Virus record (IMG/VR): IMGVR_UViG_3300030376_001717
Span: 1-34,201 of that record
Strand: one strand, 5' to 3'
Length of the DNA: 34,201 nucleotides
Origin: a virus
Lineage: Duplodnaviria; Caudoviricetes
The first letter of the stretch is position 1, and every line of letters begins with the position of its first letter. Shown piece after piece: positions 1-34,201 of this stretch. Made by a program: the position numbers and the translations under genes. The notes below the pieces were generated by a model that searched no databases, was not told the origin of the DNA, and worked only from the letters and a program-made list of their open reading frames with translations.

Positions 1-107
1 TTTGTCTCTTAATAACGATCCCATTTGTTGAGATAGCATTTGTATGTTAGCAGAATACTGCTGTACAAAAGCTGTAGTTATTTGTGATGACATAATTGTC
101 TCTCCAT
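1..107. repeat. 107-bp terminal direct repeat, left copy (probable circular-assembly overlap)
   Basis: 1-107 is identical to 34095-34201 and contains the start of the major capsid gene. Confidence 0.95.
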
Positions 108-249
108 TTTTATTGTTATTGTTAAGTTAAACAGAAAGGTTCTCCGTCAAATTGACAGGCAATTCTTGCATTTAAAGTCTGTTAGACTACTGTCTATTCC
201 ATGTCGTCAGTAAGGTTCACGTAGTATAACTTGCGAATTGTCCTACTAA

Positions 250-289
250 TAACCCCTTACATTAATTTTTAAAAAAATACAAGGGGTTA
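250..289 (-). promoter_or_regulatory. Inverted repeat / candidate late promoter upstream of the major capsid gene
   Basis: TAACCCCTT(250-258)...AAGGGGTTA(281-289). The minus strand reads TTGTAT-N17-TAAGGG, with the repeat arms overlapping the -35 and -10 positions. Confidence 0.45.
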
Positions 290-293
290 AAAA

Positions 294-1163
294 TTATTTA
301 GTTAGCATTTCTCTTAAAGTATAAACTTGTTGTACCATTTTATCATGGTCAGGATGTGATTTATTCCAATAAGGTCCATCTTTATTATTCATAATATCAG
401 ATATTTCTGTTTCAACATCAGTGTTTGAACTTACGTTTTCACTTTCTGTAGAAACTATTTTATCTTCTGACATCATTCCAGCTATCTTTGCGAAGCCTTT
501 AATAATTTCAGGATGATCTCCAAGTCTCATTCCATCTTTAAGTTGCATATCTAATATCTCTGGGTTCATGTTAGCTTTTGCTAATGCTCCAGCTTTCTTA
601 ACATTAGATTCAAACTCTCGACCCCACTCTTGTCTTAACTGTTGTTCAGATTGAACTTGAGCAGTTTCAGTATCGACTTTGGCTTGTTGAGCCATGCCTT
701 CCATATTATTTTTATAGAACTCTAAGATACCTTGAGCTTGTTTATTATTTAAACCTAATTGATGTGCGTTCTCAGCAAACTGTTTTATTGCAGATTCATC
801 AATAGGGACAACTTCTGATTTTGCATTTAAACTATATTTATCTGCAGACTCAGGTCTACCTAGTTTATCATATACTTCATTCCATTGATCGTCTGTTGAG
901 TTTTTATTAGGTACAGCAACTTTATCTTTACCAATCATTTGTGTTGCATTGATATATGACTTTGCTAGTGCATCTATCTCTGTAAACTTTTCTATGTTTG
1001 GATCGTTTCTAAACTCTTCGGAGATTGCTTCCTTCCAAGTTTTTGCTGCGGGTTGTGTTTCAGTAGAAGGTGCGATGGTTGCTTCTACGGGTTTAGTATT
1101 TTCTGTAGATGTTTCTGTCTTTTCTACAGGCACAGTTTCCTGTGTTATCTGTTCTGATGACAT
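294..1163 (-). CDS. Capsid assembly scaffolding protein
   Basis: Acidic helical 289 aa protein with LGRPE...Y and L.QEWG motifs, lying between portal/Bbp19-like and major capsid genes across the junction. Confidence 0.8.
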   Translation of the reverse strand: MSSEQITQETVPVEKTETSTENTKPVEATIAPSTETQPAAKTWKEAISEEFRNDPNIEKFTEIDALAKSYINATQMIGKDKVAVPNKNSTDDQWNEVYDKLGRPESADKYSLNAKSEVVPIDESAIKQFAENAHQLGLNNKQAQGILEFYKNNMEGMAQQAKVDTETAQVQSEQQLRQEWGREFESNVKKAGALAKANMNPEILDMQLKDGMRLGDHPEIIKGFAKIAGMMSEDKIVSTESENVSSNTDVETEISDIMNNKDGPYWNKSHPDHDKMVQQVYTLREMLTK

Positions 1164-1165
1164 AT

Positions 1166-1414
1166 TTATTTTCCTTTTTCATTATCGTTTTGTAGCATTG
1201 CTTTTATAAATAGAAGGATGCTACGTTGTCCTTCCATATATGCACTCTCATGACTATCACCTTTTACATTGGTAGTCGTATGATGGTGGCATCTCTTTTC
1301 TAAATCAGACATGACTTGTTTGCCTTCGTCTGTATTAAATATAAATTGATAGTTCTTCTTTAAACTCTCAACATACTTTTCAAAGTTTTGTTCTTTATCT
1401 TTTGCTTGACCCAT
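1166..1414 (-). CDS. Bbp19-like head assembly protein
   Basis: Y..IF...EGKQV..DL...AYMEGQRS..L.I pattern; conserved position between portal and scaffold. Confidence 0.7.
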   Translation of the reverse strand: MGQAKDKEQNFEKYVESLKKNYQFIFNTDEGKQVMSDLEKRCHHHTTTNVKGDSHESAYMEGQRSILLFIKAMLQNDNEKGK

Positions 1415-3042
1415 TATTCTTCTTCAGCATTTGCAACGGCTCGTGCTTCTTCAGGTAAGGCTTTAGCTAGTGGAGCTATATCTCCTCCAGCTTTTGCTAC
1501 CTGTTGTAATTGTTGCATCTGCATTTGCTCCTGTTGTTGTTGTTGTGCTTGTTGTCGTTCTGCATTAACTTGACTTTGTGATTTTAATATCTTCTGTGGC
1601 ACACCAACTATATCAGCTAAGTGTTTAACAAGATTATCAAAATTAACATAATCAAATACAGGAGCTACATTAGCCATGCTTCCAAGAATTTCAATAGCTC
1701 TCATAATAGATTGTAACTCTGTGGATTTCTGTGCTTTAGCTAATGGTGAAACGTATTCAATTTCTATATCCTGACCAGATAAAAACTCTGGTGCTGGAGG
1801 TAATTGATTGTTTCTTAATAGAATATTAAATACTCTATCAATTAAAGGTTTTAATAATTCAGATTGTAATCTTCCTAATACTGGTCCTAGTAATCTCATC
1901 TTCTCTTCGTTACGTTGTATAACTTCTGTTGCTGTCATTTGTGGACCTTGTTGCATCATAAGTTGATTTACATAGAACACAGCTCTAATGGCATCTCGTC
2001 TTTGCTCTTCCATGTTTAATCCTAATGGATTATTTGCACCAATGTTTAAAGGTTCAATTCTATCTCTTGTACCTGATCTATAAAAATTTAATCCACCTGG
2101 TACAGTTCTAACAGGTAATAAGAAACCATCATCAGGAACTAATAGAGGTGGGTCTACTTGTTTCTGTGCAGCTTTAATTGTTGTCTTAACCATTTCATTT
2201 AACATCTTTACATCAGGTAAAGCTGTCATGGCAGGTGATCTTCCATAGATTTCATGTGAAGCCTTTAGGTATCTTGGTACAACAAAAGGGAACTCTTTAA
2301 ATCCTGATACGGATAATTCATTACCATTTTTATATTCCATATACACAGATTCAAATGGCATATTCTTTTTATCTTTTTTTGTAGGATTAAAATCTGCTCT
2401 TGGATAAACTGCGTGTACAATCTCAACTTCTTTGTATGGGTCTTTTTTTTCTAATACTAATATATCTTGTGATACTGCTGTGCCAAATTTTTGCACCACA
2501 GCTCGTGCTGATAAATTAAATCTTCTATAGATGGTATCAATTCTACCTTTATCATTTTCTGCAATATAAACTTCATCAATGTGTCTTGTAGAAAATTTTA
2601 TAAAATCTTCATCATCTTCTTCGATAAACATTGCTGCTGTACCAAAGGTAATAAGGTCATGATACAATTCAAATATTTCTTGTTGAAAGTTTGATCGATT
2701 AAATGCTGTGTACATTGTTTCTGTTGCAGACTCTAACCACAGTTTAGCTTCATCTTCTTGATCCACATTGTCTTGTTTAAATCTTAAAGTAAACCAAGGT
2801 GTAGATGGATTTGTAAGCATACCATGTAATGATGCTGCTAATAATTCTAAGGCTTGTAAAGGAGAACTATCAAAGATGAGTTCCATTCTTTTATCGCCAC
2901 GAGTTCTTTTTTTAGTTACGTCTGATTTTCTTGGCATCATGTAATCTGCTACTTCTTGCCAATGGGTTTCCCAGTTTTGTCTTTGACCTGCTAGTCTGCT
3001 AAATCTTGTTAATAGTTTTTTTGTTAAATCTGTTTTTGCCAT
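1414..3042 (-). CDS. Portal protein (head-tail connector, T7 gp8/BPP-1 type)
   Basis: 542 aa with YGRSPAM..LPD and MTATEV..R.EEK...LGPVLGRL motifs and a Q-rich C-terminus. Confidence 0.95.
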   Translation of the reverse strand: MAKTDLTKKLLTRFSRLAGQRQNWETHWQEVADYMMPRKSDVTKKRTRGDKRMELIFDSSPLQALELLAASLHGMLTNPSTPWFTLRFKQDNVDQEDEAKLWLESATETMYTAFNRSNFQQEIFELYHDLITFGTAAMFIEEDDEDFIKFSTRHIDEVYIAENDKGRIDTIYRRFNLSARAVVQKFGTAVSQDILVLEKKDPYKEVEIVHAVYPRADFNPTKKDKKNMPFESVYMEYKNGNELSVSGFKEFPFVVPRYLKASHEIYGRSPAMTALPDVKMLNEMVKTTIKAAQKQVDPPLLVPDDGFLLPVRTVPGGLNFYRSGTRDRIEPLNIGANNPLGLNMEEQRRDAIRAVFYVNQLMMQQGPQMTATEVIQRNEEKMRLLGPVLGRLQSELLKPLIDRVFNILLRNNQLPPAPEFLSGQDIEIEYVSPLAKAQKSTELQSIMRAIEILGSMANVAPVFDYVNFDNLVKHLADIVGVPQKILKSQSQVNAERQQAQQQQQEQMQMQQLQQVAKAGGDIAPLAKALPEEARAVANAEEE

Positions 3043-3260
3043 TATTGTCCTAATAAACTTTTTCTACCTAATGTTAATGTTTGATCTTCTACTCCGCCAG
3101 GTCCTGTCATAATTGTCATTGATCTTCCTCTCGCTTTTGTTTTTCTTGAATCATATCCATCCATGCTAGTTGCTGTTACTTGAGACACCTCTGCTTGTGT
3201 TGGTGCGGGTGGTGCAGGTGGAGGTGCGGGTGGTTTAGGTGGTCTGAATACACTTCCCAT
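3042..3260 (-). CDS. Small proline-rich virion protein (T7 gp7.3-like position)
   Basis: MGS..PPKPP N-terminus, GR..TI.TG motif, C-terminal KSLLG; TAATG-coupled to portal. Confidence 0.6.
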   Translation of the reverse strand: MGSVFRPPKPPAPPPAPPAPTQAEVSQVTATSMDGYDSRKTKARGRSMTIMTGPGGVEDQTLTLGRKSLLGQ

Positions 3261-3261
3261 A

Positions 3262-3588
3262 TTATGCTCCTAATAAAGTTCTTTTAGAAAGCGTAAAGTT
3301 TGAATCTTCTGCGGGTGCTTCCTGTGGATTTAATTTATAATATTTTCTTTTTTGTGCTTTGGTAAATTTTTTAAAAGCTCCTGTTTTTTCTACAGGTGTT
3401 AAATCAGTTTTGCCAGTTTGATTTACATAAGCTCTTCTAGCATACGTTAATTCTTCAGGTTTGTCTCTAATAACCGATGGACCCATTGAAAACTTTTTTC
3501 CATCTTTAGTTTGTAGTCTTACATTTTTATTACTATAATCTGTATCAGGTCGTTTAAGTTTTCCAATCATTGCTCCATTTGCTCCCAT
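3262..3588 (-). CDS. Small basic virion-associated protein ending in RTLLG
   Basis: Tightly packed ORF sharing the MG start and TLLGx end with both neighbours. Confidence 0.55.
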   Translation of the reverse strand: MGANGAMIGKLKRPDTDYSNKNVRLQTKDGKKFSMGPSVIRDKPEELTYARRAYVNQTGKTDLTPVEKTGAFKKFTKAQKRKYYKLNPQEAPAEDSNFTLSKRTLLGA

Positions 3589-3590
3589 AA

Positions 3591-3812
3591 TTACGATCCT
3601 AATAAAGTTTTCTTTTGCACTTCCGCTTCTTCCTCAACACCTAAAGGTCCAGTTAAGATAGTTGATTTTCTACCTTTTCTTTTTCTTTCTATCGCTGCTT
3701 GTTCCGCTGCAATTCTATCTTTTTCTTCTTGAGACACTTCAGTTGATGGTGGTGTCGGCAAAGGTTGAACGGGTGGTAGTGGCGGCATTTTTGGTGAAAA
3801 TAATGATCCCAT
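3591..3812 (-). CDS. Small proline-rich virion protein (paralog of 3042-3260)
   Basis: MGSLFSPKMPP...GRKSTILTGPLGVE...KKTLLGS. Confidence 0.6.
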   Translation of the reverse strand: MGSLFSPKMPPLPPVQPLPTPPSTEVSQEEKDRIAAEQAAIERKRKGRKSTILTGPLGVEEEAEVQKKTLLGS

Positions 3813-3814
3813 AA

Positions 3815-5086
3815 TTATATAATCCTGTATTCGTTATCTGCTACACTTTGTGGTGCAACTTGTCTAGTATTAATTTCTTGTAAACCTACCGCTAGGTATC
3901 TCATTGCATCACACGCATGAGACGACCAATCGTGTACAGGCTTACTTCGGAACATTCGATTTTTATCAATATACTTCCGATGGTAATGTCTTAACGCATC
4001 TATTAACTTTTTGCAATGGTCTGTATCAATCCAACATCGAGGTAAGGTCATTGTGGTTGCGTGTATACCATCTTCTAATGGAATTTTAGGAACGACTTTA
4101 AATCTAACACCTAATTGATAGGCGACCTCTCTCCTGGTTTTACCATTGCTAAAATCTGTAACTTCTATATCATGCGGTGCGAAATGATCTTTGTAGACAT
4201 AATCTTTCTCCTTAATCATCTGAATATAATGCGGTAATCCTTGTCCACGTTCTTCATGGTAGTCGATAATATTAATTGATCTACCTAGCTGCTGAAAGAA
4301 TATGATAGCACTATGATCTGATACTCCTAAGTCCCAAGCTGTATTCACAGGCAACGATGGATCATAAGGTACTCTAGTTAATTGCTTTTGATCTTCCATC
4401 TTCACTAATGTATCATTGTAAATAGATCCTTCAATATTCGCAATCCAATCGCACTCAAACTCTTGAAGATACTTCTTCTCACCCATTACTTCTTTTGCCT
4501 TGACTAACTCTTCGTTATCTACAATCTTAGTTTCACTTGCTTTAGCTTTATAGTTAAACCAATCCTCTGCTCCTTGTGCGTGTTGATACAATTCATAAAA
4601 GTTATTGTTCATGCCTTGTGGTGTACCTATAAATACGCAGTAACCTTTTCTATCTGACAATGCTGGTCTTATAATTTCAGGAAAGAGTTTATCATTGACA
4701 TTTGCGTACTCATCAATCACACATCCATCTAGGTAGATACCCCTTAACCCGTCAGAGTTTTCTGACCCAAGCAAAGTTATTCTTGCACCATTGGGTAAAT
4801 CTACCCTTAGCTCTGTTTCATTAAACTTGGTGTAAGGTATTTTCGCTGTAAACTGTTTCATGTAATCCCAAGCGATTGATTTACTTTGTTTAAATGTTGG
4901 CGAAATGTAGGCATATCTTGGGTTCTTGTTTTTGGACAATAGTGCTGACCTAATTAAGTGATTGATCATACATACTGTTTTGCCGAACCTACGATGACAA
5001 ACCAATACCGACCATCTATGTTTAGATATTTCATTATGTAAGAAGGCTTGGTGCTTTCTAGGAGTGTAAGGTATTTTAATATCCAT
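3815..5086 (-). CDS. terL: Terminase large subunit
   Basis: Walker A HRRFGKT, Walker B LRG...CVIDE, motif III IGTP, nuclease WDLG..D and HDWSSHACDA. Confidence 0.96.
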   Translation of the reverse strand: MDIKIPYTPRKHQAFLHNEISKHRWSVLVCHRRFGKTVCMINHLIRSALLSKNKNPRYAYISPTFKQSKSIAWDYMKQFTAKIPYTKFNETELRVDLPNGARITLLGSENSDGLRGIYLDGCVIDEYANVNDKLFPEIIRPALSDRKGYCVFIGTPQGMNNNFYELYQHAQGAEDWFNYKAKASETKIVDNEELVKAKEVMGEKKYLQEFECDWIANIEGSIYNDTLVKMEDQKQLTRVPYDPSLPVNTAWDLGVSDHSAIIFFQQLGRSINIIDYHEERGQGLPHYIQMIKEKDYVYKDHFAPHDIEVTDFSNGKTRREVAYQLGVRFKVVPKIPLEDGIHATTMTLPRCWIDTDHCKKLIDALRHYHRKYIDKNRMFRSKPVHDWSSHACDAMRYLAVGLQEINTRQVAPQSVADNEYRII

Positions 5087-5088
5087 AT

Positions 5089-5280
5089 CTAGTGTATCAT
5101 CTTGCTAGGCATACTATAGCCAGTAGAATTATAATCAAACTGTAATAAGCTCATCGTGTATTGTGCAAAAGTCTCTGCACTATCTTTGCTGCCTAACCCA
5201 TATATCTTAATGGTTAAGGTGTTTGTCTTTTCATCAATTAAAACAACTGAAGTTAAATCATCTTGTATGTAGTCCCACAT
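5089..5280 (-). CDS. Hypothetical protein, first ORF of the late operon
   Basis: 63 aa ORF ending 2 bp before the terL start. Confidence 0.65.
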   Translation of the reverse strand: MWDYIQDDLTSVVLIDEKTNTLTIKIYGLGSKDSAETFAQYTMSLLQFDYNSTGYSMPSKMIH

Positions 5281-5637
5281 ATCATACTACATATAGTAAT
5301 TACTATTTAATTTAAAGGGAGGTCTGGCAAGGTGAATAAGATGGTGGGTTGTTTTTGGGGTATGGCGATAATTACATCTGAAACTGTGTGTAGATGACTG
5401 ACTGTGTAAGGGTGTCCTCGAGTCCCATGTATATATATATATTAATCGGCGGGTCGATCTAGGGGTATAGGGGGGGTATAGCTTTACAAAATTAGAGGGT
5501 TATCTAGATAATATTACTAACGATAACTTATGACTATCAATAGTAAACCAATTAATGCTTTAATATATAGGTCAATACTACTGTCCGATCTCTATATGCG
5601 GGAAAATAAAACGTTGTTTGATTATTAGAATAGGATC

Positions 5638-5823
5638 TTATTCCACTCTTTTAATCTTTACATATTTTAATAACTCATGATCTTTTTTATTTGTGTACTT
5701 AACTTGAATAACTTCGCCAGGTTTATATTTATTGTTTAGCTGCTTTAAACATTTTTTATAACTCATTGCTTTTAATGTTTCCTGGTTGCCTTGCTGATCC
5801 TTTATTAAATAAGTATATCTCAT
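5638..5823 (-). CDS. Hypothetical basic protein
   Basis: 61 aa ORF divergent from the plus-strand cassette; no clear RBS. Confidence 0.5.
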   Translation of the reverse strand: MRYTYLIKDQQGNQETLKAMSYKKCLKQLNNKYKPGEVIQVKYTNKKDHELLKYVKIKRVE

Positions 5824-5959
5824 ATTGTTGTATATTTATCACAGTTGCATTTATATCACACTAATATCTTGACCCATTTTGGACTTATTATTTGCTTGAC
5901 TTATATTTCTAATAGTTTACCAATTTGGCTATGACAACAAAAACAACAAAGGGGAAACA

Positions 5960-6274
5960 ATGAGCGATAAAACAACAATGCACCAATTAGAAAAAAATCT
6001 AATTGAAGAACTAAACGACAATAAAAAAGAAATATTGGAACATGAATATCCTAGCGATTTAATTCATGAATATGCGGATGGGTGGATACCTATATATAAT
6101 AGCGATCTAATAGAAGCATTATCAAGTGATCCTAGTCTAGCTTATGTTGATGATCATGGCTTATTACCAACTGATCCAGGTGTTCACGATATGATAAGAA
6201 CAGCAATATATGAAAGACTTATTGGTGTAGCTTATGAATGGTTGAATGACAATGAAGAGAAAGATGTTGCATAA
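5960..6274 (+). CDS. ocr: Ocr-like (T7 gp0.3) acidic DNA-mimic anti-restriction protein
   Basis: 24 D/E versus 7 K/R in 104 aa. Core D.IH..AD...P.Y..D......S........D.GL.P....V.......IYE.L aligns without gaps to T7 Ocr as recalled from memory (18/55 identical). RBS AAAGGGG. Confidence 0.72.
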   Translation: MSDKTTMHQLEKNLIEELNDNKKEILEHEYPSDLIHEYADGWIPIYNSDLIEALSSDPSLAYVDDHGLLPTDPGVHDMIRTAIYERLIGVAYEWLNDNEEKDVA

Positions 6275-6294
6275 TAAACCAAAATGGTTAATAT
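6267..6294 (+). promoter_or_regulatory. Candidate sigma70 promoter with palindromic operator in the spacer
   Basis: TTGCAT-N16-TAATAT with AACCA-AAA-TGGTT (6277-6289) in the spacer. Confidence 0.35.
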
Positions 6295-6315
6295 AAACTT
6301 AACAAGGGGGAAACA

Positions 6316-6399
6316 ATGTTTATACTTGAGATAATACCAATGATCTTAATTTATATATTATTTGCATATATAATATTGGAGGGTAAAGATGAAAGCTAA
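6316..6399 (+). CDS. 27-aa hydrophobic single-TM peptide (not in ORF track)
   Basis: MFILEIIPMILIYILFAYIILEGKDES; preceded by AACAAGGGGGAAACA, almost identical to the ocr-like RBS. Confidence 0.6.
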   Translation: MFILEIIPMILIYILFAYIILEGKDES

Positions 6400-6604
6400 A
6401 TACTTTGTATCAGTCTTAAAGATATTAAAAGATAAGTATAACTTTAATTTTAATATCAATGACACAATGCAACAAGCTCAGGATAAGATTGACGAGCTGA
6501 ATACATTTAAAGATATACCTACAACTAATGGATCTCACTTACTTCCAGGAAACGTAATAGACTTCCTAAAAGAACGAGATCAAAAAAAGAAAGGGGATAA
6601 ATAA
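6389..6604 (+). CDS. Hypothetical early protein
   Basis: GGAGGG RBS; TAATG coupling to the next ORF. Confidence 0.7.
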   Translation: MKAKYFVSVLKILKDKYNFNFNINDTMQQAQDKIDELNTFKDIPTTNGSHLLPGNVIDFLKERDQKKKGDK

Positions 6605-6786
6605 TGGAACAGATTGAATATAAAAAATATAGAATAGACTATGTGTATGATTGTTCTGAGGGTTATGATGAAATAAATTATTATAATGTTTGGACACCAG
6701 ACGGACTTGATTTAGCTGCTGATCAATTTGCAACTATTGAAGAAGCTAAATTATTTATTGATAATCAAACAAAGGGGGATAAATGA
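6604..6786 (+). CDS. Hypothetical acidic early protein
   Basis: AAAGGGG RBS; acidic 60 aa with FATIEEAKLFID. Confidence 0.7.
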   Translation: MEQIEYKKYRIDYVYDCSEGYDEINYYNVWTPDGLDLAADQFATIEEAKLFIDNQTKGDK

Positions 6787-6920
6787 GTAGCGAGAAGCCA
6801 TGTTTTATTTGTGAAAATAAAACAAAAGAATATTTTACTTGTAATAAAACAAATAGAGTTTTGTGTGAGAGTTGTGTAGAAATAACTACAAGTGATGAAT
6901 GGGGGAATGATGACAAGTGA
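6783..6920 (+). CDS. 45-aa zinc-finger-like protein (not in ORF track)
   Basis: MSSEKPCFICENK...VLCESCVE (CxxC...CxxC); AAAGGGGG RBS; ATGA overlap. Confidence 0.65.
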   Translation: MSSEKPCFICENKTKEYFTCNKTNRVLCESCVEITTSDEWGNDDK

Positions 6921-7050
6921 AAAGCAATTAATATTAATTATATTGGTAGCTGTTGTAGTGTTTGGGTATCAATATTATAAAGATGAGAAAAAAAAACATG
7001 ATGAAAAATTACAAAGACACTTATCAAAATACTTTGATAGCAAGTGGTGA
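6910..7050 (+). CDS. 46-aa single-TM membrane protein (not in ORF track)
   Basis: MTSEKQLILIILVAVVVFGYQYYKDEKKK...; GGGGG RBS. Confidence 0.6.
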   Translation: MTSEKQLILIILVAVVVFGYQYYKDEKKKHDEKLQRHLSKYFDSKW

Positions 7051-7168
7051 ACAGAATTTAACAGAGTTAGTTAGATTAACTCTATTAAATATATTGAGTG
7101 TACAAGGTGTTATATATACTCATTATAAAAACAAACAACTAAACAAAAAACAAAAGGATATAAAATGA
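6998..7168 (+). CDS. Hypothetical protein
   Basis: Track ORF 6962-7168 shortened to the ATG at 6998; ATGA coupling to the next ORF; start uncertain. Confidence 0.45.
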   Translation: MMKNYKDTYQNTLIASGEQNLTELVRLTLLNILSVQGVIYTHYKNKQLNKKQKDIK

Positions 7169-7326
7169 TGACTAAAGAAGATTATGTAAAATCTCAAATG
7201 GAAAGTGCTGATACAGATTTTGTAAATGAATTATTATACGAACATTATAATAATGAAGTTAAAAATATGGATCAAAAAGAATTTGAGAAACATTTAGAAA
7301 ATATAGGTTTAAACACAAACAACTAA
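7165..7326 (+). CDS. 53-aa acidic hypothetical protein (not in ORF track)
   Basis: MMTKEDYVKSQMESADTDFVNELLYEHY...; AAGGA RBS; stop codon overlaps the terS stop. Confidence 0.6.
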   Translation: MMTKEDYVKSQMESADTDFVNELLYEHYNNEVKNMDQKEFEKHLENIGLNTNN

Positions 7327-7790
7327 TCCTTTGGTGGTGTAGGTGCTGAGATATTCTCAGCATTTACATCAATTAATTCTGGACTATCTTCCCAACTAAT
7401 TTGAATTTTACTGTCGGAACGTACATCTAACTTTTGTTTCTCTTGGAATATAGAACTCAATCTTGGAGCTAGAAATTTCAGAAAGTCTTTTCGCTCACGA
7501 AGAAACAGCAGCTCGTTTGGAGATAAATCCATATTCTCACTATTAAATATTTGCAGCATCTTCTCAACTAAAGTTTTAATACCTACCTCTTGAGCCTTGT
7601 TAAATTCAGCTTGGAACTTTGGATTTCTTTCTAAGTATTTCTGCAAACTCATCAAGCTGATCTTTAAATCTCTTGCTACTTCTATGGACAGACCTCCATC
7701 GTAAATGGTTTCGAGAATAGTATTTTGTTCTATATCCGAAAGAACTAGATCGCTCTTCTTCTTTGAGGATATACTCTTTGATTTGCTCAT
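7323..7790 (-). CDS. terS: Terminase small subunit (Sf6-like HTH type)
   Basis: N-terminal HTH (GLSIEVARDLKISLMSLQKYL), then NPKF..E...AQE.G and a KFLAP helix; ends in I.ISWE. Confidence 0.65.
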   Translation of the reverse strand: MSKSKSISSKKKSDLVLSDIEQNTILETIYDGGLSIEVARDLKISLMSLQKYLERNPKFQAEFNKAQEVGIKTLVEKMLQIFNSENMDLSPNELLFLRERKDFLKFLAPRLSSIFQEKQKLDVRSDSKIQISWEDSPELIDVNAENISAPTPPKD

Positions 7791-8034
7791 CAGTTTTATT
7801 TCTAAAATTAACTAGGTTTTTTAATATGTTAATCTTCTTTTGTAGTTGTACCTTATTATTCTTAAAAAGTCCTTTGTATTTTCTTGTCTTACTATCCCAA
7901 GACTTTGACCCATTATGGAACATACAAAGATAACGATTGTTAGTGGGTGTATAATAGCCTTTACAACGACACCTCTTACCACTTGTCTTTGCTATGGCTT
8001 CGCAATAAATCTTTTGACTTATTCTTCCTGTCAT
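7606..8034 (-). CDS. HGGxSTG-like Zn-binding protein
   Basis: C.A..K.SG.RC...R.LC.FHNG.S, a divergent HGGxSTG pattern often found next to terS. Confidence 0.55.
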   Translation of the reverse strand: MTGRISQKIYCEAIAKTSGKRCRCKGYYTPTNNRYLCMFHNGSKSWDSKTRKYKGLFKNNKVQLQKKINILKNLVNFRNKTDEQIKEYILKEEERSSSFGYRTKYYSRNHLRWRSVHRSSKRFKDQLDEFAEILRKKSKVPS

Positions 8035-8698
8035 TTAAATCTTTCTTTTTACGTATCACATTCTGATAACCAAAATGGGTTTTCTTTCTTACATTATCTA
8101 CTATGTTTCTTGGTATATCCACCAGCTTCACACCATTTCTATCTTGTTCTTTAAGAGCTAGACTACAATAATATGGATTGTCTTTATCTTCTATTGCTTT
8201 AATTAAGGTCTTGCGGGGGAGGGTACTTAGGACACTAACTATTTTAGATTGGTCTCCTCCTTTATCAGCAACTTCTTTTATTAAGTTAGTTATGTTAGAT
8301 AGATTAATGTTATGTTCTATTAATAGTGAGCCAGCAGACAACTCAGTCCGTTCACTCTGACCTATCCTATTGTCTATATGACCACTCTCTCTATAACCCA
8401 CGATATATCTAGGGTTTATTGTATAGAGAAGTGTACTCGGTAGCCTTTTTTTAGACACTATCTTAACACGTATTAGCCATACTGTGGCTCTGTATATAGT
8501 GCTATAAGATAGACCTGTCATACTAGATATAGTGGCTTTGCGTGGATAACATTGGAGTGTCTTATTATTGACAAACTTTAGTAAACAAATCAACACACAT
8601 AAACAATGTGCCTTATGCTTATTTGGAATGGTTCTAAACTGTGGATCGTCAAAGAGATCGAACCTAACTCTAATATGTGGATCATACTTTTGTTTCAT
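7976..8698 (-). CDS. Phage replication initiator-like protein with N-terminal winged HTH
   Basis: CYPRKATISSMTGLSYSTIYRA..WL...V.K...YT pattern (HTH_36-like), followed by a low-complexity linker. Confidence 0.65.
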   Translation of the reverse strand: MKQKYDPHIRVRFDLFDDPQFRTIPNKHKAHCLCVLICLLKFVNNKTLQCYPRKATISSMTGLSYSTIYRATVWLIRVKIVSKKRLPSTLLYTINPRYIVGYRESGHIDNRIGQSERTELSAGSLLIEHNINLSNITNLIKEVADKGGDQSKIVSVLSTLPRKTLIKAIEDKDNPYYCSLALKEQDRNGVKLVDIPRNIVDNVRKKTHFGYQNVIRKKKDLNDRKNKSKDLLRSHSKDKW

Positions 8699-9065
8699 AT
8701 TTACAATGTTGTTTGTGTTCGTGCTGCAATTGATATAATTCTCTTACCCATTCATCCTCATTCATTAATTCAAACTCTGCATTAGAGAGCCATAGACGTT
8801 TGATCCTAAAGGCTAGGCTACCCTGACCCACTTTCTTATAGAATACCAAAAAACTAGGTATCTGAAGCCGACTAGCAAGGGTTTTTAAGAGGGTGGTACT
8901 CTTATATTTCTGTCCTTTATCATAACACGTTTCAATCATAGCCAAAGGTTCGTAGCATTGGGGACAACACTCGACACTATCCACATCTATCATAGCAATC
9001 CCCTCGTACTGCCTATGCCAATCGTTGTAGCTGCCATTAGAAAATGCGTAAGTCCAACGTGCCAT
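8682..9065 (-). CDS. PD-(D/E)xK-fold nuclease-like protein
   Basis: WHR...MIDVD.VE.C..C.EPLAMIET...L..LA...IP..LV.Y; the ExK lysine position is Cys. Confidence 0.5.
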   Translation of the reverse strand: MARWTYAFSNGSYNDWHRQYEGIAMIDVDSVECCPQCYEPLAMIETCYDKGQKYKSTTLLKTLASRLQIPSFLVFYKKVGQGSLAFRIKRLWLSNAEFELMNEDEWVRELYQLQHEHKQHCKYETKV

Positions 9066-10102
9066 TAATCTTGTTCTGCTTTCATAATAGCTAAACCTAA
9101 CTCTCTTGCAATAAGAGGTACAATAGAATTACCTAAAGATTTTATTCTGTTCTTTCTATCTTTGTCCAATTCATAGGATATGCCATCAGGTGTTCGACAA
9201 AGTTTGGATTGAGCTTCCCACCAGGTTTGTTGTTCTTCAATACTTCTCTCGGTAATGACTTGTCCCTGCTTGGTTTCCATGTCGGTTGATACCCCATGTC
9301 TTTGTGATCCCTTGCTGTTGGTGTTGGAAGTGTTTTTTGTTTCTCCAAATATAACATCGCATCCGATAGCTTTGCTCCGAATGTCATGTTGGGTTTGTTT
9401 TTCTTTCTCAAAACAAAACCTCCACTCTTCGTTTGCTCTACTCTCTTGCTCTGTTCCCCTCCCTCTTCGCAACCTACTGTTGGAGTTGGGTACATCATTT
9501 GTATTTGTTCTAATAAATTTCCAGGAGGTACTGTCTTTCTCCCTATGCTCTCTCTGTATTTCTTTCTCTTCTCCATTGCTGCCGGTGATCTTAATCCTAT
9601 CTCTGTTGCTGTTGGAGTGTGCAATAATCCAGACCCTTTTCCTTTGATGCCACGCACCGATGCCTGAAGCTGGAATAACAACACATTGGACTTCGAAACC
9701 CTCTGCTTCCAAATCTTTTTGTATCTGCTGCAAGACCTTACCTTCGGAGATGTTAATAATGCCTTCAACATTTTCCCCAATGAACCATCTAGGTTTACAC
9801 TCTCTGATGACTCTAATAGTTTCATCCCAGAGATAGCGGTCATCTTCCGTTCCTCTTCTCTTTCCTGCAACACTAAAGGGTTGGCATGGAAACCCTCCTG
9901 TGATGATGTCTGCTTTATATCTGTCTCCTTTGACATTTCTTACCTCGCTTTCTATTGGTATGTTATTAAAATTTTTCTTTAAAACTTTTTGACAAAACTC
10001 ATCTTTCTCTACAAATCCTATCGTCTCAAAATATCCTGTGCTTTCTAGTCCTAAACTAAACCCACCGATACCACTAAATAAATCTAATAGTTTTAACTTC
10101 AT
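9065..10102 (-). CDS. C5-cytosine DNA methyltransferase, alpha-like chain (motifs I-VIII and X, no IX)
   Basis: Motif I LDLFSGIGGF, IV GGFPCQPFS, VI ENV, VIII HQRKRVWIIA, X IKSLGNSIVP. Confidence 0.93.
   Translation of the reverse strand: MKLKLLDLFSGIGGFSLGLESTGYFETIGFVEKDEFCQKVLKKNFNNIPIESEVRNVKGDRYKADIITGGFPCQPFSVAGKRRGTEDDRYLWDETIRVIRECKPRWFIGENVEGIINISEGKVLQQIQKDLEAEGFEVQCVVIPASGIGAWHQRKRVWIIAHSNSNRDRIKITGSNGEEKEIQREHREKDSTSWKFIRTNTNDVPNSNSRLRRGRGTEQESRANEEWRFCFEKEKQTQHDIRSKAIGCDVIFGETKNTSNTNSKGSQRHGVSTDMETKQGQVITERSIEEQQTWWEAQSKLCRTPDGISYELDKDRKNRIKSLGNSIVPLIARELGLAIMKAEQD
9142..9936 (-). CDS. Nested alternative-frame methyltransferase beta-like chain (TRD-like repeats and motif IX)
   Basis: 264 aa open +1 frame entirely inside the MTase gene. 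Has GAGGT 5 nt before its ATG, three (P)TPT repeats and C-terminal GKLNPNFVEHLMAYPMNWT. Confidence 0.72.
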   Translation of the reverse strand: MSKETDIKQTSSQEGFHANPLVLQEREEERKMTAISGMKLLESSESVNLDGSLGKMLKALLTSPKVRSCSRYKKIWKQRVSKSNVLLFQLQASVRGIKGKGSGLLHTPTATEIGLRSPAAMEKRKKYRESIGRKTVPPGNLLEQIQMMYPTPTVGCEEGGEQSKRVEQTKSGGFVLRKKNKPNMTFGAKLSDAMLYLEKQKTLPTPTARDHKDMGYQPTWKPSRDKSLPREVLKNNKPGGKLNPNFVEHLMAYPMNWTKIERTE

Positions 10103-10296
10103 CTAAATACTGTCCTCCAAAACCAAGATCTCATCATAGATATAACTGTAAAGATAACTGCAATATGAAAGCTCTCTAGTATCGTAGGATGTAGATCAAA
10201 GAAAGGAAAGATATACAGCTGAATAAATGTAGATAATATTAAACCGCTGCCTACATCAATAACTGTTTCAAATAGATTTCTTTTATTTGTTTTCAT
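10099..10296 (-). CDS. Small two-TM membrane protein (DUF7220-like)
   Basis: LFETVIDVGSGLILS...IFPFF...IFTVISMMRSWFWR..F; start placed at MKTNK. Confidence 0.6.
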   Translation of the reverse strand: MKTNKRNLFETVIDVGSGLILSTFIQLYIFPFFDLHPTILESFHIAVIFTVISMMRSWFWRTVFR

Positions 10297-10582
10297 TCTT
10301 TGGATTATAAAGTTTATAAGCAAGTGTTAGCTCTTCATCTTTCATAATATCTTTAATTGTTTTCAAGTACCATTTGTTATTAACTTCTACTCTTACACAG
10401 TTAGGATCTTCCGAGTGATTAATAAATGCACCAAGTGGTAATCTGTATAGTGTATCATCAACTTGTATGTGTGATATACCTAGCTCAGTATCTTTTCTTA
10501 TTTCTCTTGTCGCAAATAGACCTAGACCATGAATGAAACTAGGTTTAATCGTGCAGAAAATAGGTAGAGGTTGGTAAGCCAT
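10283..10582 (-). CDS. Minimal SET-domain protein (putative protein lysine methyltransferase)
   Basis: SET motifs IHGLGLFATREI, FINHSEDPNC and DI..DEELTLAY. Confidence 0.88.
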   Translation of the reverse strand: MAYQPLPIFCTIKPSFIHGLGLFATREIRKDTELGISHIQVDDTLYRLPLGAFINHSEDPNCVRVEVNNKWYLKTIKDIMKDEELTLAYKLYNPKNENK

Positions 10583-10719
10583 TAGTCGTAATAGCTTTCC
10601 TCTAACTTAACCTTATCAATGTTATATCTTTTAATTAATTTGAGAGCAAGATCGTGCTTACCTCTATCTCTACATATCTTAATTAAGAATAATACCCTTA
10701 TCATTTTATTTCTTTTCAT
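10582..10719 (-). CDS. 45-aa basic hypothetical protein (not in ORF track)
   Basis: MKRNKMIRVLFLIKICRDRGKHDLALKLIKRYNIDKVKLEESYYD; ATGA and TAATG coupling on either side. Confidence 0.65.
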   Translation of the reverse strand: MKRNKMIRVLFLIKICRDRGKHDLALKLIKRYNIDKVKLEESYYD

Positions 10720-10976
10720 TTCAAAACCTCTATTTTTTTAATACATCCCACAGGAAAGCAAGTGACACCACCCACAGATAAACCATCTTCATCTTCTGAG
10801 TAAGAAGTAAAAAGCCATAGTTTGGTTTTAGTTTTTTTATAGATGTAGCCGACATCGGTACAGGTTGCTACATCGTGATCTAATATTTCTGACTGATGAG
10901 TCCATGCTTCATCGCTAGAGCAAATATCAAACCAAGTAATTTTAACTCTTTTATATTTAGAGATCATAGAAGTCAT
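10716..10976 (-). CDS. Conserved phage hypothetical protein
   Basis: V.ITW.D...W...CT.VGY...FP.GCIKKI pattern; start may be 10967. Confidence 0.7.
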   Translation of the reverse strand: MTSMISKYKRVKITWFDICSSDEAWTHQSEILDHDVATCTDVGYIYKKTKTKLWLFTSYSEDEDGLSVGGVTCFPVGCIKKIEVLK

Positions 10977-11157
10977 TAGGTTGTACTTTTTTATTTGTTG
11001 CTTTATAAATCTTAATCATCTCTTTAGGTCTAGGTATTCTTTGACCATTACAATATCTCCATACGTTAGTCGCAGGATTAATATTCATAATGCCAAATCT
11101 TCTTGCAGCTTCACTACAACTCAAGCCTTCTTCTTTTATCCATTCTTTTAATTTCAT
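10957..11157 (-). CDS. Cro-like HTH transcriptional regulator
   Basis: MKLKEW....LS.SEAARRFG...VWRY.NG.RIPR...I..AT...V.PNDF; AAGGA RBS supports the 11157 start. Confidence 0.8.
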   Translation of the reverse strand: MKLKEWIKEEGLSCSEAARRFGIMNINPATNVWRYCNGQRIPRPKEMIKIYKATNKKVQPNDFYDL

Positions 11158-11191
11158 GTTGTTTCCTTTCGCCATAACCAATAAGGTATTC

Positions 11192-11236
11192 TTATCCACA
11201 AATCAACTATAAAATAACTATAGACAATGTGGAAAA
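11192..11236. promoter_or_regulatory. Two inverted DnaA-box consensus sites in the divergent control region
   Basis: TTATCCACA at 11192-11200 (+) and TGTGGAAAA at 11228-11236 (TTTTCCACA on -); both fit TT(A/T)TNCACA. Confidence 0.55.
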
Positions 11237-11262
11237 GATATGACATAAGACTCTTGAAAACA

Positions 11263-11424
11263 ATGACAAACAATAAAAATATTTTAAAAGCAATTAAGCC
11301 AACAAAATTATTTTATGCTCAAATGGGTAAGTACCCTGATCTATGGATCATAAGAGCTGTACATAATATCTCACATAAAGAAGCTAAAGAAGTTATTAAA
11401 TTATCCAAACAAAACAATGAGTGA
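11263..11424 (+). CDS. Hypothetical protein
   Basis: Track ORF shortened to the ATG at 11263; overlaps the exonuclease start by 8 bp. Confidence 0.5.
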   Translation: MTNNKNILKAIKPTKLFYAQMGKYPDLWIIRAVHNISHKEAKEVIKLSKQNNE

Positions 11425-12325
11425 TAAAAAATATTTCGATACATTGAATAATGGTAAAGGTTTAGATCATTGGTCGCCTTCTAGCTCTAGTATACCACTA
11501 GCTAAATTTAATCTTAACTATGGTCATCACGATGGAGAGGAAAGAAGTATGTTTCCTATGCAATACAAACCTAGATTTGGAAACCTAGTTAATAACACAG
11601 CTCAAAGAATGGAATGTGAAACTTTATTTTATAAAGATAAAACCATAACATTAACTAACAGGAACTATGACGAGGTGTTTGGCAAGGAGTTAGATGATAT
11701 TAATAAGTATGATCCTGTTGATCAGAAAGATGCTTACGCAAGAGAACACATGATTGAGTATGCACATAGAACGATTGATCAAACAAGAAAGGTGGTCAAG
11801 GAACTTTGTGGCAAAAATAAGATTACCTCTGAACGCTATGTCATGAACAAACCTAAGAAATTATTACACGACATCATAGGTCGTATTGATTATGAGACAG
11901 ATAATTTATTTATAGAACTTAAAACTAAGCCACCTAGTATCGTAAAGAAAAAAGGTAAAGACGAATACTATTTTAAAACACAAACACTTAACGATGATGC
12001 TGTCTTTGATGACTATTGGAAACAAGTGGCTTTCTATTGGAAGTGTACAGGTAAGAAACCTTTTTTAGTTTTAGTTAATGATAAAGAATATTTAATCTAC
12101 GATGACACTCACGCAGCATTGTATGATGACCATTTAGAATACCAATACAATCTAATGGTAAACAGAATTTATAACTGGGAACAAATGATTATTTATTGTA
12201 AGGGGGATTTGCAAAAGTTAGCAGACATTTCAGAACCTCCTGATCTTAATCATTACTACCATTATAAATACCTAACAGACAAACAACGTAAAATAATAAA
12301 ACAACTATGGAGAATAGAAGCATAA
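11417..12325 (+). CDS. PD-(D/E)xK exonuclease (Cas4/RecB-like)
   Basis: H.SPSS N-terminus, IIGRIDY...IELKT and QVAFY motifs. Confidence 0.85.
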   Translation: MSDKKYFDTLNNGKGLDHWSPSSSSIPLAKFNLNYGHHDGEERSMFPMQYKPRFGNLVNNTAQRMECETLFYKDKTITLTNRNYDEVFGKELDDINKYDPVDQKDAYAREHMIEYAHRTIDQTRKVVKELCGKNKITSERYVMNKPKKLLHDIIGRIDYETDNLFIELKTKPPSIVKKKGKDEYYFKTQTLNDDAVFDDYWKQVAFYWKCTGKKPFLVLVNDKEYLIYDDTHAALYDDHLEYQYNLMVNRIYNWEQMIIYCKGDLQKLADISEPPDLNHYYHYKYLTDKQRKIIKQLWRIEA

Positions 12326-12693
12326 TGCAATACGTAAAAAAACAACATGAGTATCAAGAAGATGCTAAAAAGTTAGAAGAAAAGAATAAATATCTTTTAC
12401 AAGCAATAGAATGTTTATTAACTAAAGGAACTTGTGAGTTTTTAAAACAAACAAGAGCTATGATAGAAAAAAATAAACAAGATATTGTTAAGTCAAAAGA
12501 AATGGTGGCTCAATTAAATAGACAAAGTGTAGAAAAAAAATCTATGAAAAGATTGAGAACTGTAGGTTGCTCAACAGCTATTATTAGCAATACAAGAGCT
12601 AATCAATATCAAGAACCTATAAATAAACTAGCATATAAAGTGGTAGATAAAGTTAAATTTTTAAGAAGAAAGGGTTTCGCAAATGAAAGATAA
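12325..12693 (+). CDS. Hypothetical coiled-coil protein
   Basis: TAATG coupling to the exonuclease favours a 12325 start. Confidence 0.6.
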   Translation: MQYVKKQHEYQEDAKKLEEKNKYLLQAIECLLTKGTCEFLKQTRAMIEKNKQDIVKSKEMVAQLNRQSVEKKSMKRLRTVGCSTAIISNTRANQYQEPINKLAYKVVDKVKFLRRKGFANER

Positions 12694-13354
12694 CATGAAA
12701 ATATGGGATCAATTACAACATACTGATCCTAATGCTACAAAAACAGCACCGAGTAAATGGGGTAAAAAAATTACTACCATTGATCCAATGAGCCAAATAC
12801 AATCTATGACAAGTATGTTTGGTCCTGTCGGTAAGGGTTGGAAGTATGAAGTTGAATACAAGTATATTGATGGTTTAGTTTTTGCAGAAGTAAAAATTAA
12901 ATGGTTTGATAAACAATGGAATGAGTATGGTCCTGTGTGTTCAGTACAAAATTTAACAAACACTAGAGGAGGGTTAGATGATGAAGCTCCAAAGAAAGCT
13001 ATGACAGATGCAATGACAAAAGCATTTAGTCATCTAGGTTTAAATGCTGATGTGTTTCTTGGTAAGTTTGACAACATTAAATATGTTGAAGAAATGAAAC
13101 ATAAATTTAGTAAAGAAATTCCACAACAAAAGAGTGGTACGAAACATGGTAGCCAAGCTACTCATGTAAACAAAGATGTGCAACACATCAAGTCTGATAT
13201 TCTAGGATGTAAAAACATTTATGAATACAGAAGGGTCAAAAAAGAAGTTGATCCTTATCTTGAAACTGCACTTAAAAACAAAAGTCCCAAATTGTACGCA
13301 GAGATAAGTGATCTGTTAGAGACAAGAGGGGATGAACTAAATAGGAGAACATAA
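12683..13354 (+). CDS. Rad52/Rad22 (Sak)-like ssDNA annealing protein
   Basis: IDP..QI..MT..FGP.GKGW and DDEAPKKAMTDAMTKAFS.LG..ADVF motifs; near the exonuclease. Confidence 0.72.
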   Translation: MKDNMKIWDQLQHTDPNATKTAPSKWGKKITTIDPMSQIQSMTSMFGPVGKGWKYEVEYKYIDGLVFAEVKIKWFDKQWNEYGPVCSVQNLTNTRGGLDDEAPKKAMTDAMTKAFSHLGLNADVFLGKFDNIKYVEEMKHKFSKEIPQQKSGTKHGSQATHVNKDVQHIKSDILGCKNIYEYRRVKKEVDPYLETALKNKSPKLYAEISDLLETRGDELNRRT

Positions 13355-13719
13355 TGAGTAATATATACATAAAACTTGTTGCGAACCATCCTGTATTAAA
13401 GCAAACCATTATGGATGTAATGAAGATGAAAAGAGAACAAGGAGATAATACTCCTCTTTTCGTTGCACCCAAGAATGAAGAAAGACCTGACAAAAACTGG
13501 ACTATTGGTGTTAATATCCCTCAAGAAGCCAATGGTTGGTATAGTCAAGCTGCTTTCGGTGCTGAAACAGATGATGGACAAGCCACAGGTGGTGTAAATG
13601 TTTCATTAAAACCTAACGATGCAAGTAAATCATCAGCAGGTGGCGGTGGACAACCAGCAATGGGTGGGTATAAAAAACCCTACCAAAAAACTGGAACTTA
13701 TGGTAATTACAGAAGATAG
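13354..13719 (+). CDS. Putative ssDNA-binding protein
   Basis: Follows the annealase; beta-rich core (K.E.RPD..W.IGV..P) with a Gly-rich flexible tail; inferred mainly from synteny. Confidence 0.4.
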   Translation: MSNIYIKLVANHPVLKQTIMDVMKMKREQGDNTPLFVAPKNEERPDKNWTIGVNIPQEANGWYSQAAFGAETDDGQATGGVNVSLKPNDASKSSAGGGGQPAMGGYKKPYQKTGTYGNYRR

Positions 13720-13732
13720 AGCTTAGGCTCTA

Positions 13733-13797
13733 AGTTTGTGGCGGAGTTTTAGTCATTACCCTTGACTTTCTTACGTTGTTTTCCTTCGCCACAGACT
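13733..13797 (+). other. Structured intergenic RNA element (14-bp stem with inner hairpin)
   Basis: AGTTTGTGGCGGAG (13733-13746) pairs with CTTCGCCACAGACT (13784-13797) with two G-U wobbles; inner AGTCA/TGACT hairpin; no U-tract. Confidence 0.55.
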
Positions 13798-13806
13798 CCA
13801 AACAAT

Positions 13807-14025
13807 ATGAATAAAAATAAATTACAGAAACAAGTTGGTGGTTCACACTACAAAGATAATTTTAAAATCCAACCCATTGAATATATACAAGCTAATCGTA
13901 TGCAATTTGCTGAAGGATGTGTTGTGAAGTATGTGTCGAGACACTCCTTTAAAAATGGTAAAGAGGATATATTAAAAGCCATGCAAAATCTAGAATTTAT
14001 ATTAGAAAGAGATTACAATGATTGA
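13807..14025 (+). CDS. DUF3310 (T7 gp1.7-like nucleotide kinase / SaV-like) protein
   Basis: QVGGSHY...IQPIEYI...F.EG.VVKYVSR...KNG.EDI.KA. Confidence 0.85.
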   Translation: MNKNKLQKQVGGSHYKDNFKIQPIEYIQANRMQFAEGCVVKYVSRHSFKNGKEDILKAMQNLEFILERDYND

Positions 14026-14272
14026 CAAATCCACCAAAAAGGTTATAAGAACAAAGTACGGAGACGCAAACTTTAAATATGTAGAAAGTTTCGATTCCGT
14101 TAAGAAAGCTGCCGACCCCTCAAATGAGGGAGAGTTAGTAGAAGTCGTGGTCAATGAGATTAAATGGGACCACACAATAGTGAAGGAGAAAACTGATGGA
14201 CAACAACCAAGATCTAACAAAGATCAAGGAAAGTCTGCAGAAAGCCAGAGACCTACAGAGAAAGAAAAGTGA
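14018..14272 (+). CDS. Hypothetical protein
   Basis: 84 aa ORF overlapping the end of DUF3310. Confidence 0.6.
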   Translation: MIDKSTKKVIRTKYGDANFKYVESFDSVKKAADPSNEGELVEVVVNEIKWDHTIVKEKTDGQQPRSNKDQGKSAESQRPTEKEK

Positions 14273-14375
14273 ACTGTATGTCAAGACGTTGCAAAAGGCT
14301 AACAAATTAAAAGCTGAAAGTTACAGCTTACATTTGAGAGTTGCAGATTATGAAGATAAGTTAATGAGAGCTTAG
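14196..14375 (+). CDS. 59-aa coiled-coil hypothetical protein (not in ORF track)
   Basis: AAGGAG RBS; MDNNQDLTKIKESLQKARDLQRKKSELY...KLMRA. Confidence 0.65.
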   Translation: MDNNQDLTKIKESLQKARDLQRKKSELYVKTLQKANKLKAESYSLHLRVADYEDKLMRA

Positions 14376-14432
14376 TCTTTTATTAACAAAGTTAAAACAA
14401 CAACAAAAGTTGGCAACAACTGAAAGGGTACT

Positions 14433-14966
14433 ATGCACTTAGAAATAATCAATAAGAAAAAGAAACAAATTAAACTTGGTATGAAAGCTATCATGTTTAG
14501 AGAACTATCACCAAGAGAACTACAAATATATAGAACAGGATTTAAGAATGGTTACAGGTTAGCTGAAACGCATTTAGTTTATAAGAGTCAAGCATTAGCT
14601 GACAGAATAAAGATGAAAGAGGATCGGGAAAGAATAAAAAAGCAAGTCGAGTATCATCATCCTGTTGGCTACGATACATTTAATAAAATTTTATATACTG
14701 TCGGCAAGCATTATAATATTAGCACAAAAGAAATTATGAGTAGAAGAAGGTTAGCTTACATGGTCAAGCCAAGAGCTGTTATTATTAATTATATTTTAGA
14801 ACATTTCCAAATTTCTACACCCAAGTTAGGAAACTTTTTTAACTACGATCATTCAACGATTATTCATTACAGACGACAAAAAGTAAAACAATCAGGTATG
14901 TGGAAACCTTTAGAATTTATTTGGAAAGACTACGAAATAATAAAAAAAGAATTAGCTAAGTCCTAG
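14433..14966 (+). CDS. Protein with a DnaA C-terminal (domain IV) HTH DNA-binding domain
   Basis: I...VGKHYNIS..EI.SRRR....VKPR....Y......S...LG..F..DHSTIIH matches the Bac_DnaA_C signature; no AAA+ domain. Confidence 0.8.
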   Translation: MHLEIINKKKKQIKLGMKAIMFRELSPRELQIYRTGFKNGYRLAETHLVYKSQALADRIKMKEDRERIKKQVEYHHPVGYDTFNKILYTVGKHYNISTKEIMSRRRLAYMVKPRAVIINYILEHFQISTPKLGNFFNYDHSTIIHYRRQKVKQSGMWKPLEFIWKDYEIIKKELAKS

Positions 14967-15201
14967 CGTAGTTAGGTTTTTTATCTTGTCTTGTTTTTCG
15001 TTCAGCTTTTTGTTTTCTTGATACCGCAGCACGTCTTTGACTAGCTGACATTGATCTAGCTTTTGCAGCAGGTACACATTTAGGATAGTTTTTTCTTTTT
15101 TCACCACCGCTACGACCACACTTGGGAAAGCCACCACTTTTTTTTGGATTAGCAATGTCTACCCAATTCGCTTGTACCCATGATCGTAAACCTTTGGACA
15201 T
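14956..15201 (-). CDS. Small basic protein (DUF5872-like, second half)
   Basis: GLRSW...WVDI...CGR...YPKCVP; last gene of the late operon. Confidence 0.6.
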   Translation of the reverse strand: MSKGLRSWVQANWVDIANPKKSGGFPKCGRSGGEKRKNYPKCVPAAKARSMSASQRRAAVSRKQKAERKTRQDKKPNYART

Positions 15202-15338
15202 TATTTTTTCTTACCTGTTTTTTTAGGTTTGATTCTACCTGAACATACACCACTCGCATACATATTAGCGTATGCAGAGGGGTATACTTTAAACTTTCGT
15301 TTAGCAGCAGCTTTACCTTTTGCACAAAGTTTAGCCAT
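15201..15338 (-). CDS. 45-aa basic protein with PSAYAN motif (not in ORF track)
   Basis: MAKLCAKGKAAAKRKFKVYPSAYANMYASGVCSGRIKPKKTGKKK; TAATG coupling on both sides. Confidence 0.7.
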   Translation of the reverse strand: MAKLCAKGKAAAKRKFKVYPSAYANMYASGVCSGRIKPKKTGKKK

Positions 15339-15442
15339 TACTTTTTCTTCTTAGCTTTAGACTTCATGATCTTTTTTTGTAAGCCTTTAGGTAAAGTTTT
15401 TTGTTTAGCTGTTAGCTTACCTTTTGATTTCTTGCCGTACAT
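15338..15442 (-). CDS. 34-aa lysine-rich peptide (not in ORF track)
   Basis: MYGKKSKGKLTAKQKTLPKGLQKKIMKSKAKKKK; GGAG RBS. Confidence 0.7.
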   Translation of the reverse strand: MYGKKSKGKLTAKQKTLPKGLQKKIMKSKAKKKK

Positions 15443-15647
15443 TTTGTTTCTCCATTTTTATATATTTATCGAAACAACTTTCTGTGTTCACACCATAGTG
15501 TTCACAAAAATGTTTCTTCTCTGCATTTATAATCCATCCACCTTCATTGCTCAAGAGTTCTCTTTCACATATTGTACATTTTCCACATACTAAAGTTAGA
15601 TTGCTACGAGACCAGGTTTTTTTTCTTACCATTTTTTGCATGACCAA
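15417..15647 (-). CDS. Small Cys-rich putative Zn-binding protein
   Basis: CG.C..C...FC...CF; start uncertain. Confidence 0.55.
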   Translation of the reverse strand: MVMQKMVRKKTWSRSNLTLVCGKCTICERELLSNEGGWIINAEKKHFCEHYGVNTESCFDKYIKMEKQNVRQEIKR

Positions 15648-15865
15648 TAACGAGCTGTAAATTTATCTGTTGCAGTTTTACAGTTGTGTCTAGCTCTAAA
15701 ACTCTTTCTAGCTGCGGGATTTGACTTACGTATCTTCATATTGGCATCACCATACCTAATAATCTTTTCTTTGCCATCCTTACAAGCCTTAACAACAAAC
15801 TTCTTGCCACCTTGAACTTGTCGTTTAGGTGCATTGCATTTCATTTTTGCTTTATTTATCGCCAT
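15626..15865 (-). CDS. Small basic protein (KKFVV...RKSFRARH.C...YWSC..W family)
   Basis: Recognisable motif set common in marine phage late regions. Confidence 0.7.
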   Translation of the reverse strand: MAINKAKMKCNAPKRQVQGGKKFVVKACKDGKEKIIRYGDANMKIRKSNPAARKSFRARHNCKTATDKFTARYWSCKKW

Positions 15866-16026
15866 GATGATATTTTATACTCTTTAAAATAATTTACAAC
15901 TTTCCATTTATCTTTCTTTTTAAAGTTTCCACGTTTAGCATAATCTGTGGCTTCTTTTTCTGTGTCCCATATCTCATTGGTGAACAACTCCCACTTATCA
16001 TTACGCATCCATAAGATACAATACAC
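15856..16026 (-). CDS. 56-aa hypothetical protein, GTG start (not in ORF track)
   Basis: MYCILWMRNDKWELFTNEIWDTEKEATDYAKR...; fills a gap in the operon. Confidence 0.5.
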   Translation of the reverse strand: MYCILWMRNDKWELFTNEIWDTEKEATDYAKRGNFKKKDKWKVVNYFKEYKISSWR

Positions 16027-16081
16027 TATTCAGATATTCCCATGAGCCATAGCATCAGAAAGACATAGCAAATAATTTCCA

Positions 16082-16294
16082 TTATTCTAATATAAGTGAT
16101 TTGATAGATTTAGATCCATCAATATTTGTTTCGAGTTCTGCTTTAGATTTAATACATTTATAATCTATGTTAGCTTTGACTTGTCTCATGGCTTCACGTT
16201 TATGTTTAAGACATACCGACATAGACTCTTGTATTCTGTGTTCTTTAATATCAGGACCAACAAACATAAGTAAAGCTACAACTGTTTCAATCAT
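16082..16294 (-). CDS. Hypothetical protein with N-terminal hydrophobic segment
   Basis: MIETVVALLMF...CLK.KR...YKC; TAATG coupling. Confidence 0.7.
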   Translation of the reverse strand: MIETVVALLMFVGPDIKEHRIQESMSVCLKHKREAMRQVKANIDYKCIKSKAELETNIDGSKSIKSLILE

Positions 16295-16644
16295 TAGTGA
16301 CCATTTCCATTTCTAATTAATTTTTCTACATCAACTTGTAATTTTTGTACTTGCTCTTTTAAAAACTCAATATTAACTTTGTTAGTCATATTTTGTTCTT
16401 GGTTTTCAATTAACTTCTCTACATCTTTAAACACAGATTCCAATAACATATATTGTTCTTGGTCTGTAGGTTTCTGTTCTGATTTTTTTAATAAGTCTGC
16501 GTTGAATAATTCTCTTGATGTTTCCAAAGAGGTAAGTCTAGCAGTGACTTCTGTATATGCAAAGACACCCATAGCGACAGCGATAACAATACCCACCATA
16601 TTTTTAATTGGCATAGCTACTGATGTATTCTCGCTAACTTTCAT
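16294..16644 (-). CDS. Membrane-anchored coiled-coil protein (possible i-spanin-like)
   Basis: N-terminal TM segment plus coiled coil, downstream of the lysis genes. Confidence 0.5.
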   Translation of the reverse strand: MKVSENTSVAMPIKNMVGIVIAVAMGVFAYTEVTARLTSLETSRELFNADLLKKSEQKPTDQEQYMLLESVFKDVEKLIENQEQNMTNKVNIEFLKEQVQKLQVDVEKLIRNGNGH

Positions 16645-16856
16645 CTTGGTTCTTCTCCTTCACAAATATAACCTATAACTTTTTTATCTTGGTACTTGTA
16701 ATAGTAATGATTCGATAGAAAGGTTTTCTTCTTCTTCTCATGTACTGCTACGTTAGTATTAAACCAAGAGCTACAACTTGTAAATATCTCAAATGTATCT
16801 AGCTTGATGTCGCCACCAAAAGTTAAGTACATTAAGGTAATCATTATGGGTTTCAT
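16641..16856 (-). CDS. Hypothetical protein
   Basis: 71 aa; ATGA coupling. Confidence 0.6.
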   Translation of the reverse strand: MKPIMITLMYLTFGGDIKLDTFEIFTSCSSWFNTNVAVHEKKKKTFLSNHYYYKYQDKKVIGYICEGEEPR

Positions 16857-16859
16857 ATA

Positions 16860-16985
16860 TTATTTAGCTTTTTGAAATAAGGTTTGAAATACTTTATTAC
16901 CTACTGTGTGTATAGGGTCTAAATTAATATCTTTAGAACATCCTGTAAACAATATGATGATTAATAAACTAACGACCTTGAGCAT
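16860..16985 (-). CDS. 41-aa lipoprotein (possible o-spanin-like; not in ORF track)
   Basis: MLKVVSLLIIILFTGC-SKD: signal peptide with lipobox FTGC. Confidence 0.6.
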   Translation of the reverse strand: MLKVVSLLIIILFTGCSKDINLDPIHTVGNKVFQTLFQKAK

Positions 16986-17112
16986 TATATTTTTTCCAAT
17001 TACGTCTTTTATGTTTATTCATAGATGACGTTTTAGGTCGTCTACCTAGGCTAGTACTTTTTGCTATTCTTTCGTGTGGTTGTTTTTCTAGATTTAATTT
17101 TCTTTTTGCCAT
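16969..17112 (-). CDS. 47-aa basic peptide ending KKYNAQGR (not in ORF track)
   Basis: MAKRKLNLEKQPHERIAKSTSLGRRPKTSSMNKHKRRNWKKYNAQGR. Confidence 0.6.
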   Translation of the reverse strand: MAKRKLNLEKQPHERIAKSTSLGRRPKTSSMNKHKRRNWKKYNAQGR

Positions 17113-17185
17113 ACTTGCCTGTTTGTTGAGATAATAAACTTATCTTTTTATTGTACTGTTGTGTGAAAGCATTTTTAATTGTCAT
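17051..17185 (-). CDS. 44-aa basic peptide (not in ORF track)
   Basis: ATGA overlap with the holin stop; MTIKNAFTQQYNKKISLLSQQTGKYGKKK... Confidence 0.45.
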   Translation of the reverse strand: MTIKNAFTQQYNKKISLLSQQTGKYGKKKIKSRKTTTRKNSKKY

Positions 17186-17565
17186 TTGCCACTAAAGTTT
17201 TTAATCTCACTAGCTTTAATACCATAGATCGCAGCAACAACGGACACCCAAAGTCCAACCAACCACCAAGGCATAGATTGTAATTTCTCAAAGAACAAAT
17301 CCATCTTTCTTTCTATCTCTGGATCATCTGTAAATACAGAGTAAGCTAACATGAAGATGGGAGTTGATAATACAATCAGAACGAACTCATCTTTCCAGTC
17401 TCCCTTCTGATGCTCGAATACTTTACCTGAAAATTCTATCTCCCCCCGTCTCATCTTCTCTGCGTGAAGTAGTTTAGCTCCTGATAGAGCTTCTTTAGTT
17501 TTTTGTTTATCTTGATAGAGTTTGGCAGCTGTCTTGACTCCCATGCCTAATAAATTTAACCACAT
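17182..17565 (-). CDS. Holin-like membrane protein
   Basis: WKDEF followed by a TM segment, then PWW and a second TM segment; directly after the endolysin. Confidence 0.7.
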   Translation of the reverse strand: MWLNLLGMGVKTAAKLYQDKQKTKEALSGAKLLHAEKMRRGEIEFSGKVFEHQKGDWKDEFVLIVLSTPIFMLAYSVFTDDPEIERKMDLFFEKLQSMPWWLVGLWVSVVAAIYGIKASEIKNFSGK

Positions 17566-18050
17566 TATTCTACTACCTTACCATCTTTCCACTCCATATC
17601 TGGCAATCCATTCTCATAAGTCTTACCATCATAAGTTAATATTTGTTTTCTGTTATTACCTTTTTCATTATAACTACAATGAATCCAACCTGCAGCTGGA
17701 TCATCTTTCTTATAGTATTCAAGGATGAGTTGGTCAAAGTCGCAGTTATTATAAATCCAATAAGCTACTTTTATATTTGGAACTCCAGGTATTTCAAAGT
17801 CTGCCGCTTGTCCTTTTGCGTGTTGGCTAGTTTTTTTACTACCAATGGCTTCGCAAAGTTCTTCACTTCTATAACCTGAGCTTATTCTAACTGGTTTGTC
17901 AAATTTGTTTCTTATAGGTTCTAAGACACAGTAGCATAAATCTTCTAAATTTTTTATATCACCTGCTCCTGGTGTATTATCAATACCTTTACGTTGAGCC
18001 GTCATAGACTTGGTAAACTCTTCTAATGTAAAATGCTTTGATAGTTTCAT
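17565..18050 (-). CDS. Endolysin, peptidase M15A (D-Ala-D-Ala carboxypeptidase family)
   Basis: LSKHFTLEEF, SSGYRS, SQHAKGQAAD, DQLILE and WIH motifs. Confidence 0.92.
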   Translation of the reverse strand: MKLSKHFTLEEFTKSMTAQRKGIDNTPGAGDIKNLEDLCYCVLEPIRNKFDKPVRISSGYRSEELCEAIGSKKTSQHAKGQAADFEIPGVPNIKVAYWIYNNCDFDQLILEYYKKDDPAAGWIHCSYNEKGNNRKQILTYDGKTYENGLPDMEWKDGKVVE

Positions 18051-18349
18051 TTGTTGTAATATATCTTAACCTTTAATTTTTTTTGTAGTTCTGTCAAGCC
18101 TCTATTTATCAATGATCCCGCCTTTCTAACATACTTATCTTTAGGTGTATAATCAGATTTTCTATAGTTTGCTGTCTTTACATCATAGGCTTGATATTCA
18201 CCTGTGGTTAAATCTAAAACTACCATATCTATTGGACCAATACCCATAGCAGGTACGAATACTAATTTATCAGGATCTTGTGCAAATTTAGCTTGTGCGA
18301 TGAGTTCATTATATAATCCTACTGAAGCTGTTTTATTGCGTTTAGCCAT
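18047..18349 (-). CDS. Small PD-(D/E)xK endonuclease
   Basis: G..NEL.A...VF.P...GPIDMVV...YDVKT. Confidence 0.65.
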   Translation of the reverse strand: MAKRNKTASVGLYNELIAQAKFAQDPDKLVFVPAMGIGPIDMVVLDLTTGEYQAYDVKTANYRKSDYTPKDKYVRKAGSLINRGLTELQKKLKVKIYYNK

Positions 18350-18608
18350 TCCATTTAAAGAAGCTAATAATCACTCCTAAAAGTCCACCTAGTATAATAA
18401 CAAAACTAATCACACCTTTACCTTTATTCATATCAGAGTGTAAGTTCTTAATATCTAAACGCATTTCATCTATCGCTTTGAATAAAGTTTTCATACGTTC
18501 AGCACACACCTTCTCATGATATGAGATACGAACACTATTGTTTTTCTCTGCGTATTCTTTAATTTTTTTTACACTTGCAGATGATTTTTTTAATTTTGTC
18601 TTTGACAT
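18342..18608 (-). CDS. Coiled-coil protein with C-terminal TM (HE..CAER family)
   Basis: HEKVCAERM motif and a C-terminal hydrophobic helix. Confidence 0.65.
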   Translation of the reverse strand: MSKTKLKKSSASVKKIKEYAEKNNSVRISYHEKVCAERMKTLFKAIDEMRLDIKNLHSDMNKGKGVISFVIILGGLLGVIISFFKWNG

Positions 18609-18672
18609 AGTTTTTTACTTTTTCCCAAAAGTTTGTTATTTCTTCTAAAAATATTCCTATCATTTTATCCAT
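18559..18672 (-). CDS. 37-aa amphipathic peptide (not in ORF track)
   Basis: AGGAG RBS; MDKMIGIFLEEITNFWEKVKNYVKDKIKKIICKCKKN. Confidence 0.55.
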   Translation of the reverse strand: MDKMIGIFLEEITNFWEKVKNYVKDKIKKIICKCKKN

Positions 18673-18681
18673 AATATTCTC

Positions 18682-18894
18682 CTATGATTCCTCAACTTCT
18701 ATGCACTCAAAGTTTATAGCAATCTTATTTCTATTTACCATACCACTATCTATACTATTATTAGTTTGTATAGATCTTATATAACCTGCACTAACACATT
18801 CTGACCAAGAATTAAATACAAAACTATCATGAATTGGTGGTAAACAATTCATGTGTACAGCAGAACATACCTTTAAAATTAACATAAACTTCAT
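18682..18894 (-). CDS. Hypothetical Cys-containing protein
   Basis: MKF.LIL.VCS.....C...F.SW.EC...GY...F.C pattern. Confidence 0.65.
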   Translation of the reverse strand: MKFMLILKVCSAVHMNCLPPIHDSFVFNSWSECVSAGYIRSIQTNNSIDSGMVNRNKIAINFECIEVEES

Positions 18895-18969
18895 GCTAAT
18901 TTATTAACAGATAATGTTTATAATTTATAGTTTATCTTGCTTGAGATTTGTCTCATTCTCGTTAATTTA

Positions 18970-20010
18970 TTAACGAGCTGTTGCTGGATCTCCATTTGAT
19001 GCTACAATAGGTTCTTCTGCAAAAGCTAAGTATATTTGATTTGTATTATTATTATTAACTTGTGCATTTGTTGTTCTAATTTTAAATCCATTACTTAAAA
19101 AATCTATTCTTCCATAATCACTAGCTTCAGCATTCGTTAAATTGGCAAATAAAGGTGCATCACCACCATTATATCCTAATCTTTTACTATCATACAAATT
19201 CCAATCTGTTGTAGAAGCACCTTTAATTAAAACAAAAGCAGGTTTAAATCCTGTGTAAATAAATGGACCACTAGCACTAGAAGTACCCAAGTAGGAACCA
19301 AACTTGCTAAATCCTTTTTTCTCTGCGAAGCAGTAAGCTACAAAATTATTACCATTTGTATTAACAGCGCCATTAGTTGATATTGAAAATACTTGATTAG
19401 TTGGTGCTGTGTCTTGCCACATATCAAAATCTGCAAATGCTTGTGCTTGATTTAATCTTACATATTTATCCTCAGGTGCAGAGGAATCCATTTTATGATG
19501 ATACACTATCCAATGATCTGATGCGGAAGTATTTTTTAGCATTATCATTTGCGGTATTACTCCTAATCCATGTCCTACTGTTGCATTACTTCCTGTACCA
19601 ACATATTGAGATATTGACACACCTGATGTAGTGTTAACTGATGTATATACTGTGTTTATACTTCCGTCTGTGTTTGATGAACCTTGTCCACCACCTGCTC
19701 TCCAATTCCAAGATACAGTATTGTTACCACTTGCATTTACCGCACCACTAGAACCAAGAGTAAAGCCATCAGAATTAAATGCAGTTAAAGTCGTTGAAGC
19801 TGTGTCTTGTGCGGCAGTAGAACTTGAATAAATCCTGTTAGTTGCACCTCTTACAGCATCAAAAAAATTATGATGTTCTGTGGATTGCCTATCTTTAATC
19901 CAGACCCAATCGGGTTGAAATCCTACACCCGTGATAGCGTTTGTAGAACCATTACCTGTGAAAAGTTTAGTATTAAAATAATCTTTTGGTTGAAAAGTTA
20001 TATAAGCCAT
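18970..20010 (-). CDS. Virion/tail structural protein (DUF7483-like repeats)
   Basis: Repeated (F/Y).G.G.....TG.GF.P..V.IK blocks and YCFAE motif. Confidence 0.7.
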   Translation of the reverse strand: MAYITFQPKDYFNTKLFTGNGSTNAITGVGFQPDWVWIKDRQSTEHHNFFDAVRGATNRIYSSSTAAQDTASTTLTAFNSDGFTLGSSGAVNASGNNTVSWNWRAGGGQGSSNTDGSINTVYTSVNTTSGVSISQYVGTGSNATVGHGLGVIPQMIMLKNTSASDHWIVYHHKMDSSAPEDKYVRLNQAQAFADFDMWQDTAPTNQVFSISTNGAVNTNGNNFVAYCFAEKKGFSKFGSYLGTSSASGPFIYTGFKPAFVLIKGASTTDWNLYDSKRLGYNGGDAPLFANLTNAEASDYGRIDFLSNGFKIRTTNAQVNNNNTNQIYLAFAEEPIVASNGDPATAR

Positions 20011-20033
20011 AGTTAAATCCTTTTTATCATAGT

Positions 20034-21341
20034 TTAGCCGTAGTCTTTAATATTTTTTGTGCATAAAGCATAATAGCCTGATGGCACAGAATGCTCAAAT
20101 AATCCTAATCCAGCACCATCACTATTTGATGAAGCTACAGCACTTGTACCAAAAAATCCTTGACCAAAATTAAAATCTACATTTGACGGATTAGCACCTT
20201 GTGTAACATACCAAAAATCTCCTGTATTTAAACTTGAAACAACTGCATTACCTGAATAAACATCAGAACCATTTTTTTTTAGTTTTAATGTTCCAGCATC
20301 TAAATCTAATATAAATCCAACAATATCTCCTACTGATACAGTTGTTCCAGTATTTAAATGACTACTTCCATTATAATACATATTGCCGTCTATAGCATAA
20401 ACATAACCACTTGAACCTGAATCTGCTGGATAAGACAAATTATCTATTCTTGTATCTGTTTTTATAATACCTACATTAAAATAATTAGATGGTGATGCAG
20501 AATTGCATTTTGCTTCCCAATACCATTTACCACTATTGACAGCTAAAGTTGAACAAACAGTTGTGTAAGTTCCACTTCCTGTACAAGTTAAATTACCATT
20601 TGTTAGTGCATTATTTGCACCTTTATGTAAAGGATTCATAGTGCAAAAGTTATTTGTAGGTGTATCTACATTTTGAGTTAGTGTTCCTGATGTAGTAAAT
20701 GTGTTTGTGTTACCTGAACTGTCTGTACCCATAGCACCACTATTTTCAAATTTTAAAAAGAAACCATTAGTTCCATAAGTTACTGATGGTGCAGTTTTCG
20801 GTTTCCAAATTCCTGATGTAGAATCTGTTTCGCCAAAAGTTGATGCGTCATAAGCATAACCATCAGTATAATGAAAATGTGTAATTAAACCATCAAAGTA
20901 TTGATTATTGTTTGTTCGCCATCTTCCAATATCTATGTAAGCATTAGAATTATGACCAATATTTAAATCTGCATTTTGTGATGGATAAGTATAACTTGCT
21001 TCGGATTGTAACTCACCATTGATATAAATTTTTAATCTGTCTGTATTCGTTGCTTGTGTTGTGTCCATCTTTACTAAGAAATGATAAAAAGCGTTGGGGT
21101 CTCTTAGTTTTCTAGTTCCATCATATCTAGCATTATTACTACCACCTGTTTGGTCTGCAAACTGAATACTATCTCCTGAAAATTTAAACACAGTTACATT
21201 AGTTGAAGCAGAAGTATTTTCATAACTAAACCATCTTTGGTCGTTTCCAAAACCACTACCTCTTTTAACCCACAAACTAATTGTAGCTTTTTTTCTGCTT
21301 CCTGCACTTGTAATTTGTCTTGTTAAATAAGTTGAAGCCAT
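20034..21341 (-). CDS. Tail protein with LamG/concanavalin-like and SPRY-like domains
   Basis: TISLWVKR...RDPNAFYH...KIYING (LamG-like) and SGKWYWE...VGDIVGF.LDLDAG (SPRY-like). Confidence 0.75.
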   Translation of the reverse strand: MASTYLTRQITSAGSRKKATISLWVKRGSGFGNDQRWFSYENTSASTNVTVFKFSGDSIQFADQTGGSNNARYDGTRKLRDPNAFYHFLVKMDTTQATNTDRLKIYINGELQSEASYTYPSQNADLNIGHNSNAYIDIGRWRTNNNQYFDGLITHFHYTDGYAYDASTFGETDSTSGIWKPKTAPSVTYGTNGFFLKFENSGAMGTDSSGNTNTFTTSGTLTQNVDTPTNNFCTMNPLHKGANNALTNGNLTCTGSGTYTTVCSTLAVNSGKWYWEAKCNSASPSNYFNVGIIKTDTRIDNLSYPADSGSSGYVYAIDGNMYYNGSSHLNTGTTVSVGDIVGFILDLDAGTLKLKKNGSDVYSGNAVVSSLNTGDFWYVTQGANPSNVDFNFGQGFFGTSAVASSNSDGAGLGLFEHSVPSGYYALCTKNIKDYG

Positions 21342-21350
21342 AATATTATC

Positions 21351-23756
21351 CTAATTAAATTGTCCTGAGTTGTTTATACCAACACTTACAGTAATTGAAA
21401 AGTCTCTTGTTACTGCTTGACCCTCTGCATCTGTCGCAGATAAAGTAAAGTTATACGTTTGTTGACTTGTAGGTGATGGTGCAGTTCCTGTAATATTATA
21501 AGTTGCACTTGTAGCAGGTGTTCCTGATAAAGTTAAATTCATTGTTCCAGCTGGAGTATTAGCATTAGATGTTAATACAGATGTTGTTTCTGCTATCGTT
21601 ACATTACTGTCTGATGATGCAGCAACTGATAAAGATACTGATGAACCTGCAGCAATCGTACCTAATGAACCTGCTGCTGTAGAAAAACTTGGAGCAGTAG
21701 ATGCAGTAATAATATTGTTTGTTGATCTTCCAGCATTACCATCTGGATTTTCTATTCTTACAAAATAGTTACCACTTGCTAATGTTACATTAACTGAAAG
21801 TGTTGTAGCATTTGTAAACGCAACTGTATTTGCTCTTGTTATAGCTCCAGTAGAAGCATTAATAAAATCAACAATGGGTACTGTAACAAAGTTTGTTCCT
21901 GTAATATTTATTGTTGTAGCTGTAGCTGGTGCTATCGTTTGCGATACATCTGCCACAGTAGGTTTAGTTTCTGTAGGTACTGCTGCAAAAGATAAATTAC
22001 CTGAGCCATCTGTTTTTAAATAATAATCATTGGTAATACTTGATGGTAAAGTTAAAGTATAAGATTGACCAGCACTATGTGGTGGTCCTTTAATTTTAAC
22101 ACCATGAGAATTTTGTTCACAATTTAATTGAATTTGACCAGCATTATCATTTCCTTTTATTTCAACAAGTCCTGTACCATTAGGAGCTAATAAAACATTT
22201 CTATTACTTGTTGTAACAATAGAATTAGTTTGTACATCTAAGTTACCACCTAGTTGTGGTGTTGAATCATCAACAACATTGGCTATACCTGGTGAGATAG
22301 CAGTCCAAGATGTTCCGTTGTAAAATTTTAAATTATTGTCTGTCGTATTATAGGCTAGGTCGCCTTCATCTAAACTAGATGTGGGATCAGAACTAGCAAC
22401 TCTATATCTTTCTGCAAAAGAATTAACTCCTGTAATATTTGCAGCAACAGTTGCCATGTTAGTTACATTAGTTGCTGTACCTAAAGTATTCATATCAGTT
22501 ACCACATCCGCAGTTCCTAATGTGTTCATATCAGCTACTACATCAGCAGTTCCTAATGTGTTCATATCTGCCACAACGTCTGCTGTAGCTAGTGTGTTCA
22601 TATCTGAAACAATATCTGCTGTAGCTAACGTATTCATATCAGATACGACATCAGCTGTTCCTAATGTATTCATATCAGCAACAACGTCTGTTGTAGCTAG
22701 TATTGCCATATCTGCCACGACATCCGAAGCAGCTAAAGTATTAATATTGGTTTGTTCAGATGACGTAGGTTTTAAAGTTTGCCAAGCAGAACCTGTGTAG
22801 TTCTTCATGACATTATCTGAAGAATTAAAGTATAATGCTCCAGTTAATAAAGCATTACCATCGTTGTCTACTGAAGGATCACTTGACTTAGCACCTAAGT
22901 ATCTATCGTCAAAACTATCAAAAGATGCTGCCGCATTAGTTTCACTCGTTGCAGCATTAGTTGCTGAAGTAGCTGCAGCTGTCGCAGAGTTTGCAGAAGC
23001 TGTAGCGGAAGTCGCACTCGCTGTTGCACTATTAGCACTTGCTGTAGCAGAAGTTGCAGCAGCTGTTGCACTCGTTGCCGCTGATACCGCATCAACTAAT
23101 AATTCAAAATGATCTGTGTCTGTTAAACTATCTCCAACAACAGAATTAGCTATACAAATATAAACATTGTTAAGTTGAGCTGTAGTTGTTGATTTAACTA
23201 TATCTCTTACCACATAGGCTTCTGTAGTTACTGTTGCGTCTGTTCCTTGATATGTTCCTAATTCTTGTGTTACTGAAATTTCTCCTGCACTATCAAAAGC
23301 TAGAATTTTATTAGCTCTTTCTGTTGCACCCACAGTAAATTCTGTAGAGGTCATGGTGTTCGTTCTTGAAAGTTTTATAGATCGATTAAGTTCTTCTTGA
23401 ACTTGTTGAGTTGTCATGGTTGCACGATCCAAACCCTCTTCGTGTGTCTCCGCAGGGAATGGATCATTAGCGATATAATCTATCGCTTGAGTTTGCGGGA
23501 CATTCCTAATTAAAACAACTGTCTCTGTGGCAGTAGGAATATTACCTGAAGTAAATACGACATTTCCTCCTGAAGCACTACCTACACCTGTGACTGTATA
23601 ATGAGTTGTTAAACTTTTGGTTGTCTCTGTTCCTGCAGCAGACCTAATGATAACTTGTAAATCTGTATTGGCAAATATCTTAAAACCATAAACAAAGGTG
23701 TCATTACTACCATTGCCTGAATATGAATTTTTTACTGTTGTTGATGATATTGTCAT
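21351..23756 (-). CDS. Tail fibre protein
   Basis: T7-type N-terminal anchor (SYSGNG...F.Y.F.I...DL.V), Ala/Thr/Ser coiled repeats, FDDRYLG and DSTPQLGGNLD motifs, Ig-like C-terminus. Confidence 0.85.
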   Translation of the reverse strand: MTISSTTVKNSYSGNGSNDTFVYGFKIFANTDLQVIIRSAAGTETTKSLTTHYTVTGVGSASGGNVVFTSGNIPTATETVVLIRNVPQTQAIDYIANDPFPAETHEEGLDRATMTTQQVQEELNRSIKLSRTNTMTSTEFTVGATERANKILAFDSAGEISVTQELGTYQGTDATVTTEAYVVRDIVKSTTTAQLNNVYICIANSVVGDSLTDTDHFELLVDAVSAATSATAAATSATASANSATASATSATASANSATAAATSATNAATSETNAAASFDSFDDRYLGAKSSDPSVDNDGNALLTGALYFNSSDNVMKNYTGSAWQTLKPTSSEQTNINTLAASDVVADMAILATTDVVADMNTLGTADVVSDMNTLATADIVSDMNTLATADVVADMNTLGTADVVADMNTLGTADVVTDMNTLGTATNVTNMATVAANITGVNSFAERYRVASSDPTSSLDEGDLAYNTTDNNLKFYNGTSWTAISPGIANVVDDSTPQLGGNLDVQTNSIVTTSNRNVLLAPNGTGLVEIKGNDNAGQIQLNCEQNSHGVKIKGPPHSAGQSYTLTLPSSITNDYYLKTDGSGNLSFAAVPTETKPTVADVSQTIAPATATTINITGTNFVTVPIVDFINASTGAITRANTVAFTNATTLSVNVTLASGNYFVRIENPDGNAGRSTNNIITASTAPSFSTAAGSLGTIAAGSSVSLSVAASSDSNVTIAETTSVLTSNANTPAGTMNLTLSGTPATSATYNITGTAPSPTSQQTYNFTLSATDAEGQAVTRDFSITVSVGINNSGQFN
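22449..22736 (-). repeat. Eight tandem 36-bp (12-aa) repeats in the tail fibre
   Basis: Consensus L(G/A)TADVVADMNT, diverged at synonymous positions. Confidence 0.85.
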
Positions 23757-23770
23757 ATTACTTGTCTATA

Positions 23771-26700
23771 TTATTTATCCTTCATTTTATCAAGACTATT
23801 TAAGGCTTGTTTTGCAAAATTTATCATAAGTCTATACTGATTATCTATCAATTCTCTCTTCTCATCTGGAGTTAATTTAGTTCCATCAGCAAGCTCTTTA
23901 GTGTTATATATCTGTCTTATACTCTTGTCTAACTCTTTTATTGACTTCTTATAAGTCATCATAAATTTTTTATCATAAGGAGCAGTCTTTAAAACTTTTT
24001 CTAATTCTTCTATTTGACCTGTTTTCTTTAATAAGTCTATGTCGTTAAATGCTTTTTCTATAGGTTCAAGTTCCTCAAAAAATCTAGTTAAAGCAGTAGA
24101 GGAATAACCAGGCACATCTCTAACATCAAAGGCTCTTACTACTGGTATTTTAGATAAAGTATCTGTTGGTTTAATAGGGTCATCTATAATTTTAGCTTTG
24201 ATTAAAGCATAGTCTAAAATATCTAAAGCATATCTACCTAAACCACCTGTCCAAGACCTAAATACATTTTCTGCGTGAATAGGTTTCATTGCTAAAAAGC
24301 TGTCATCACCTACAATACCATTAACTATTTCAGAAAATAATTTAATCGTTTCAGAGGTATATTCTGTGTAATAAAATTTATTTGATAAATTTTTATCTAA
24401 AGATTTTGGTACTACAGGAGCATCTCTAAAAATACTGTAGTTTGCAAAATTTTCCATAAGTGGTCTTACAGATGTTGGAATAGGATAAAATCCTTTTGCA
24501 TTATTAATAAAAAATTGTTTTGCAAATCTACTCCATTCTTGAGGTTCGTTTGTTCTTACCCAATCTAAACTTTTTTCAATAACAGATGATACGAATGTTC
24601 CTACCTCAAATGGTTTTGGAAATCTGTAAGGTTTGTCATTTATTTTAAAATAATAATAATTTTGTTTTAACCACTCAGGCTCATCTCTATAATCCGCATC
24701 GTCATAGTTTAACATATAAAAACCTATTGTTGGTATAGCTACATAAGCACCAATCATAGCTGTAGTTCTTGCAGGTGTATCTCTAAAGGCTTCATATAAT
24801 CTTGTTAAACCTTGAACCCTTGCGTTCCAAAAGGGAACTAATCTATTTATATTTGTTCCTAACGATCCTCGTTTTGCATAATCTAAAAGATTTCTTGCTT
24901 CAAAACCTCCTCTTTCCATAGCTTGTTTTTCTGTTAAACCTTTTTCAATAGCTCTTTTATATGTTTTTTCAAATATTCTAAATCTTGTCATCTCCTCTGA
25001 TAATTGAGTTAATGCTCTAAATGGAGCTAATGGACCTCTATTAGAATTTCTTACTGGACCTTTAGAAAGGATATCATACACTTTACCATCAAAGATATTA
25101 GGTTTATCCACAGCAAGTAGAGTAGATTGCATACCTCCAGACTTCACATATTTTTTATACATTGCCATAGTTTTTTTATTATTACCTTTAGTAATAATAT
25201 TAAATGCTCCAATCACAGAATCTTGTATTGGAACAAAACCAACTTTATTTAAAAAACTAGCTTGCATAGTATCTCTAAAAAAGTTTGGTACAGCAAAGTC
25301 AGGTATTAATATTGCACCAGCTCTTAAAGTTCTAGCAGGAGCTCCTAAATAATTATAAAGCATATTTGAACCTTGTTGATCTAAAGTTGTAAAAGCAGTT
25401 TTAATATCTTTACCTACATCCCAAGTTTCTAATTTACCATCTCTTCTTACTGTCATTAAATCTTCTTTAGGTTTTTTAGTAGTTTTAGGATTTACTTTAT
25501 TAATAAATGGAAATGAATTAGGATCTTTCTTTTTAGTTTTTTCTACTAAATCTACAAAATTTATTTTAACTTTATTTCTTTCAACAGCATTAACAATAGT
25601 GTTGGTGTTCTTAACCATTTGTTCTAATGGTGGGTATACTCTTAATTTCGCACCTTTAATGGGTTTAAAAGGATTAACTGATCCTTCAGCTACAACTGGT
25701 TTACCATCTTGTATTAATTCTCTTGCAAAAGTAACATAATTTTTGTTCGCTTCTGTCATTGCTGTAAATGCTTCTTTAGTTATAAAACCACCATCACGAG
25801 CATATTCTAAAAGTTCTCTTTGATATTTGTCAGTTTGTTTAGCTTTTGCTTCAAAAGTTTTTTTATATTTATTAGTAAATTGTTTTGCTGTTTCAATATT
25901 AAAACCTGTTTCAATACCTCTATTATTTAATTCAATAGCTCTTCTATTTGATAAATAAGTTTCAAATAATTGTGTTTGATTCTTACCTTGTTTAACAATA
26001 TCTTTTGTTATTTCTTTTAATCCTAAACCTTTATCACCTAAAGTTTTTGCGTTTAAAGTATTATACTCAATAAAGTATGCTGCTCTATTTGGCATACCTT
26101 CCATAATTCTAGCTTGTTCATACAAATTTAATTTTTCAATACCAGTTTTAGTATTTACTTTTGCTTTTCTCATTGTTTCTAGTATTGGATATTTATTATC
26201 TATACCTTCAATAATAGATTTTCTTTTAACAGTTGATCCCATCTCTTTTAATCTTGCAAATGTTAAAGGCTCTACTCTTGGTTTTAATACTATATTTTCT
26301 GCAGCTTTATTTGCTAACTCATCTTTAAATATTTTATCAGGTTCTTTTATTTTTTTCTCTGGAGTTTTTCTTTCTAATAATTTTGCATAATCTCTAATAT
26401 ATGATCTCGAAGCAACATCTTCTAATATTCTTTTATTTGTTATAGCTTCATTAAATACTTGATTTGGTTTTTTACCTGTATCAATAAATATTTTTTTAGT
26501 TCTATCTTCCATAGTTTTTCTAGGTTGTACTGCACCTAGTCCACCAAATAAAACTGCTGAATAAGAAAATTCTTTTAAGGTAGGTAACTGACCATTAAGT
26601 GTAGCTCCAACACCTTCAAAAGCTGTTAGTTGTGAAGCAACTCTAGTTATATATTTGTCTGCTAGTTTTGTTCCACCCACTCTTAATTGTGGAGCAATAG

Positions 26701-27397
26701 CTGTAGCTGCAAATGTTAAACCTTGTTTTGCACCTTCTTTTAATCCTTCTTGTAAAAAATTTTTAAGAATAGTAACTGGCTCTCCATAGGATTGTTGTTC
26801 TAAACCTTTTACTATAGTAGCTCGTGCAGCACCTGGAATAGCACCAGCGGCAACAGCACCTGGTATTGGACCACCTGCAAGATTTCCACCAAGAAAACTT
26901 AAACCATAAATAGGAAGTTCTAAACCGATTGTTGTTCCTCTTTCTAATAAACCTTCAAACCATGTATAATCTTCAGGTTCAGGATTAAGCAATTCTTCTG
27001 ACAAACCTTCTCCCTTTGCTAATCTTGTTGTCATATCATAAAGAGTTTTTCCATAACCTCTTTTTAATATTGCATCACCATCAAATTGTTTACCCACCAC
27101 AACTTCTTTTAATGTTAAAGGATCGCCTTCCTGTATCTTAGATTGATAAAGCATCTCATCATCAGGAGATACTATTTCTTCAGTTTCATACTCATTAATA
27201 ATTTGTTTTTTTATATCTGAAAAATAATCTTGATAAACTTTTTTATTATTATTGGTTGTGCCAAAGGCTTCTAATATTTCTTGATTATTAAAACCAGCAC
27301 CATTTAACTTTTGTATTTTTTCTTTTTTCCAATCAGCTATTTCTTTTTGGCTAAATCCAGCATCATTAAGTTTTTGTTCTCTTTCTGCTAAATTCAT
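23771..27397 (-). CDS. Large internal virion (ejection) protein with LPD38-like C-terminal domain
   Basis: 1208 aa; PNFFRD, VPFWNARVQG and FPKPFEVG motifs; T7 gp16-equivalent position. Confidence 0.7.
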   Translation of the reverse strand: MNLAEREQKLNDAGFSQKEIADWKKEKIQKLNGAGFNNQEILEAFGTTNNNKKVYQDYFSDIKKQIINEYETEEIVSPDDEMLYQSKIQEGDPLTLKEVVVGKQFDGDAILKRGYGKTLYDMTTRLAKGEGLSEELLNPEPEDYTWFEGLLERGTTIGLELPIYGLSFLGGNLAGGPIPGAVAAGAIPGAARATIVKGLEQQSYGEPVTILKNFLQEGLKEGAKQGLTFAATAIAPQLRVGGTKLADKYITRVASQLTAFEGVGATLNGQLPTLKEFSYSAVLFGGLGAVQPRKTMEDRTKKIFIDTGKKPNQVFNEAITNKRILEDVASRSYIRDYAKLLERKTPEKKIKEPDKIFKDELANKAAENIVLKPRVEPLTFARLKEMGSTVKRKSIIEGIDNKYPILETMRKAKVNTKTGIEKLNLYEQARIMEGMPNRAAYFIEYNTLNAKTLGDKGLGLKEITKDIVKQGKNQTQLFETYLSNRRAIELNNRGIETGFNIETAKQFTNKYKKTFEAKAKQTDKYQRELLEYARDGGFITKEAFTAMTEANKNYVTFARELIQDGKPVVAEGSVNPFKPIKGAKLRVYPPLEQMVKNTNTIVNAVERNKVKINFVDLVEKTKKKDPNSFPFINKVNPKTTKKPKEDLMTVRRDGKLETWDVGKDIKTAFTTLDQQGSNMLYNYLGAPARTLRAGAILIPDFAVPNFFRDTMQASFLNKVGFVPIQDSVIGAFNIITKGNNKKTMAMYKKYVKSGGMQSTLLAVDKPNIFDGKVYDILSKGPVRNSNRGPLAPFRALTQLSEEMTRFRIFEKTYKRAIEKGLTEKQAMERGGFEARNLLDYAKRGSLGTNINRLVPFWNARVQGLTRLYEAFRDTPARTTAMIGAYVAIPTIGFYMLNYDDADYRDEPEWLKQNYYYFKINDKPYRFPKPFEVGTFVSSVIEKSLDWVRTNEPQEWSRFAKQFFINNAKGFYPIPTSVRPLMENFANYSIFRDAPVVPKSLDKNLSNKFYYTEYTSETIKLFSEIVNGIVGDDSFLAMKPIHAENVFRSWTGGLGRYALDILDYALIKAKIIDDPIKPTDTLSKIPVVRAFDVRDVPGYSSTALTRFFEELEPIEKAFNDIDLLKKTGQIEELEKVLKTAPYDKKFMMTYKKSIKELDKSIRQIYNTKELADGTKLTPDEKRELIDNQYRLMINFAKQALNSLDKMKDK

Positions 27398-28893
27398 TTT
27401 ACTCCTAATGTTCTTGCATCGTATTCTGAAGCTGTTTCATTAGGTAGTCTTTCAGGTACTTCTTTAACTGGAGATTCTTCAGCAATAGATTGTACTATAC
27501 TTGATAAATCAGAAGTTTTAGGTAAAACATTTTTTATATCTTTAGCAATATAATTTGTAGAATTAGGAGATAATAAATCTGAAATATCTACTCCTGCTCT
27601 TAAACCATCAATATATCTTTTATAATATACTTGTCTTAAATTACTAGCTTTAGAATTATACTCTTTATCAAAGTAACTTAAAAAAACATTACCTTGTAAT
27701 AAAGGTGTAAGATTATTAAACCATTTTAAATATTCTTTATCTTGATTAGCAAATGTATTATTAAAAGACCTAGAAGTTATTGTGCTTAAAAAATTAAGAT
27801 CATTGTCATTAATAGAACCATCTCCTGCTCTTTCTAAAATACTTTTAGGTTCTTTTTCTCCTTCAAGTAAAAAACCATCTTTAGTATTTTTAATTTCTCC
27901 TAGATTAATTTTATCAACAATACTTGAATTAGTATTATAATTAGAATTAAAACTAAATTGATTTAGATTAATTTTATCATTAAGAATAGTAATTTGTTTA
28001 TCATAATTTACATCTCCTGTTTTAAATGTTTGAAGTTCTTGTTCGCTTAATCCAAAAACTTTGTCATGATTTGTTCCTTTTAATCTATCAACTAATTCTT
28101 TAGTTTTTTTATTAATGATTTCACTATTACTATATTCAAGAAGTTTTCCATCAAATACAGCTTTCTTTCTAACTTCTGTAATAAGTGTATCTCTTTCTTT
28201 TCCTGTAATCTGTGAAAAGTTATTTGGATCGTTTAAAAGAACAGCAGCACCTGCTGCATTAGTTTGAGCAATTTTTCTAACTTGCGATATTTCTACAAGA
28301 GCTGGAAAGTTCTTTTTATAAGCATTATAGTTTTCTTCGCTAATAATTCCATCTGTTACCAATCCTTTATAGTCAGTAAGTGCAGATTTAGATAAAATAT
28401 CAAATTGCAATTTATTACCAGAAGATACAGCATTTAATATATCAGATGCAACTTTTTGTTCTACTTGTCCTACTCGAGTTGTAACTAAATTGTCTCTTGT
28501 TTTTTTTAAAATATTATTAACGTATACATTTTTATTTTGAGATAATAATATATCAAAAGTATTAGCAACATTTTTATTAGATGCTTGTGCTTTATATTTT
28601 TGTTTAATGGTTTGAAATTTTTCATTAAAATAATCTACACCATCTTGAGGAGTAGATTTTAATTCAGCTTGTTCTGCGGCATTAAATATTTCTACAGTTG
28701 CGTCTGCATTTAATTCACCAGCTTTTACTTTTGTTTCAATAGCTTTTTCTTTTACATAATAATCTTCAGCTGCTTTTCCTATTGGTCTTAAAGCTGCTGC
28801 TATATTTTGTCTAGGATCAATTTGTATATTAGAAGTTACACTAGCCGCTTCTCCAGTTAATCTAGCTCTTGATGTAAACGTAGGTATCTTCAT
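27394..28893 (-). CDS. Internal virion protein (gp15-like position)
   Basis: MKIPT start, helical 499 aa, synteny. Confidence 0.6.
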   Translation of the reverse strand: MKIPTFTSRARLTGEAASVTSNIQIDPRQNIAAALRPIGKAAEDYYVKEKAIETKVKAGELNADATVEIFNAAEQAELKSTPQDGVDYFNEKFQTIKQKYKAQASNKNVANTFDILLSQNKNVYVNNILKKTRDNLVTTRVGQVEQKVASDILNAVSSGNKLQFDILSKSALTDYKGLVTDGIISEENYNAYKKNFPALVEISQVRKIAQTNAAGAAVLLNDPNNFSQITGKERDTLITEVRKKAVFDGKLLEYSNSEIINKKTKELVDRLKGTNHDKVFGLSEQELQTFKTGDVNYDKQITILNDKINLNQFSFNSNYNTNSSIVDKINLGEIKNTKDGFLLEGEKEPKSILERAGDGSINDNDLNFLSTITSRSFNNTFANQDKEYLKWFNNLTPLLQGNVFLSYFDKEYNSKASNLRQVYYKRYIDGLRAGVDISDLLSPNSTNYIAKDIKNVLPKTSDLSSIVQSIAEESPVKEVPERLPNETASEYDARTLGVK

Positions 28894-29324
28894 CCAGCAG
28901 TTCCTATTCTAAGTAAACTTTCACCAGCTTTAGCATAGTAACCTAGTTCAGCAATTCTTGCTTGTTGTCTAGCAATGTTACCTTGTATTCTAGCAAAGTT
29001 AGCTTCTTCCATTTTTTGTGATTGTGCAACTTGAGAATTATAAGTTAATACATCTTTTTCTGTTTCTGCTTGTTCAGCATTATATCTTAAAACATTTAAT
29101 ACACTTCCTGATCTTTCTGCACCTGATACTGCAGAAGCTACTTTTGTTTGTCCTACTAACTGTTGATATGATTTATCAAATTTTGCAATATCAAATTCTG
29201 TTTGTTGTTTAATAGCTTGAGCTTCTTGTTCTTTAACTTTAGCATTACGATTCATTACAGCTTGATTGTATTTACCAAGTGCGGATGCTTGTTGTCCTGC
29301 TGCTATATCAAATACAAAACTCAT
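28890..29324 (-). CDS. Internal virion protein (gp14-like)
   Basis: Ala/Gln-rich helix with G...V..A.SG....GS motif; synteny. Confidence 0.65.
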   Translation of the reverse strand: MSFVFDIAAGQQASALGKYNQAVMNRNAKVKEQEAQAIKQQTEFDIAKFDKSYQQLVGQTKVASAVSGAERSGSVLNVLRYNAEQAETEKDVLTYNSQVAQSQKMEEANFARIQGNIARQQARIAELGYYAKAGESLLRIGTAG

Positions 29325-29779
29325 TAAAAAATCCTCGCATATCTGAAGTGATCTGAACCATCAAAACCATAATGTTTCATCAATCCTTCGTTTTGTAAAC
29401 CAAGCCATGAAGCAAACTTTAAACCTATTTTAAAGTCAGCTCTTACAGCTGTTTGTACTCTTTTTATATTATTTTCTTTTGCTAGTCTTGCAAAATTTTT
29501 CTTAATAGCTCTAGCAATAACTAGTGGGTGATTCCAAACCTTATTTGTTGCCAACACCCAACCTTCTGCCACACCATCCCAAATGATTTTCATACCTGCA
29601 GATGCAATAGGTTCATCATTAATAATACAAGTATAAGCTAAACCATTCTGTTCTAATTGCATAGCATCGCCTTCGTATTGTGCATCTTTATCCATAAGAA
29701 CGTGGTTCATTTGATTAGCAAGAATGATCTTACCATGAGTTGAGATATAAGGCACTATTTGTAATAAATTTTTAGTCAT
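29324..29779 (-). CDS. GNAT-fold acetyltransferase-like virion protein (gp13-like position)
   Basis: W.GVAEGW, KRVQTAV...FA.WLG...EG.M..YG.DG. Confidence 0.7.
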   Translation of the reverse strand: MTKNLLQIVPYISTHGKIILANQMNHVLMDKDAQYEGDAMQLEQNGLAYTCIINDEPIASAGMKIIWDGVAEGWVLATNKVWNHPLVIARAIKKNFARLAKENNIKRVQTAVRADFKIGLKFASWLGLQNEGLMKHYGFDGSDHFRYARIF

Positions 29780-32030
29780 TCGTTTGTAGTTCTGGGTATA
29801 AAGATAATATTGTTAAAGGTAAAGGTTGAGTTTGTCTAACAAAAATAAAACCATCAGTATCATAATTACCTCTAAACTCCACAGCTTTATCTCCTGTAAA
29901 TGGTGGTATACCTTGATCCATAGGGTCAGCTGATGTTCTAAAAGGTATTCGTTCCATGTTATCTAAAGATTCACCAACCTCAACACCAACAGACTCATAA
30001 AGTCTTATAGTAATCTCGTATATTCTTTTAGTCTTACCTTGTGATGTACCATTCTGTGAACCAGCATCAAGTCTCATGGTTTGTAAGATTGAGCTATAAC
30101 TTAAACCCACCTTAACACTAGTCGAAGAACGATCTAATGTTATAGATCCATTTGATACTGTTTTGTCAGGATGTGTTGCACCATTAGCTAAAATTGAAAC
30201 TGTTTGTCCTTCAAGATGATCTAAGCCTGAAATCGTTGTAACTGCCGAACCACTATAAGCTAAAGCACTATCTAAAAAATTAAATGTTGTGTTATCTGTT
30301 TCTGTAAAATCAAAGTTATTAATGTACTCTACAAATCTTCTTGTAGCACCATTAATGGTTCTTTTAACAATAACATAAACTTCATACTCCGTATCGTCTG
30401 TAGGTATAACAGCTACACTTTCACATACGGCTTTACCTGATCCAAACACACCACCAAAGATATGTCTATGCCATGCTGTAACTTGTTGTTCTCTTTGATA
30501 GGTTAAACCTATAAGTTCACCATCACCTCTTACAGCATAAATAACTTGATTAGGTTCTTGTTGATATGCCATTTGTGTTAGTCCACCTTCACTAATATGT
30601 TCAGCAAGTATCGTCATGTCAGGTGCAATGTAACCATCAACATCAAAGTTATAAGCTAACTCTCTAATTTTTCTTTTAGCTCTTTGTAAAAATAATGTTG
30701 CGTTACCTACAGCTATAGCATCTACATTAGCTGCACCATGATTAGATTGTTTTTTAATTAATATATTTGTAGGGGTAATTGCATTATCTGTACCTCCACC
30801 TGAAACTGTAAACTCACCACCCGCTGTACCAATAATTAAAGTTCTTGTAGCAGTCATAAACCGAATAGCATTTACTTGGTTCGATGCGATGGTATAAATA
30901 ATTGCATCGTCATCAGCTATTGTACCACCAATGTTTGCATCCATATTTTCATAATCACCTGACTTTGAAAAGAATATGGTTTGAGGTTGATTCGTTGTAC
31001 CTGCAAATACTAATCGTTGTTCAAAAAAAGTAACACAAGAAGGATGTCCTGTGGTATCTGAAAAAGCTCCTAGTCTCCAATCTGCTGTAGCACTAGCACC
31101 CGATAAAGCTACTAAAATTTCTATTGTTGCATTAGTCGTATCAGTCACACCTGTTATCTTTGCATAACCTCCACTTAAAAAAACAAACCTACCAACATCT
31201 GTAGCAAGAAAACCTGAACCACTATTAATACCTGTAACTGCAGAAGCAACTAAAGCTATACCTGTACCTACTGCAGATTGACCAGGATTTAAAGTTGTTG
31301 TTGTTATATTAGCATCTTGCATTGGTCCTTTAGTAAAATCAACATCAGTTAAGGTCCAAGCAGTATGACCAGTACGAGATAATTTTTCTACCTCGTGTTC
31401 AGGATGTGTGATGTACATAACGTCTGCCGATTGTGCAAATTTTAAATCAAAGAGTTGTGCAGTTGTGTAAGGTGTTGTGATTTCAAAAACTTTATTAGAT
31501 ACTCCACCAGAAGTATAAGTTGTAAATGAAGAACTATTTATATTCGTTCCATCTTTATTTGTTAATTGAAATGTATTAGTTGTTTTACCTGCAACTAAAA
31601 ATCTTTTACCATTAACTTCTGTCATGCCAACCACACCACTAATAACAACTTCATCGCCATTAGAATAATTATGACCTGTTGCTGTTACCACAGCTGGATT
31701 AGCTTTAGTAATTGCAGAAATAGTTTTATCTCCCTCTAATACAGAACCACGATCTTTATATACTCTCATTTTTAAATTAGAAAACTCAAGCATATACGTT
31801 TGCGTTGTAGAAAATTCAAAAGGGATTAATCTTGTTTTGTTAGCACTATTAGCAACTTCAGCTACAAAAGTTGTGCCTGGTCTCCTTGCTGCAGCACCAT
31901 GAGGATAGACAACAAAGTTCTCTAATGTTTTACATCCTGAAGCATACTTAGTTAAATCGTTTCGACCATCTAATCGTGGTGATAACTCTCCACCTGTAAA
32001 GTTTGTAAGCTGTGCAGCAACTCGTGCCAT
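29772..32030 (-). CDS. Tail tubular protein B (nozzle)
   Basis: NFTGGELSP, RRPGT, RLIPFEFS, QSADV, P.CV.FFEQRL and AWHRH motifs. Confidence 0.9.
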   Translation of the reverse strand: MARVAAQLTNFTGGELSPRLDGRNDLTKYASGCKTLENFVVYPHGAAARRPGTTFVAEVANSANKTRLIPFEFSTTQTYMLEFSNLKMRVYKDRGSVLEGDKTISAITKANPAVVTATGHNYSNGDEVVISGVVGMTEVNGKRFLVAGKTTNTFQLTNKDGTNINSSSFTTYTSGGVSNKVFEITTPYTTAQLFDLKFAQSADVMYITHPEHEVEKLSRTGHTAWTLTDVDFTKGPMQDANITTTTLNPGQSAVGTGIALVASAVTGINSGSGFLATDVGRFVFLSGGYAKITGVTDTTNATIEILVALSGASATADWRLGAFSDTTGHPSCVTFFEQRLVFAGTTNQPQTIFFSKSGDYENMDANIGGTIADDDAIIYTIASNQVNAIRFMTATRTLIIGTAGGEFTVSGGGTDNAITPTNILIKKQSNHGAANVDAIAVGNATLFLQRAKRKIRELAYNFDVDGYIAPDMTILAEHISEGGLTQMAYQQEPNQVIYAVRGDGELIGLTYQREQQVTAWHRHIFGGVFGSGKAVCESVAVIPTDDTEYEVYVIVKRTINGATRRFVEYINNFDFTETDNTTFNFLDSALAYSGSAVTTISGLDHLEGQTVSILANGATHPDKTVSNGSITLDRSSTSVKVGLSYSSILQTMRLDAGSQNGTSQGKTKRIYEITIRLYESVGVEVGESLDNMERIPFRTSADPMDQGIPPFTGDKAVEFRGNYDTDGFIFVRQTQPLPLTILSLYPELQTND

Positions 32031-32033
32031 AGT

Positions 32034-32615
32034 TTAATACCTTGAGTTAATAAAGGTACTAGCTTCTATTGCGTCTGTCATTCCAAGATCAGGTGAATTG
32101 TTTTGACCTTCAGTTGCATCTACAAACCTAGCATCCCTTAATTTATCTTGAAACAGTTGATACATATTTTGAGTTACAGGATTAGATGATGTAACTCCAT
32201 AAGCAATATCTGCTCCTAATGCTGCAGATAAAGTTTCTCTTAATAGTTCATCGTATTCATTAGGATCTGTAATTCTTGCTATGTATAAAATTTTCATAGA
32301 AGAAGCATTACTTAAAATCTTTCTGCCTTCTACTTTGTGATCTAAATCGTAATCTAATATTCTTAATAATCTTAAACAGTCAGCAGGTAATGTATATTGA
32401 CTTGAAAAACCCCAAGCAGGTTTATCTGTATCTGCTGCTAGTTCTACTCTCTTCTGTAAACAGTTCCAAGGATGTGATCTGAATAATGAATCTCTAACTT
32501 GTGTGTATCTTGAATTGCACAACCTTGCGTTCTTTGAATCTTCTGTAAGTGATAGGATAGTAGTTGCTCCTAATTGGTTTAATGCTCCGTTACAAATGTC
32601 TACTACTGATGCCAT
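32034..32615 (-). CDS. Tail tubular protein A (adaptor)
   Basis: MASVVDICNGAL..LG, HPWN and Y.LPADCLR; start moved to 32615. Confidence 0.88.
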   Translation of the reverse strand: MASVVDICNGALNQLGATTILSLTEDSKNARLCNSRYTQVRDSLFRSHPWNCLQKRVELAADTDKPAWGFSSQYTLPADCLRLLRILDYDLDHKVEGRKILSNASSMKILYIARITDPNEYDELLRETLSAALGADIAYGVTSSNPVTQNMYQLFQDKLRDARFVDATEGQNNSPDLGMTDAIEASTFINSRY

Positions 32616-32814
32616 ATTTTTTCCAAATGTCCTTATGAGAAAGATCAACTTCATCTTTCTTTTTTTTAGTTAATTCGTTGATATTACCTATATCAATTTT
32701 TTCAACTAAAGCATATCTATAAATCTTATTATCCGTTCCCCATTCAAAATGCAATAGAAGTCTAGGCTCTTTGTAAATGTTTATGAGTCTTGGATCAAAT
32801 CTTGCTCTTGTCAT
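32590..32814 (-). CDS. Hypothetical protein
   Basis: 74 aa ORF between the terminator and tail tube A. Confidence 0.55.
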   Translation of the reverse strand: MTRARFDPRLINIYKEPRLLLHFEWGTDNKIYRYALVEKIDIGNINELTKKKKDEVDLSHKDIWKKYGISSRHL

Positions 32815-32844
32815 GAAAGAAAGATGGGGGATTACTCCCCCACC
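32815..32844 (-). terminator. Intrinsic terminator after the capsid/decoration genes
   Basis: Minus strand GGTGGGGGA-GTAA-TCCCCCATC followed by TTTCTTTC. Confidence 0.8.
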
Positions 32845-32855
32845 TAATTTAATTA

Positions 32856-33305
32856 TTAGTCAATAGCATATAACATTTGCAACTGAATAGTACCAGTACC
32901 ATTAGCACCTGCTAATGTAACTGTAACTGGAACACCATCTTTGTCGGCATCTGTTACTGCATTTTTGTCTAATGCAATTGTGTCTAACACCGCTACACTT
33001 TCTGCTGATGTTGATGCTGCTGCAGCTTTGTATTGATCTACGTCTGCTGTGACAGCTGTGTCATCTGCTTTGTTGTGTGCTGCGTAACCTACAGAAATTG
33101 TAGTAGATGAACCTAAGGCATCGTATGCTACTGTTCCTGATAAAAGTCTCGCACCATTTGGTATGCTAAACATATGTATTGTTGATTGTTCTGCACTCGC
33201 TTCATATTCAGCAAAAGCTATTCTCACTCTACCTGCGAGTTCGTTAGTTTTTACTTTTTCAGAAGGAGTCGAAGCAATCTTCGCTTGTTGTATTGAGTTT
33301 GCCAT
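32856..33305 (-). CDS. Capsid decoration/cement-like protein
   Basis: 149 aa beta-rich protein (GRVR, IPNGARL, ISVG) directly after the major capsid gene; AGGAAGGA RBS. Confidence 0.6.
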   Translation of the reverse strand: MANSIQQAKIASTPSEKVKTNELAGRVRIAFAEYEASAEQSTIHMFSIPNGARLLSGTVAYDALGSSTTISVGYAAHNKADDTAVTADVDQYKAAAASTSAESVAVLDTIALDKNAVTDADKDGVPVTVTLAGANGTGTIQLQMLYAID

Positions 33306-33323
33306 AATTATTTATCCTTCCTA

Positions 33324-34187
33324 TTATGCTTCGTGTGCTTGAACTTCTACCACTTTTTCTTCTTCCATTCTTGTTGCTCCAATGCTCATGCAGTAGTAAA
33401 CTTGAGTCGCATACGATTTGTCTGCTCTTTCGTCTATTCTTGCATTAACATCTTTACCAACTCCTAATGCAATGCCGTCTGATGCGAAGGCAATACATTT
33501 TCTTTTAGAAGATGCGATAGATAGTCTGTTTGATACTATAAAGTTAAAACCTAAGAACGAGTTGATTTCACCATTAGCCAATGCTTTGACTGTGTTAAAA
33601 TCTGAACTTGTTACTTCAGTTGTACCTAATAGGTCAGTGATTTGTCTAGGTGACACTATGATATGTCTAGCGATAGACGGGTCTACACTTGCTAAATCGA
33701 ACTTTTCTTTTGCAGTTCTTAATTTTGCAATCGTCAAACCATCAGTACCTGACTCAGTAATTTTCTGAGCTGAAGGTAAAGCAGTTGATGTTGATCCTGT
33801 TTCGCCAGTAAACGCAGTACCTAGAGCAGCACTGATTACTACATCATCCATAGCTCTTCCCATTGCCATAGCAGCGGCTTGAGCATAAGATGAAGTCGGG
33901 TCTATTAAGAGTCTTACTTTGTCTTGTTGATCTATTAGATCAGCAAATTCATAATCAGCTAATGATACTCTTCTTCTTGCGTGAGGTGTATCAATTTGCG
34001 GAGTGTCTGAATGTCTGCTAGTTTTTACAACTGCAGTTACTGAGCCAACCTGATCGAAGAAAGCATTTTTTCCTGTAACGCTTTCAAGTCTGACTTTGTC
34101 TCTTAATAACGATCCCATTTGTTGAGATAGCATTTGTATGTTAGCAGAATACTGCTGTACAAAAGCTGTAGTTATTTGTGATGACAT
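33324..34187 (-). CDS. Major capsid protein
   Basis: AFVQQY...LSQQMGS.LR, AMAMGRAMDD, SSDFN..KAL..GE...FLGFNF and GATRMEE.KV; GGAG RBS. Confidence 0.93.
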   Translation of the reverse strand: MSSQITTAFVQQYSANIQMLSQQMGSLLRDKVRLESVTGKNAFFDQVGSVTAVVKTSRHSDTPQIDTPHARRRVSLADYEFADLIDQQDKVRLLIDPTSSYAQAAAMAMGRAMDDVVISAALGTAFTGETGSTSTALPSAQKITESGTDGLTIAKLRTAKEKFDLASVDPSIARHIIVSPRQITDLLGTTEVTSSDFNTVKALANGEINSFLGFNFIVSNRLSIASSKRKCIAFASDGIALGVGKDVNARIDERADKSYATQVYYCMSIGATRMEEEKVVEVQAHEA

Positions 34188-34201
34188 AATTGTCTCTCCA
34201 T
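34095..34201. repeat. 107-bp terminal direct repeat, right copy
   Basis: Identical to 1-107. Confidence 0.95.

Follow-up and report, generated by a model that had tools for sequence, protein, structure and literature searches.

The question raised by this locus is whether a phage gene that reads as a C5 DNA methyltransferase lacking motif IX is completed by a second polypeptide encoded in another frame of the same DNA and, if so, what that polypeptide contributes. The window (the whole stretch of DNA that was analysed) comprises a complete virus record of 34,201 bp that has direct terminal repeats and a GC content of ~33%. The phage is a marine phage of the HTVC010P type, its major capsid protein sharing 96.5% identity with its counterpart in Pelagibacter phage HTVC203P and 87% with the one in HTVC010P, and because of this capsid identity its host is probably SAR11.

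The longer ORF, alpha, matches PF00145 (E 1e-54) and phrog_363, its residues 3–165 match the catalytic domain of M.HhaI, and it holds the catalytic PC, ENV and RxR by which a C5 methyltransferase is recognized. With motif numbers assigned to both chains according to the established scheme, alpha has motifs I–VIII and X, in agreement with the I, IV, VI, VIII and X read by a first-pass annotation, and motif IX is absent from alpha and present in beta. AlphaFold2 models alpha confidently over residues 1–165 (except 72–86 and 147–153) and 322–344, with pLDDT <50 for residues 177–313, and a Foldseek search with this model returns M.HhaI and M.HaeIII. The second ORF, beta, lies wholly inside alpha and is preceded by a Shine-Dalgarno-like sequence, both just where the annotation had put them (Table 1). 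Residues 8–260 of beta match phrog_1008, 'DNA methyltransferase' (E 2e-24), and beta has no hit in Pfam or NCBIfam; the profile search proposed for both frames was thus borne out in Pfam for alpha, and for beta in a PHROG family instead. Beta's motif IX-like segment is its last feature, and its stop lies 3 codons ahead of alpha's GNS motif X, which upholds the statement that the nested frame closes just before X.

Table 1. Features of the two-frame methyltransferase gene, in window coordinates.
Feature	Position	Strand	Basis
Alpha ORF, 345 aa, C5-methyltransferase motifs I–VIII and X	9065..10102	-	PF00145 and phrog_363 matches; Foldseek M.HhaI, M.HaeIII
Beta ORF, 264 aa, +1 frame, nested in alpha	9142..9936	-	phrog_1008 match, selection, conservation
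Shine-Dalgarno-like GAGGT, 5-nt spacer to beta ATG (9936)	9942..9946	-	Sequence; counts of the core in relatives
Alpha motif I (SAM binding)	10043..10087	-	Sequence, relatives
Alpha motif IV, PCQ	9857..9901	-	Catalytic cysteine C73 invariant in 50/50
Dual-selected stretch, beta 36–103 over alpha VI–VIII; predicted docking helix and strand	9628..9831	-	pN/pS, interface 44–94
Beta cassette D, residues 105–148, likely recognition module	9493..9624	-	Cassette typing
Beta cassette A, residues 149–202, likely recognition module	9331..9492	-	Cassette typing, pN/pS
Beta cassette B, residues 203–238, last ahead of motif IX	9223..9330	-	Cassette typing, pN/pS
Three 14-nt direct repeats at cassette heads	9315–9328, 9477–9490, 9603–9616		Candidate crossover points
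Beta motif IX-like segment, residues 239–262	9151..9222	-	hhalign, pN/pS 0.22, predicted against alpha 323 and 36–44
Alpha linker, residues 177–291	9230..9574	-	Open yet unselected, predicted disordered; pN/pS 2.6 over cassettes
Alpha motif X helix, residues 316–343	9074..9157	-	Sequence and AlphaFold2

The +1 frame is stop-free for 265 codons. Alpha was recoded synonymously 20,000 times in each of two null models; 0 recodings reached this length, and the longest stop-free +1 stretch averaged 59 codons in one model and 79 in the other. In the other 14 genes of the window the longest open +1 or +2 stretch is 66 codons, and recoding beta in its turn brings about 25 stops into the alpha frame. 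Contigs of public sequencing runs speak against compensating indels. The contigs of run X2 tile positions 8900–10300 in 7 listed pieces with zero differences and zero gaps (one overlap is only 1 base long, no single contig covers the whole gene, and X2 may be the source of the window), the listed pieces of run X6 agree across most of the same interval, and eight runs contain no net frame-changing indel within the gene. Runs X7 and X17 show joints close to cassette A; these are short-sided and were not counted as evidence. RNA runs also contain contigs of the gene, and contigs cannot show transcription. A 130-aa antisense ORF at 9255–9647 was considered as a further gene and is treated as a shadow, since it has no Pfam hit and its frame is broken by stops in relatives.

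Related loci were fetched with beta (41 loci) and with alpha (79 loci) as query, the two sets overlapping and containing near-duplicates, and sub-domain profiles showed 34 of the 41 and 74 of the 79 to be complete. Both frames are open, and beta is always in the +1 frame, in 34/34 of the complete beta-selected and 73/74 of the complete alpha-selected loci; the sole exception among the 74, L108, has one frameshift that breaks both frames. Stops confined to the nested frame, which would have told against a conserved second chain, were therefore not seen among these homologs. The incomplete loci mostly run off contig ends; in L040 and L022/L059 the fault is instead a join or a deletion at cassette heads. 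The detailed analysis used a regex parse that removed 28 of 116 loci and left 62 distinct genes including that of the window, and 50 representatives with alpha identity <90% were chosen; across the relatives alpha varies from 270 to 443 aa with both frames unbroken.

Selection was measured as pN/pS, which was calculated pairwise and not on a tree, so that the pairs are not independent. In the alpha-only region upstream of beta the values are 0.18 for alpha and 1.97 for beta, and over beta residues 5–34 alpha remains at 0.20. Over beta 36–103 they are 0.33 for alpha, 0.63 for beta and 1.43 for the third frame; over the cassettes they are 2.60 for alpha and 0.18 for beta, and over motif IX 1.41 and 0.22, respectively. 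Purifying selection thus shifts along the gene from alpha, to both frames, to beta, which makes the gene a clean case of selection changing frame along a single gene, and the proposed selection check comes out in beta's favor over both the cassettes and motif IX. The middle of alpha, first read as a low-complexity linker, is better described as the shadow of beta's cassette array than as filler.

The first 34 residues of beta seem unselected in sequence, and the start codon is kept: it is ATG in 49/50 relatives, and it is retained where the alpha residue changes from N to D or Y. The Asn codon that donates this ATG is AAT in 39/39 cases, compared with 59/106 upstream, and the core of the ribosome site is present in 43/50 relatives, compared with 160/679 other +1 ATGs, although the site may be attributable in part to alpha's acidic residues at that place. 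Beta is almost certainly a real protein, and its translation would begin at a separate ribosome site on the mRNA that also encodes alpha. Further ATGs stand inside beta at its codons 32 and 38, of note because internal starts mattered in M.EcoHK31I.

Beta consists of a constant N-terminal part, then 1–6 cassettes, then motif IX. The cassettes are mostly 29–54 aa long with an xPTP-like motif at the head of each, and the 151 cassettes of the 50 representative betas fall into 32 types in 43 combinations, the window's array being D-A-B. The junctions show conservation across the 151, and the heads are short DNA repeats. Within types A–G pN/pS is 0.10–0.29. No type occurs twice within one of the 50 betas, and each of 94 type pairs keeps a single order (0 seen in both; null mean 22, minimum 15). 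The array thus changes by presence, absence or replacement in a fixed order rather than by free shuffling. GenBank phage records (Salmonella, Synechococcus, Paenibacillus and Bacteroides phages and phage C75C1) contain nested betas with 1, 2, 3, 4 and 6 cassettes; types D, J, E and H are again among their cassettes, and type D is the sole cassette of Salmonella phage SalP219 (47 bits; reversed control 0).

A profile of cassettes plus motif IX finds 18,380 clusters at E 0.001, a count that may take in ordinary enzymes through motif IX, and 2,780 clusters (50% identity) at E 1e-10. A search of the ESM Atlas returned nothing beyond unnamed viral clusters. The suggestion that gene callers miss beta held in part: it is unannotated in 4/4 other phage records opened, while a PHROG family for it exists, at least 2067 predicted homologs are on record and one phage, Diva, has it annotated. 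In a deep-sea phage record (KT997847; L118, 3797–4633) the same two-frame gene is annotated as two unrelated pieces, and it has a frameshift close to the 5' end of alpha.

Two variant layouts were also observed. Eight of the 50 betas (L004, L007, L031, L077, L078, L081, L091 and L109) extend beyond the alpha stop with further cassettes and carry an extra helix-turn-helix-like domain that they share (E about 1e-11) with 5 of 119 Bacillus-type single-chain multi-module enzymes; it sits within the variable region in the two such enzymes inspected. Among 150 distant betas, 7 (P0285, P0303, P0326, P0340, P0361, P0365 and P0384) combine in one chain the cassettes, motif IX (doubled in some) and a segment resembling motif X, a layout like that of M.AquI and Corndog; Pfam did not recognize these seven proteins, and the X assignment comes from our own profile at 15–32 bits.

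In solved single-chain C5 enzymes motif IX packs on motif X, and the multimer prediction sets beta's IX against alpha's X. The alpha-beta complex scored 0.86, compared with 0.00 for the best of 3 controls, against a mark that is reached by 116/157 solved complexes and 2/215 mismatched pairs; contact agreement between runs was at least 65% and partner pLDDT at least 60. The predicted interface joins beta 44–94, 104–105 and 241–261 to alpha 137–164, 313–345 and 36–44, and the cassettes are otherwise absent from it. In this model a beta helix (about 51–60) would dock on the alpha motif X helix, beta strand 87–90 would pair beside alpha strand 139–144, beta's motif IX would pack against alpha's motif X, and the long middle of alpha would loop out unfolded. 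The prediction thus favors binding, with IX facing X, in line with the alpha/beta enzyme proposed by the first-pass annotation, though the pass could stem from likeness to the solved single-chain enzymes. Beta alone is modelled by AlphaFold2 with low confidence (pTM 0.23), which makes the best hit of a fold search with that model (Z 3.5) meaningless, and sequence and profile searches of the PDB with beta matched no solved sequence.

The closest precedent in layout, and the one first invoked for this gene, is M.EcoHK31I, which the accessible parts of two reports describe as an alpha/beta C5 methyltransferase of YGGCCR with a predicted recognition domain in alpha (PMC2836561, PMC3404938) and an alpha chain that is inactive without beta (PMC2836561). 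Its gene, found through a published primer and fetched as L120, is present in 81/5426 E. coli genomes, was not found in the plasmid collection, and encodes a 309-aa alpha with a TL-like motif and, in the +1 frame, a 176-aa beta; its neighbor is a NotI-family endonuclease. In both genes beta is fully nested in the +1 frame, alpha has I–VIII and X, beta ends in IX before X, and the register at motif VI is the same, partly forced by alpha codons. They differ in that the M.EcoHK31I beta starts from alpha codon 104 and the window's 264-aa beta from codon 56, and in that M.EcoHK31I has an adjoining restriction endonuclease and no xPTP array, whereas the window has the array and, among the neighbors scanned, no endonuclease family. 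The analogy therefore stands for the nested layout and fails for the recognition region, which is predicted to lie in alpha of M.EcoHK31I and likely lies in beta of the window, where the selected variable region is the cassette array and alpha's middle is unselected and predicted to be disordered. Over their whole length the two betas are only marginally similar (profile E 0.04), and hhalign aligns them at motif IX alone (E 7e-4, probability 27%, over a short 21 columns); an N-terminal likeness was discounted, since alpha's motif VI codons force it.

The module logic resembles that of the Bacillus phage enzymes M.SPRI, phi3T and SPbeta mtbP, whose tandem recognition domains protect the phages according to the sections available of PMC8936443 and PMC12707154. 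Like them, this enzyme is a phage-borne orphan whose short modules stand in tandem ahead of motif IX, and module number and type vary between VIII and IX, here in the second chain. At six positions following the TP head the residues are like those that follow TL in Bacillus-type enzymes (-2.63 vs -4.7 +/- 0.3; 0/2000 shuffles, best of 15 offsets, with a regex-picked set that includes some false windows), and, as noted above, some long betas have one insert domain in common with such enzymes. The known domains have TL where the cassettes have TP, and in the cassettes the variable part comes after the motif and not before it; the Bacillus enzymes are single chains in one frame with tested specificities, whereas in the window the candidate modules belong to a second chain in another frame. 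SPbeta mtbP goes undetected by the beta profile, and no direct homology to the Bacillus multispecific enzymes emerged from that profile. By analogy, then, the gene would work like M.EcoHK31I in layout and like the Bacillus enzymes in module logic, without one defining feature of each.

True homologs are gp49/gp50 of Diva and PHROG 363/1008 (Paenibacillus larvae phages), which are known by annotation: Diva gp50, labelled 'g49 internal gene', matches the beta profile at E 4e-39 and has three cassettes. The accessible text of PMC6070908 lists two methyltransferases for Diva and leaves their nesting unexplained, and that of PMC4351075 notes coding potential in overlapping frames in Corndog. Corndog gp7/gp6 and M.AquI are likewise two-piece C5 enzymes, but their split after VIII puts motif X in the second piece, whereas the window keeps X in alpha. 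The nested layout is thus already known, from M.EcoHK31I, from the remark on Corndog and from the annotation of Diva; in the literature searched, which included few subscription papers, no description of an ordered array of cassettes within a nested beta came to light.

Conserved frames, selection on beta, a conserved start and ribosome site and the predicted IX–X interface together argue for the alpha/beta methyltransferase reading, and we consider it very probable that alpha and beta form a heterodimeric enzyme. Alpha would supply the catalytic domain, and beta motif IX and the three cassettes. That the cassettes set specificity is probable: they directly precede motif IX, and no other region is both variable and selected. 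Alpha's middle is unselected and so offers no alternative for recognition. Each cassette likely recognizes a different DNA target, and the whole, a two-chain, multispecific orphan C5 methyltransferase with catalysis in alpha and motif IX and recognition cassettes in beta, is the reading we hold to be fairly likely.

The alternative that survives best, unlikely in our estimation, is a two-chain enzyme whose cassettes lack separate specificities and are structural or non-specific DNA-binding repeats serving one or a relaxed target. It can draw on the lack of a structural match between beta, in its low-confidence model, and any known recognition domain, on TP in place of TL, and on the lack of association between cassettes and sequence motifs (below). 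It accounts poorly for 32 distinct types that are each conserved in sequence (by the pN/pS of types A–G), that are not duplicated within a beta and that recur in distant phages, or for a gene with no other variable recognition region. Much less probable is an alpha that is active alone with beta as an accessory or regulatory protein, since alpha has no folded small domain in its model and no selection there, the accessible part of PMC3404938 attributes all specific DNA contacts of solved C5 enzymes to the small domain, and the alpha of M.EcoHK31I, in the account excerpted from PMC2836561, needs its beta for activity.

We regard as highly unlikely a single chain made by two programmed frameshifts, or a single shift giving a product of I–VIII plus beta that works with alpha. 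Recoding was left open by the authors on Corndog (PMC4351075, accessible text), and frame-fused predicted proteins occur in metagenomes, but their fusion points vary, as errors would; beta's conserved ATG and ribosome site lie about 110 codons before the end of motif VIII, beta 36–103 is selected and forms the predicted interface, and the alpha linker stays free of stops, something a double shift would not require. In L040, L022/L059, P0044, P0093, P0248, P0251, P0288, P0297, P0310 and P0355 alpha passes into the beta frame by fusion or deletion, and the point of passage varies; these contigs and proteins are likely assembly or sequencing errors and possibly real deletions at repeats. About as improbable is that the frames are real and most cassette diversity was made by short-read assembly across shared cassettes or repeats. 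L040 and L022/L059 are joined at cassette heads, so the count of combinations may be inflated by chimeras, and 49/83 cassette adjacencies were observed once; against this, GenBank phage records hold arrays of the same range of sizes, chimeras recombine types and cannot create 32, and contigs that overlap and are identical cover the D-A-B order of the window. A nested ORF arising by chance or by compensating sequencing errors is refuted by the recodings under both null models, its retention in 62 distinct genes and the eight runs free of net frame-changing indels.

On the preferred reading of a multispecific two-chain enzyme, the weakest step is its purpose, and we see an even chance that this is anti-restriction, the enzyme shielding phage DNA from several host restriction enzymes. 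The window strongly avoids a number of short motifs (counts over both strands): GGCC 0/19, GCCC 0/24, CAGCC 0/21, CGCG 0/12, GCGC 2/30, CCGG 2/15 and CACTG 4/27. Each cultured relative avoids a partly different set, and these sets probably mirror host restriction enzymes. As a footprint of this enzyme the avoidance was rejected, GGCC and GCCC being absent also from 4/4 cultured relatives without the gene and GCGC being scarce in 3/4 of them. Relaxed restriction pressure is likewise not shown, because avoidance of GGCC, GCCC and GCGC is as strong in the window as in most relatives that do not have the enzyme. Cassette type was not associated with retention or loss of avoided motifs after correction (best p 0.15; per-locus permutation, 7 types, 60 motifs) in the short flanks of 50 loci, with relatedness ignored; pooled counts had appeared suggestive. 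Self-defence is possibly a minor role of marine viral methyltransferases, in the accessible text of PMC8919816.

The flanking 86-aa and 127-aa genes are present in 4/4 cultured relatives, none of which has a match to alpha or beta; other small genes or, in HTVC034P, a PAPS reductase take the slot, and the methyltransferase gene is accessory. No restriction endonuclease family was found among the neighbor genes scanned, and a 302-aa nuclease-like gene is present also in the 4/4 isolates without the methyltransferase. A 104-aa ORF at 5960–6274 (+) matches the ocr-like anti-restriction family phrog_2568 (E 3e-13), has no match in the four cultured relatives and is, by this likeness, a possible second anti-restriction gene. 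Two genes upstream of the methyltransferase, a 99-aa stand-alone SET-domain ORF (10283–10582, -; PF00856, E 7e-13) likewise has no match in those four. Overlap is seen elsewhere in the neighborhood: a 74-aa DUF7220 ORF (10099–10323, -) has a stop that overlaps the start of alpha, and at 7323–8698 (-) 240-, 142- and 155-aa ORFs overlap in series, the 142-aa ORF having 185 nt in common with a small-terminase-like ORF. A promoter scan gave no excess over shuffles.

Recombination at the shared cassette heads could gain, lose or replace cassettes, and exchange in whole codons would leave alpha open through to motif X. We lean slightly toward the view that a very large phage family keeps in this way an ordered, exchangeable library of specificity cassettes in a hidden frame, retargeting one catalytic chain. 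If true, this would unite the nested beta of M.EcoHK31I with the tandem recognition domains of Bacillus phages in a very common phage gene, and the cassettes would be constrained also to remain stop-free in the other frame. In practice, the annotated ORF expressed alone with recoded codons would lose beta, and the enzyme would seem dead; natural single-cassette versions such as that of SalP219 make the code from cassette to target directly testable, and that code could be used in methyltransferase design and in reading the restriction systems that abundant marine phages face. The family would then offer a natural catalogue of small m5C recognition modules, dozens to thousands in number and carried by a separate, exchangeable subunit, and would also document the restriction enzymes that SAR11 and other hosts possess.
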